This document shows positions 1 to 42,434 of a stretch of 42,434 nucleotides of DNA, piece by piece. The stretch is taken from NCBI GenBank assembly GCA_964365465.1, contig CAYIPT010000002.1, positions 1-42,434 of the forward strand, in the 5' to 3' direction. The number at the start of each line of letters is the position of its first letter. The stretch's first letter is position 1. Both the position numbers and the translations under genes were made by a program. A model generated the notes under the pieces. It searched no databases, had not been told where the DNA came from, and saw only the letters and a list, made by a program, of their open reading frames with translations. The DNA comes from an uncultured Candidatus Saccharibacteria bacterium. Its GTDB lineage: Bacteria > Patescibacteriota > Minisyncoccia > Phycocordibacterales > WO2-35-19.

Positions 1-535
1 TCGGTTTTTTGACTGTCAGCGTTCCGTCCTCGTCCGGCGTTACGAAATAAACTTTGATATGTTTTGTCGCTTCGTCAGAGGCAAGTTTTATTTTCCAATA
101 ACCAGTTTGAGCGATTCTTTCTCGCAAGGTTACTTTACTTGATAAAACAGCGACAACCTTGCTTGTTTTTGGATCATAAATAATCAAATCAACATCGGGC
201 AAATGAGAGCCAAACTCGCCATAATCAACAATCAAATTTCTTTTAACCAAACTCAGCTCCTTTGAAAGATTTGATCCGTTCGTTCTTTCAAGGCTATTTC
301 CATTTACTACCTGCAAGCCGAGAGCATTAACCTCGTCTGTGATAATATATTCAATTAATTTTTCCAAATTTTTACCCTTGAAGGCGCGCCATGATTGCTT
401 ATGGTCATCGCCGGTAAAATCTTTTTTGTGCAATTCCTTTGCTTCCTTTAAAACATTTGAAATATGGCGATATGCTTGCGTATCATATTTTTTCTTTTTC
501 GCTTCGTAAATTTTTATAAGATCGTTTATAGTCAT
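1..535 (-). CDS. Type II restriction endonuclease candidate (PD-(D/E)XK-like); 3' end runs off the window
   Basis: Not in the ORF track because there is no stop in the window. My minus-strand translation from ATG at 535 reads MTINDLIKIYEAKKKKYDTQAYRH...GSHLPDVDLIIYDPKTSKVVAVLSSKVTLRERIAQTGYW...VTPDEDGTLTVKKP and stays open to position 1. It has a D...(S/E)xK-type nuclease motif. It starts 4 nt after the stop of the methyltransferase. Confidence 0.55.
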   Translation of the reverse strand, partial: MTINDLIKIYEAKKKKYDTQAYRHISNVLKEAKELHKKDFTGDDHKQSWRAFKGKNLEKLIEYIITDEVNALGLQVVNGNSLERTNGSNLSKELSLVKRNLIVDYGEFGSHLPDVDLIIYDPKTSKVVAVLSSKVTLRERIAQTGYWKIKLASDEATKHIKVYFVTPDEDGTLTVKKP

Positions 536-539
536 AGAT

Positions 540-1808
540 TTATTTTTCCATTATTAATATATATTCTGTTGGATAAACAGAAATTTTATTTTTGTTTGAA
601 ATGCTGGCAAATTTACCGGTTTTTTCATCCCTAACGGAAGGCAAATTTTTTGATGGGATTTCTCTTTTAATAATATTTGTAATTTTCAATCCTAAATTTT
701 GTAATTGTTCAGCAAAAACCTCGGCGTTTAGGATTTCAACACCTTTTAAACTGGTATTACCGATAACAATACAAGTTTTTCCGCCTTTCTTTAACATTCT
801 TTTCATTTCAGCAAAAACTTGATTCATCTCACTAAAATAGGTAGAAACTTCCTCGGCAGTTTTTTTATCTTTTTTTAATAATTCATTTCTTATTTTTTCG
901 GCAAGTTCGCTATTCAAGACTAAATCCTTTTTGTTATGATGAGAAGTGCCAATAAATCTTTTGCGAAAATCACTTAAATTTTTTGTATACTCTAACCACA
1001 AAGCAGTTAATTGGTGTAAATCGGCATACTCGTAAGATGTAACATAGGGCGGAGATGTAACAATTAAACTAACGGTATTATCTTTTGTAGGGATTGTTCT
1101 TGCGTCTGTACAGACTACCTTACTTGGAATTTTCAAATAACCTTTTTCTGATAACAATTCAAATAACCGAGCATTCCCCCGCAACATCATCTTTATTTGT
1201 TTTGAAAAAGTTTTGATTGGTTCTGATGGCTGTTTCTCAAAGTCTCTTGTTGGTTTGTTACTTTTTTGCAACCAAATTGAGCAATTTTTAAGAATATTTG
1301 AAAATCCACAAAAAAAGAAATCCTGAATATCTTGATCTTTTATCTTTGAAATCTCAGAAAATATAAAAGCAAGTTTTCTTTTTTCTTCAGGTTTGAACCA
1401 ATAATCAATTCTCTCGTGTTCTGGAGCTTTTACTTCTGTATTTTGGTTATATGTATCGAACTTTTTTTGAAGTTTTGTAAATTCTGCTTCAATTTTAGTT
1501 GGATTAATAGGGGTAATTTTTGCTTTCGTAATTAAAACCGCAACGGGGTTAATGTCAACAGCAATTGATGGTCGCCCCATTACCTTTGATTCAACAAGTG
1601 TTGTTCCGCAGCCACCAAAGGGATCAACAATTAAATTTCCTTCTTTGGTGTATTTTTCTGCCAAACGAGAAACTATTTGGGGAATAAATTTTGCCGGGTA
1701 GCGGTGATATCCATGAGTAATATAAGCCGTGTCTTTTCTGGTTTTATCAGAGAAAGACCATGAATGATCAATTTTTGTTTTTGAAAATGGTGTTGTTGTT
1801 TGATTCAT
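540..1808 (-). CDS. DNA amino-methyltransferase (N4-C/N6-A; motif I then TRD then SPPY, alpha-type order)
   Basis: 422 aa. AdoMet motif DPFGGCGTT lies near the N-terminus and the catalytic motif IVTSPPY about 180 aa later. The start overlaps the lexA stop (ATGA). Confidence 0.85.
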   Translation of the reverse strand: MNQTTTPFSKTKIDHSWSFSDKTRKDTAYITHGYHRYPAKFIPQIVSRLAEKYTKEGNLIVDPFGGCGTTLVESKVMGRPSIAVDINPVAVLITKAKITPINPTKIEAEFTKLQKKFDTYNQNTEVKAPEHERIDYWFKPEEKRKLAFIFSEISKIKDQDIQDFFFCGFSNILKNCSIWLQKSNKPTRDFEKQPSEPIKTFSKQIKMMLRGNARLFELLSEKGYLKIPSKVVCTDARTIPTKDNTVSLIVTSPPYVTSYEYADLHQLTALWLEYTKNLSDFRKRFIGTSHHNKKDLVLNSELAEKIRNELLKKDKKTAEEVSTYFSEMNQVFAEMKRMLKKGGKTCIVIGNTSLKGVEILNAEVFAEQLQNLGLKITNIIKREIPSKNLPSVRDEKTGKFASISNKNKISVYPTEYILIMEK

Positions 1809-2443
1809 CTTATTTTACTTAAATTCATTATTACTTTGCCATCAAAAAACACTTCGCCGGGAATTATAGGGATAATATTATAAGCTGGATTTTCTGGCTT
1901 TAAATATCTTTTCCCGCCTTCGGCAATAAACCTTTTGACCGTAGTGCCATCGTTATTCCTGGCCACCACTATGTCTCCGCTTTTGAACTCTTTGGCTCTG
2001 TTTACAAGTAATGTATCTCCGTCGTCTATAAAGGCATTCACCATAGAATCGCCGCTGACTCTGATTACGAAAACTTCTTTTGATTGCTGAAGCGATTCGT
2101 TTGGAACAAGACCCGTAGGAACTTCTACCCATTTGAAATCAACTTCTTCAAACGATTCTATGTAAACACCGGCGGCAGCAGTGCCGACAATCGGGACAAG
2201 TTTTTGTTTGCCTAAAATCTGAAAACCAAAAAACGTTAATCCCAATCCGCGTGCCGAACCCTCGTCTCTTTTTATAGCTTTTTTCTCTTCTAGTTTTTGA
2301 AGCAAATCAATCACAGATTGATTGGAAGACACTTTAAGACCTTGTCTCATTTCTTCAAACGAAGGCGGGTAACCAAAGCTTTTTATGTATTCGTAGATTA
2401 TTTTCAAAAGCTCTTTTTGTCTTGTTGTAATTACTTTTTCCAT
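1805..2443 (-). CDS. lexA: LexA repressor (S24 autopeptidase)
   Basis: N-terminal winged helix TRQKELLKIIYEYIKSFGYPPSFEEM. Ala-Gly cleavage site in VGTAAAGVY. Ser and Lys catalytic motifs VSGDSM and TVKRF. The ORF track starts at 2464, but alignment logic favours MEKVITTRQ at 2443. Confidence 0.85.
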   Translation of the reverse strand: MEKVITTRQKELLKIIYEYIKSFGYPPSFEEMRQGLKVSSNQSVIDLLQKLEEKKAIKRDEGSARGLGLTFFGFQILGKQKLVPIVGTAAAGVYIESFEEVDFKWVEVPTGLVPNESLQQSKEVFVIRVSGDSMVNAFIDDGDTLLVNRAKEFKSGDIVVARNNDGTTVKRFIAEGGKRYLKPENPAYNIIPIIPGEVFFDGKVIMNLSKIR

Positions 2444-2532
2444 ACATATATTGTACCTGACCATTTAGTCAGTCAAAAGAAAAAGTGTGGATAAATTCAT
2501 TTCCCAAACTATACCCTGCTCATTTGCTTTCA

Positions 2533-2820
2533 CTACCCTTTCCAATAGCACTTCGGGCATTCCCAGTATTCAATGTGTTTGTACGGTTTGGGATCTCTTT
2601 TTAAAACGTTCATTTTTAAACCATGGAAATCGGACTCAAAGGTACCTGCTTTTATAGTTTTATCCCATTCTTTTTTAGAACAAATGGGAATGTCGAAAAA
2701 GTAATGGCCGCCGCGATAAGTTCGGTTTGTATAAGTTACAACCTTGATATCTTTGCCGCATATGGAGCAAGTTTTTGAAAGCCTATTTTTAATTGTTTTT
2801 GGAAGATCCTTTATCTTCAT
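2533..2820 (-). CDS. Small zinc-ribbon protein, function unknown
   Basis: 95 aa with CSICGK...CPKCYW (two CxxC pairs). Lies downstream of the ArsR gene and of palindrome 2887-2918. Confidence 0.5.
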   Translation of the reverse strand: MKIKDLPKTIKNRLSKTCSICGKDIKVVTYTNRTYRGGHYFFDIPICSKKEWDKTIKAGTFESDFHGLKMNVLKRDPKPYKHIEYWECPKCYWKG

Positions 2821-2886
2821 AATTTTATACCCTCACTCTACCACTAAATAAAAAACTTTCAATCCTTTAATTTAAAAATTTATCCC

Positions 2887-2918
2887 CCAATCATTCTACT
2901 TTTTAGTAGAATGATTGG
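2887..2918. promoter_or_regulatory. Perfect palindrome (14-bp arms, TTTT centre), candidate ArsR operator
   Basis: ccaatcattctact tttt agtagaatgattgg. It overlaps the 3' end of the ArsR gene and lies 67 nt upstream of the zinc-ribbon gene start. Confidence 0.55.
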
Positions 2919-3222
2919 CTGGGAGCAATTTGGAAAGAATAAAAAGAATAAGACGGGCTGGTCCGGAAATATCGTTCGCAATGCTGTACAGGACGAACGG
3001 ACTGTCGTAGCGTCTGCGGAGAATCCCGTTTTTTGCCAGATAAAGCAGGTATTTGGAAGTGATCCCAAAAGAAGCTTCTATGTTATCCGCGATGTCGCCG
3101 ACAGGCCTTTCCCTTTTGGTTTTAAGAAACGCCAAAATTGCCAACCTGTCCTCGTTTGCAAATATTTTGAATATCTTAGCCAACTCTACACTTCCCCGAT
3201 CTTTTCTTCTGTTTCCTGCCAT
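2896..3222 (-). CDS. ArsR/SmtB-family HTH transcriptional regulator
   Basis: 108 aa. ANEDRLAILAFLKTKRERPVGDIADNIEASFGITSKYLLYLAKNGIL is a typical ArsR winged helix. Confidence 0.8.
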   Translation of the reverse strand: MAGNRRKDRGSVELAKIFKIFANEDRLAILAFLKTKRERPVGDIADNIEASFGITSKYLLYLAKNGILRRRYDSPFVLYSIANDISGPARLILFILSKLLPANHSTKK

Positions 3223-3236
3223 ATCCCATATTATAC

Positions 3237-3262
3237 ATCATTCTACTTTTTAGTAGAATGAT
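3237..3262. promoter_or_regulatory. Second copy of the same palindrome core (11-bp arms), candidate autoregulatory operator
   Basis: atcattctact tttt agtagaatgat, 15 nt upstream of the ArsR start. It is followed by a 2 x 14 bp tandem repeat, atttgtgtaaaaac (3261-3288). Confidence 0.55.
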
Positions 3263-3372
3263 TTGTGTAAAAACATTTGTGTAAAAACAAAGGCTGCCCG
3301 TACCGCTCCCCTGCACAGCGGCGGTGGGAGTTTGACTTTAAATTAAAAAGTGGAATTGAAGGAAGACGAATT

Positions 3373-3888
3373 TTAATATACGGCATTTGTCATAAAATTC
3401 GCCAGCCACATTACAAACCCAATGATAATGATTTGCAACAAAATGCCCAAAAATGGTCTGCTGTCCAATCTTGTTTTTGAGTGAATCCAAACGATGTGAA
3501 ATTTTCGAAGAGTGTTGAATGGCTCATGCTTAAATTTTATTTGAATAAATTGGAGAGCATCCGGCAAAGTGGCGCCGACAATTCCGCACAAAATAACTAG
3601 GGCTGAATATTTCAAATAATAAATATAAAACAGACAGGCCAGCAAAAGACCGATGACCCCATCGAAACCTATTATAAAAAGATCTTTTACAAAATCTTTG
3701 TTTATAACTATGTCATCATTCAGCGGATTGTCCCCATCTCTTTTTTGGCTGGCCAGAGGATAATCCCAATGAGGTATAGCATCCAAAACAAAATGGCTCA
3801 CAAAGCCGACAGCAAAACCCACCAAGGGCTGATTGGGAGTCAAACTGGCAAGAGCCGCTCCTGTTATGGCGTGGGTTGTGAGAGTCAT
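3373..3888 (-). CDS. Membrane-bound metal-dependent hydrolase, YdjM/DUF457-like
   Basis: 171 aa and multi-TM. N-terminal MTLTTHAITGAAL and HFVLDAIPHWD His/Asp motifs are typical of the YdjM family. Confidence 0.6.
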   Translation of the reverse strand: MTLTTHAITGAALASLTPNQPLVGFAVGFVSHFVLDAIPHWDYPLASQKRDGDNPLNDDIVINKDFVKDLFIIGFDGVIGLLLACLFYIYYLKYSALVILCGIVGATLPDALQFIQIKFKHEPFNTLRKFHIVWIHSKTRLDSRPFLGILLQIIIIGFVMWLANFMTNAVY

Positions 3889-3896
3889 AATAATTA

Positions 3897-4367
3897 TTAG
3901 TTATTGGGAGAGTGTTTTTTATTTACATACCAATACAAATAAATAGTAAGAAGAATGGCGATATTGGGGAAAAATATAATAGGTGTGGCCCAAGCGATGC
4001 CGTCTATGAAAAAATCGGATATGGGCCAGAGAAAATGAGTGGGAAAAAAATCGACAGAGTGAGTCGGAATATCAACTAAAATATGAAGAGGCCAAGCCAA
4101 AGTCAATTTGGCGAAATTCTTGCCCCCAAAAATATAAAACAAAATCAGTAGTGGAACAAAAACAATAAAACTATGAGTGGCATTATAAATATAATGAATA
4201 TAACCATTGCCTATCCAAGAATGAAATCCCAAGAGAGAAGCCAAAACTAATGGCCCAAAAGCTAAAAGGTCTGGTCCCATGCCAAACAAAAGAGCCACTA
4301 AATAATTTTTCTTACTTTTTCTGCCGGCGGCTATACCGCCGTACAAACCATGGGAAAAAATATCCAT
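3897..4367 (-). CDS. Membrane-bound metal-dependent hydrolase, YdjM/DUF457-like (paralog)
   Basis: 156 aa and multi-TM, with MDIFSHGLYGG and HILVDIPTH motifs. In tandem with 3373-3888. Confidence 0.6.
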   Translation of the reverse strand: MDIFSHGLYGGIAAGRKSKKNYLVALLFGMGPDLLAFGPLVLASLLGFHSWIGNGYIHYIYNATHSFIVFVPLLILFYIFGGKNFAKLTLAWPLHILVDIPTHSVDFFPTHFLWPISDFFIDGIAWATPIIFFPNIAILLTIYLYWYVNKKHSPNN

Positions 4368-4392
4368 ACCACCATATTAACACATCATTAAA

Positions 4393-4812
4393 TTATTTTA
4401 TCCCGTTACTGCGCATAAATTCAACATACTTTTGGTCCATATCCATGATGTGATTGACGAGCCAGCTACCGGCGAATTCAGCTATCTTAATGATTATCTT
4501 TTTTGTGTCCACTTCTTCTTTTTCCGCTTTAGCTATGAATTCATCCATTCTTTCCTCATAGGCGTTATGTTCGGCAATATGCTCCTCGGTGCCGGAATAG
4601 GCGTAATGCTTAAAAAGATTTTCTTCGGTTGTAAAATGGTAAATCGCATAATTATTCAGATCATTGATTTTAACCAAAAGATCTTTGAGAGAAACGCTTT
4701 CTTGGCTGGTCATTATTATGATTTGGTCCACAATTTCCAAATAATGCTCGTGCTGTTTATCTATTTCTTTGACTCCAACACTGTACTTTTCCGTCCAAAT
4801 GTATTTTTGCAT
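4393..4812 (-). CDS. Hemerythrin-like metal-binding protein
   Basis: 139 aa. WTEKYSVGVKEIDKQHEHYL plus later H/E ligand positions (HFTTEE, HIAEHNAY, NHIMDMD). Confidence 0.8.
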   Translation of the reverse strand: MQKYIWTEKYSVGVKEIDKQHEHYLEIVDQIIIMTSQESVSLKDLLVKINDLNNYAIYHFTTEENLFKHYAYSGTEEHIAEHNAYEERMDEFIAKAEKEEVDTKKIIIKIAEFAGSWLVNHIMDMDQKYVEFMRSNGIK

Positions 4813-4816
4813 AAAG

Positions 4817-5593
4817 TTATTTTATGTTTTTCAAGTACGCCAGTGCGCCATAAAGGCCGCCAAAGTCGCCCAGCTCGGCCTTTTTAATAACTGGAATTTG
4901 AGGAAAAATTTTCAAAATTTCTTTCAGGTAATTTTCTGTTTTATCAAGCGGTATAGACGGATCGCCTGTAATCATAGAACCGCCGAGAACGACGCAGTTT
5001 GGCGACCACTCTACAATTATATTGTTAAGTCCGATGGCCAAAAGCCAGGCGTGGGTGTCCCAAACGCCTCGGTCTGTTACTTCTTTAGGATTTTTACCCG
5101 TTTTTTCCTGAAGGGCTTTGCCTGAAATCATATCTTCAAGAGTTATTTTTGTTTCAACATCCATAATCTGCTTGCCAGGCTCAAAACCTATGGCTCGTTC
5201 ATCTATTTTCCCATTCACTATTCTGGCTCCGCCCACACCGGTGGAAACGGTTATATAAGCTACGATTTCAAACCCCCGACCGGCGCCCCAATTGGCCTCG
5301 CCCAACCCCACCACGGCGGCGTCGTTTTCTATAAAGACGATCACTCCGAATTCTTTCTCCAAATCATTTTTTAATTTTTCATCGGTCAAATCGGGAATGC
5401 TTCGGCTCATCCCGCCGGCGATCTTTTTTATTTCTCTCCCCTTCGCCAACTCTTTTGCTGTTCCAACAAAAAATTTCAAAATTTCCCCGTAACTTTTGGG
5501 CGTTTCAAAAACCTTGGGCGTTTCAAAAACCTCCCCGTCTGCCGAGTAAGCCATTCTTATTTTAGTCGCCCCGATATCAAATAATATATACAT
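4817..5593 (-). CDS. ROK-family sugar kinase (glucokinase-like)
   Basis: MYILFDIGATKIRMA is an ATPase phosphate-1 motif, and ENDAAVVGLGE and GGARIV are present. The track ORF starts at 5629 inside an AT-rich repeat, so the ATG at 5593 is preferred. Confidence 0.8.
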   Translation of the reverse strand: MYILFDIGATKIRMAYSADGEVFETPKVFETPKSYGEILKFFVGTAKELAKGREIKKIAGGMSRSIPDLTDEKLKNDLEKEFGVIVFIENDAAVVGLGEANWGAGRGFEIVAYITVSTGVGGARIVNGKIDERAIGFEPGKQIMDVETKITLEDMISGKALQEKTGKNPKEVTDRGVWDTHAWLLAIGLNNIIVEWSPNCVVLGGSMITGDPSIPLDKTENYLKEILKIFPQIPVIKKAELGDFGGLYGALAYLKNIK

Positions 5594-5689
5594 ATTATTA
5601 AATTCCAAATTACAAATACCAAATTCCAAATAAATTCAAAATAATAAAATTACAAATCCAAAACTAAAACAATAATATTGTAGCATAAA

Positions 5690-5739
5690 AACAGAAAGAG
5701 CCGCACCTTTCGGTCGGCTCTCGAGAGGCGGTTGCCTCT
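5690..5739 (-). terminator. Tandem hairpins plus T-tract after the HTH gene
   Basis: agaggc-ggtt-gcctct (5724-5739) and agagccg...cggctct (5697-5721). On the minus strand they are followed by TTCTGTTTTTA. Confidence 0.6.
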
Positions 5740-6592
5740 AAAGGAAAGCTTCTTTTGTTTTGCCGCAGAGATCAGCACACATGAGCATTACCTTCATGTT
5801 GTTAGCAAGCTCTGGCTGATAGATTTCAACAGCGATCTGGCCGTGAATCAAAACGCCGTGAGTCGGTCCAATGTGAGGGTTTGCCAGCACAACATCGCTA
5901 ACATTCCACATACCTGCTTCCTCCGGAACTGGTATCACCGCTGTTTTTTCTCTAAATACTTCCGCTATTCCAGAACCGTAAGTCAGACGCTGATGCCAGA
6001 ACCAGAAGTTGCCGCCTTGCGCAGACTCTCTTTCGCTGACAAAGAACACTGCTTTCGTCCCAACCTGAACGATTTTTTGGATCGCTCGGCTAAGATTCAA
6101 TCCGTCGCCATGATGATCGGCGAAATGCGGCGTCCAAAGCCAGAGAAGATTCAATGCTGGGTATTTTGTGGCCCACTCCAAGACATCGTCTTTTACGAGC
6201 ATCGGAGGCATGTTGTACTTCTTGGTGAACTTGCAAACTACTTCCAGCCCTTCAACCCCCGCAAATACAGGATACCGTTTTGAGGCGCGGTATATGATCG
6301 CGGGAGCATCGGGATTCTTATCGTAAAGTTGACCGTACTTCTCGATGTCCATTGACCACGAGTATACGACTTCCTCATAATCCAAGTTGTAGATCTCAGC
6401 GAATACTAGAAGCAACTCGCTGTCTGGGTTGGAAATCTTGCCTAATTCTATCTGGGCTACCAGAGATTGTATCCCATGACCATAACTACTCTCGGCCAAG
6501 CGGGAGGCAACCTCAACTTGAGTCAGCTTGGCTTTGAGCCGAGCTTCCTTCAAGTATTTTGCAAACTCAAGCAATGGCCGTGTTCTTGCCAT
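5738..6592 (-). CDS. XRE-family HTH protein with an uncharacterised ~200-aa C-terminal domain
   Basis: 284 aa with N-terminal LKEARLKAKLTQVEVASRLAE. SD GAGAGG lies 5 nt before the ATG. The gene is visibly GC-richer than its neighbours. Confidence 0.6.
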   Translation of the reverse strand: MARTRPLLEFAKYLKEARLKAKLTQVEVASRLAESSYGHGIQSLVAQIELGKISNPDSELLLVFAEIYNLDYEEVVYSWSMDIEKYGQLYDKNPDAPAIIYRASKRYPVFAGVEGLEVVCKFTKKYNMPPMLVKDDVLEWATKYPALNLLWLWTPHFADHHGDGLNLSRAIQKIVQVGTKAVFFVSERESAQGGNFWFWHQRLTYGSGIAEVFREKTAVIPVPEEAGMWNVSDVVLANPHIGPTHGVLIHGQIAVEIYQPELANNMKVMLMCADLCGKTKEAFL

Positions 6593-6713
6593 ATGAACCT
6601 CTCTTTCTAAACACTCATTTCCTAATATATTTAATCATAAGTTGAATAAAATAGCAAATTGACAGAGAGTGAGTTTAATGCCATTGACTCATTCTGATTT
6701 TTGGAGGATTGAA

Positions 6714-7691
6714 CTAAGTATTTGATATTTGGGATTTATATTCCTCCACTGCCGGTTGGTCATAAGGATTTACTCCCAATAGCTTTGCCAGTTCAATAGT
6801 TGTCGCCATCATAAAGGCCATAAAACTTCCCAGCTCTTTCTCATTTATTTCCGGCATTTCATATTTTATAAAAGGCAGGCCGGCTTTTTGGTAAGCGTTG
6901 GTAACATTTTCAAAAGCGGCTTGATTTATATTATTTTTGTTTTCTTTAAGAGATAAAATAAAAATAGTAAACCTATTTTTGGGTCCGCCCAGATAAAGTT
7001 CTAGCATTGAATGCAAATCAGTAGGGCCTATTGAGACAGTGGGAGTAATCACAGCCAAACTTTCGGCTATAAGCTGGCGGCACCACTTGCCCAAATCCTC
7101 AAGCTCCGAATTGAAAATAAAGAAATCCAAAATGTTGAAGCCATTTTTATAATTTTGAAAAATATTTTCAGCCAGATGTTTTGCCTCTTCTTCTTTTTTT
7201 TCTTTACTTCCGGCAACAAAAGCATCGGTATCCAAACCGGCAATGGAAAGAACTGTTGTGTGGGCGACAGTAAAAGCGCTGAATCGTCCGCCCACATTTC
7301 CCTCCCATTCTATTTTTTCTATATTTTTTTCTTCAGCTATTTGCCAAAGTGGCGAATTTTTTGTTGATATAATAATTGCTCTTTTTTTAATATTCTCATC
7401 AAATTTGTTTTCTAAAATTTCATAAGTTTTGTTAAATGCCTCAAGTGTCTCCGCTGTTTTTCCGGACTTGCTTATGGCAATCAAAACCATATCTTCTATA
7501 TTTTTTATTTCGTTTTTAACAAAATTTTCCACCTCTTCATATTCGCGCGCATCTGGCGATTCCAAAAAAAATATTTTTTTATCCATATCTGGCTTATGCA
7601 AGGTCATGGCGTTCCAAACCGCCTTTGAAGCCAAATCGGAACCGCCTATGCCGACCACAAAAATATATTTGGAATCCTTAAATTTTTCCAT
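6714..7691 (-). CDS. pgi: Glucose-6-phosphate isomerase (short SIS-type PGI)
   Basis: YIFVVGIGGSDLASKA SIS motif and GGRFSAFT. The track ORF starts with GTG at 7709, but the ATG at 7691 (MEKFKDSKY) fits the promoter geometry. Confidence 0.75.
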   Translation of the reverse strand: MEKFKDSKYIFVVGIGGSDLASKAVWNAMTLHKPDMDKKIFFLESPDAREYEEVENFVKNEIKNIEDMVLIAISKSGKTAETLEAFNKTYEILENKFDENIKKRAIIISTKNSPLWQIAEEKNIEKIEWEGNVGGRFSAFTVAHTTVLSIAGLDTDAFVAGSKEKKEEEAKHLAENIFQNYKNGFNILDFFIFNSELEDLGKWCRQLIAESLAVITPTVSIGPTDLHSMLELYLGGPKNRFTIFILSLKENKNNINQAAFENVTNAYQKAGLPFIKYEMPEINEKELGSFMAFMMATTIELAKLLGVNPYDQPAVEEYKSQISNT

Positions 7692-7735
7692 ACATTCATA
7701 ATAACTCACCCCTCCCTCTCTTACAACAAGAGAGG
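7692..7735 (-). promoter_or_regulatory. Promoter cassette: hairpin with -35 TTGTAA, 17-nt G-rich spacer, -10 TATTAT, 6 nt, ATG
   Basis: Minus-sense sequence is CCTCTCTTGTTGTAAGAGAGGGAGGGGTGAGTTATTATGAATGT-ATG. The same architecture occurs at 18527-18593, 18604-18646 and 27697-27741. Confidence 0.5.
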
Positions 7736-7736
7736 A

Positions 7737-7787
7737 TAAAAATTGAAAGGCCGCTGGGGAAAACTCGGTTGAATTTTCCCCGCGGCC
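7737..7787 (-). terminator. Strong intrinsic terminator
   Basis: Minus-sense GGCCGCGGGGAAAA-loop-TTTTCCCCAGCGGCC followed by TTTCAATTTTTAT. Confidence 0.75.
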
Positions 7788-8135
7788 TCATGGGACCACC
7801 CCCTTTCCCGGATGATTCCAATCTTACTCACCCCTGACAACTCCCACCTTGTTGATTTAGAGAACTCCCAACACCTCCATTCTCGGGATGTGCGAGGTCC
7901 CGGACGAAGAAACCTTCAATACTAAGTGCGATGCGTCACACGTTGGTGGACTACCGAAAACAATCTGCGTCTCCGGATGAATTCTCCGCCGAGCTTCTGC
8001 CAACACATCCTCTTCCGGTATGTTGGATTGTTCGCAGAAAAGCGGTTCGCTGATAGCCAAACTACGAACAATGTGAAATGGAACTTTGTCCTGTCCAAGC
8101 ACTTGCTCTCCTAAAGGTGGTATAACTGCTTTCTA
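7788..8135 (-). other. GC-rich element: either an 81-codon GTG-initiated ORF (7857-8102) or a structured RNA, class unknown
   Basis: AGGAGAG SD-like box sits 3 nt (CAA) before the GTG at 8102. There are many local helices, for example ATTGTTCG/CGAACAAT. A 5'/3' closing pairing ACCACCUUU/AAAGGGGGU is possible. The element ends at the terminator 7737-7787. Confidence 0.35.
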
Positions 8136-8187
8136 AAAAATATATTACCTTTAATAAACAAAAAAAGCAAACAAACAAAACTGGGGA

Positions 8188-8784
8188 TTATTTTTTCTTC
8201 CACTCCGTAATGCCTGCCCCTTTTATTTCTGTTTTTCCCGCCGGTCTGATAAATTTGGCATTTTTTTTCGGCACAAAATTTATATGAGGCGACTTGTCTA
8301 GAGCTTCCGCTATTTCATCCAAGTCCTCTTCTTGTGTTATCCAGCTGGCGCCAAATTTTTTCCAGACATCAAACGGCTTTGAGAAAGAGAGCAAAGTTTT
8401 TTCACCCGAATCCAAAAAATATTCATGGTAATAACTCATTGCCAACTCTCTATAATTTTTATAAATAGGATCGCGCCAGCGCAAAACGGAATGATTTGTT
8501 TTTGAAATTGCTCCCCAAAATTTATTAATTCTAAAAATACAAAGAGTATGATCACTGTCTTTTTTTAAGTTCTTAACTTTCAAATCCATCAAATAATTTT
8601 CAATCTTAGCGTTTTGTAGGCACCAACAGGCGAAAATTGCTCCCTCGAAACAATGAGCTTCTTTCTCCCGCAACATTCTTGCCGGCGACATATATGTTTC
8701 CCCTTTCTCCTCAAAATTAAAAGGTATCTTGTCTAAAAAATCCTGAACTTTGGCAGGAGTATTAAGGCCTTTGATTTTTTTCAT
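8188..8784 (-). CDS. Hypothetical protein (possible Cys-His papain/transglutaminase-like fold)
   Basis: 198 aa. EAHCFEGAIFA and DHTLCIF are candidate Cys/His sites. No firm family assignment. Confidence 0.5.
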   Translation of the reverse strand: MKKIKGLNTPAKVQDFLDKIPFNFEEKGETYMSPARMLREKEAHCFEGAIFACWCLQNAKIENYLMDLKVKNLKKDSDHTLCIFRINKFWGAISKTNHSVLRWRDPIYKNYRELAMSYYHEYFLDSGEKTLLSFSKPFDVWKKFGASWITQEEDLDEIAEALDKSPHINFVPKKNAKFIRPAGKTEIKGAGITEWKKK

Positions 8785-8805
8785 TTTTTAATTATACTAT
8801 GCAAT

Positions 8806-9537
8806 ATGAAAAAAATAATAGTAATAATCGTAATTTTAGCTTTAATTTTGGTTTTGTTTTTTATTTTTAGAAATACTTCTTTGGCGCCGGTGGTTAATAA
8901 TAATTCAGAAACAGATACTGAAAAAATTAAAATTAATCCTGACATTCCTGGGCAAACTTTGCCATTTTCAAACGCCCCCAAAGATGTGACTTGGGCGCTT
9001 TTCCAAAAGTATTTGGGATACAATAAAAATAAAGATATAGAAGGGGTAAGAAGTGTGGTTTATAAAATAGCTTCTGTTTGCGAGGATCCAAAAACCAGAA
9101 TTGATTGCGAAGGCAGGATGGGCGCGGCTTATTCTTATGGCAGCGTCTTAAAAAAAGAGGATTTCACAAATATTTGGAGCGATGAAAAGCAAATAATTTT
9201 AGCCACCGATTTTTGGTTGGAATCGTCAAAAGATTTGGACCAATACGGCAGATTTAGAAGCATTATATTTTTTGTAAAAGGAGCGGACGGCGAATGGAAA
9301 CTTTTGAGCTTTAGTCCCGCCAAAGGCGGCGCTACCAATAAAGGAGCGGCTAGCCAAGAAGAGGTTGACGCCAGATTGATTCGCTATACCGAAGATAACG
9401 ACCAGGACGGCATAGCGGATTATACAGAAGAATGCATTCCCGCCGAAACAAAAGACACCTGTGTGCCAACCAACCCCAAACTCCGCGACACCGATGGCGA
9501 CGGCTGGTGGGACGGCGTGGAGACGCTGATGAAATAA
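8806..9537 (+). CDS. Membrane-anchored or secreted protein with C-terminal Ca-binding-like Asp repeats
   Basis: 243 aa with an N-terminal TM segment. DNDQDGIADY and DTDGDGWWDG are thrombospondin-type-3-like repeats. Confidence 0.6.
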   Translation: MKKIIVIIVILALILVLFFIFRNTSLAPVVNNNSETDTEKIKINPDIPGQTLPFSNAPKDVTWALFQKYLGYNKNKDIEGVRSVVYKIASVCEDPKTRIDCEGRMGAAYSYGSVLKKEDFTNIWSDEKQIILATDFWLESSKDLDQYGRFRSIIFFVKGADGEWKLLSFSPAKGGATNKGAASQEEVDARLIRYTEDNDQDGIADYTEECIPAETKDTCVPTNPKLRDTDGDGWWDGVETLMK

Positions 9538-9542
9538 ATCTT

Positions 9543-10169
9543 TTAATTATCCACAAAAGGAACAAAGACAAAACCGGGAAACTGGGTTATTTCAAAATCG
9601 ACGTTGGATTTTTTTATTTCCAAAAATATCGAATGGCCTTTCGGATAAACCAGTTTCCCGTTTATTTTTAATTGCTCTCTCCAGCTTGGAGGAACCTCCT
9701 TCACTTCCGCGGCGGCGATTATTTTATCAAAACCCCCAACACTTTCTGCTATTTTTGGAAGGCCATTATTTGCATTTTGGCAGTATGTTTTTATCCTTTT
9801 TGATAAGGCGGGATATTTAGAAATATTTTTTTTTCCAATATCAAAAACATCTGGATTTATTTCTATTGAATAAACTCTGCCGCTATCCCCCGCTATTTCA
9901 GCCAAAAGCGCCGACTGCCACTCCGAGCCGCTGCCAATATCTAAAATTTGGTCTCCATTTTTTGGTTCTAATAATTCAAGCATAAAAGCCACCGTATATG
10001 GCTGGGAAATTGTCTGGCCGAATCCTATGGGCAGGGCTTCATCGGCATATGCCAAATTCTTCAATTTTTCGGGGACAAAATCAATCCTATCCACTTTTCT
10101 GAAGGCATCAACAATCCGCGGCGTTTTCAAAATCCCTTTATCAATCAAAAATTTTATTAATCCGTTCAT
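9543..10169 (-). CDS. pcm: Protein-L-isoaspartate O-methyltransferase
   Basis: GQTISQPYTVAFMLELL and ILDIGSGSEWQSALLAE motifs. Confidence 0.85.
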   Translation of the reverse strand: MNGLIKFLIDKGILKTPRIVDAFRKVDRIDFVPEKLKNLAYADEALPIGFGQTISQPYTVAFMLELLEPKNGDQILDIGSGSEWQSALLAEIAGDSGRVYSIEINPDVFDIGKKNISKYPALSKRIKTYCQNANNGLPKIAESVGGFDKIIAAAEVKEVPPSWREQLKINGKLVYPKGHSIFLEIKKSNVDFEITQFPGFVFVPFVDN

Positions 10170-10584
10170 TTTTTATCTTATCCATTATACTACAAAATTT
10201 AAATGTCTTGAATTATTCTTATTTTAAGCCATATTTTTGGATTTGACAAAATAACAAGTTCCAGAAGTTGCCGAACCAAATCATGGCTCGGCCCCAAAAA
10301 AGTGTTGGCCGAAATGGCCATGGCCACCTAAACCAAGAAGTTCTCTCAGCCCGAAAAGGGGCCCGTCGCACGCAATTGCGCCGGGCTTTTTCATTCAAAT
10401 TTATACCCTCACTTTTTTAGGTTTCTTTTTTTCTTTTTTATGTCCATCACCTTTGGCCATGAGTTTATTATATCACTTAATGTATTTTTTAAAAATATAA
10501 ACACTTAATTTTGAAAATTACAACAATAAAAGAGCGTTTGCTCTTTTATTATTTATAACAAATATGCCTTTTTGCCGCAAATTA

Positions 10585-10842
10585 TTAGGAAACGAGATGT
10601 TTGGAAATATGCTTGGCCATTTTCATCATATGAACAACACTTTCGCCGCCTAAAACTTTCTTTAATTTTTCATCGGTATTAATCAAGCGTTTGTCTTTTG
10701 AATCCTGAAGATTGTGCGCCTTAATGTAAACCCAAATTTTAGAAACGACCTCTGAACGGGGCATTGGACCAGCGCCTACCACCGCTTCAAGCTCCGGGCT
10801 TAGAGCGTGGGGCTTCATAAAAGCCGAATTTGTTTTTGCCAT
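10585..10842 (-). CDS. SWIB/MDM2-domain protein
   Basis: 85 aa. SPELEAVVGAGPMPRSEVVSKIWVYIKAHNLQDSKDKRLINTDEKLKKV matches the SWIB pattern. Confidence 0.8.
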   Translation of the reverse strand: MAKTNSAFMKPHALSPELEAVVGAGPMPRSEVVSKIWVYIKAHNLQDSKDKRLINTDEKLKKVLGGESVVHMMKMAKHISKHLVS

Positions 10843-10890
10843 ACTTTTAAGTTACTTGCTAATAAACACACTGCAATTATACCACACTAA

Positions 10891-11100
10891 TTAAGCGCGG
10901 GAGACATTGACGGCTGAAGGGCCTTTACCTCCTTCCTCGCCCGGCTTGACTTCGAAGGTAACTCTATTACCTTCTTTCAGATCTCCAAGGGTAACACCAA
11001 CAAGCGAACTTTCGTGGAAAAAGACATCTTTTTCTCCATTATCGGGAGAGATAAATCCAAATGTTTTTCCTTCCATGGGTTTCTTTATTGTTCCTGTCAT
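10891..11100 (-). CDS. Cold-shock domain protein
   Basis: 69 aa. KTFGFISPDNGEKDVFFHES contains RNP1/RNP2-like motifs. Confidence 0.85.
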   Translation of the reverse strand: MTGTIKKPMEGKTFGFISPDNGEKDVFFHESSLVGVTLGDLKEGNRVTFEVKPGEEGGKGPSAVNVSRA

Positions 11101-11269
11101 GAAATTATTTTTTTATTATTTATTATGTATAGATAGAAACTCGACTTTATTTTGCCTTCTTCTAATACTCTTTCATTATAGCTTATTAGCAACTATTTAG
11201 CAATGCTGAATGTTATCAATTATTTTTTGTTCCATTGCTTTTTTATAAAACTATGATATCATATAAATT

Positions 11270-11500
11270 ATGAAAAATACACTGGAAGTCAAACTAAATG
11301 AAATATCGCTTACTCTTTCTGAATTTTTGAAATCATTTAATCAAAATATGCCTTCTAATTTTCCTCAAGTATCCGAGAAGCAGTTGATGAGGTTCAAAAA
11401 AGAACACGAATCTTTATTCAAAAAAAGCGACACCTGGTCGCTTGATCAATATAGAAAAAAAGTTATGGATTGGCTCCCCAGGAACATTGATATTGCATAA
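11270..11500 (+). CDS. Hypothetical protein
   Basis: 76 aa, the only plus-strand ORF here. A -10-like TATCAT lies 7 nt before the ATG. Confidence 0.45.
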   Translation: MKNTLEVKLNEISLTLSEFLKSFNQNMPSNFPQVSEKQLMRFKKEHESLFKKSDTWSLDQYRKKVMDWLPRNIDIA

Positions 11501-11518
11501 ATTGTAAAGGGCGAGGTG

Positions 11519-11794
11519 TTATTCCCGCCCTTCTAAAAGCCGTTTGGCCTCTACCTCCATAATCTCTGAGAAGACATAACAACGGTCATCTTCATCAGGA
11601 GAACAACATCCGCATCCATAATCATCTTCCCACTGAAAATACTTTCCTTCGGGAGTTTTTATGACATGTTGTGGACAAGAGTGGCATCTTGGGAGAATAC
11701 ACTCTGCCGAATATCCATCCTTTCTGAAGCCAACAATATCTTCCTGTCGCGGAGCTATAATTCTGCAAGTTGGCGTGGCGACACCCCCCGACAC
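11519..11794 (-). CDS. Cys-rich small protein (8 Cys), unknown function
   Basis: 91 aa with a GTG start 3 nt after the stop of the upstream 59-codon ORF. Contains CHSCPQH and CGCC. Lies in a GC-rich segment. Confidence 0.45.
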   Translation of the reverse strand: MSGGVATPTCRIIAPRQEDIVGFRKDGYSAECILPRCHSCPQHVIKTPEGKYFQWEDDYGCGCCSPDEDDRCYVFSEIMEVEAKRLLEGRE

Positions 11795-11797
11795 AAA

Positions 11798-11977
11798 CTA
11801 ATCCTCGCCACCCTGATAAGTGGTAGGCGGCATGCCATATGGCACACAAAGGTGCGATAACCTGGGCAACCCTTGTTTTTCTCGTTCAATATTTTTTTGG
11901 ACGAGAGTTTGTTCTCTTGTTTGCGGTTGTTTCTCCTGTTCTCGAGGAACTCCACCATGTTCGCTAAAATGTCCCAT
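11798..11977 (-). CDS. 59-codon ORF, unknown function (below the track cutoff)
   Basis: My translation: MGHFSEHGGVPREQEKQPQTREQTLVQKNIEREKQGLPRLSHLCVPYGMPPTTYQGGED. SD AGGAG lies 8 nt before the ATG at 11977. Confidence 0.35.
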   Translation of the reverse strand: MGHFSEHGGVPREQEKQPQTREQTLVQKNIEREKQGLPRLSHLCVPYGMPPTTYQGGED

Positions 11978-12039
11978 TGAAAGATCTCCTGTTTGTAAAG
12001 ATAATGGTTAAATTATAAAAAATCAAGAGCTGACTACAT

Positions 12040-12918
12040 TTAATTTTTCTGACTGTAATATTCAAAAAGAGCTTTGATGCCGGCGAGATTTTGTTGCCAC
12101 TCAATGGCGTCGTGGGTTTTAAGCTCTACCGTAATGGCGGGAATGTTTATGGAAGCGAGCCACCCCTCAGCGTCACCGGTCACCGCATAAGCGCCAAACG
12201 ATTTGATTGCTGGATAGCCCGAGCCCTTTGAGTAAATGTTCATAATATTGAGTGTCTCCGGAAGAACGCCATTCTCGCACTCTGACGCATACACGGCGTT
12301 TGATTTGCTGTGCCAAAATATGACGGCAGATGGATTGTTTTCTAGGATAAAAATTTTGATAGCCAGAGTTTCAGGTTCGGAAAAAGCGGCTGAGCCGGCG
12401 CTGACTGTTTTTGACTGCCAGGCGCTTTTTGGCTGCCACTTGCAGTCAAAATTTCTGTTGAGATCAACTTTATTTGAATTAAATCGTCCTGATTCTAGTA
12501 TTTTTGTGCTGGTTGACACATCTGTAATATCAAAACGGCCGACCTTGCCTGTTACTGCATAAACTCCGTCCGGATTGGCGTCCGGAATTACTGTCACCGT
12601 CAAATTTTTTGGAATAATTTCTGAATTTTTGTCCAGATAATCCATAAATTGATAAGCTAAAAGAGCGCTGTTCCATTCATACCCGCCGTGTATGCCGCCA
12701 ACGAACACGATTTTCTTTTCTCCATTTCCATAACTATAACTTTCTATTTTTCTCTTTTCTGCAGACAGGCCGATTATTTTATATACCGGGATGAAATTAG
12801 AATTTGGAACCGATTTTGATTTGACCTGTTTTTGCGAACCAATAAACACAAAAACGCCAATGATAAGCATTGCAAAAATAACAATTGCAATAAGCCATTT
12901 AATAAAAGTAGAGCGCAT
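12040..12918 (-). CDS. M14-like zinc carboxypeptidase, membrane-anchored
   Basis: 292 aa with an N-terminal TM segment. GGIHGGYEWNS, NPDG and DLNRNFDC motifs. Confidence 0.75.
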   Translation of the reverse strand: MRSTFIKWLIAIVIFAMLIIGVFVFIGSQKQVKSKSVPNSNFIPVYKIIGLSAEKRKIESYSYGNGEKKIVFVGGIHGGYEWNSALLAYQFMDYLDKNSEIIPKNLTVTVIPDANPDGVYAVTGKVGRFDITDVSTSTKILESGRFNSNKVDLNRNFDCKWQPKSAWQSKTVSAGSAAFSEPETLAIKIFILENNPSAVIFWHSKSNAVYASECENGVLPETLNIMNIYSKGSGYPAIKSFGAYAVTGDAEGWLASINIPAITVELKTHDAIEWQQNLAGIKALFEYYSQKN

Positions 12919-12926
12919 ACTTTTAT

Positions 12927-13823
12927 TTATTTTGATCCGTAATATTTAAGCAGCGCCTCAGCGCCTTTTTGGTTTTTAGCCCACTCTATGTCGGTGTGAT
13001 TCGTGAGGAGCACGCTTATGGCGGGAATATTATTTTTGGCGAGCCAATTTACCATGTCTCCCGTTATGGTGTAAAAATCAAAACTTTGGTAGGCGGGATA
13101 TCCCGAGGCGTCCGCGTATGTTTTGGTGAGAGTATTGGTCTCCGCAGAAACGCCATTGTGGCAACTTGATGCGTAGACACCGCCGGCCGAGCTGTACCAA
13201 ACCACAACCGCTTTTGGTTTGTTTGTTTCCACATAATTTTTTATGGCCAAACTTTCCGGTTCGGAAAACACTGTGTTTCCGCCGCTCACTGTTTTATTTT
13301 GCCATTTGCCCACGGCTTGCCAATCGCAATCAAAGTTGCGATTAAGATCAACATTGTTGGCGTTAAAGCGTCCGGCTATTACCGTGGCCTGAGACGACGA
13401 AACGTTTGCTTGTGAAAAATTGCCTATAGAAGTGCCCACCACTTTATTCAGGCCGTCCGGATTTAATACGGGAATAACTGTCACTTTTAGATTATTAGGA
13501 ATAACATTTGGATTTTCTTTTAAGTAATTTACGAGTTCATAAGCGACAAGAGTCGTATTCCATTCATATCCGCCGTGTATGCCGCCGACAAACAAAATTT
13601 CAGCGCTTCCAGCGCCATAGCGATAAGCCGTGATATCTCGGCCCTGGACTGACTTGCCTATAACCGTTTCTCCCATTTTTTGTTCTTTTGTGGTTGTGGC
13701 GTTTGTGTTTTGTTCTTCCGGCGGTGTGTTTACCACGACCGCATTATCGGAAAAATTTTTGAAAATAAAATATCCGCCGACAGCCAGTAAAACAATAACC
13801 ACAAGCCAAATAATTTTTTTCAT
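12927..13823 (-). CDS. M14-like zinc carboxypeptidase, membrane-anchored (tandem paralog)
   Basis: 298 aa with the same motifs: GGIHGGYEWNT, NPDG, DLNRNFDC. Confidence 0.75.
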   Translation of the reverse strand: MKKIIWLVVIVLLAVGGYFIFKNFSDNAVVVNTPPEEQNTNATTTKEQKMGETVIGKSVQGRDITAYRYGAGSAEILFVGGIHGGYEWNTTLVAYELVNYLKENPNVIPNNLKVTVIPVLNPDGLNKVVGTSIGNFSQANVSSSQATVIAGRFNANNVDLNRNFDCDWQAVGKWQNKTVSGGNTVFSEPESLAIKNYVETNKPKAVVVWYSSAGGVYASSCHNGVSAETNTLTKTYADASGYPAYQSFDFYTITGDMVNWLAKNNIPAISVLLTNHTDIEWAKNQKGAEALLKYYGSK

Positions 13824-13908
13824 TCTATTCGGGTTAATATAATAAAACTAAATTATAGCAAATTTACTCCTAAATATCCATGATTATATTTTAATTCCCC
13901 AAATTCAA

Positions 13909-13990
13909 GCCAACTTACGGGCTGGCGGTCTGCTTTGCTAAGCCGACTTGTCCAGCAAAGCTTCAGCGAAGGTTGGGTACGAAGTTGGAA
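13909..13990. repeat. GC-rich palindromic element related to 21833-21874
   Basis: gctttgct...agcaaagc is a perfect 8-bp inverted repeat. Outer arms are ccaactt.../...aagttgg. The minus-sense core CCTTCGCTGAAGCT..GGACAAGT is shared with 21841-21868. Confidence 0.5.
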
Positions 13991-13995
13991 CTAGT

Positions 13996-14499
13996 TTAAC
14001 ATTGTAGAGCCATAACCATACCGTAGTGGATTATAATTTCTCTGATTGACGATCCTAATTTTGCTTTGTCGGCATGCTCACAAAAAAGTTTAAATATTAG
14101 AATCAATTCTTTAGTTAAACCTCTAACATCCCACTCTTTACTTTTTGGTGTGCCATTTTGTCTGAAAGTCGTGAGGTGTCCAACTTCTTTATCGGCGCGA
14201 ATTTTAGCATCTACCAGTGTTTTGCTTAATTCTGGTCTAATATTTTCCCAAGTTTTTTCGTCAATAAAAAAATCTTTTGCGCATACATCAGTATCTCGTG
14301 GGGAAGAAGGATAAAGAAAGGTAATCAAATTGCGTAAGTGTATTGCGTATGACTCAATGGGTGCATGTTGTAATCCTTGCGCGATTTGTAGTCGTTGTAA
14401 TATTCCACTTGCCATATTAAGCAACATTTGAACTTCGTATCGCACATGTTCCGCAAAATATTCATGCAACTGCTCTTGAGTTAAATCTCTAGTTTTCAT
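13996..14499 (-). CDS. Uncharacterised protein, last gene of the R-M-linked block
   Basis: 167 aa and predicted helical. Rx6H (RADKEVGH) and Rx4H (REIIIH) patterns are present. No family recognised. Confidence 0.6.
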   Translation of the reverse strand: MKTRDLTQEQLHEYFAEHVRYEVQMLLNMASGILQRLQIAQGLQHAPIESYAIHLRNLITFLYPSSPRDTDVCAKDFFIDEKTWENIRPELSKTLVDAKIRADKEVGHLTTFRQNGTPKSKEWDVRGLTKELILIFKLFCEHADKAKLGSSIREIIIHYGMVMALQC

Positions 14500-14542
14500 A
14501 AAACTATTTGGTATAAATTTGGAATTTTAGTATTGTTTAACC

Positions 14543-15310
14543 CTAATTTTTTATTGGTACTTTTTCTTTTCCAATTTGGTATTTATCAAATTTTTCTTTG
14601 TAGGCATTAAAAAGATCTGTGGCAAAATCAAGTATGTTTTTTGTGTGTTTTTCCATATCTTTTGCAACACGTTGTTTTCTTGTCCGAAAACCCGTAGTTC
14701 CCGATTTTTTATTAGTAGTGTTGATGTCCATTTCGTGGATTATTTGATTTCTAACACCAAAAGTTTCTTTTAAGCTTTTTTCTTTTTTGTTTACTAAGTT
14801 TTCTGTGTCTAGCCCAGATGCCTCGGATACCTTACATAACTCGCTAACTGATTGAAGGCTGTCTCCAGACAAGCTTTCAATATAATCTGAAAGAAAAATG
14901 GCTCTCGGATTTTGATCAATCAGCGCAAGCGCAATCGTATTAAGCACAATTGCTTCATTTCTTTTTAATCCTTTTTTAACATAGTCTTTAAATTTATTTA
15001 TGGCAAGCTGATCCACATTAATTAGTTCTGGTAATTTAGTTTTTATTAGTTGTTTAACAAACACGTCTAGGCCCGAGCAGGCAAAAACGAGCATGGCTCT
15101 ATATAAATCCTGTTGTGCAGAAGTTGAAGGGCCACCAAGAATCCCTTTTCTACCAGCTTGATAAAGCGATCTGAAACTATTTACTGCCTCAACTGTTTTT
15201 GATAAGGAAACATATTCCGGGTAAAAAATATCTCTTTCTTTCTGTGGTGTAAGCGATAAAATGTAAAAATTTTTAACCTTTTTAACTCTTTTTGAAATAG
15301 TCTTTTTCAT
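14543..15310 (-). CDS. Uncharacterised protein with a HEPN-like RNxxxH motif
   Basis: 255 aa. FGVRNQIIHEMD, with R187 to H192 encoded at 14735-14752, lies in a helical C-terminal half. Confidence 0.6.
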   Translation of the reverse strand: MKKTISKRVKKVKNFYILSLTPQKERDIFYPEYVSLSKTVEAVNSFRSLYQAGRKGILGGPSTSAQQDLYRAMLVFACSGLDVFVKQLIKTKLPELINVDQLAINKFKDYVKKGLKRNEAIVLNTIALALIDQNPRAIFLSDYIESLSGDSLQSVSELCKVSEASGLDTENLVNKKEKSLKETFGVRNQIIHEMDINTTNKKSGTTGFRTRKQRVAKDMEKHTKNILDFATDLFNAYKEKFDKYQIGKEKVPIKN

Positions 15311-15317
15311 AAGTTCT

Positions 15318-15653
15318 TTACGTTACATTGTCTTCCTCGGCAGGAAGAGCAGAAGCCATTGCTGTGGAAAATAATCCATCAAAATGAGTTAGAACAGATT
15401 CTATAAAACGGCCATGGTAAATTGCGTATATAACAGATGATATGCTTTTATTTTTTGGTCGGAGTATAGAAAAAATAAGTTGCTGTGAGCTAATCTTTGG
15501 ACGGAGCCATGCTTGATATTTCCATTGTTCGGTATTATGTGTAAAGTCTCCATTTTCATCAACAAGCCAAGTAACTATTCGCCCATCTTTTATAGCTTTT
15601 TTTATTTCACCAAGAAGCAATTGTGGATTAGTTGTATTAAAATATATGGCCAT
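15318..15653 (-). CDS. Uncharacterised small protein
   Basis: 111 aa. 11 nt downstream of the endonuclease candidate and 7 nt upstream of the next gene. Confidence 0.55.
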   Translation of the reverse strand: MAIYFNTTNPQLLLGEIKKAIKDGRIVTWLVDENGDFTHNTEQWKYQAWLRPKISSQQLIFSILRPKNKSISSVIYAIYHGRFIESVLTHFDGLFSTAMASALPAEEDNVT

Positions 15654-15664
15654 AAATAAAACGA

Positions 15665-16186
15665 TTAATTGGGTACTGGCAATCCTAATTTTTGCAAAGG
15701 CAAATATTCAAAATAATATTGGCAACCAACAGAAATTATATAATCCAAGACATCTTTATAAACTGGATTTTTGAACCATTCGCTTAAAATATAAATGTAT
15801 TCAACTTCTATATTTAGAGGAGCCATCAGTTTAGCGTATTGTTTCCTTTTGAAATCGCAAGTTTGCAATTTTTCATCAACCGAACCAGCAACTTTTTGAA
15901 ACTTAACCTCAATGACAAACAGTGTGTTATTTATGATCACATACAGGGCTTCGTCTGGGAGTAATTTTTTTGAAAGAATTTTTTTATAGTCAACTTTTTG
16001 AGATTCAAGAAATTTATATAGAGCATTTTTCCTATAACTTCTAGCTACTTCTTTCTTTTCGTAAAAAATAACATTGCCTTTTACTTCATATCCTTTCTTC
16101 TTTTTTAAGAGCTGTAGAATATCCGTTTCTTTTTCAAAATTAAGTCCTGTTATTGTGTTTCCTCCGCCAACCCCTTTTTCTATCAT
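15665..16186 (-). CDS. Type II restriction endonuclease candidate (PD-(D/E)XK)
   Basis: 173 aa. LPDEALYVIINNTLFVIEVKFQK fits a D...ExK motif. It starts 11 nt after the methyltransferase stop. Confidence 0.55.
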   Translation of the reverse strand: MIEKGVGGGNTITGLNFEKETDILQLLKKKKGYEVKGNVIFYEKKEVARSYRKNALYKFLESQKVDYKKILSKKLLPDEALYVIINNTLFVIEVKFQKVAGSVDEKLQTCDFKRKQYAKLMAPLNIEVEYIYILSEWFKNPVYKDVLDYIISVGCQYYFEYLPLQKLGLPVPN

Positions 16187-16197
16187 GTTATTTTTTA

Positions 16198-17019
16198 TTA
16201 AATTTTTAAATCCCCAAATCTTTTTTTTGATAATTCCAAATAGTTTTTTTCCATGTCTATACCGATAAACTTTCTGTCATTCAAGGCGGAAGCAATACCA
16301 GTGGTAGAACTGCCCGTGAAAGGATCAAGCACTACATCCCCCTTATTAGTACTAGATAACACGATCCTTCTTAAAAGATCAAGTGGTTTTTGTGTTGGGT
16401 GTTTGCCATATTTTTTCTCCTCTGGTTTTGGTGGATTAACAGACCAAACAGAACGCATTTGCAAATTTGGCTTTTTCAATTTATCTTCTATCCAATCCCC
16501 ATTTTTCATTAAATCGTAATTGAAAGTATGCTTGGCTTTTTTCTCTTTTCTTGCCCAAATAATCGTCTCGTGGCTGGCAGTAAAAAATCGGCAACTTAAA
16601 TTTGGCGAAGCATTTGGTTTGAACCAAGAAATGTCATTTAAGATGTGATAACCGAGAGATTGCAAAGCGTGTCCGCATTGATAAATTGAATGGTATGTTC
16701 CGCTTACCCAGAGCGTTCCGCTTGGTTTTAATACTCTCTTGCATGCCTCAAGCCAGCGATAATGAAAATCATAGTCATCATTAAAACCTTTGCTTATGTC
16801 CCAAAATCCTTTGTTTACACTTACCATTCTTCCTGCATGAACGGTAAATCCTCCATTTGAAAGATTGTATGGAGGATCGGCAAAAATCATATCAATAGAA
16901 TTATCTGGCAATTGGGAAAGAATACTTAAGCAATCACCTAAATACAGCACAAAATTGCCACTTATAAAATATGGTCTATTTTGAACTATTGAAAGTATTT
17001 TTCTTTCGGCTACTACCAT
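16198..17019 (-). CDS. DNA N6-adenine (or N4-C) methyltransferase, beta-type order
   Basis: 273 aa. IFADPPYNL (motif IV) comes first and DPFTGSSTTGIAS (motif I) lies near the C-terminus. Confidence 0.9.
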   Translation of the reverse strand: MVVAERKILSIVQNRPYFISGNFVLYLGDCLSILSQLPDNSIDMIFADPPYNLSNGGFTVHAGRMVSVNKGFWDISKGFNDDYDFHYRWLEACKRVLKPSGTLWVSGTYHSIYQCGHALQSLGYHILNDISWFKPNASPNLSCRFFTASHETIIWARKEKKAKHTFNYDLMKNGDWIEDKLKKPNLQMRSVWSVNPPKPEEKKYGKHPTQKPLDLLRRIVLSSTNKGDVVLDPFTGSSTTGIASALNDRKFIGIDMEKNYLELSKKRFGDLKI

Positions 17020-17091
17020 AATTACTAAATTATAGCATCAAATTCTTTTTGAAGATAACAAAACAAAACGCATATACCAGAAAATCAAGTG

Positions 17092-17162
17092 CTGGGAGGG
17101 AAGGAATCGGACCTTCATACACAGCTTCAAAGGCTGTTGTCCTACCGTTAGACGACCTCCCA
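17092..17162 (-). tRNA. tRNA-Gln (UUG)
   Basis: Hand fold: acceptor UGGGAGG/CCUCCCA, D arm GUCU-AACGGUA-GGAC, anticodon arm ACAGC-CUUUGAA-GCUGU, T arm GAAGG-UCCGAUU-CCUUC. No encoded CCA. Confidence 0.8.
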
Positions 17163-17166
17163 ATAT

Positions 17167-17418
17167 TTATTTTTCAATTTTTAACTTTCCTTCCATTATT
17201 TCTCTACCGTACCCAGTTTTATAAAATTTTTCAGCCCGCTTTGCTAAACTGTAAGAAGTATAAGCCTCATAATACATTAATTCAAATGGCCCGTTGTTCT
17301 TCGTGTACTTTCCTCCTGTTCCACTATTATGTTCCGCAAATCTCCTTTTTAAATTATCTGTAGAGCCACAATAGAACCGGCTATTCTTCTTACTTCTTAA
17401 AATATAAGTATAAAACAT
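17167..17418 (-). CDS. GIY-YIG nuclease family protein (YhbQ-like)
   Basis: MFYTYILRSKKNSRFYCGSTDNLKRRFAEHNSG...YYEAY. The track ORF N-terminal extension (to 17481) runs through a tRNA fragment and a GC-rich insert. The stop lies 4 nt before the tRNA-Gln 5' end. Confidence 0.8.
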   Translation of the reverse strand: MFYTYILRSKKNSRFYCGSTDNLKRRFAEHNSGTGGKYTKNNGPFELMYYEAYTSYSLAKRAEKFYKTGYGREIMEGKLKIEK

Positions 17419-17422
17419 GGAT

Positions 17423-17482
17423 TTGTCCTCGCCTCTCCGGCGAGTCGCCGAGGAGGCGACTACCGTTAGACGACCTCCCAAT
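17423..17482 (-). repeat. Duplicated 5' part of tRNA-Gln interrupted by a 32-nt GC-rich palindromic insert
   Basis: 17460-17482 is identical to 17142-17164 (23 nt). ttgtcct at 17423-17429 matches 17137-17143. The intervening ~17428-17459 is tcgcctc...gaggcga. Confidence 0.8.
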
Positions 17483-17485
17483 TTA

Positions 17486-18526
17486 TTACTCTTTATTTAT
17501 ACCACAACTATCTATAATCGCGAGTTCAATGGGTAGTTCGGGTATGGAAGCGTAAGCTTGGCGGGAGTAGGCCTCTAAAAAGGCCAACAATGTTTTGGAA
17601 TTTATATTTTTGGCGGTTTTGGCCAGTTCCGAAAGTTTTTCAAATTCTTCTTCGCCCGTTTCATCTATTATTAAATCTTTTATTTCTTTTGTGTTTGAAA
17701 AACGAAGCAAAAGAACAAAACGCAGAGAGCGCAAAATCATTTTTAAAAAAACCTGCATATCGGCATTTTCTTCACCAGCTTTTCTTACCGCCCCAATCCC
17801 CTTTTCCGCATTTTGTTCGGTAATACTTTCTAAGACCTCCAAAATAAAATCGACTTTGGGCGCTCCCAAGACCTTTTCAACCTCGGCGTGCGACAACTTT
17901 TTATCTGCCGATGAATTTATAATTTTTTGCAAAATAGAAAGGGCGTCGCGGAAAGAGCCATCAGCCAAAGTGGCGATAAGCGAAGCGGATCTTTTTTCTA
18001 TTTCATTTTTTTCTTCCTTGCAAACTCTGATGACTGACTCAATCAACATTTGATGAGTCGGTTTTTTAAAGGCGAAACATTCGCAACGGGAGACCATCGT
18101 ATCCGGTAATTTATGCGGCTCAGTGGTGGCCATTATGAAAATCACATGTTTGGGCGGCTCTTCCAAGGTCTTGAGAAAAGCGTTCCAGGCCTCTTTGGTT
18201 AACATGTGGGCTTCATCAACAATATAGACCTTATATTTTGAAGAGTAAGGATAAGTATGAACTGCATCCCTTATTTCTCTAATTTCATCAATACCCCGAT
18301 TGGAAGCGGCGTCTATTTCATAAATGTCTTCATTGTTCACTCCCAGCAATTTGGCAAAAATGCGGGCCACGCTTGTCTTACCTGTTCCTCTGCTTCCTGA
18401 AAACAAATAAGCGTGAAAGACCTTTCCCGTCTTGGCTTCGTTTTCCAAAACGCTCACAATATGCTCTTGCCCTTTTATTTCCTCAAACTTTGTAGGGCGG
18501 TATTTTCTATATAAAGCGATTTCCAT
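17486..18526 (-). CDS. dnaX: DNA polymerase III subunit gamma/tau (short form)
   Basis: 346 aa. GSRGTGKTSVARIFAK is Walker A, YIVDEAHMLT is Walker B, and SRC is present. Confidence 0.9.
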   Translation of the reverse strand: MEIALYRKYRPTKFEEIKGQEHIVSVLENEAKTGKVFHAYLFSGSRGTGKTSVARIFAKLLGVNNEDIYEIDAASNRGIDEIREIRDAVHTYPYSSKYKVYIVDEAHMLTKEAWNAFLKTLEEPPKHVIFIMATTEPHKLPDTMVSRCECFAFKKPTHQMLIESVIRVCKEEKNEIEKRSASLIATLADGSFRDALSILQKIINSSADKKLSHAEVEKVLGAPKVDFILEVLESITEQNAEKGIGAVRKAGEENADMQVFLKMILRSLRFVLLLRFSNTKEIKDLIIDETGEEEFEKLSELAKTAKNINSKTLLAFLEAYSRQAYASIPELPIELAIIDSCGINKE

Positions 18527-18593
18527 ATTCTGTATTCTATACTAAAATTTAAAATAACTCATCCCTAACCCTTCCCTTACAACAAGGGAAGGG
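18527..18593 (-). promoter_or_regulatory. Promoter cassette copy upstream of dnaX
   Basis: Minus-sense CCCTTCCCTTGTTGTAAGGGAAGGGTTAGGGATGAGTTATTTT...TAGAAT-7nt-ATG. The hairpin is at 18569-18593. Confidence 0.45.
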
Positions 18594-18603
18594 AATCCGA
18601 GCT

Positions 18604-18646
18604 CCCTCTTGTTGTAAGAGGGGGTTGGGGGCGTTATAATCATGGT
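18604..18646 (+). promoter_or_regulatory. Promoter cassette copy upstream of ddl
   Basis: Hairpin CCCTCTT-GTTGT-AAGAGGG, -35 TTGTAA (18612-18617), 17-nt G-rich spacer, -10 TATAAT (18635-18640), 6 nt, then ATG at 18647. Confidence 0.55.
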
Positions 18647-19627
18647 ATGAGTTTTTCTACAAAAATCCGAGTCGGAGTTTTGCGGGGTGGGCCGTCGTCG
18701 GAGTATGGGGTGTCGCTCAATACTGGCAAAACTATTTTGGCAAACTTGCCGGAAGAATATGAACCATTGGATGTTTTTATTTCTAAAGATGGTATTTGGC
18801 ATACTGGAGGTTTGGAAAAAAAACCTTATGATATTTTAAAAACAATTGATGTGGCGGTAAACGCAATGCATGGCGCCTATGGTGAAGATGGCGCGGTTCA
18901 AAAATTTTTAGAAAACTTTGGCATCCCCTACACCGGTTCGGACTCCATGGCTTCGGCTTTGGGTATGAATAAAATAATGTCTAAAAATATTTTTAATAAT
19001 TACAACCTCAAAACCCCGCAATACATAATTGTGGATAAAGACGAAAACCAAAATATTTTAATAAAAAAAATAAACGAATCATTGCCCTTCCCCATTATCA
19101 TAAAACCCGTAAATTCCGGCTCTTCCTTGGGGATTTCTTTTGTTGATAAAGTTAGCGATATAAAAAACGCTTTGGAGGAATCTTTTAGGCACTCTCCCAA
19201 ACTTATGGTTGAAGAATATATAAACGGCAAAGAAGCCACTTGCGGAGTGATTGAAGATTTTCGCAAGAGTCCTCTTTATTCCCTTTTGCCTGTGGAAGTA
19301 ATTTCGCAAAAAAATAAATATTTCCACGATTATGATTCAAAATATGCGGATTTAGAATCAAGATATAAATTACCGGGCAATTTTAGAGAAGATGAAAATG
19401 AACAAATAAAAAAAGCGGCCGCTTTAATACACAAAATTTTAGGTTTGAGGCATTACTCCCGTTCCGATTTTATTATTCATCCAAGGCGCGGACTTTTTGT
19501 TTTAGAAGTCAACACTCTGCCGGAACTTTCCCACCGATCTTCTTTTATAAAGTCCCTGGAAGCCGTTGGCGGTAACATAAAAGAATTTCTCTCCCACCTG
19601 CTCGCCAAAACTTTAGGCAGGAAATGA
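18647..19627 (+). CDS. ddl: D-alanine--D-alanine ligase
   Basis: 326 aa. RVGVLRGGPSSEYGVSLNTG, an ATP-grasp core and a C-terminal EVNTLPE. Confidence 0.9.
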   Translation: MSFSTKIRVGVLRGGPSSEYGVSLNTGKTILANLPEEYEPLDVFISKDGIWHTGGLEKKPYDILKTIDVAVNAMHGAYGEDGAVQKFLENFGIPYTGSDSMASALGMNKIMSKNIFNNYNLKTPQYIIVDKDENQNILIKKINESLPFPIIIKPVNSGSSLGISFVDKVSDIKNALEESFRHSPKLMVEEYINGKEATCGVIEDFRKSPLYSLLPVEVISQKNKYFHDYDSKYADLESRYKLPGNFREDENEQIKKAAALIHKILGLRHYSRSDFIIHPRRGLFVLEVNTLPELSHRSSFIKSLEAVGGNIKEFLSHLLAKTLGRK

Positions 19628-19628
19628 T

Positions 19629-20351
19629 TTAATGGTCCTCTTTTTCCTCTTCCTCTTCCTCTTCCTCTTCCTCTTCTTGTTTTTGTTTTTTGGATTCGCG
19701 TCCGTCTTCATCCAATTTCTTTTTCAATTCTGAACGGACTTCAGAAACCATCTGATCCAGTTCTTTTTTAATTTCATCCTTTGTGTCGCCGCTGTTTGAT
19801 AATTCGGTGATTGTTTTTTCGTGTTCGGTCAGCATAGTTCTAAAATCAGAATGTATTTCTGAGGCGTCTTTTTCGCGTCCTCTGTTTCTCAATTCGTTTA
19901 TGTTATTTGTTGCCTCTTGGACTTGTTCTTGAAAATTATCCCCTATTTTTTTTCCATCTCCTTTATCAAGCTGTCTGTTTGAAGTGACGATTTGCTCAAC
20001 TTCCTGCAGACGAGAGATGGCGTGGGATATTTCAATTTGGGCTTTGGTTTTTGAATCTATGGCGATCATTGATTCTACTTTTTCATTTAGCATTTTGATG
20101 GAGTACAGTTTGTCTCCCGGCAAAGATTTTTTGGCCGCAAAAGCGGCGCTACCGGCTAAGGCAAAAATAAGAATAAAAGCGATTGGCGCCATAACCATTC
20201 TATATCTAAAAATAAACCACGAATTATAAAAAGGCGACGGAATATTTTTTATTGGATTTTCTGCCACAAAAGTTTGCAAAGCGGAAAAAATCTTGGCTTT
20301 TTCATCCGGATTAAGCGCCTCCTTTTTTATTTTTTTAAATAATTTTTCCAT
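19629..20351 (-). CDS. Putative anti-sigma factor / DUF5667-like membrane protein with a poly-Glu tail
   Basis: 240 aa with one TM segment and a PGDKLYSIK motif. It overlaps the ECF sigma gene by 17 nt. The C-terminus is QEEEEEEEEEEEKEDH. Confidence 0.55.
   Translation of the reverse strand: MEKLFKKIKKEALNPDEKAKIFSALQTFVAENPIKNIPSPFYNSWFIFRYRMVMAPIAFILIFALAGSAAFAAKKSLPGDKLYSIKMLNEKVESMIAIDSKTKAQIEISHAISRLQEVEQIVTSNRQLDKGDGKKIGDNFQEQVQEATNNINELRNRGREKDASEIHSDFRTMLTEHEKTITELSNSGDTKDEIKKELDQMVSEVRSELKKKLDEDGRESKKQKQEEEEEEEEEEEKEDH
19646..19675. repeat. Hexanucleotide microsatellite (cctctt)x5
   Basis: Five perfect tandem units encoding the poly-Glu tail. Confidence 0.9.
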
Positions 20352-20856
20352 TTATTATTTCTTTCAATTTTTTAATGCCCCTATTTATTTGGACGGAAAC
20401 CGCATTATCTGTCCGGCCGACTATTTCTGCTATCTCGGAAATGCTTTTACTTTCCGCATATCTTAAGAACAAAACTTCCGAATAAATTTCAGGCAACTCT
20501 TTTATTAGTTCCATCGCCTGTTTGCCATCCATCTTATCAATCAAAGAATCCGTGTCGTCAAAGCCGGGATCGTAGCCGAATTCTTCCGAAAGGGTTTCCA
20601 AAGATTCGTTTTTATCTTCTCTTCGACTCTGTTTTCGATATTCGTCTATGATTGTGTTGCCGGCCGTTTTATACAAAAACGCCCTCATATTGTCAATTTT
20701 ACCACCCTTTGAAATGAAAACCCACGTTTTCATAAAAATTTCCTGCACCAGATCTGTGGCTTTTTCTCTGTCACTCAGTTTGAAAAGAGCGAATCGAAAT
20801 ATTTCATCCGAATAAGCGTTGTATGAATCAAAGAATTTTTTTTCCAAACTTTTCAT
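20335..20856 (-). CDS. ECF-type RNA polymerase sigma factor (sigma-70 family, group 4)
   Basis: 173 aa. Region 2 is DLVQEIFMKTWVF and region 4 is SISEIAEIVGRTDNAVSVQINRGIKKLK. Confidence 0.85.
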   Translation of the reverse strand: MKSLEKKFFDSYNAYSDEIFRFALFKLSDREKATDLVQEIFMKTWVFISKGGKIDNMRAFLYKTAGNTIIDEYRKQSRREDKNESLETLSEEFGYDPGFDDTDSLIDKMDGKQAMELIKELPEIYSEVLFLRYAESKSISEIAEIVGRTDNAVSVQINRGIKKLKEIINGKII

Positions 20857-20981
20857 ATATATAGACGATAGATTAACAAATTTATTACTGAATTGCCATG
20901 TAAGACGCGCCTTTTATTGGCGTCATAATATTTGCGCGTTGGAGCATTATCGGAATTAATAGTTAATTTAATTTAAAAAAT

Positions 20982-21629
20982 ATGAAAAAGTTAAATAGTA
21001 TGTTTTTGGCAGTTCTGATGTCCTTCTATGGAACGATTGCTATGACTCCTGCATTGGCTTTGGCCAAGTCAGACCATGGAAATAAAGAGAACCACGGTTC
21101 AGTTGTAAGAGCCGTAGCGCGTTCGCATTCTGAAAGCGATGGTCAAAACCATGGTTCTGTGGTTAGCGCCGTGGCTAGGGATAACCATGGTCATGGCGGA
21201 GAAGCAGAGGACGACAACGATAATGAAAACGAACAAGAAGATAATAATAAAAACAGAAACGAAAGAAAACATAATAGAAACAGAAAAAATTATCACGCAA
21301 CTTCAACATCGTCTACCGCAACAACAACCCCTGATATCGTGGCGCCAAGCATTCTCTTTGCCACCAATATTGGGTCTAGCGCAAGTACAACCAACTTGAT
21401 TTGGGTAACAAACGAATCTTCGGACAGCAAGATTTGGATTGGCACAACCACACCGGTTGCCACGACCACTGCGCCGGTAGCCAGCTCAAGCGCTCTCTCT
21501 TATTTCCACAATCTGAGTTTGCCGAACTTGGCCACAAGCACTCTGTATTACTTCACAATCTCAAGCGCAGATAGTTCTGGTAACACCAGATTCTACTCTA
21601 ACTCCTTTACCACTCCTTTCGCTCTATAA
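20982..21629 (+). CDS. Secreted protein with His-rich repeats and an FN3-like C-terminal domain
   Basis: 215 aa with a signal peptide. Repeats are NHGSVVRAVARSH and NHGSVVSAVARDNHGHG. LIWVTNESSDSKIW...TLYYFTISSADSSGN is FN3-like. Confidence 0.6.
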   Translation: MKKLNSMFLAVLMSFYGTIAMTPALALAKSDHGNKENHGSVVRAVARSHSESDGQNHGSVVSAVARDNHGHGGEAEDDNDNENEQEDNNKNRNERKHNRNRKNYHATSTSSTATTTPDIVAPSILFATNIGSSASTTNLIWVTNESSDSKIWIGTTTPVATTTAPVASSSALSYFHNLSLPNLATSTLYYFTISSADSSGNTRFYSNSFTTPFAL

Positions 21630-21648
21630 AATTTGAAGCTGTTTTAGC

Positions 21649-21686
21649 AAAAACACCCCCCAATCCGCGGGGGTGTTTTTGTTTTT
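21649..21686 (+). terminator. Intrinsic terminator
   Basis: aaaaacaccccc-caatccgc-gggggtgttttt followed by gttttt. Confidence 0.8.
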
Positions 21687-21717
21687 GCGTCTCTTTATGT
21701 TATAAATATAACTTGTC

Positions 21718-21793
21718 GGGCCGTTAGCTTAGTTGGTAGAGCGCCACATTTGCAATGTGGAGGTCATCGGTTCAAATCCGATACGGTCCACCA
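21718..21793 (+). tRNA. tRNA-Ala (UGC), CCA encoded
   Basis: GGGCCGU acceptor with a G3:U70 pair, anticodon arm CCACA-UUUGCAA-UGUGG, T loop GGUUCAAAUCC, 3' CCA. Confidence 0.9.
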
Positions 21794-21832
21794 AATAAAT
21801 TATACAATACTTTTAATAAAAATCTATATTAG

Positions 21833-21874
21833 ACGCTCCTCCTTCGCTAAAGCTACGGCGGGACAAGTGAGCGT
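21833..21874. repeat. GC-rich palindromic element related to 13909-13990
   Basis: acgctc...gagcgt stem enclosing CCTTCGCTAAAGCTACGGCGGGACAAGT. Confidence 0.45.
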
Positions 21875-21882
21875 TTAGTATG

Positions 21883-21922
21883 ACAAAAACAAATCCCGTC
21901 TCACAGAAGCATAAGGCGGGAT
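21883..21922 (-). terminator. Intrinsic terminator after the 21959 ORF
   Basis: Minus-sense ATCCCGCC...GACGGGAT hairpin followed by TTGTTTTTGT. Confidence 0.6.
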
Positions 21923-21958
21923 CATTTGTAACAAAACGTGAAAAAAGAACCTATTCAC

Positions 21959-22306
21959 TTACTCTCCTAATCCGTCTTTCTTCCTCTTTCGTCCACAACG
22001 GCTGAAATTGGGAAGATACAAAGGTGACGATCCAGGCAATGTGCCGGAACCAATAAAATTGTCGCCAACAGAAAGAGAAAATACTCTATTCCCGTCAATC
22101 TCTTTTTCCTGAACCCCGTCCTCTAAGATTTTAATCACCTTGGGCGGGGGTGGGTTGGTTGGGCGGCGATAAGGCAAGCAACACATAATTCCTCCAACTA
22201 TTAAAATAACTCTTATTGTAAAAACAAGCAAGTTGTTGCGATTTTTATGAATATTCCTTATAATGCTAAATAAGATGTTTGGCATTGGCGGTAAAAGAAT
22301 ATCCAC
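21959..22306 (-). CDS. Small membrane protein, hypothetical; true start probably internal
   Basis: TM segment LLVFTIRVILIVGGIMCCL followed by a Pro-rich stretch. The track start at 22306 would overlap the divergent hisS start. A terminator follows the ORF. Confidence 0.4.
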   Translation of the reverse strand: MDILLPPMPNILFSIIRNIHKNRNNLLVFTIRVILIVGGIMCCLPYRRPTNPPPPKVIKILEDGVQEKEIDGNRVFSLSVGDNFIGSGTLPGSSPLYLPNFSRCGRKRKKDGLGE

Positions 22307-23564
22307 CGAAAATTACAAAGGAGTGCGGGATTTTTATCCGCAGGACCAGGCGGTGCAGGATTATATTTTTGGCGTGATGAGCAAAGTGGCGCGGTCTTGG
22401 GGTTATGAAGAATACGGCGCCTCTATTTTGGAACCGCTGGAACTTTATAAATCAAAAACCAGCGAGGAAATTGTTAATGAACAAATATATTCTTTTACCG
22501 ACCGCGGCGGCCGAGAGGTGGCTCTGCGTCCGGAGATGACGCCAACAGCGGCTAGAATGATAGCCGCCAAAATCCAGGAATTGCCCGCTCCCATCCGCTG
22601 GTATTCAATTCCAAATGTTTTTCGCTATGAAAAGCCCCAACGCGGCCGTTTACGGGAGCACTGGCAGCTGAATGCGGATATATTTGGTGTCTCAGATTTT
22701 TTGGCTGAAGTGGAAATCATTTCTTTGGCCTTTGACATCATGAAAGAATTTGGGGCTGAAGAAAAGGACTTCCTTATCAGAATAAATAGCCGCCTTCTTT
22801 TAGATGATGTTTTTAAGAAAATAAATATAGCTGATGACCGAAGACAGTTTGTTTACCGTCTTTTGGACAAAAAGGAGAAAATGTCGGATGGGAGCTTCAG
22901 GCATTCGCTGGTAACATTAATCGGAGAAAAAAGCGCTGAAGAACTGTTGGGAACTCTTTATTTTGGCGAGGGATTATTGACCATAATGGGCCAGAGTCCG
23001 GCGGCAAAACGCCTAAACCAAATTATTGAAATGCTGCGAAAAAACGGCATCCCCAATCTGATTTTTGCGCCGACGCTTACCCGCGGGTTTGATTATTACA
23101 CCGGCGTTGTTTTTGAAGTTTTTGACACCAATAAAGAAAATCCCCGCTCTCTTTTCGGCGGCGGCCGATATGACGATCTTATTAATTCTTTCTCCGGTCA
23201 GCCGGTTCCCGCCTTTGGTTTTGGTATGGGAGATGTAACTACTCGGGATTTCTTGGAAGTGCACAAACTGTTGCCTAAAATTAACTCCACTACCGATATT
23301 TACATATGCGTAGTCCCGGAAACAAGTATAGAGGAAGTGAACAAAATAGCTAAAGTTCTAAGAGAGAAAAAAATAAATGTGGCTGTGGATATTAGCGGGA
23401 AAAAATTGACTGACCAGCTCAAGTCCTTAGATAAAAGAGATATTCCTTTTGTTATGGCCATTGGTTCGGAGGAAATCAAAACTCAAAATTTCACTATCAG
23501 AAACACTGGAACTAGAAAAGAAAAATCGGGCGGGCTTGATGAAATTATAAAATGCGTAAAATAG
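22263..23564 (+). CDS. hisS: Histidine--tRNA ligase
   Basis: KGVRDFYP, class II motif 2 LRPEMT...RYEKPQRGRLREHWQ and motif 3 GFGMG. The likely true start is the ATG at 22275, because TATAAT at 22259-22264 overlaps the 22263 ATG. Confidence 0.9.
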   Translation: MLNKMFGIGGKRISTENYKGVRDFYPQDQAVQDYIFGVMSKVARSWGYEEYGASILEPLELYKSKTSEEIVNEQIYSFTDRGGREVALRPEMTPTAARMIAAKIQELPAPIRWYSIPNVFRYEKPQRGRLREHWQLNADIFGVSDFLAEVEIISLAFDIMKEFGAEEKDFLIRINSRLLLDDVFKKINIADDRRQFVYRLLDKKEKMSDGSFRHSLVTLIGEKSAEELLGTLYFGEGLLTIMGQSPAAKRLNQIIEMLRKNGIPNLIFAPTLTRGFDYYTGVVFEVFDTNKENPRSLFGGGRYDDLINSFSGQPVPAFGFGMGDVTTRDFLEVHKLLPKINSTTDIYICVVPETSIEEVNKIAKVLREKKINVAVDISGKKLTDQLKSLDKRDIPFVMAIGSEEIKTQNFTIRNTGTRKEKSGGLDEIIKCVK

Positions 23565-24133
23565 TTTTTGATATAGAAACCTCAAATATTTTTTCGGAAG
23601 TCGGATCAAATAATCCGACCGATTTGGCCATTTCGGTAGTCGGCATTTACGAATATGAAAATAACTCATACGGCGCTTTTTTGGAGGAAGAGTTTAATAA
23701 ACTTTGGCCCATTATTGAAAATGCGGACATGCTCGTCACTTTTAATGGCGACCATTTTGATATTCCCCTGCTTAACAAATATTATTCCGGCGACCTTTTC
23801 AAAATTAAAAGCGTGGATCTTTTGAAAGAAATGCAAAAAGTGGCTGGTCGGAGAATGAAACTTGACCAAATCGCCGAGGGCACTTTGGGCATAAATAAAA
23901 GCGGTGACGGAATGGATGCGGTAAAATGGTGGAGAGAGGGAGAAATAGAAAAAGTAAAAAAATATTGTTTGAATGATGTACGCATTACCAAGGATTTGTA
24001 CGAATACGCTCTCAAAAACAATAAACTTATTTTCAAAGAAGGTCCCAACCTAAACGAAATCAAACTGGACACTTCTCTCTGGGAATCCCCCCCCTCTTCC
24101 CCTTTCGCTCTAAACTATACTCTCCCTTTTTAA
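23552..24133 (+). CDS. DEDD-type 3'-5' exonuclease (RNase H-like fold)
   Basis: 193 aa. Exo I is VFDIETSN, Exo II is FNGDHFDIPLL, Exo III is YCLNDVRITKDLY. Overlaps the hisS end by 13 nt. Confidence 0.7.
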   Translation: MRKIVFDIETSNIFSEVGSNNPTDLAISVVGIYEYENNSYGAFLEEEFNKLWPIIENADMLVTFNGDHFDIPLLNKYYSGDLFKIKSVDLLKEMQKVAGRRMKLDQIAEGTLGINKSGDGMDAVKWWREGEIEKVKKYCLNDVRITKDLYEYALKNNKLIFKEGPNLNEIKLDTSLWESPPSSPFALNYTLPF

Positions 24134-24150
24134 TTTGATACAATGTATTT

Positions 24151-24861
24151 ATGAGTGAAAAATTATCATTGCCCATATCCATTATCTTGGCGGGATTGCT
24201 CATTGCCGGCGGGATTTATTTAAACGGCAAAATTACAAAAGAAAATCCGACTGCCGCCCAACAGCAACAACTTAAATCTGAAAATCTTTCCGATACCATT
24301 CGTCCCATAGACGCCAACGACCACATATTGGGTAGCGCCAAAGCCAGGGTCTTGGTGGTTGAATATTCCGATACCGAATGCCCGTTCTGTAAAACATTCC
24401 ACTCCACCATGCTTTCCATAATGCAGGAATACGGCAAAGACGAAAAGGTGGCCTGGGTCTATCGGCACTTCCCCATTGCTCAGATACATTCCAAGTCATT
24501 TAAAGAAGCGGAAGCTACCGAATGCGCGGCCAATCTCGGAGGCAACAGCAAGTTTTGGGAATACATAAATAAACTTTACGAAACTACTCCTTCAAACAAT
24601 AATCTTGACCCAAAGGAACTAACCAATATTGCAACTCAGGTCGGACTTTCTTCCACTGCTTTTAATGCCTGCTTGGAAAGCGAGGAATTTGGCCCGAGAG
24701 TAAATGCCGATATTAAAAACGCCCAAGAGCTTCAAGGCCAGGATTTTTTCACTCCGTACAGCATCATTATTGACACCAAAACCAACCAGTACTACCCTAT
24801 TCAGGGCGCTTATCCGTACCCTCAACTCAAATCAGCCATTGATTTGATTTTGCAGTCGTAA
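24151..24861 (+). CDS. DsbA/thioredoxin-fold thiol:disulfide oxidoreductase, membrane-anchored
   Basis: 236 aa with an N-terminal TM segment and a CPFC active site. Confidence 0.8.
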   Translation: MSEKLSLPISIILAGLLIAGGIYLNGKITKENPTAAQQQQLKSENLSDTIRPIDANDHILGSAKARVLVVEYSDTECPFCKTFHSTMLSIMQEYGKDEKVAWVYRHFPIAQIHSKSFKEAEATECAANLGGNSKFWEYINKLYETTPSNNNLDPKELTNIATQVGLSSTAFNACLESEEFGPRVNADIKNAQELQGQDFFTPYSIIIDTKTNQYYPIQGAYPYPQLKSAIDLILQS

Positions 24862-27696
24862 TTTTCCTGACCAGACGGATTCTAAAAGGTTTGAAATTTC
24901 TTTTTTAACTTTTTCTATATCCGATTTTTGTATGGGTAAAAAAATTGTCGGGCAGCGGCCTTTACTGTCGGGTTTTATAAAGATTAAAGCCGGTTCTATT
25001 GTTTTACCCTTGAATTTTGGATTGTTTTGTAAAAGCATTTTATAAAAAACAAGCTGACGGAAATATCCGCCGGCTGGCGGAGCCGGGTTTCTAGTCTTGC
25101 CTTTTATGGCATTTTCACTCATGGCCTCGCGAGTTTTATAATCATAAACTAAAATTTTATTTTCCTGCTCTATTAAAGCATCTAATCTGCCATGCAATTT
25201 TAAGTTTATTTTTTGGTTTTTATATTCGTATTCAAAATTTGTCTCAACCCAATTTTCTGTTTTAACTATGCCAGTTTGGTTGAAGTGATCAACAAGGGCA
25301 GCCGCTACTTTTGGCGCGTTGGCAAGCAGTTCTTCCAAAATAACTTCTTTTTCGTGGAGTGGCAAAAGAGATTTTTTGAAATAATTTTGGACGGAAGTGA
25401 TGATAATAGATGTTATTTCCTTCTTGGGGGTGGGGTTTTTCCATACATTAGCCAACGCCTCATGCATAGCGCTTCCCTTTTCCGAACTGGCGCTTGGCGG
25501 CTCGGGAAGTTTAAGAATGCTTTTATAAAAAAATTTTTGGGGACATTCTATAAAATGATTGAGAGCGGTCACCGAAAGACCATTTTCAAGCAGAACTCGT
25601 TTGGCATATTCTATTTGTTCGGTATTTTGTTTTTCTTTTATTTTATCCAAACTTCGCAAAATATTCGGTTTTGCGGTTTTTGGCAATTCTATTTTAGAAA
25701 TTAGATTTTGATCCAGTTCATCAATAAAACGAAGCGGGGTACCGAAATAACTTATGGAAATATGCTTGCGGGCGCGGGTCAAAGCCACATAAAAAAGCCG
25801 CCTCTCGTCTTTAATATTGTCACCCTCTTCCTTTTCTTTGGGCAAGACAAAATAAGAACTGCGATTTTTTTTAATCCATGAGTCCTCTGTTGCATAAGGC
25901 AAAAATACATAATCAAACTCAAGTCCCTTAGAGCCGTGGGCGGTCATAATTGTGATTTGAGACAAAACCTGTCCTGTATTTATTTTAATAGTTCTTCGCT
26001 TAGCTGATTCTTTATAGGCCAATAACTCTCTTATTAAAAGCTTCGGATCCTCAATATCATTGGCGCGCGCCAAATCTTCGGCTAGGGCAATAATACCTCG
26101 CCATACTTCAACCGAAAGGGGGTTTTGGCTGACCATTTCCTTAAATCCGGATAAATCAGCTGCTAAATAAATAAATTCTATAACTCCGGCCTTATTTATT
26201 TCCTTTTGCAATTTTAATATTATAGGAATTTCTTTTTCTATTTCAGTCAAATTGCCGCTTCTTATAAGTTTTATAAATTTAACCTGTTTTTCAAAATTTA
26301 AATTCCACAAACCGCCGGCAATAGTTTCTGCCAGAGCCTCAGTTTTTGACGGGTCAGCCATGAATTCCAAAAGTGAAAAATAAAGAGAGCCGACAGGATG
26401 AGAAAATATACTTGCCCCTCTCTCCGCCGAAGCTGGAATGTTATTTTCTTCGAGCAGGGAAAATATTTTTGCCGCCTCGCTGTTTCTACGCACTATTATG
26501 GCCACAGTAATTTTTTTATTTTTTTGAATTAAGCTTTTAATCGTCTTTGTCAAATATGCCTCCTCGCTCTCCCCGTCGGGCGCGGCTATTATATCAAGGG
26601 GTCTGCTTTTTTCCTTCGCGCCCGACTTTAATTTTACCCTTAAATTATTATGCTCGTCTTTTTCATAATTTTTCTCAATCATTTTGAAAGAAGCGTCCAA
26701 AATGCCTTGATGCGACCTGTAGTTATCCGTTAGATAAATTACTTTCATCCCGCTCCATAATTTTTGAAAATTAAGAAAATTTTCTAGTGAAGCTCCTTGA
26801 AATCTATAAATAGCTTGTTTTTCATCCCCCACCACAAACAAATTTGGCGTGTCAAAAAAGTCGGCTATAATTTTGACGATTAAATTTTGAGAATCATTCG
26901 TATCTTGATGTTCGTCTAATAATATATATAAAAACTTTTCCTGCAACATTTGCAATAATAATTTGTCTTTTTGAAGAGTTTTCAAAAGTTCAAAAATAAG
27001 ATCGTCAAAATCCATTTTTCTTTTTTTACTTTTTTGTTTTTCATAATTTTCGTAAACATAACTGAATAAAATAGTGCGCTCGCATTTTTGTATCCGTTTT
27101 AAGTCAGTTGCTTTCCCAAGGGGAACCCTTGAAGAATTTTGCCCCAAAGGGTTCCCCTTAATCCTTTCGATTTCTTCCTCGGCGAAACTTTTAATCATTT
27201 CAGGCGTCCAAGCTTCTTTTTTGGCGTCGCTTATAATATTTAGTATTTTTGAAACATAAAAATCGGGCTCGCCCAGTGGTCTCAGTTTATTAAATTTTTT
27301 TTGTTTCAAAATTTCTCTCACTAACATTTCCGATTCCACTTCTGTTATTTGGTTTGATTTGGAGAGGTGTGGAAAGTGATCTTGAAATTCATTAATTATA
27401 GATGCGGCAAAACCATGAAAAGTGTGTATGGATACCTCTAGAGCTGCCTCTCCCATTATTTCTCTCAATTTTGCCCGCATGGCTTTTGCCCCCGTTTCCG
27501 TAAAAGTCAAAGCCAAAATTCCCGACGGCGGCGTGTCCGTTTTTAATAAAATATTGGCAATCCTGAGCGTTAAAATAGTTGTTTTGCCCGTCCCCGGTCC
27601 GGCTATAACCATAACCGGTCCCTCAATAGTATCTACCGTCTCTTTCTGTCTGGCATTCAGTTTGGCGTATTCCCTTTTGAATTTTGGGGTGGTCAT
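24832..27696 (-). CDS. UvrD/PcrA-like SF1 helicase fused to a C-terminal PD-(D/E)XK (AddB/Cas4-like) nuclease
   Basis: 954 aa. Helicase motifs are AGPGTGKTT, LLDEHQDTN, TAHGSKGLEFDYV and YVALTRARKH. The C-terminal nuclease motif is HGRLDAL...VYDYKT. Confidence 0.85.
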   Translation of the reverse strand: MTTPKFKREYAKLNARQKETVDTIEGPVMVIAGPGTGKTTILTLRIANILLKTDTPPSGILALTFTETGAKAMRAKLREIMGEAALEVSIHTFHGFAASIINEFQDHFPHLSKSNQITEVESEMLVREILKQKKFNKLRPLGEPDFYVSKILNIISDAKKEAWTPEMIKSFAEEEIERIKGNPLGQNSSRVPLGKATDLKRIQKCERTILFSYVYENYEKQKSKKRKMDFDDLIFELLKTLQKDKLLLQMLQEKFLYILLDEHQDTNDSQNLIVKIIADFFDTPNLFVVGDEKQAIYRFQGASLENFLNFQKLWSGMKVIYLTDNYRSHQGILDASFKMIEKNYEKDEHNNLRVKLKSGAKEKSRPLDIIAAPDGESEEAYLTKTIKSLIQKNKKITVAIIVRRNSEAAKIFSLLEENNIPASAERGASIFSHPVGSLYFSLLEFMADPSKTEALAETIAGGLWNLNFEKQVKFIKLIRSGNLTEIEKEIPIILKLQKEINKAGVIEFIYLAADLSGFKEMVSQNPLSVEVWRGIIALAEDLARANDIEDPKLLIRELLAYKESAKRRTIKINTGQVLSQITIMTAHGSKGLEFDYVFLPYATEDSWIKKNRSSYFVLPKEKEEGDNIKDERRLFYVALTRARKHISISYFGTPLRFIDELDQNLISKIELPKTAKPNILRSLDKIKEKQNTEQIEYAKRVLLENGLSVTALNHFIECPQKFFYKSILKLPEPPSASSEKGSAMHEALANVWKNPTPKKEITSIIITSVQNYFKKSLLPLHEKEVILEELLANAPKVAAALVDHFNQTGIVKTENWVETNFEYEYKNQKINLKLHGRLDALIEQENKILVYDYKTREAMSENAIKGKTRNPAPPAGGYFRQLVFYKMLLQNNPKFKGKTIEPALIFIKPDSKGRCPTIFLPIQKSDIEKVKKEISNLLESVWSGKLRLQNQING
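27118..27159. repeat. 13-bp inverted repeat inside the helicase CDS
   Basis: aaggggaaccctt-16nt-aagggttcccctt, encoding KGNPLGQNSSRVPLGK. Confidence 0.85.
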
Positions 27697-27741
27697 AAGT
27701 TTAATACTACCTCACCCCACCCTTTCCTTGCAAAGGAGAGG
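27697..27741 (-). promoter_or_regulatory. Promoter cassette copy upstream of the helicase
   Basis: Minus-sense CCTCTCCTT-TGC-AAGGAAAGG hairpin, -35 TTGCAA, 18-nt G-rich spacer GGAAAGGGTGGGGTGAGG, -10 TAGTAT, 7 nt, ATG. Confidence 0.45.
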
Positions 27742-27765
27742 GAAAAGCAAAGAAAACTTGCTCCT

Positions 27766-27808
27766 AAGGGTGACCCCTGAAATGCCCCTGTCCCAAAGGG
27801 TCACCCTT
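27766..27808. repeat. 11-bp inverted repeat of the AAGGG..ACCC family
   Basis: aagggtgaccc-21nt-gggtcaccctt. Confidence 0.8.
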
Positions 27809-27857
27809 TAAGCTTCCTTTGTTTTTTGTTTGTGTTATAATAAAAGGGGAGGCAGAA

Positions 27858-28106
27858 ATGAGAGCACTTTTGAAGAAGTTTCTTTTTGAACTCAAAGAGT
27901 GGTTTGCTGACATGTGGGACTACATTAATCTAGCTTTCATTGAGAACAAGATCTATAGTCTCAATGAAAAACTGGTTGGTGAAGCCAATCCAATTAAAAG
28001 GCACACAATTCTGATTGTAACAGATATGTGGTCTAAATCTTACAATGAAGTGTCACGACGCATTAAAGATCGTGAAATTCGCCACAAACGGATGGTAGTT
28101 CACTAA
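27858..28106 (+). CDS. Hypothetical protein
   Basis: 82 aa from MRALLKKF. SD GGGGAGG lies 5 nt before the ATG at 27858. The track start at 27819 is less likely. Confidence 0.5.
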   Translation: MRALLKKFLFELKEWFADMWDYINLAFIENKIYSLNEKLVGEANPIKRHTILIVTDMWSKSYNEVSRRIKDREIRHKRMVVH

Positions 28107-28143
28107 TGACCGCCCATCTTCCAACGGCTCAGCACTTTTGTCC

Positions 28144-28180
28144 AACGGCTCATTTCCTGCTAAATGAGCCGTTAACTTTT
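28144..28180. terminator. Bidirectional hairpin terminator between convergent genes
   Basis: aacggctcattt-cctgct-aaatgagccgtt (12-bp stem) followed by aactttt. Confidence 0.7.
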
Positions 28181-29354
28181 ACAAAAAATGCTGCAATCTT
28201 TTGGTTTTTTCGTGCTGGCGCATTTTTTCAAGGGCCTTGGCTTCAATTTGACGAATACGCTCGCGGGTGACGCCGAATTCTCTCCCCACATCTTCCAGGG
28301 TGTGGTATATGCCGTCTATTAACCCATTGCGCATCTCTATTATCTTTTTTTCTTTTGGTGGCAAATCAGCCAAAATTTCGGAGAGCTGGTCGCGAATAAT
28401 ACGGCGGTTTGAATCCTGCTCCGGCGAGGCGATTTTTTCATCCGCCATAAAATCGCCCAGCGTTGATTTGCTATCATCCTCGTCTCCCACCGGTGTCTCA
28501 AGCGAGACGGTGCCTTGGTCAATTTTTTCAATCATATAAATTTTTTCCGGCTCCAGGCCCATTTCCACGGCTATTTCTTCTGGCAAAGGATCCCGTCCCA
28601 AATCCTGCGATAATCTGCGGACAACTTGCTTGTATTTGGCTATGGTTTCAACCATATGAACCGGCACCCTGATGGTGCGGCTTTGGTCGGCTAGGGCTCG
28701 GGTGATGGCTTGCCTAATCCACCATGTGGCGTAGGTGGAAAACTTGTAGCCCTTTGTATAATCAAATTTATCGACGGCCTTGAATAAACCCAAATTTCCC
28801 TCCTGAATTAAATCAAGCAAAGTTAAATCGGAACTGCGACCGACATATTTTTTAGCAATAGAAACCACTAAGCGCAGGTTGGCTCTGGCCAAAATATTTT
28901 TGGCTTCCTCGTCCCCGTCCAGTATTCTTTTGGCTAATTCTTTTTCCATAGCGCCGGAAATGAGGGCGTGTTGGCCTATTTCTTTGAGATACATTTGGAT
29001 GGAATCGTAAGAGGCCTCGTCTTTGAAAAAATCCTTGCTCTTGTCTTTTACAACTTCATCCAAAAGCCGACCGCCTTCCAAAATATCTATGCCGGCCGCG
29101 GCGCACTCCTCGTATATTTCTTCCAACATTAAAACATTATCCTCAATGGTCGGGAATTCCTTTAAAATTTCATCAAAAGTAATAAAGCCCCTTTCTTTGC
29201 CCTTGGCCACAAGGTTTGTCTTTTTTAAGAGAGATTCAGGTAATGTTTTTTTTGTTTTTTTTGATCCGGCCCTTTTTATGGTTTTCTTTTTGGGTGGCAG
29301 TTTTTTTCTCTTGATTTTTTTAAGCTTTTTTGCTTTGTGTATTTTTTTAGCCAT
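28179..29354 (-). CDS. rpoD: Primary RNA polymerase sigma factor
   Basis: 391 aa. Regions 2-4 include [13 protein letters not shown] and [18 protein letters not shown]. Confidence 0.9.
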
Positions 29355-29360
29355 TTTATT

Positions 29361-30929
29361 TTAATAATTATTTTTTTTAATATTTTTTTGTATCTCTTTA
29401 AATTCGGTTTTCAGTTTTTCTTCCTCCTCTTTTGAAATATTTTTGTCATCAAGCATAACAGCCACCCTTTGAAGCTCTTGTTTCATTTTTTTTAATTCAC
29501 TTCTTCTTTCTATTTCTTCTTTTGTTTTTTTAATATCTATTTTAAAGCCATATCTCTCGGCTTCAAAAATCAGCGCTTCTTTCTCGTCTTTAAAATCTTT
29601 TTCTTTTTCTGATTTTTCCATCTTTCCGTCTTTGCTTTTTTCAATTTTTTTAAAATCATTCCAAACATCTTCTTCCCCCACTCTAATTTTTTGGGCTATC
29701 TTTTTTATGAATTGAGTTTTTTCTATTTCACTCTGGATAAGGCGCGCCAGGGGCAAAACATTTTTGGTTATTTCTCTGGTCAAATTTCGGCCCTCATTTT
29801 CTCTAACGGCTTTATTCAAAGCAAAATCCGTAAAATGTTCCGATTCCCGCAGGGCTCTTTTCCATTTCTTTGGATCTTCTTTGACCACCGAAGCCGGATC
29901 TTCTCCTCTGGGCAAGGAGGCGATTTTTGCTTCCATTCCCAAGCTTAAAGCCAATTCAGCCGCCCTCCAAGAAGCTTTTTCTCCAGCCTCATCCGAATCA
30001 TACGCCATAATCACCCGGTTTGAAAGCTTTTGAATTTTTTTTAAATGAAACTCGGTCAAGGCGGTGCCTGAAGAGGCCACGGTATTTAAAACGTCGGCCT
30101 GATGGGACATTACAAGATCCATCTGACCCTCCACCAAAACCGCGTAATCCAATTTGCGGATATAATTTTTGGCAACATTGAATCCGTATAAAACTTCCGA
30201 TTTGTAAAATAATTTTGTTTCCGGAGAATTTAAATACTTAGGTGTTTTCTCATTCTCTTGCATTGCCCTGCCAGAAAAGGCTATTGTTTTTCCGTTAATG
30301 TCAAATATGGGGAACATGAGCCGGTTTCTAAAAGTATCATAGTATTTATTTTCATTTTCCGTCTTTTTTATGAGCCCGACAGAAAGCATTTCTTCTTTGG
30401 AAAATTTTTGATTAATTAAATAATCATGCAAGCTTCTCCATTCGTCCCTGACAAAACCCAAGCGCCATTTTTCTATTGAATTTTTTGCCAGCCCTCTTTT
30501 TTCTAAATATTTCAAAGCTATTTTATTTTCCACAAGTTCTTTTTCAAAAAACTTGGTTGCCTCTTCCATAATTTCGTACATCCTTTCTTTCTCTCTATTT
30601 TCTCTGTCAACTTCTGCCGAATTTTCCGCTCTGAATTTATCCAATTTAACTCCGGCTCTGTCTGCCAAATTTTTTAACGCCTCCTTAAAATCAACACCTT
30701 CAAACTTTTGGACGAAAGAAAAAATATCCCCCTTTTCTCCGCAACCAAAGCAATAAAAACTTTGCCTGGTCGGAGAAATAAAAAAACTGGGCGTTTTCTC
30801 GTTATGAAAGGGGCATTTGGCCTTGAAATTAATCCCCGCCTTCTCTACCTTTATATATCCGGATATAACATCCACAATATTCAGCCGTTCCTTTATTTGT
30901 TCCGTATTTGATGGCATTTTATTATTCAC
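29361..30929 (-). CDS. dnaG: DNA primase
   Basis: 522 aa. Zinc finger CPFHNEKTPSFFISPTRQSFYCFGCGEKGD and Toprim motifs EGQMD...DSDEAG. Confidence 0.9.
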   Translation of the reverse strand: MNNKMPSNTEQIKERLNIVDVISGYIKVEKAGINFKAKCPFHNEKTPSFFISPTRQSFYCFGCGEKGDIFSFVQKFEGVDFKEALKNLADRAGVKLDKFRAENSAEVDRENREKERMYEIMEEATKFFEKELVENKIALKYLEKRGLAKNSIEKWRLGFVRDEWRSLHDYLINQKFSKEEMLSVGLIKKTENENKYYDTFRNRLMFPIFDINGKTIAFSGRAMQENEKTPKYLNSPETKLFYKSEVLYGFNVAKNYIRKLDYAVLVEGQMDLVMSHQADVLNTVASSGTALTEFHLKKIQKLSNRVIMAYDSDEAGEKASWRAAELALSLGMEAKIASLPRGEDPASVVKEDPKKWKRALRESEHFTDFALNKAVRENEGRNLTREITKNVLPLARLIQSEIEKTQFIKKIAQKIRVGEEDVWNDFKKIEKSKDGKMEKSEKEKDFKDEKEALIFEAERYGFKIDIKKTKEEIERRSELKKMKQELQRVAVMLDDKNISKEEEEKLKTEFKEIQKNIKKNNY

Positions 30930-31028
30930 ACTTTAAAACTTGACATAATTTTTAGTTTTGCTACACTTTTGCTGTAAATGCTTTCCTTGTCGAAAGCCCC
31001 GAGATTCCCCCACAAGGGGGTTTCGTTT

Positions 31029-31808
31029 TTATACAATATTTCCCATTTTTAATTTTATTTCTTTGAGCTCATCATTATCAATTTTACCCATAAATCTTAA
31101 CAATCTTTTTGCATCAAAAAGCCTAATTTGGGATAAAATCAAAGTTGAGCCGGAAAAAGAAATTAACCCGTGATAATATTTACCCCCTTTCTCTTCATTA
31201 GATGTTAATGGAATTCCTAAAAATATATTATTGTTAAACTTTCTTACTATCAAAACAGGTCGTTCATAATCAGAATGTTTTCCATCCTCTTCATCTCCTA
31301 TATTTTTACCTATAGAGGCGAGCCAAATTTCTCCTTTTTGAAAATAAACTCGTTCCCTGTTAGAAAGTTCTTTTTTCTTAATATTCCATTTGTCATAATT
31401 TTGATCCATAGAAGATTTTAAATTCACAATTATTTTCAAAATATCTTTATTAAGAAAATTCTCGGGTATTTTTTTGAGATTAAACCACCCCCACTCCTTA
31501 AATTTTTCCGGTTCCATCAAAATTGGCTCTTCTTTTGTTTCGCACAAAAAAACATAAACTTTGTCTCCTTCTTTCGCTCCAGCCACAATCCCAAGTTCTT
31601 CTTTTATTTCAAAATTTTTAACCCCAATTTCTTCTTCAACTTCTCGTCTCAATGTAGTTTTTACATTTTCCCCTTCGTCACATCTTCCTCCTGGTGTGGT
31701 CCAAAAATCTCCATCTTTGTATTGCTTGGTTTTGTAATTACGCAAACCAAGCAAGACATTTTTGTCTCTTATAAAAATTCCCGCGGTGCATATTGGCGAA
31801 CGAGCCAT
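31029..31808 (-). CDS. Nudix hydrolase fused to a MazF/PemK-family toxin domain
   Basis: 259 aa. The Nudix box GRCDEGENVKTTLRREVEEEIGV fits Gx5Ex7REUxEExGU exactly. The C-terminal half, GEIWLASIGKNIGDEEDGK..ERPVLIVRK...GIPLTSN...LILSQIRLFDAKRL, aligns with MazF/EndoA. Confidence 0.85.
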   Translation of the reverse strand: MARSPICTAGIFIRDKNVLLGLRNYKTKQYKDGDFWTTPGGRCDEGENVKTTLRREVEEEIGVKNFEIKEELGIVAGAKEGDKVYVFLCETKEEPILMEPEKFKEWGWFNLKKIPENFLNKDILKIIVNLKSSMDQNYDKWNIKKKELSNRERVYFQKGEIWLASIGKNIGDEEDGKHSDYERPVLIVRKFNNNIFLGIPLTSNEEKGGKYYHGLISFSGSTLILSQIRLFDAKRLLRFMGKIDNDELKEIKLKMGNIV

Positions 31809-31819
31809 AATTTTTTATT

Positions 31820-34800
31820 TCAATTTCCTTGATCCAACTCCTTTTGCAGTTCTTTGATCATATTGTATTTTTCGCTGCCGGGGAAGCCGGAACCGGCGGG
31901 GATGAGTCGGCCGATGATGACATTTTCTTTAAGGCCTTTTAGTTCGTCTTCGGTGCCGCGCAGGGCGTTTTGAATAAGCATTCTGGTTGTGTGTTGGAAC
32001 GATGCGGAAGAAAGGAAACTTTTTCTGGAAAGAGAAACTTCCGTAATGCCCAAAAGCAAAGCCTCCGCTTTGGCCTCTTCCCCACCCGCTTCTTTGACTG
32101 CGTCATTTTCTCTTATGAAATTGCTTTGGGCGACGATGTCCCCTTGGGAAAATCTCGTCTCGCCTGAAGTTTTTATTTTTCTTCTAGAAAACATTTGTTT
32201 GATAATAACCTCAATGTGTTTTCTGGAAACCGGTTCTCCTTGCAGCTCGTATATTTTTGTTATTTCGTGAATAATATAATTTTGGGTTTTTTCCTTGCCG
32301 GCATATTTGAACAATTCATCCAAATCAACGGAGCCGTCAGTCAGCAAATCGCCCTTGTTCACCTTATCTCCCGTTTTAACCAAAACTACCCGATGATAAT
32401 TTGCCAGATATTCGGTATTGGATTTGCCCTGTTTTTTGCTAGCCGGTTTTTCCGCTTCTTCCGGCAAAATTGTTATTATTTTATCTTTGCCGTCCACTTT
32501 TATTTCGCTCACTATGCCGTCCACTTTGCAGACCACTGCTGGATTTTTAGGGGGCCTATTTTCAAAGACCTCTTCCACTCTTGGCAAACCTTGGGTGATG
32601 TCTCCGCCAACCGAAGCGGTACCGCCGGCATGGAAAGTGCGCATAGTTAACTGAGTGCCCGGTTCGCCTATGGCTTGAGCGGCCACGGTGCCGATAGCTT
32701 CTCCCAATTCAATTATTTTATTTTTTCCAAGATCGGCTCCGTAGCAGTGAATGCAAATGCCATCCAATGTCTTGCATGTAAGCGGTGATCTGACCAATAC
32801 ATTTTCCACTCCGGCCGCCTCTATTTTAGCGGCATCATCGCGGGAAAGAAAATGATTTCTTTTAAATAAAACATTTCCCCCTTTGTCCTTGAGATCCTCC
32901 GCCAAAAATCTGCCCTTGGCTATTTTGGCTATGGAAACTTCAATACCAGAAGAAGTTATTTTGGAAAGGATTACCCCTTCTTTGCTGCCGCAATCTTCTT
33001 CGGTAATCAAACAATCCTGAGCTACGTCAAAAAGTTTTCTGGTCAAATAACCGGCCTTGGCGGTGTTTAGGGCGGTGTCGGCCATGCCTTTTCTGGCGCC
33101 GTGGGTGGTGATGAAATATTCTATGGGCGTCAAACCCTCTTTGTTTGAAGAAATTATAGGAAAGTCAATGGTTTCTCCGGCGGTGTTGACAATCAACCCT
33201 TTCATACCGGCCATCTGGGTCAATTGGCCCATAGAACCTCTGGCACCTGATTTCACCAAGTCATAAACAGAACCCCTTTTATCCATGGACTCCTGCATTG
33301 ATTTTTCAATCTCATTTTTGGTGGCTGTCCATATTTCAATATTTTTGGCCCTTTTTTCATTATGTGAAAGCAATCCCGTATCATACTGCTCTTGAACTAA
33401 AGCCACTTTTTCTTTGGTCCCATCCACAATTTCATATTTATTTTTAGGTACCACCACATCCGAGATGCTCCATGTTATACCCGAAACAGTAGCGTAGTGG
33501 AAACCGAATTCTTTTATTTTGTCCATAATGGGCGGTATGGACTCTATGCCGTATTTATGAATAAGGTCGTCAACCATGAGAGCTAATTTTTTCTTGTCTA
33601 TTTCCGCGTTAACGAAAGGATAATCATTAGGCAAAACGGCATTAAACAAAAGCCGGCCGACACTTGTTTCAAATAATTCATTATTGAATTTTGCATACTT
33701 GGGGGAATCAGTACCCAAGACCTTTATTTTGGCTCTGTAATCAACAACATCAAAATCATGGGCGGTGATGGCTCGGTTAGGAGTCGGAAATATCATACCC
33801 TCGCCTTTTTCCCCGTTTACTTCCTTGGTCATCCAGTAACATCCGAGAATTATATCCAACAATTTGTTTGAAATGGTCGGATCGCCGCTACCCGGCTTCA
33901 AAATATTTTTATCCGAGGCCATTATCATTTTGGCTTCCAGCTGGGCTTCGGGAGAGAGGGGCACATGGACGGCCATCTGGTCGCCGTCAAAATCGGCATT
34001 AAAAGCGTTACAAACCAGAGGATGCACCCGAATGGCATTACCCTCAATTAAAATCGGTTTGAAGGCCTGAATACCAAGCCGGTGCAAAGTTGGCGCTCTG
34101 TTCAAGAGAACATATTTATCTTTTATAACTTCTTCCAAAATGGCCCAAACTTCTGGTATGGCATCATCAATCAAACGACTGGCGCCTCGGACATTGTAAG
34201 CCAACTCCTGTTTCAGGACTTGCGATATGACAAATGGCTTGAAAAGTTCCAAAGCCATATGCTTAGGCAAACCGCATTGGTGAAGTTTCAATTCCGGACC
34301 GACAACGATAACTGACCGTCCCGAGTAGTCAACCCTTTTGCCCAAAAGATTTTGGCGAAACAATCCCCGTTTGCCTTTCAAATTATCTGCCAGCGATTTC
34401 AATTCCCTGGTCTTGTTTGAGGAAACCGTCTGGTCTTTGTTGTTGTGCCTGATGGAATTATCAATCAAAGCATCCACTGCCTCCTGTAGAATTCTTTTTT
34501 CATTTCTCAAAATAACATCCGGCGCGTTTATTTCTTTAAGTTTTTTTAATCGATTGTTTCTGTTTATAACTCTTCGGTAGAGGTCGTTGACATCTGAAGT
34601 GGCGTATCTGCCCCCATCAAGGGGCACCATAGGCCGCATAGCTGGAGGAATAACCGGTATTCTGGTCAGGAACATCCATTCTGGCCTGGTATTTGATCTT
34701 ATCATGGCCTGAATAACCGAAAGCCTCTTAGTGATTTTTATTGACTCGGCGGACTTTGAACTTTCCAATTCTTTTTTTATATTTTCTTCCAAAACTTTCA

Positions 34801-35488
34801 GATCTATGGTTTTGAAAATATCATAAATTGCCTCCGCTCCTATTTCAGCCTCAAAAAACGCGCCGTATTTTATGGAATAATTATGGTAGGCTACCTCGTC
34901 TATGACCTTGCCTTGGGCAATGCTTTCTATTTCTCTTTTGGTTGAAAGCAGCTTTTCTTTTAGTTCGTCTTTTTTCGTTTCCTCCGTTATCTGTTTTATT
35001 TTTGATTTGAATTCTGCATCCAGGTCGCGCAAAATATTTTGTTTTTCTTCAGCCGAGACCTTGGTGATAATATAGCCGGCGAAATAAATAACTTTTTCTA
35101 TGTCAGCCGCGGTCACATCAAGAAGTAAAGCGATGCGGGAAGGCATGCTTTTCAAAAACCAAATATGAGCCACTGGCGCCGCCAGATCAATATGGCCCAT
35201 TCTTTCCCTCCGAACGATGGAACGGGTAATTTCCACTCCGCATTTCTCGCAAACAATACCTTTGTATCTGATGCCTTTATATTTTCCGCAATAACACTCA
35301 TAGTCCTTGTCTGGACCGAAAGTTTTCTCGTCAAAGAGACCATGTCTCTCGCTTCTCTGGGTGCGATAATTTATGGTTTCCGGTTTGGTCACCTCTCCGA
35401 ATGACCAGCTTTTTATCACTTCCGGAGAAGCCAAGGAAAGCCGCATTAAATCAAAGTCCGTATTTGAATTTTGGTTTCTATTTTGCAT
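31820..35488 (-). CDS. rpoC: DNA-directed RNA polymerase subunit beta'
   Basis: 1222 aa with NADFDGDQM at the catalytic site and a Zn-binding CxC..CxxC at the N-terminus. Confidence 0.95.
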   Translation of the reverse strand: MQNRNQNSNTDFDLMRLSLASPEVIKSWSFGEVTKPETINYRTQRSERHGLFDEKTFGPDKDYECYCGKYKGIRYKGIVCEKCGVEITRSIVRRERMGHIDLAAPVAHIWFLKSMPSRIALLLDVTAADIEKVIYFAGYIITKVSAEEKQNILRDLDAEFKSKIKQITEETKKDELKEKLLSTKREIESIAQGKVIDEVAYHNYSIKYGAFFEAEIGAEAIYDIFKTIDLKVLEENIKKELESSKSAESIKITKRLSVIQAMIRSNTRPEWMFLTRIPVIPPAMRPMVPLDGGRYATSDVNDLYRRVINRNNRLKKLKEINAPDVILRNEKRILQEAVDALIDNSIRHNNKDQTVSSNKTRELKSLADNLKGKRGLFRQNLLGKRVDYSGRSVIVVGPELKLHQCGLPKHMALELFKPFVISQVLKQELAYNVRGASRLIDDAIPEVWAILEEVIKDKYVLLNRAPTLHRLGIQAFKPILIEGNAIRVHPLVCNAFNADFDGDQMAVHVPLSPEAQLEAKMIMASDKNILKPGSGDPTISNKLLDIILGCYWMTKEVNGEKGEGMIFPTPNRAITAHDFDVVDYRAKIKVLGTDSPKYAKFNNELFETSVGRLLFNAVLPNDYPFVNAEIDKKKLALMVDDLIHKYGIESIPPIMDKIKEFGFHYATVSGITWSISDVVVPKNKYEIVDGTKEKVALVQEQYDTGLLSHNEKRAKNIEIWTATKNEIEKSMQESMDKRGSVYDLVKSGARGSMGQLTQMAGMKGLIVNTAGETIDFPIISSNKEGLTPIEYFITTHGARKGMADTALNTAKAGYLTRKLFDVAQDCLITEEDCGSKEGVILSKITSSGIEVSIAKIAKGRFLAEDLKDKGGNVLFKRNHFLSRDDAAKIEAAGVENVLVRSPLTCKTLDGICIHCYGADLGKNKIIELGEAIGTVAAQAIGEPGTQLTMRTFHAGGTASVGGDITQGLPRVEEVFENRPPKNPAVVCKVDGIVSEIKVDGKDKIITILPEEAEKPASKKQGKSNTEYLANYHRVVLVKTGDKVNKGDLLTDGSVDLDELFKYAGKEKTQNYIIHEITKIYELQGEPVSRKHIEVIIKQMFSRRKIKTSGETRFSQGDIVAQSNFIRENDAVKEAGGEEAKAEALLLGITEVSLSRKSFLSSASFQHTTRMLIQNALRGTEDELKGLKENVIIGRLIPAGSGFPGSEKYNMIKELQKELDQGN

Positions 35489-35491
35489 TTT

Positions 35492-38400
35492 TTATAAATT
35501 ATTATTTTTTTCCAAGAGTTCTATATTCAAGGCCAGTCCCCTTAAATTATTAACAAGAACATTAAAGGCTGCCGGCAAATTTTCTCCCTTTATTCTTTCG
35601 CCCTTGACAATAGCGTCAAAGGCGGCGCTTCGGCCTAAAATATCATCTGATTTTATGGTAAGCATTTCTCGTAATGTGTAGGCAACACCGTGTCCCAAAA
35701 GCGCCCAGACCTCCATTTCTCCAAATCTTTGTCCACCACCCTGGGCTTTTCCGCCCAATGGTTGTTGAGTGATAAGGGAGTAGGGACCAATAGAACGCAT
35801 GTGTATCTTGTCTTCCACCATGTGGTCAAGTTTGAGAATATACATATATCCTATGGCTGTTTCTTGTTTGAAGGCCTCTCCGGTTCGGCCGTCATAAAGC
35901 TGAACTTTGCCGTTTTTATTCCACCCGGCCTTTTTTAATTCTTCTTCTATTTCTTCATCAGTGGCGCCGGCAAAAGGAGGCACAATGGCCTGATAACCGA
36001 GAGTTTTGGCGGCTAATCCCAAATGCATTTCCAATATTTGGCCCAAGTTCATGCGGCTCGGCACCCCGAGCGGAGTGAGAATAACATCAATAGGCGTGCC
36101 GTCGGCCATATAAGGCATATCTTCGGCTGGCAATATTTTTGAAATGACTCCTTTGTTGCCATGGCGGCCAGCTAATTTGTCTCCAACGGAAACATTTCTG
36201 ATTTGGGCGATTTCTATGTGAATTCTTTTTATAATTCCGGATTCAAGTTTATCGCCCTTCTCTCTGCTAAAGATCTGAACATTTATGATTCGACCTCTCT
36301 TGCCTCCCTCCATTCTTTTGGAAGTATCTTTGACATCGCGAGCTTTTTCTCCAAAAAGAGAACGCAATAATCTTTCTTCGGGAGTGAGCTGGCTTTCTCC
36401 TTTTGGCGTAATTTTGCCGACCAAAATATCTCCCGAATTAACCTCGGCTCCCACTCTGACAACGCCGTCCTCAGCCAAATTTTTAAGTTTAGCTTCGCCA
36501 ACATTCGGTATGTCGCAAGTGGTTACTTCCGGTCCCAGTTTGGTGTCGCGTACGCTTACTACCACCTCATCTATATGTATTGAAGTGAACTTGCTGTTCT
36601 TGATAAGATTTTCAGAAAGAATAATGGCATCTTCATAATTTGATCCTGACCAGGACAAAAAGGCAATCAGAACATTTTGACCCAAAGCCATTTCTCCTTG
36701 CACCGATGTTAAGGTGTCGACTAAAATGTCTCCGCGTTTTACATGGTCGCCGACATTAACAATAGGTCTTTGGTGGAAGCAGGTGGCGCTGTTTGTTTTG
36801 GCAAAGTTTATAAGTTGATATCCGGTTTTAATGTTTTTGGCTTCGGTAATTTCAATTAATCTGCCGTCTACTTTTGAGACGACACCGTCATTCAGAGCTA
36901 TAATCAGTCGGCCAGTGTCTTTCATGGCTGAACTCTCTATACCAGTAGCTACCAAGGCTGCCTCTGGCTCTACGCAAGGCGTGGCTTGTTTTTGCATGTT
37001 GGAACCCATGAGTGCTCGGTTAGCATCATCGTGATTCAAAAATGGAATTAACGAAGTGGCTATGGAAAAGGCCTGATTGGTAGCTATATCCACGTAATCA
37101 ATCTTGGATTTTGGTATCAAATCGGGCATGCCGTTAAGGCGGGCTTCAACCATTTCTTCTTTTATGTTGCCGTGCTCGTCTTTTTCTATGGTGGCGTGGG
37201 TGATGGCAAATTTTTCTTCTTCCAAAGCGTTCAAGTATTCTATTTCACCGGTCAGTTTGCCGTTTTTAACTTTGACATAAGGGGTTTCAATCATGCCGAA
37301 TTCGTTTATGCGCGCATAAAGAGCCAGGTGCAGAATTAAACCGATATTCGGGCCTTCAGGAGTATGAATAGGACAAAGTCGTCCGTAATGGGAAGGGTGG
37401 ACATCACGCACTTCAAAACCGGCTCGGGAACGATTAAGACCTCCGGGACCTAAAGCAGAAAGTTGTCGTAAATGCTCAATTTCAGCCAGAGGATTTTCTT
37501 GACCCATAAATTGAGAAAGCTGGTTGGTGGTGAAAAATTCCTTAAGTCGAGCTTGTAGTGGCTTGGGCATTATAAATTGAATAGGCAAAGTGACATCAGT
37601 ATCTACCGTAGACATTCTGTTTTGCATGTTGCGTTTTATTTGAGCCATGCCGATACGGAATTTTTGTTGCATCATTTCTCCCACATATCTGACTCTTCTG
37701 CTTCCCAAATGATCTATATCATCTTCTATAGAATTAGGAGTGATATTCAGAGATATAATTTGATTTATAACCAATCTCAAATCGTCAATATTCAAAGTTC
37801 TCCTGTCTGAACCTTTTCCGCTGATCGGCAAATTGAATCTGGAATTGAATCTGAATCGGCCCACTTTTTGCAAATCATATCTCTCGGGACCGAATAAATT
37901 TTTGAAAAATTCTTTGGCATTATCAGCGGTGGCCAAGTCGCCGTCTCTCAGTCGCCTGTAAATTTCAATAAAAGATTCGTCCGCAGTTTTGGCGTGGTCT
38001 TTAACAAAAGATCTTTCCAAATATTCTTTGGCGTCTTTGTTATCTTTAAAGAGGTTGTAAATTTCAGAATCGGTTTCGGCCCCGAAAGCTCGCAGAAGAG
38101 AGGTAACTGAAAACTTTCTTTTTCTGTCAATGCGGACATAAATCGCTTTATCAACATCGGTTTCAATCTCTATCCAGGCGCCGCGAGCGGGAATTATTTT
38201 AGCCCCGAATAAGGTCTTGCCCTTTACCTCCAAACTGGTAAAAAAAGCGCCAAAGGATCGGGCCAGCTGAGGCACAATAACCCGCTCAACCCCGCTCACT
38301 ATAAAAGTGCCATGCGAAGTCATCATTGGAAAATCAGCCATAAAAAGCTCTTGTTCCTTTTCAACATTTAATGTCTTATTTGTCAGGCGCACCTTAACTT

Positions 38401-38662
38401 TAAGCGGCGCTTCGTAGGAAAGTTTTTTTTCTTTGGCGTAATACTCGTCGTATTTGGGCTTCTCCAGTTCAAAGCCCAAAAATTCAAACTTGAATTTTTT
38501 ACTGGAAAAATCATTTATAACCGCAAATTCATCAAACACTTCTTTTATGCCTTTCTCAACCAGCCAATTAAACGACTCTACCTGATCTTTTACCAGGTTT
38601 GGAATTGGCACCAATGATTTCCTAAACTTACTAAAATATTTTTTAGGCAATACTTTATCCAT
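35492..38662 (-). CDS. rpoB: DNA-directed RNA polymerase subunit beta
   Basis: 1056 aa. Contains GRHGNKGV, FGEMEVWAL and other conserved motifs. Confidence 0.95.
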   Translation of the reverse strand: MDKVLPKKYFSKFRKSLVPIPNLVKDQVESFNWLVEKGIKEVFDEFAVINDFSSKKFKFEFLGFELEKPKYDEYYAKEKKLSYEAPLKVKVRLTNKTLNVEKEQELFMADFPMMTSHGTFIVSGVERVIVPQLARSFGAFFTSLEVKGKTLFGAKIIPARGAWIEIETDVDKAIYVRIDRKRKFSVTSLLRAFGAETDSEIYNLFKDNKDAKEYLERSFVKDHAKTADESFIEIYRRLRDGDLATADNAKEFFKNLFGPERYDLQKVGRFRFNSRFNLPISGKGSDRRTLNIDDLRLVINQIISLNITPNSIEDDIDHLGSRRVRYVGEMMQQKFRIGMAQIKRNMQNRMSTVDTDVTLPIQFIMPKPLQARLKEFFTTNQLSQFMGQENPLAEIEHLRQLSALGPGGLNRSRAGFEVRDVHPSHYGRLCPIHTPEGPNIGLILHLALYARINEFGMIETPYVKVKNGKLTGEIEYLNALEEEKFAITHATIEKDEHGNIKEEMVEARLNGMPDLIPKSKIDYVDIATNQAFSIATSLIPFLNHDDANRALMGSNMQKQATPCVEPEAALVATGIESSAMKDTGRLIIALNDGVVSKVDGRLIEITEAKNIKTGYQLINFAKTNSATCFHQRPIVNVGDHVKRGDILVDTLTSVQGEMALGQNVLIAFLSWSGSNYEDAIILSENLIKNSKFTSIHIDEVVVSVRDTKLGPEVTTCDIPNVGEAKLKNLAEDGVVRVGAEVNSGDILVGKITPKGESQLTPEERLLRSLFGEKARDVKDTSKRMEGGKRGRIINVQIFSREKGDKLESGIIKRIHIEIAQIRNVSVGDKLAGRHGNKGVISKILPAEDMPYMADGTPIDVILTPLGVPSRMNLGQILEMHLGLAAKTLGYQAIVPPFAGATDEEIEEELKKAGWNKNGKVQLYDGRTGEAFKQETAIGYMYILKLDHMVEDKIHMRSIGPYSLITQQPLGGKAQGGGQRFGEMEVWALLGHGVAYTLREMLTIKSDDILGRSAAFDAIVKGERIKGENLPAAFNVLVNNLRGLALNIELLEKNNNL

Positions 38663-38684
38663 ATTTATTAAAAATTAATTCTAT

Positions 38685-38715
38685 CCACAAAAAAACACAC
38701 CCCAAGCTTCTTGGG
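38685..38715 (-). terminator. Hairpin plus T7 tract 23 nt upstream of the rpoB ATG (attenuator candidate)
   Basis: Minus-sense CCCAAG-AAG-CTTGGG followed by GTGTGTTTTTTTGTGG. Confidence 0.5.
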
Positions 38716-38856
38716 ATTTTTTATCTCCCCCGTTTTTTAACTATTTATGGTTTTATAAGTCAAATCGTAGGATTCCGCTTGTAAAACATAGCTGTTTTTG
38801 GATATGAACAGCCCGCCATTGACAAGCCATAACTCAATCAATCAATGTTAAGCACT

Positions 38857-38884
38857 AGTATATACTTCTCAAAAATCTTGTCAA
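38857..38884 (-). promoter_or_regulatory. Sigma-70-like promoter of the rpoB leader
   Basis: Minus-sense TTGACA-16nt-TATACT. Confidence 0.5.
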
Positions 38885-38918
38885 CCCCCTTAGAGATCCA
38901 AATTTGTGGATAAGGAAT

Positions 38919-39959
38919 TTATTTTCCCACTTTGAGCAACGCCACTACAAACATGGCTTCGGCCCAACCGAGGGGGGTGTTATCGTTGGGTTTGTCAGAA
39001 TCGGAATAATAAAGTTCAGGGATCTGGTCTTTATAAATTGTTTTGAATGATTTATTTAAATATTCTTGAGATTTTTCAGAGTCGCCAAATTGATTATAAA
39101 TAATAGAAAGCCATGGAAAGCCAAAACACCATTCGGCTTCCTCGCTGGTTCCGTCTTCGTTTTTATTGTAATATCTGTCATTTTTGTATCTTATAACTCC
39201 TCTGTCTCTTTCCAAATGATATTCCAAATGCCTGACTATTTCTCGCGCCATTTTTTGGTCAACCACACCAAAAGGATAAATAAGGGACAAAAGGGCTAGA
39301 TCGGTAAACTTACTTTTTGATTCTCTAGGTAAAAGTTTTTTTAATGACTCTTCTCCTTTTTCTATAAGGTGGCGCGGCATTTCCACCATTCCCAGCTTAG
39401 CAATCGCTTTTAATCCGGCTACGCAAGCCCCCACAGAAGAGGCGTGCACCTCTTCATATTCTTCCCAAACGCCATTATCGGGATCGTGCCAATATTCTAT
39501 TGATTTCAAATAATCAACTAAAATCTGCAAGATTTCTTTCTCTTCTTCTGTTTCAATTATTTTTATTTCTCGACTTTCCAAATCCCCTATCTTAAAAAGT
39601 ATAGCTCCCACCGCGTCATTTTGCTTGTTGCCCCATTCCTCCCAAAATTCTTCAAAGGTTTCAGGATTATATCTGGCATGAATATATTGATAAGTATTGT
39701 AGGGCTTGTTTTTAACCGCCCAGCTTATTTTATTCTTGTGTTTTACAAATATTTGGAGTAAGGCCTTCCAAACCTTTTTAACCGTTTCCCAATCCTCAAT
39801 TTCCTCAAAAGGCAGGCAAGTATAAAAATTATCCCGGAGCCATGCCTTGTTGTAGCCGGTGTTCACATTATTTCTAGAAGCCAAAAACAAACCGCTCGGC
39901 GCCTGCAAAGAGCGGATGTTGTTCAAATGCTTTTCTAAAATGTCACTATTGATTTGCAT
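38919..39959 (-). CDS. GH15-like glycoside hydrolase (glucoamylase / phosphorylase-kinase family)
   Basis: 346 aa. KAWLRDNFYT and the C-terminal TPLGWAEAMFVVAL are typical of an (alpha/alpha)6 GH15 fold. Confidence 0.65.
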   Translation of the reverse strand: MQINSDILEKHLNNIRSLQAPSGLFLASRNNVNTGYNKAWLRDNFYTCLPFEEIEDWETVKKVWKALLQIFVKHKNKISWAVKNKPYNTYQYIHARYNPETFEEFWEEWGNKQNDAVGAILFKIGDLESREIKIIETEEEKEILQILVDYLKSIEYWHDPDNGVWEEYEEVHASSVGACVAGLKAIAKLGMVEMPRHLIEKGEESLKKLLPRESKSKFTDLALLSLIYPFGVVDQKMAREIVRHLEYHLERDRGVIRYKNDRYYNKNEDGTSEEAEWCFGFPWLSIIYNQFGDSEKSQEYLNKSFKTIYKDQIPELYYSDSDKPNDNTPLGWAEAMFVVALLKVGK

Positions 39960-40011
39960 AATTCCTAAGGGGAACCCTTAAAAAATTTCCTAAGGGTTCC
40001 CCTTAGGAATT
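39960..40011. repeat. Perfect 21-bp inverted repeat (10-nt spacer) of the AAGGGGAACCCTT family
   Basis: aattcctaaggggaaccctta-aaaaatttcc-taagggttccccttaggaatt. It abuts the ATG of 38919-39959 and covers the stop of 40003-40317. Confidence 0.9.
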
Positions 40012-40317
40012 TCCTAATATGTTTTTTTCATAAAGTTTTTTAGCTTCCGCCAGCATCTCTTTCAAGTAAGGTCTTTTATTTTCCATAAGTTCAGCCAGTA
40101 AAGGATAATTTTTTTTGGCTTCGGCGTACAAAGAAATCACTTTTTCCTCTTCTTTAAAAAATTCAAGCATTTTAAGCGAAAGTTTCTCCTCGTAATATTT
40201 TTTATCATCATCAATACCCTTGCCCCTGATGCTCTCTACAATCTCTTTAGCTATATCTGTCTCCGCCTGCGCCTGAGCAATCAAAAAATCTATCTCGTCT
40301 TTTATTGGATATTTCAT
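40003..40317 (-). CDS. Hypothetical helical protein
   Basis: 104 aa, Lys/Glu-rich helices, no motif recognised. Confidence 0.5.
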   Translation of the reverse strand: MKYPIKDEIDFLIAQAQAETDIAKEIVESIRGKGIDDDKKYYEEKLSLKMLEFFKEEEKVISLYAEAKKNYPLLAELMENKRPYLKEMLAEAKKLYEKNILGNS

Positions 40318-40360
40318 ATACGAAGTAACGAATTAGTTAACGAATTGCTACGAATAAAAA

Positions 40361-40570
40361 TTAATTAAATAGAAACCCCCTCTCTTCTTGACCGCTAATG
40401 CTAGGATTTTCTTTTGTTCTTTGTATTGATACTTCACTAAAAAGCTCCCCATTTCCATTAAACATTCCTTTTGCTCGATACATACCAATTACCCCATCTT
40501 GTCCACGCATTACTTTTTCTATGTGAGTCAAAAGAAGATTCTCCGATCCACCAAATCCTTCCATATTCAT
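40361..40570 (-). CDS. Hypothetical protein
   Basis: 69 aa. Candidate promoter TTAGCA-17-TATAAT lies upstream (about 40600-40630, minus sense). Confidence 0.4.
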   Translation of the reverse strand: MNMEGFGGSENLLLTHIEKVMRGQDGVIGMYRAKGMFNGNGELFSEVSIQRTKENPSISGQEERGFLFN

Positions 40571-40749
40571 ATTTTTAAAATTATTATTAACACTTCATTA
40601 TACTCCCTCTGTTTTTTTATGCTAAAATATATGTGGACTAGTTCTTTCATTGACAAATAGGCACGGAAAAGACGCGTCTTTTTTGTTGCTTAAATTTGAT
40701 TGAGTAGCAAAAGCCGTTCCGTGAAGGAGCGGTTTTTGCGTCTGATGAG

Positions 40750-41418
40750 TTATTTTCTGAATCTTTTAATTTTTTCTTCTTTCCATCTTTCAATCTCCTT
40801 ATGATTCCCAGACAACAAAACCTTTGGCACTCTGTATTTTTTGCCTTTGTATTCCAAAACTTCAGGACGGGTGTAAACTTCAGGCGAAGAGACTCTGTTT
40901 TCTTCAACCGATTCAATTTTTCCTAAGACCCCAGGAATTCTGCGCGCCACCGTATCCAAGATCACCATGGCCGGCAATTCCCCACCCGTTAAAACATATG
41001 GTCCAACCGATAATCTTTCCATTTTTACTTCTTTCCATTTTTTAATTATCTTAAACACTCTCTCATCTATTCCCTCATATCTCCCGCAAATAATCACCAC
41101 ATCTTTATATTTTTTAGATATTTTTTCAGCATAATTATTATCAAACTGCTTGCCAGATGGACTAAGCCAAATTATTAGGGGGGCTGAGGGGGTTAGTGCT
41201 TTTTCTACCGCCTTTATCACCGACTCCGCTTCCAGCACCATCCCCGGTCCTCCGCCGTATGGCTTATGATCCACCCTTTTCCATTTATCGGGAGTAAAGT
41301 CGCGCGGATTATAAAATTTAATTTTTATTTTTTTATTGCAAACAGCTCGCCCTATAATAGACGAGCTGGTGTAAGAATCAAACGATTCCGGAAACAATGT
41401 AACTACATGAAAGGTCAT
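40750..41418 (-). CDS. trmD: tRNA (guanine37-N1)-methyltransferase
   Basis: 222 aa. PYGGGPGMV, ICGRYEGIDERV and LTGGELPAMV motifs. Confidence 0.9.
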   Translation of the reverse strand: MTFHVVTLFPESFDSYTSSSIIGRAVCNKKIKIKFYNPRDFTPDKWKRVDHKPYGGGPGMVLEAESVIKAVEKALTPSAPLIIWLSPSGKQFDNNYAEKISKKYKDVVIICGRYEGIDERVFKIIKKWKEVKMERLSVGPYVLTGGELPAMVILDTVARRIPGVLGKIESVEENRVSSPEVYTRPEVLEYKGKKYRVPKVLLSGNHKEIERWKEEKIKRFRK

Positions 41419-41419
41419 T

Positions 41420-41740
41420 TTACAACTTCAAGTCCTCCATCACATCATCAACTGATTTCATTTCAGCAGATTGAGTTGGGGCGGTTTTCCGGCCGCCTAC
41501 CGGCTCATTTATTTTGAGATTGACTCGGGCATTGTTTTTCATGCCAACCACGCGAAGCAAAATTCTCATGGCCTTGGCGGTGTTGCCCGATCGGCCTATG
41601 ATTTTGCCCATATCGTCTGGATGGACGTCAAGAGATAGCAATACCCCCATTTCGTCAACAGTGCGATTAATTTTAACGGACTCCGGATGATCTACTAACC
41701 CCTTCACGACATATTCCAAAAATTCAGCGTCTTTTTCCAT
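41420..41740 (-). CDS. KH-domain RNA-binding protein (YlqC/UPF0109-like)
   Basis: 106 aa with GKIIGRSGNTAKAMR (GxxG loop). Canonical position between rpsP and trmD. Confidence 0.8.
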   Translation of the reverse strand: MEKDAEFLEYVVKGLVDHPESVKINRTVDEMGVLLSLDVHPDDMGKIIGRSGNTAKAMRILLRVVGMKNNARVNLKINEPVGGRKTAPTQSAEMKSVDDVMEDLKL

Positions 41741-41780
41741 CTAAGTTTAGCTAACTAATAATTCGGACTGTTTAATTATA

Positions 41781-42146
41781 TTATATTGAAATTTCTTCGG
41801 CAACTTTTTCTTCAACAACAGATTCTTCTAATTTTTCAATTTTTTCTTCTTTTACTTCCTCCTTTTTTATAACCGTTTTTTTAGGAAGCTTGTTTATTTT
41901 TTTGCCTTCTATAACCTCCCTTTCAACCAAAATATTATGGACAGTATCCGATAATTTGGCCCCGTTGGCCATCCAGTATTTTACTCTCTCTGTTTTAAAT
42001 TCAGCTTTCTCGCCTCTGCGCGCGTCATAAGAACCCAAAATTTCCAAGAACTTGCCGCTCTTGGGACCATTTTTGGAGTCAGTCAAAACAAGCCGGAACA
42101 CCGGCTCATGCTTTCTGCCAACTCTTTGCAGTCGTATCATTAACAT
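41781..42146 (-). CDS. rpsP: 30S ribosomal protein S16 with a Lys/Glu-rich C-terminal extension
   Basis: MIRLQRVGRKHEPVFRLV...YWMANGAKLSDTV. The start may be the second Met, at 42140. Confidence 0.9.
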   Translation of the reverse strand: MLMIRLQRVGRKHEPVFRLVLTDSKNGPKSGKFLEILGSYDARRGEKAEFKTERVKYWMANGAKLSDTVHNILVEREVIEGKKINKLPKKTVIKKEEVKEEKIEKLEESVVEEKVAEEISI

Positions 42147-42204
42147 TGCAGAATTAGATTATCATATTATTAAAAATCAGGCAAATTTGGTATATTGAAT
42201 TATT

Positions 42205-42288
42205 GCTCGAGTGGTGAAATTGGCAGACACGTAGCGTTCAGGGCGCTATGGGCGCAAGCCCGTGGGAGTTCAAATCTCCCCTCGAGCA
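42205..42288 (+). tRNA. tRNA-Leu (CAG), long variable arm
   Basis: GCUCGAG acceptor, anticodon arm UAGCG-UUCAGGG-CGCUA, variable arm UGGGCGCAAGCCCGU, T loop GUUCAAAUC. Closely resembles E. coli tRNA-Leu. Confidence 0.9.
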
Positions 42289-42369
42289 CAAGCCGAAAGA
42301 CCATTCGGGGTGTAGTATAAAGGTAGCCCCAATACCAAAGCAAAGCTTGGTACGGGGTAAAACACGGTT

Positions 42370-42434
42370 CGGAATATAGTATAGTGGTAGTATACACGCT
42401 TCGGGTGCGTGAGGCTCCGGTTCGATTCCGGGTA
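42370..42434 (+). tRNA. tRNA-Pro (CGG), 3' acceptor strand truncated by the window end
   Basis: CGGAAUA acceptor 5' strand, D arm GUAU-AGUGGUA-GUAU, anticodon arm CACGC-UUCGGGU-GCGUG, T arm UCCGG-UUCGAUU-CCGGG. Confidence 0.75.

Follow-up and report, generated by a model that had tools for sequence, protein, structure and literature searches.

A probable composite defence islet beside a tRNA-Gln gene in an uncultured Patescibacteria bacterium: a restriction-modification pair, a predicted p111-HEPN RNase cassette and a flanking gene

The window, a stretch of 42,434 nucleotides, comes from an uncultured Patescibacteria/CPR-type groundwater bacterium and contains a block of five open reading frames (ORFs), all on the minus strand, encoding proteins of 273, 173, 111, 255 and 167 aa with a tRNA-Gln gene upstream. 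The intergenic gaps within the block, in gene order from the methyltransferase (MTase), are 11, 11, 7 and 43 nt. An earlier reading made without database searches (the sequence-only reading) had described the same five genes, and their arrangement and gaps were confirmed. The GC content of the block is 0.33-0.345 vs 0.39-0.43 for the flanks. The features at the locus are as follows.

13847..13860, no strand assigned: 14-nt direct repeat, copy 2, between p167 and the carboxypeptidase gene
13909..13926, minus strand: terminator-like hairpin after p167 (consensus scan), followed by a second hairpin
13996..14499, minus strand: p167, all-helical, tRNA-linked protein of 167 aa, far-side marker of the variable spot
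14543..15310, minus strand: HEPN255, RiboL-PSP-type HEPN protein of 255 aa (PF18735), predicted RNase effector (toxin)
15318..15653, minus strand: p111, small alpha/beta protein of 111 aa, conserved upstream partner of the HEPN gene
15665..16186, minus strand: RE173, candidate PD-(D/E)xK restriction endonuclease of 173 aa (P77-D78...E93-V-K95 in the translation)
16198..17019, minus strand: type II MTase of 273 aa, beta-class N6/N4, ADPPY motif, CcrM/HinfI-like (PF01555, PADLOC)
17024..17037, no strand assigned: 14-nt exact direct repeat, copy 1, ACTAAATTATAGCA, 5-18 nt upstream of the MTase start codon
17091..17162, minus strand: tRNA-Gln, anticodon ttg (ARAGORN; Rfam tRNA, 61.8 bits)
17167-17481: 104-aa ORF encoding a GIY-YIG protein

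The tRNA-Gln gene beside the block was found by both ARAGORN and Rfam, and the ORF close to it does encode a GIY-YIG protein, as the sequence-only reading had proposed. The 3' side of the tRNA points towards the block, and the gene is a recurring landmark of a variable spot that lies downstream of dnaX, the GIY-YIG gene and tRNA-Gln. The proposal of a defence-type islet adjoining a tRNA is supported. The block resembles tRNA-adjacent defence hotspots in its variable cargo between a tRNA and a conserved flank gene, its lower GC content and the presence of recombinases in sister loci (L039 and L007, at the matching position). It differs from them in that the window contains no integrase, the repeat does not derive from the tRNA and p167 is found behind different tRNAs. 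Two hallmarks of a tRNA-targeting integrative island were looked for and not found: the block encodes no recombinase, and its distal border has no direct repeat of the tRNA 3' end, the only bracketing repeat being the 14-nt one, unrelated to the tRNA. The "GC-rich palindromic element" named as its other boundary proved to be the terminator-like hairpin and the second hairpin, and the folding of 13895-14000 is not more stable than that of shuffled sequence (z = 0.04).

The 14-nt repeat occurs just twice in the window, even with 2 mismatches allowed, and the pair brackets all five genes, p167 included, which would fit one inserted unit. Copy 1 reads TGCTATAATTTAGT on the minus strand, an extended -10 box, and copy 2 overlaps a promoter-like site of the carboxypeptidase gene (TGGATA-17-TATAAT with TG upstream, 13880-13852, minus strand, consensus scan). 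Because it includes an extended -10 box, the repeat may be a duplicated promoter rather than an att site.

The MTase matches PF01555 at 4.8e-60 (Pfam) and the PADLOC MTase_II model at 2.5e-96, and the DPPY motif noticed earlier is present in its translation as ADPPY. It has the SAM-binding region and the (D/N/S)PP(Y/F) motif expected of a type II restriction-modification (R-M) methyltransferase. Its score against the NCBIfam CcrM model (1.1e-71) is far under the cut-off of that model. In the 173-aa protein, the proposed PD-ExK nuclease, the P77-D78...E93-V-K95 residues are present and the R-M pairing is plausible, but the Pfam matches are weak and both under the gathering score (PDDEXK_11, 7.6e-4; NERD, 5e-3). 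In Neisseria gonorrhoeae, a homolog of the MTase (52% identical) is directly followed by a homolog of RE173 (46-67%, frameshifted) in the identical order, and a Leuconostoc plasmid carries a 28%-identical RE173 homolog behind a DNA adenine methylase. In a sibling assembly the MTase is interrupted by a stop codon and the RE173 gene is intact; if real, this stop is evidence against an active RE173 nuclease. These comparisons make it plausible that the two genes are a genuine and mobile R-M pair of type II with a candidate nuclease, in which the MTase (adenine or N4-cytosine) would guard host DNA and RE173 would cleave unmodified incoming DNA.

The sequence-only reading had assigned none of the three downstream proteins to a family. 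For HEPN255 this was wrong, the protein scoring 34.2 bits against Pfam HEPN_RiboL-PSP (PF18735; gathering score 28.4, E = 3e-8, residues 62-197). The R-x4-6-H patterns it reported in two of the proteins are real and invariant in both families (R187-x4-H192 in HEPN255 and R101-x6-H108 in p167). In HEPN255 the motif (R187-N-Q-I-I-H192, an Rx4H inside RNQIIHEMDI) has R187 and H192 invariant across the 28 sequences of alignment A1; R209/R211/Q213/R214 are invariant too. On its profile score above threshold and its R-x4-6-H motif, HEPN255 is classified as a HEPN protein, and the suspicion that a real HEPN lies among the downstream genes is borne out. Since the Rx4H is invariant, a metal-independent RNase is predicted. 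More than 217 homologs were found, chiefly in Patescibacteria/CPR assemblies, most of them with PF18735 pre-annotated.

Anantharaman et al. (2013, PMC3710099) have described RiboL-PSP-HEPN as a predicted RNase toxin and a distant relative of AbiD/AbiF, in the contexts of a fusion to endoRNase L-PSP and of a ParB operon. HEPN255 is like these proteins in its above-threshold score and invariant Rx4H. It differs in being unfused, paired with the unrelated p111, found largely in Patescibacteria and often placed behind type II R-M genes. Neither L-PSP nor ParB occurs in the window or in the cassette loci examined; these contexts gave PF18735 its name and are no requirement for membership of the domain. 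Nor is p111 like L-PSP, having no PF01042 match and no structural match. HEPN RNases that work alongside R-M systems have been described, among them PrrC/EcoprrI and RloC, anticodon nucleases encoded with R-M systems as a suicidal back-up defence (PMC3710099). The likeness to HEPN255 lies in a HEPN RNase encoded alongside an R-M system. PrrC and RloC, however, are large fusions with an ABC ATPase and belong with R-M systems of type I (or type III), PrrC being silenced by the R-M complex, whereas HEPN255 consists of 255 aa with a HEPN domain only, has its own small partner and lies behind a type II system. A PrrC/RloC-type anticodon nuclease was ruled out for HEPN255 on the missing ABC ATPase and the type of the neighbouring R-M system. 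The non-R-M genes gave no significant match to the system models of PADLOC-DB v2. The PADLOC comparison proposed in the sequence-only reading thus recovered the MTase, with RE173, p111 and p167 unmatched and DpdC (15 bits, E = 0.004) as the sole match of HEPN255.

In 20 of the ~25 informative loci, those with room for it, the gene next upstream of the HEPN gene encodes a p111 homolog, at gaps of 5-49 nt (22 loci). Pairwise distances in p111 correlate with those in the HEPN protein (Mantel r = 0.69, with 0 of 2000 permutations as high), and p111 and HEPN255 have the tight bicistronic arrangement and co-inheritance of a type II toxin-antitoxin (TA) pair. Together they are a widespread, conserved two-gene cassette. 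Distant HEPN relatives have an unrelated partner of ~100 aa, Bflower-like with PGY repeats. The cassette lies directly behind type II R-M genes, at -11 to +37 nt, in only 6 of ~21 distinct loci, this window included, and with six different nucleases: the 173-aa PD-ExK protein in this window, R.HinP1I with Vsr in L001, MvaI/BcnI in L002, MjaI in L006, DUF6996/DUF6997 in L021 and a MutH-like protein in L027. Since the upstream nuclease varies across loci, the cassette is an add-on complete in itself and no subunit of one particular R-M enzyme. In L002 and L027, tRNA-Gln again lies upstream of the R-M genes and cassette. Other defence or mobile genes near the cassette include TIR/SEFIR, AbiEii with HsdM, a serine recombinase and an integrase. 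The link between R-M and cassette may come from shared hotspots and not from function. The view that the genes behind the R-M pair are further immunity components is supported for the p111-HEPN cassette, which recurs behind R-M genes at these six loci, and does not extend to p167. In its layout, a HEPN RNase module of two genes with the small partner upstream, the cassette is also like HEPN-MNT (HepT/MntA, type VII TA). This system was ruled out; p111 has no NTP_transf match and no MntA-like structure is among its Foldseek matches.

The p111 protein has no family in Pfam, NCBIfam, PADLOC or PHROG. Its own family comprises 821 clusters (50% identity) at E<=1e-3 among 1.84e9 representatives, and it ranges over Patescibacteria, Proteobacteria, plasmids and temperate phages. 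The AF2 model is confident (pLDDT 93) and shows a compact beta-alpha-beta4-alpha-beta domain for which Foldseek found no PDB neighbours at E<0.1. The structural comparison suggested in the sequence-only reading covered p111 and p167, and neither has a PDB neighbour (at E<0.1 and E<1, respectively). No DNA-binding domain (HTH, RHH, AbrB) was detected in p111 with Pfam, NCBIfam and PHROG, and the protein matched no family of nucleotide-binding or catalytic proteins. The protein is less divergent than its HEPN partner (mean distance 0.355 vs 0.417), and its core is independent of the type of partner, with W29, W44 and E85 invariant and T28, A48, P52, Y76 and Y79 nearly so.

The effector classes adjoining p111 are HEPN, PIN_8, NYN, TIR, caspase-type Peptidase_C14 and HD-CE/GHKL. 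A PIN_8 gene precedes p111 in some genomes, and in P0308 the two are fused with p111 at the C-terminus. On plasmids p111 is followed by NYN or by TIR, and elsewhere by the caspase-type Peptidase_C14 or by an HD-CE protein with HATPase_c_3 (the HD-CE/GHKL effector). Solo copies occur in P2-like prophages of Burkholderia and Ralstonia. There is a parallel with Panacea/DUF4065, which have been reported as hyperpromiscuous antitoxin domains of type II TA pairs (PMC8832971, PMC10440598). Like them, p111 is a small gene beside a toxin, one domain combined with many unrelated toxins across phyla, phages and plasmids. It differs in its unrelated sequence, in having neither a Pfam family nor a DNA-binding domain and in being more conserved than its partner, and the TIR, caspase and HD-GHKL partners are more typical of defence effectors than of classical TA toxins. 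It is put forward here, tentatively and with slightly less than even confidence, that p111 represents a new widespread family without a Pfam entry that acts as a hyperpromiscuous partner, a neutraliser or an infection sensor, of at least six unrelated effector classes.

The cassette as a whole is predicted to use its RNase in abortive infection or in the manner of a toxin-antitoxin pair, and it probably shares a transcript with the R-M genes. As the obligate partner of HEPN255, p111 would act as an inhibitor (antitoxin) and/or a trigger sensor, and would most likely hold the RNase in check until the cell is infected or the cassette is lost. Once active, HEPN255 would cut cellular and/or phage RNA and so halt growth, as abortive infection or toxin action. 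With the R-M pair this would give two layers, DNA restriction first and RNA-level shutdown when restriction fails.

Two other readings of the cassette were weighed. In the first, p111 would be the sensing or enzymatic part that switches on whichever effector adjoins it (HEPN, PIN, NYN, TIR, caspase or HD), for example by binding or making a small molecule or by recognising a phage product. The core residues that stay constant across partners, the stronger conservation of p111, its confident alpha/beta fold without a PDB neighbour and the many unrelated effectors it accompanies, the C-terminal fusion to PIN_8 among them, all agree with this, and such fixed residues would suit a role in ligand binding or catalysis at least equally well. 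A protein of 111 aa is, however, small for a sensor-enzyme, its sequence gives no match to nucleotide-binding or catalytic proteins, and prophage copies that stand alone are more readily explained as orphan inhibitors or anti-defence genes. This reading is regarded as unlikely. In the second, p111-HEPN255 would be a plain addiction (TA) module, serving to stabilise the islet or the R-M genes and playing no part in phage defence. The two-gene layout, in which the small gene leads and the gaps are short, the occurrence near recombinases and on plasmids, and a partner swapping on both sides that is typical of type II TA networks (several effectors for p111, the Bflower-like partner for the distant HEPN relatives) would suit it. 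The neighbours, however, are mainly defence genes (R-M, TIR, AbiEii, OLD-like ATPase, dCTP deaminase), and p111 is unlike a typical antitoxin: the DNA-binding, autoregulatory domain of type II antitoxins is not recognisable in it, it is unusually conserved, more so than the toxin partner, and its core is fixed across partners. An addiction module without a defence role is judged unlikely.

The last gene of the block, p167, stands apart from the others. Neither it nor any of its 55 homologs belongs to a Pfam family, apart from a weak DinB_2 match (0.0022) in one family member. Its AF2 model (pLDDT 89) has no PDB neighbours at E<1 in Foldseek, HEPN and DinB structures included. R101-x6-H108 is invariant, together with a set of H/E/D/R/N residues. 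None of the 38 loci fetched via the HEPN protein holds a p167 homolog, and p111 and HEPN255 are missing from every p167 locus outside this genome, across some ten distinct contexts. A tRNA lies directly upstream of p167 at 0 nt in L065, 51 nt in L047, 57 nt in L066 and 135 nt in L049; it is mostly tRNA-Gln (L039, L049, L065, L045 and L066) but differs between genomes. The interval between tRNA and p167 contains other cargo in L039 (Shedu and a serine recombinase, behind tRNA-Gln) and L045, and p167 follows the tRNA even without defence genes in L065 and L047. What p167 accompanies is thus the tRNA gene; with the R-M and HEPN genes it shows no such link, and it is outside both modules. The invariant residues, the DinB_2 match and the adjoining Shedu SduA_C genes in two distinct genomes could mark p167 as a toxin or defence gene, HEPN-like or metal-dependent, that acts alone and is carried by tRNA-targeting islands. 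This is quite doubtful, as p167 shows no profile similarity to the HEPN family of this block and no structural one to HEPN or DinB, is also found amid housekeeping genes right after a tRNA and did not turn up in the viral and plasmid collections searched.

The novel five-gene or three-gene module suggested by the sequence-only reading, a single cooperating system acquired as a unit, is largely refuted by the co-occurrence data and highly improbable: the tight same-strand packing, the low GC over the whole block and the exact repeat around just these five genes would favour it, but the "trio" was not found together elsewhere, either in the 38 HEPN loci or in the p167 loci, an outcome that the sequence-only reading had itself named as refuting, p167 trails tRNAs on its own, the R-M genes upstream of the cassette vary and the repeat may be a duplicated promoter.

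Because p167 is absent from the cassette loci and the cassette from the p167 loci, the block is resolved into two modules and a flanking gene. Overall, it is probably a composite defence islet at the tRNA-Gln spot, made up of an R-M pair, a p111-HEPN255 RNase cassette and the flanking p167. If p111 is indeed a hyperpromiscuous partner, its pairs would make up a new, combinatorial class of immunity or TA systems built from two genes, and the p111 copies that stand alone in prophages could be counter-defence decoys.

Re-measurement on the ORF map confirmed the order and sizes of the five ORFs as the sequence-only reading gave them, with gaps of 11, 11, 7 and 43 nt.

The five-gene block and its tRNA-proximal border
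17167-17481, GIY-YIG protein of 104 aa, beyond the tRNA-Gln
17091-17162, minus strand (that of the block), tRNA-Gln(ttg)
16198-17019, minus strand, methyltransferase (MTase) ORF, 273 aa
15665-16186, minus strand, RE173 ORF, 173 aa
15318-15653, minus strand, p111 ORF, 111 aa
14543-15310, minus strand, HEPN255 ORF, 255 aa
13996-14499, minus strand, p167 ORF, 167 aa

The GC content of the block is 0.33-0.345 against 0.39-0.43 in both flanks, and dnaX also lies beyond the tRNA-Gln, on the far side from the block. Small stand-alone GIY-YIG proteins of 80-104 aa recurrently adjoin tRNA genes in several Patescibacteria loci with variable spots (window 17167-17481; L007, 7251-7490; L042, 9161-9439; L numbers denote loci fetched from other genomes or metagenomes through homologs). 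Immediately past p167 are two tandem paralogous M14 carboxypeptidase genes (12040-13823; 292 and 298 aa), each encoding an N-terminal hydrophobic segment. Rfam also places a fourth tRNA, which ARAGORN did not call, right behind tRNA-Leu at 42370-42434, where it is truncated by the window end. The GC-rich palindromic element noted earlier 3' of p167 does contain a terminator-like hairpin and a second hairpin, but its fold is no better than that of shuffled sequence. With folding at that level and no Rfam match there, a structured RNA or a mobile-element end was rejected for this site.

The five genes had been proposed to form a novel module in which p111, HEPN255 and p167 belong together. Loci carrying relatives of HEPN255 were fetched from genome and metagenome collections (38 loci, the named ones nearly all from Patescibacteria/CPR assemblies). 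In 20 of the approximately 25 loci with enough room, the gene next to the HEPN gene on its 5' side encodes a p111 homolog, and the gap between the two genes is 5-49 nt (22 loci). The pairwise protein distances of p111 and HEPN are correlated (Mantel r = 0.69), a value reached in 0 of 2000 permutations. A homolog of p167 was found in none of the 38 HEPN255-anchored loci, and neither p111 nor a HEPN protein was found in the p167 loci of other genomes (about ten distinct contexts). Since p167 and the p111-HEPN pair never occur together in the other loci fetched, neither the trio nor the five-gene module is supported as a unit; this is an outcome that the sequence-only reading had itself named as refuting its proposal. 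Two members of the trio, p111 and HEPN255, do hold together as a robust unit of two genes (the cassette), and we hold with high confidence that its two proteins form a functional pair. The block as a whole is very likely composite in its architecture.

No family had been recognized for the 255-aa protein in the sequence-only reading; it does match Pfam HEPN_RiboL-PSP at 34.2 bits, above the gathering score of 28.4. An alignment of 28 HEPN255 homologs shows the invariant motif R187-N-x-I-x-H192-E-M-D-I (an Rx4H motif) together with R209/R211/Q213/R214. Anantharaman et al. (2013) defined the RiboL-PSP-HEPN family as a predicted RNase and a distant relative of AbiD/AbiF, and recorded its contexts as L-PSP fusions and ParB operons (PMC3710099). 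Single-sequence and profile searches of the PDB returned nothing meaningful for HEPN255, RE173, p111 or p167, and a scan of viral contigs found no relatives of HEPN255. A distant RiboL-PSP-HEPN branch (~30% identity) has, before the HEPN gene, a ~100-aa protein unrelated to p111, with a Bflower-like N-terminal part and PGYPGY repeats (L035, 2177-3138; L037, 2032-2926; L038, 40-725). At L005 (7241-8738) a Ymh-type HEPN protein (PF09509) occupies the p111 position upstream of the RiboL-PSP-HEPN gene, and L029 (2-1632) carries a tandem pair of HEPN paralogs.

At six loci including the window, a type II restriction-modification (R-M) system in the same orientation precedes the cassette at a distance of -11 to +37 nt.

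Type II R-M systems with the cassette downstream
Window: N6_N4 MTase; 173-aa PD-ExK candidate nuclease
L001: C5 MTase; R.HinP1I + Vsr
L002: N6_N4 MTase; MvaI/BcnI nuclease
L006: N6_N4-SNase MTase; MjaI nuclease
L021: N6_N4 MTase; DUF6996/DUF6997
L027: N6_N4 MTase; MutH-like nuclease

Because the upstream nuclease varies by locus, the cassette is not a subunit of one particular R-M enzyme. Its further neighbours include a TIR/SEFIR protein, a RadC + AbiEii + HsdM set, a serine recombinase and an integrase. PADLOC detected no recognised system in the cassette. HEPN RNases have been proposed as a second prong beside R-M (PMC3710099), and the position of the cassette fits this idea.

The MTase is a beta-class N6/N4 enzyme (PF01555, 4.8e-60; PADLOC MTase_II, 2.5e-96) with an ADPPY motif. 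RE173 carries the motif PD78...E93-V-K95, and its Pfam matches to PDDEXK_11 and NERD are sub-threshold only. Using tblastn, homologs of both were found side by side, their order unchanged, in Neisseria gonorrhoeae (identities of 52% for the MTase and 46-67% for RE173), at positions 10190-11467 of NZ_CP119140 (L080), where the nuclease gene is split by a frameshift. This record is a gonococcal chromosome entry filed under plasmids in PLSDB. A Leuconostoc plasmid carries a distant RE173 homolog behind an adenine methylase. We take the MTase and RE173 to be a genuine type II R-M pair that is mobile between lineages by horizontal transfer. The sibling assembly L052 comes from the same Hainich groundwater site and is 99.94% identical over 8.4 kb; its MTase has a nonsense change, E201* (window 16419), and further substitutions at 16405 and 16396, all within 24 nt, and its RE173 gene is intact. 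Either the assembly is in error here or the population harbours a variant with an inactivated MTase. If real, the change makes the nuclease activity of RE173 questionable.

The stretches 15665-17019 of the window, 3634-5596 of L021 and 3104-4541 of L027 carry MTases that are mutually 72-75% identical, with a different gene between the MTase and p111 in each. This nuclease slot holds the 173-aa PD-ExK protein in the window, a DUF6996+DUF6997 protein in L021 and a MutH-like protein in L027, which are unrelated to one another, and p111-HEPN comes next in all three. DUF6996/DUF6997 may be an unrecognised restriction endonuclease.

Neither p111 nor p167 has a match in Pfam, NCBIfam, PADLOC or PHROGs. 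A p111 profile run against 1.84 billion representatives retrieved 821 clusters at E<=1e-3, nearly all of them stand-alone proteins of ~110 aa. The AF2 model of p111 (pLDDT 93; order beta-alpha-beta4-alpha-beta) has no Foldseek neighbour in the PDB at E<0.1; Burkholderia phage BEK supplies its sole significant structural match, an uncharacterised protein (E = 3.6e-5). As an identity for p111, an MNT nucleotidyltransferase was rejected, family and structural matches both being absent, as was an L-PSP/RidA-type RNase, hinted at by the family name of the partner, with PF01042 absent and no structural match.

Partners of p111 outside the HEPN cassette
PIN_8-p111 fusion, in the homologous protein P0308
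PIN_8 then p111, with 2-nt gaps, L083/L084
p111 then NYN-domain protein, Komagataeibacter plasmid pKOB3
p111 then TIR protein, Acidithiobacillus plasmid pGT2
p111 then caspase-type Peptidase_C14, with an OLD-like ATPase adjoining
p111 overlapping the start of ~990-aa HD-CE + HATPase_c_3 proteins, IMG/VR contigs
Anti-phage dCTP deaminase with p111 right behind, Pantoea plasmid
Solo p111, accessory region of P2-like Burkholderia and Ralstonia prophages

Comparison of these partner classes shows no change at W29, W44 and E85, next to none at T28, A48, P52, Y76 and Y79, and a YHG[RH] motif that is mostly retained. The closest analogy found is with combinatorial TA/defence networks such as Panacea, in which partners are swapped on two sides (PMC8832971, PMC10440598). 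The partners of p111/HEPN likewise swap on both sides, although p111 shares no sequence relation with the Panacea domain. In the searched literature neither the p111 family nor the p111-HEPN cassette was found described, an absence that is not proof. The p111 protein is more conserved than its HEPN partner, and this, together with its lack of a DNA-binding domain and its constant polar core, points against a simple antitoxin. We judge it an even call whether p111 acts as an inhibitor, as opposed to an activator or an enzyme.

The fifth gene, p167, has 55 homologs with invariant H18, E22, E49, H54, R56, N57, D71, R101, E105, H108, R113 and W123. Its predicted model is all-helical (pLDDT 89) and has no Foldseek neighbour in the PDB at E<1, with HEPN toxin structures only among the noise. 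That p167 is a second HEPN protein was dropped as unsupported, since hhalign of its profile against that of HEPN255 shows no relation. No relatives were found in the viral-contig scan or the plasmid search. The genomic signature of p167 is an adjoining tRNA gene on the same strand.

tRNA genes upstream of p167 in other genomes
L065: tRNA-Gln, 0 nt, ATG right after the encoded CCA; behind dnaX and an HTH gene
L047: tRNA-Asn, 51 nt; between argH and asnS
L066: tRNA-Gln, 57 nt
L049: tRNA-Gln, 135 nt; dnaX upstream

In L065 (4927-5507) the p167 start codon abuts the CCA end of tRNA-Gln, and in L047, L066 and L049 a tRNA precedes it by 51-135 nt. These positions suggest that p167 is transcribed together with the tRNA, or that it is tied functionally to tRNA-Gln and tRNA-Asn. 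Between tRNA-Gln and p167 the window holds the R-M pair and the cassette, and L039 holds a serine recombinase, a 158-aa gene, a Shedu SduA_C gene and a zinc-finger gene; in L045 four small unknown genes lie between the tRNA and p167. R-M and the cassette also lie behind tRNA-Gln in L002 and L027. Shedu (SduA_C) genes are directly 5' of p167 in two genomes (L039, 1943-6507; L042, 2876-6507), accompanied in one by a serine recombinase abutting tRNA-Gln and in the other by a Y1 transposase. The best reading of p167 is that of a tRNA-linked resident flanking a variable spot, not that of cargo. An att site derived from tRNA-Gln was rejected, as no repeat of the tRNA-Gln 3' end is present at either candidate island border. 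As a counter-observation to p167 as a flank, an exact 14-nt direct repeat, ACTAAATTATAGCA, at 13847-13860 and 17024-17037 encloses precisely the five-gene block, p167 included, and these are its only two copies within the window with 2 mismatches allowed. On the minus (coding) strand it reads TGCTATAATTTAGT and contains an extended -10 box (TGCTATAAT), so that an insertion scar and a promoter duplication are equally likely readings.

Gene order, families, motifs, co-occurrence and partner swapping are backed by the data. In the proposed mechanism RE173 would restrict unmodified DNA, and the cassette, co-transcribed with R-M, would serve as a back-up layer. HEPN255 would act as an RNase that, once unleashed, causes growth arrest, and p111 would restrain it or sense the trigger. 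We somewhat favour p111-HEPN255 as a TA/Abi-type RNase module. R-M pairs, HEPN toxins, the layering of HEPN with R-M and tRNA-adjacent hotspots are already known, and the part that deserves follow-up is the promiscuous p111 family. Three unrelated units resembled one operon-encoded system through tight same-strand packing beside a tRNA gene.

Patescibacteria/CPR have tiny genomes and their immunity is poorly known. For these organisms the analysis adds a HEPN two-gene cassette that recurs behind type II R-M at tRNA-Gln spots, and cassette plus R-M is a concrete, testable case of layered DNA and RNA defence. The p111 domain stands beside many effector types in unrelated bacteria, plasmids and phages and is still without a family entry. 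Should it prove to be a general module for inhibition or sensing, it could serve as a guilt-by-association finder of further toxin and effector genes and could account for some of the solo genes in prophage defence hotspots.

Follow-up and report, generated by a model that had tools for sequence, protein, structure and literature searches.

In CPR bacteria, whose genomes are tiny, the short and essential tRNA genes often exist in one copy each, and insertions into them are expected to be forbidden. In the window, the 42,434-nt stretch of a Candidatus Saccharibacteria contig that was analysed here, a GIY-YIG nuclease gene lies between two copies of the 5' part of a tRNA-Gln gene, which raises the question of how such a gene could be invaded and the host stay alive. 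The locus looks like an apparently undescribed route for selfish DNA into essential tRNA genes by which the host is not killed: a spare tRNA is brought or recreated, and the nuclease gene is parked between a dead stub and a live copy. The reading adopted here, with somewhat more belief than doubt, is that it represents a single member of a family of CPR cassettes, selfish and homing-like, that live inside tRNA genes.

All elements of the locus are read on the minus strand, and their coordinates and order, first given in an earlier sequence-only reading, were confirmed base for base. The upstream neighbour is dnaX (17486..18526), which encodes DNA polymerase III gamma/tau (346 aa, with Pfam DNA_pol3_delta2 and related domains) and shares 84-88% amino acid identity with its orthologues; no record matched the DnaX of the window exactly, and homologues were compared in its place. 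Three nucleotides separate the dnaX stop from fragment A (17460..17482), which comprises nt -2 to 21 of tRNA-Gln, that is, the acceptor 5' strand and the D-arm through GGTAG. It is an exact repeat, with 17482-17460 identical to 17164-17142 over 23 nt, and the 21-nt core of this repeat had two exact matches in the window and none in 100 dinucleotide-preserving shuffles. Fragment A, for which Rfam gave no tRNA call, is a dead stub of the 5' part of the tRNA-Gln gene. Between tRNA nt 21 and 22 stands a GC-rich double-hairpin element of 32 nt (17428..17459; 33 nt including G17460), followed by a short 5' UTR (17419..17427), read from the sequence as GACAA, the remnant of tRNA nt 22-26 (17427-17423), plus ATCC. 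When the insert is removed, the direct repeat has the length of 28 nt claimed earlier (23 nt plus GACAA).

The nuclease gene (17167..17418, 83 aa, Pfam PF01541) is of the minimal Slx1-like/UPF0213 type, starts with ATG at 17418 and has a stop codon ending at 17167. Four nucleotides further on, the intact tRNA-Gln(UUG) gene, tRNA-B (17091..17162), was identified by ARAGORN and by Rfam (61.8 bits), and is presumably the functional tRNA-Gln gene. A variable region (15665..17019) lies beyond it, with an N6/N4 DNA methyltransferase (17019..16198) and a PD-(D/E)XK nuclease (16186..15665) assigned by Pfam. Downstream of tRNA-B no 3' remnant of the invaded tRNA was found in the window (best search score 16). 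Promoter and terminator scans of the locus gave results no better than shuffled controls. Since no terminator was detected and the gap between ORF stop and tRNA-B is only 4 nt, the tRNA may plausibly mature out of the nuclease mRNA, at its 3' end. A search for signs of expression yielded no RNA run with this sequence. A complementary leader and trailer flanking the tRNA was absent from the window (score 11, in AT-rich sequence); such sequences were present around the tRNA in L002, L004, L008, L010, L015 and L025.

Several known kinds of element were considered for the locus and rejected. Rfam showed tRNA alone in 17050-17520, at the gathering threshold as well as at E <= 1, so a group I or II intron or another known RNA family was not adopted. 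A tRNA intron does not agree with the uninterrupted downstream tRNA, and no ribozyme core was detected in this stretch. Integrase islands are similar in that they insert into a tRNA gene and restore it with a partial tRNA repeat, but in them the 3' end is the part that is duplicated, as attL/attR, and an integrase is encoded, whereas the repeat here is the tRNA 5' end and no integrase exists among the neighbours. A generic dispersed repeat, which would have spoken against the sequence-only reading, was also set aside: within the window the tRNA piece and the hairpin are confined to the dnaX-tRNA-Gln locus, and the tRNA piece was found at no other position.

The 83-aa protein matched PF01541 over residues 1-72 (E = 2e-19, 70.1 bits, cut-off 22.6), and its earlier identification as a GIY-YIG protein stands. 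Y3, Y5, E29, H30 and E63 were invariant in 25 homologues, and Y16, G18 and R26 were at least 90% conserved in the same set; the catalytic residues expected of the superfamily (Tyr of the GIY and YIG motifs, Arg, metal-binding Glu) are thereby conserved. The best PDB matches were 1zg2 (E = 1.4e-8), 1ywl (2.2e-7) and SLX1 7cq2, and TIGR01453, the group I intron endonuclease model, scored 23 bits, below its cut-off of 56. Pfam and PDB comparison revealed no accessory or DNA-recognition domain, leaving the catalytic domain alone. By these profile and PDB matches, which made the family assignment unambiguous, the nuclease is a minimal Slx1-like/UPF0213 stand-alone GIY-YIG domain and not a classical sequence-reading homing enzyme. 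This stand-alone branch has been described, and its lineage is seen as housekeeping, structure-specific and mostly vertical (PMC1564403). The ORF is present in a single copy within the window.

At least 559 relatives of the nuclease were found in species-representative genomes. The best 80 of these loci were examined, and all of them came from CPR/Patescibacteria MAGs. The ORF lay immediately 5' of a tRNA in 54 of the 80, the tRNA being Gln-CUG in 22, Gln-UUG in 18 and Val, Pro, Gly, Ser or Leu in the rest. The distance from ORF to tRNA lay between about -23 and +150 nt, most loci having -23 to +56, and in 17 loci the ORF stop fell within the first 10-23 nt of the tRNA. Two more ARAGORN tRNA calls lay 184-187 nt within long ORF calls.

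The window and these 54 loci made a set of 55. Other GIY-YIG genes with tRNA 5' duplications, for which the sequence-only reading had suggested looking, do exist: a 5' fragment of the locus's own tRNA was found in 43 of the 55 (window included), with 0 mismatches over nt 1-21 in 21 of them, and the double hairpin occupied D-loop position 21/22 in 36. The ends of the stubs differ among loci (nt 26, ~38 or ~44), the stub architecture occurs in at least 12 tRNA species with the stub always matching the local tRNA, and the 3' tRNA remnant is missing at most loci. Members of the nuclease family were also observed inside RNase P RNA, inside 16S rRNA (L079) and beside tmRNA, and the subfamilies of the nuclease each pair with a hairpin type and a host RNA of their own. 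In the open-access literature, neither GIY-YIG cassettes linked to tRNAs nor the CPR double hairpin were found described.

The GC-rich insert, noted earlier as palindromic, is a separate dispersed double-hairpin mini-element, found also without the ORF, and not a private junction piece. H1 is formed by 17460-17455 paired with 17449-17444, and H2 by 17443-17439 paired with 17433-17429. This two-hairpin model was 99.7% paired and 7 of its 11 pairs had compensatory changes, which was reached by 0 of 500 shuffles. One long hairpin gave covariation no better than shuffled controls and was rejected in favour of two; DNA thermodynamics, contrary to covariation, favours the single long hairpin. Further copies of the 32-nt insert were not found in the window, even at 3 to 7 mismatches or in a fuzzy consensus search. 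A search of metagenomes gave at least 132 hairpin instances in at least 120 loci, and among the 132 matches listed the ORF was present at 27 and absent at 105. At least 15 instances lay in frame inside long ORFs, the case in gyrB being verified. The flanking bases are conserved, with G at -1 in 99% and A at -2 in 76-95% of the instances; the hairpin is followed by GACA in the Gln loci and by TAC in a Pro locus (L028). Extra hairpins gather in the T-loops and anticodon loops of tRNA parts that are dead, and for Trp, Thr, Gly, Pro, Met, Lys and Gln the arrangement of stub, hairpin and intact tRNA was found without the ORF.

Related genomes bore out the claim that a resident tRNA-Gln gene had been invaded. 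Empty sites were present in L081 and L083, in which the dnaX stop is followed by 1 nt and a plain tRNA-Gln gene; these loci share 87% amino acid identity in dnaX and 78% identity in Ddl-dnaX DNA with the window. Fragment A of the window occupies the exact position where the tRNA-Gln of L081 and L083 starts. Beyond the variable region, synteny with L081 picks up again only at 11487-10570. Between tRNA-B and the tRNA at the empty site in L081 there are 5 differences, and tRNA-B shares 71 of 72 nt with the tRNA after the closest ORF homologue (L088-L090). The ORF-tRNA unit of the window reappears in L089 at another genomic place, and its identity with the closest relative is 83%, which for the window itself is barely above the background of 76-77%.

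Sharper contrasts between element and flanks were seen at other loci. Between L025 and L148 the stub, hairpin and ORF are 98% identical, the syntenic upstream genes are 68% identical in nucleotides, and the intact tRNAs differ, each being host-specific. Between L008 and L010 the hairpin, ORF, intact tRNA and a second hairpin are 80% identical in unrelated flanks; the outer tRNA halves are host-specific and differ, with the host's own 3' tRNA part downstream. We take this pattern to be ORF-centred gene flow with variable co-conversion. It also limits the earlier proposal that the element carries a replacement 5' segment: a tRNA copy arriving with the nuclease gene does keep the locus functional, but the co-travelling part varies (the whole tRNA in L008/L010; stub, hairpin and ORF in L025/L148), and a 5' segment alone is impossible where the acceptor stems of fragment and intact tRNA differ. 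A duplication without the nuclease gene, regarded beforehand as counter-evidence, was found in L111, which has duplication and hairpin at the locus where L030 and L115 carry the ORF; comparison with the outgroup L049 suggests that the ORF was lost there. A variant with a 92-nt internal deletion occurred in the same metagenomes, and together with L111 it would represent the decay expected of selfish nuclease genes. The cassette is real and mobile, in a homing-like way, and the sequence-only reading of it proves partly right.

For its cleavage, recombination, transcription and processing we infer the following course. The cassette consists of the Slx1-like nuclease gene, an intact tRNA directly 3' that would sustain the host, and a hairpin-broken stub directly 5'. 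To the left of the ORF lies the stub (nt 1-21 onward) and to its right the complete tRNA (nt 1-76). With sequence derived from a tRNA on either side, the ORF would therefore possess overlapping homology arms of very conserved DNA. When cassette DNA encounters a naive tRNA-Gln gene, probably following a nuclease-induced break, repair or ends-out recombination via these arms would copy the ORF into the target. Stub, ORF and intact tRNA would be regenerated automatically, and the insertion would thus be phenotypically neutral; since co-conversion tract lengths vary, the stub, the intact tRNA or both could co-travel with the ORF. The double hairpin, which breaks the direct repeat, should impede pop-out of the ORF and may be the binding structure of the nuclease. 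In the window, the cassette would have entered the tRNA-Gln(UUG) gene directly after dnaX, with which it is probably co-transcribed, and RNase P would then release the tRNA. If this mechanism is true, tRNA sequence serves as a portable homology arm by which the element crosses deep phylogenetic distances, and a minimal Slx1-like GIY-YIG domain, so far deemed housekeeping, has a selfish mobile role.

Some points stand against homing. The intact tRNA retains GGTAG|GACA, the sequence that the hairpin splits in the stub (the empty-site tRNA of L081 reads GGTCGGACA), although in homing the occupied allele is expected to be immune through disruption of its target. The nuclease is an Slx1-like catalytic domain alone, with no recognisable DNA-reading domain. 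The arrangement of hairpin, stub and tRNA exists without the ORF, so the nuclease gene is not strictly needed for the duplication. Homology arms cannot account for the founding of the cassette in a new type of tRNA. A further proposal, conceivable though on balance doubtful, is that the nuclease and the 33-nt hairpin form an autonomous/non-autonomous pair, in which the nuclease would recognise the structure of the hairpin and spread it through CPR genomes, and the cassette with its tRNA arms would amount to a gene-level addiction. If so, hairpins would be spread in frame into protein genes and into tRNA elbow loops, and the resident tRNA would be disabled and the sole working copy supplied by the cassette, making it hard to lose. 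The pair would be a GIY-YIG counterpart of RAYT/REP. REPs are dispersed palindromes of ~35 nt, and RAYT is a single-copy gene for an HUH/Y1 enzyme flanked by inverted REPs. Both systems have dispersed palindromes and a single-copy nuclease gene, a possible autonomous/non-autonomous pair, but in the present case the enzyme is of the GIY-YIG family, the hairpins are in direct orientation and mobilisation is hypothetical.

The order of events could also have been the reverse, with the hairpin first. A 33-nt mini-palindrome like REP, RPE or DHE would hit the DNA of the tRNA D-loop, only cells with a spontaneously duplicated spare tRNA copy would survive, with stub, hairpin and intact tRNA, and the nuclease would arrive later as a hitch-hiker, or as a trans-acting mobiliser of hairpins like RAYT for REP. 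The dispersal of the hairpin, mostly away from the ORF among the matches listed and partly in frame in protein genes, agrees with this order, as do the conserved flanking bases, the additional hairpins piled up in dead tRNA parts, the hairpin type proper to each nuclease subfamily, and the fact that stub-hairpin-tRNA arrangements comprise more tRNA types when ORF-less than when ORF-bearing. It is nevertheless unlikely: several independent steps would be needed per locus, although the position of the ORF, adjoining or overlapping the intact tRNA, varies little; in the sole polarised case the state without the ORF looks derived, the ORF is the centre of gene flow, and the single hairpin in the 42-kb window gives no sign of a burst. 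The duplication might instead have been made by the insertion itself, if imprecise insertion of the ORF left tRNA nt 1 to k doubled, in the manner of a long target duplication. It could have come from nicks, staggered or directed by structure, of which one lay at the tRNA 5' end and the other at nt ~26-44, or from a repaired break whose template switched to the sister copy. Selection would have retained those products alone whose downstream tRNA is intact, and the hairpin would have been added later. A process duplicating local sequence is indeed required by at least 12 tRNA species whose stub is always of the local type, and the variable stub ends and ORF-tRNA gaps and the missing 3' remnant at most loci fit it well. 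GIY-YIG enzymes typically leave 2-nt overhangs, which does not suit a long duplication, and the constant position of the hairpin is left unaccounted for. The nested loci L010, L148 and L002 have a host-type 3' tRNA part downstream and an intact tRNA of another sequence, and therefore cannot be target duplications. This origin is improbable for the family.

Least credible, and very improbable, is a stable, vertically inherited operon in which the GIY-YIG protein, co-expressed with tRNA-Gln, would do housekeeping work, e.g. in DNA repair or RNA metabolism, and stub and hairpin would be a regulatory leader sequestering the ribosome-binding site. Slx1-like stand-alone domains are considered mostly vertical (PMC1564403), and the arrangement is very widespread among CPR. 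The 5' UTR folds more strongly than shuffled sequence (z = -2.6), and the 3' strand of H2 contains GAGG/AGGA, which could be a candidate ribosome-binding site, with GAGG/GGGGA of this hairpin 8-13 nt upstream of the ATG. However, close relatives have empty sites, variants are ORF-less or internally deleted, the ORF accompanies many tRNAs and lies also inside RNase P RNA and 16S rRNA, and the hairpin occurs far from any ORF. We judge such an operon to be largely refuted already by presence/absence and by the identity of 98% in the element against 68% in the flanks.

The selfish cassette has its nearest parallels in mitochondria and phages. In Allomyces an atp6 hybrid gene was reportedly described by Paquin and co-workers in 1994. 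After atp6 and cob in fungal mitochondria come free-standing homing endonuclease genes (GIY-YIG or LAGLIDADG ORFs) together with a duplicate of the C-terminal segment (PMC6279837). In common with these homing genes, the CPR cassette has a nuclease ORF with an essential gene, intact, on one side and a displaced part of its copy on the other, a neutral insertion in which the element brings or recreates the missing part of the gene, presence/absence polymorphisms and degenerate ORFs. It is unlike them in its host gene, a bacterial tRNA gene of which the 5' end is duplicated, in its 83-aa Slx1-like domain, which is not of the I-TevI type, and in its dead copy split by a hairpin. SegB of phage T4 is a free-standing GIY-YIG homing endonuclease in a tRNA gene cluster, which cleaves the tRNA-gene DNA of a relative and is co-inherited with flanking tRNA markers (PMC2330249). 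In both cases the GIY-YIG gene adjoins tRNA genes, but SegB has DNA-binding modules and is accompanied by neither tRNA duplication nor hairpin; its cleavage was demonstrated, whereas that by the CPR nuclease is putative.

GIY-YIG ORFs were also reported from the rRNA genes of CPR bacteria, in insertion sequences that are not introns (Tsurumaki et al. 2024, PMC11270868). The organisms and the protein family are shared with the tRNA cassette, neither form has a group I or II intron, and L079 is itself such a 16S insertion. A split tRNA, unlike fragmented rRNA, is nonfunctional, and for this reason the tRNA form requires a spare gene copy. The cassette connects three puzzles of CPR genomes, namely rRNA insertions, RNase P RNA insertions and tRNA pseudo-fragments, and its stubs and hairpins will mislead tRNA and ORF annotation.

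The hairpin itself is a bacterial counterpart of mitochondrial double-hairpin elements that also remodels proteins. As outlined in PMC10085805 (citing Paquin et al. 2000), double-hairpin elements occur in fungal mitochondrial DNA, and they are likewise short GC-rich units of two hairpins, near-identical across species, in intergenic regions and RNA genes. The element described here differs from them in being from CPR bacteria, in its length of 33 nt, in its strong preference for the tRNA D-loop and in being physically associated with a gene of the GIY-YIG family. Related elements are GC clusters and the palindromic elements of Rickettsia (RPEs); in-frame insertion into protein genes is also a property of RPEs and of the GC clusters of yeast. 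Several public ORF calls render the CPR hairpin as 'VVASSATRRRGGD'.

On the minus strand, dnaX (18526..17486) ended with GAG TAA and then TAA, and was followed by the stub, a dead 5' fragment of the tRNA gene (AT plus TGGGAGGTCGTCTAACGGTAG, 17482-17460), which was identical to 17164-17142 and corresponded to tRNA-Gln(UUG) nt -2..21. Directly 3' of it lay a 32-nt GC-rich insert (17459-17428), then GACAA (tRNA nt 22-26) and ATCC, and then an 83-aa GIY-YIG ORF (ATG 17418, stop ending 17167; Pfam GIY-YIG E = 2e-19). After the ORF, ATAT preceded the intact tRNA-Gln (17162-17091, Rfam 61.8 bits). The direct repeat was 28 nt once the insert was taken out, and the order, coordinates and repeat length in the sequence-only reading all proved correct on the window minus strand. 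The 21-nt tRNA core occurred exactly twice in the window, both times at the cassette, and never in 100 shuffles, so within the window the repeat is not a generic dispersed sequence; the insert occurred once.

The same reading took the cassette for a GIY-YIG element integrated into the tRNA-Gln gene with a replacement 5' segment, and an empty dnaX-tRNA-Gln junction was indeed found in two relatives, L081 and L083 (DnaX 87% identical to that of the window, Ddl-dnaX DNA 78% identical over 2.2 kb). Their dnaX stop was followed after 1 nt by a plain tRNA-Gln(UUG) that lacked ORF, hairpin and repeat and started at the exact position of the window stub, which is evidence of insertion for the window copy. 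A 3' remnant of the invaded tRNA could not be detected in the window. The empty-site tRNA (L081:5058-5130) carried GGTCGGACA, and cassette-bearing loci carried GGTAGGACA (compared with window 17142-17162); the difference fell exactly at the hairpin insertion point, and the L081 variant could be a resistant allele or mere drift.

Past the tRNA, the window and the L081/L083 genomes diverged up to window 11487-10570. An N6/N4 DNA methyltransferase (17019..16198) stood directly 3' of tRNA-Gln, followed on the same minus strand by a PD-(D/E)XK nuclease (16186..15665), a 111-aa ORF and a RiboL-PSP HEPN protein (15310..14543). The syntenic relative L081 lacked the region 14543-17019, which resembles a small defence island within the variable stretch 3' of the tRNA. 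The closest homologue of the window ORF (80% aa, L088-L090) had the same TAAATAT junction and then a tRNA identical to that of the window at 71/72 nt; it lay about 10 kb from dnaX on a contig carrying an 84% identical DnaX, with degenerate upstream hairpins and no stub. In addition, a different C-rich palindromic motif, CCCCCAACCCCCTCTTACAACAAGAGGG ... CCCTTGTTGTAAGGG, was observed between Ddl and dnaX (18551-18643), conserved in L081 and with a second partial copy at window 7696-7735.

Homologues of the window ORF were CPR/Patescibacteria proteins. A scan of one genome per species gave 559 relatives, and the best 80 of these 559 loci were analysed. The ORF lay immediately 5' of a same-strand tRNA in 54 of the 80, with gaps of about -23 to +150 nt; the tRNAs were Gln-CUG (22), Gln-UUG (18), Val, Pro, Gly, Ser and Leu, and the ORF stop fell within the first 10-23 nt of the tRNA in 17 of the 54. 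Two further ARAGORN tRNA calls were located 184-187 nt within long ORF calls. A search for other GIY-YIG genes with tRNA 5' duplications, as the earlier reading had proposed, showed that 43 of the 55 loci with the ORF 5' of a tRNA (window included) had a copy of the 5' part of that tRNA upstream of the ORF, with no mismatch over stub nt 1-21 in 21 of the 43. The same GC-rich element followed tRNA nt 21 in 36 of the 55, and the stub bases past it were the next bases of the local tRNA (GACA in Gln, TAC in Pro); the stub reached the anticodon arm in L006, L020 and L028. Several public ORF calls extended upstream and translated the insert as 'VVASSATRRRGGD', so the insert is conserved in other genomes. 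The tRNA cassette is real and widespread, and merits dedicated study.

ORF and tRNA overlapped by 15 nt in seven loci (L017, L032, L033, L037, L039, L041, L049), by 23 nt in four (L057, L058, L061, L071) and by 10-21 nt in others, and many ORFs had their stop codon within the tRNA, e.g. the TAA of the D-loop. RNase P cutting of a co-transcript would remove this stop, and the resulting non-stop mRNA could restrict nuclease production. At L009:3380-3640 and L026:1630-1930 the same tRNA locus carried a second, stacked GIY-YIG ORF from another subfamily; in L026 each ORF was preceded by its own hairpin-bearing tRNA 5' fragment, pointing to repeated invasion of one site.

For the insert, a two-hairpin model was 99.7% paired across 34 distinct copies from loci found through the protein, with compensatory changes in 7 of 11 pairs, a level reached by 0 of 500 shuffles. 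A single long hairpin did no better than shuffled controls. Scanning metagenomes with the element consensus gave at least 132 instances in at least 120 loci. Among the matches listed, a GIY-YIG ORF followed the element in at least 27 instances, and at least 11 had stub, hairpin, short spacer and intact same tRNA without the ORF (Trp, Thr, Gly, Pro, Met, Lys, Gln). At least 15 of the listed matches lay just after an intact tRNA, typically before a 3' tRNA fragment, and at least 67 lay elsewhere, at least 15 of them within long open reading frames. In L113:10820-10851 (minus strand) the 33-nt element was in frame and encoded VASSATRRGGG between the GyrB Toprim and C-terminal domains; in-frame copies were also seen in protein-coding genes of L112, L123, L137, L141 and L158. 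The base preceding the element was G in 99% of instances and the second base before it was A in 76-95%. Judged from its sequence and distribution, the insert is a double-hairpin element leading an independent existence. Analogues include Rickettsia palindromic elements and yeast GC clusters. The nearest published ones are double-hairpin elements of fungal mitochondria (PMC10085805). For bacteria, the open-access literature yielded no account of this hairpin family.

Comparison of locus pairs gave evidence of mobility. L025 and L148 were 68% nt identical in syntenic upstream genes and 98% identical over stub, hairpin, 5' UTR and ORF; similarity ended at the ORF stop codon, and their intact tRNAs were of different sequence types (TGCGGGA... 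vs TGGGAGG...). L008 and L010 differed in their outer tRNA halves (acceptor TGGGGTA/TACCCCA vs TGGGAGA/TCTCCCA), their flanks were unrelated, and they shared at 80% a segment of hairpin, ORF, leader, intact tRNA (71/72), trailer, GGTAG and second hairpin, with compensatory changes in the leader/trailer helix around the intact tRNA. In such nested loci (L008, L010, L002, L015, L019, L096) nt 22-76 of the invaded tRNA lay downstream, after the second hairpin. The cassette was the only thing in common between L004 and L006 and between L001 and L009. In all four comparisons the ORF is the shared component; one or both of the tRNA-derived sequences beside it travel along over variable distances, the co-conversion pattern expected of break-induced gene conversion. 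Intact tRNAs with complementary leader and trailer (e.g. CCCCGCACC.../...GGTGCGGGG) were also observed around hairpin matches in L099, L100 and L134 and 3' of the ORF in L148 and L025. They were embedded, at the anticodon region, in a dead copy of the same type of tRNA that carried hairpins, and some lacked the ORF. The leader/trailer helix may be a processing stem or a mobile tRNA module.

The ORF is flanked by overlapping pieces of one highly conserved gene, with the stub covering nt 1 to ~21-44 and the complete tRNA nt 1-76. In the most likely mechanism, a naive tRNA gene recombined or repaired against such a donor would necessarily yield stub, ORF and intact tRNA anew. Overlapping-arm recombination of this kind would account for a stub start at tRNA nt 1 or a few bases upstream of it, the ORF abutting the tRNA, the lack of a 3' remnant at most loci and, since an intact tRNA is recreated, the harmlessness of the insertion. 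The hairpin interrupts the direct repeat, through which the ORF would otherwise be lost, and is the obvious candidate target of a domain-only, Slx1-like nuclease; the closest solved relatives of the nuclease were UPF0213 proteins and structure-specific SLX1 (PMC1564403). The window cassette is probably transcribed from dnaX: in relatives only 1 nt separates the dnaX stop from the resident tRNA, and no terminator was found. RNase P would then free the tRNA.

Some observations do not fit overlapping-arm recombination. The sequence broken in the stub is still whole in the intact tRNA, which leaves immunity unexplained; homology arms cannot explain how the arrangement was founded in at least 12 tRNA species; and the window cassette was only slightly closer to its nearest relative than the genome background (83% vs 76-77%), which counts against this mechanism. 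A history in which the hairpin came first at the tRNA, and an insertion process that itself duplicates the target, both remain live rivals, because hairpins and stub-hairpin-tRNA arrangements exist without the ORF.

The sequence-only reading had held that relatives with the duplication and no GIY-YIG gene would refute it, and such relatives exist, e.g. L111. L111 was 93-97% identical to L030 and L115 on both sides with the ORF alone missing, and an outgroup (L049) had an ORF of the same subfamily, a sign of decay in L111. Between the sister strains L030 and L111, the D-stem variants G11-C24 and T11-A24 (tRNA nt 11/24) were swapped between stub and intact tRNA, so the two copies may have undergone gene conversion or exchange. 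A related strain in three groundwater metagenome runs (X1-X3) in which the window sequence is also present had a 92-nt deletion inside the ORF (window 17290-17381; contig depth ~8, intact form ~5), another sign of decay. A weakly supported joint in these runs (17155/17421) connected tRNA nt 8 directly with the hairpin 3' flank.

For CPR rRNA genes, non-intron insertions carrying GIY-YIG ORFs have been published (PMC11270868), in a study that did not deal with tRNAs and expressed doubt about homing in this family. In fungal mitochondria, nuclease ORFs adjoin partial duplications of atp6 or cob (PMC6279837), and T4 SegB is a GIY-YIG homing enzyme located in a tRNA cluster (PMC2330249). The open-access literature yielded no account of a nuclease gene and double hairpin splitting a tRNA gene, with a spare tRNA copy. 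Other subfamilies had other flanks. A Val subfamily carried another hairpin, AT-rich, at the corresponding place in the D-loop. In a third, long inverted repeats (CCCCACACC.../...GGTGTGGGG) bracketed the ORF, and these loci lay inside RNase P RNA genes (L054:2864-3469, L075:2850-3490), inside a 16S rRNA gene (L079:2899-4665) and in other contexts. An ORF of the main subfamily was directly 5' of a tmRNA gene (L052:1479-2142). Flanking architecture coincided with nuclease subfamily.
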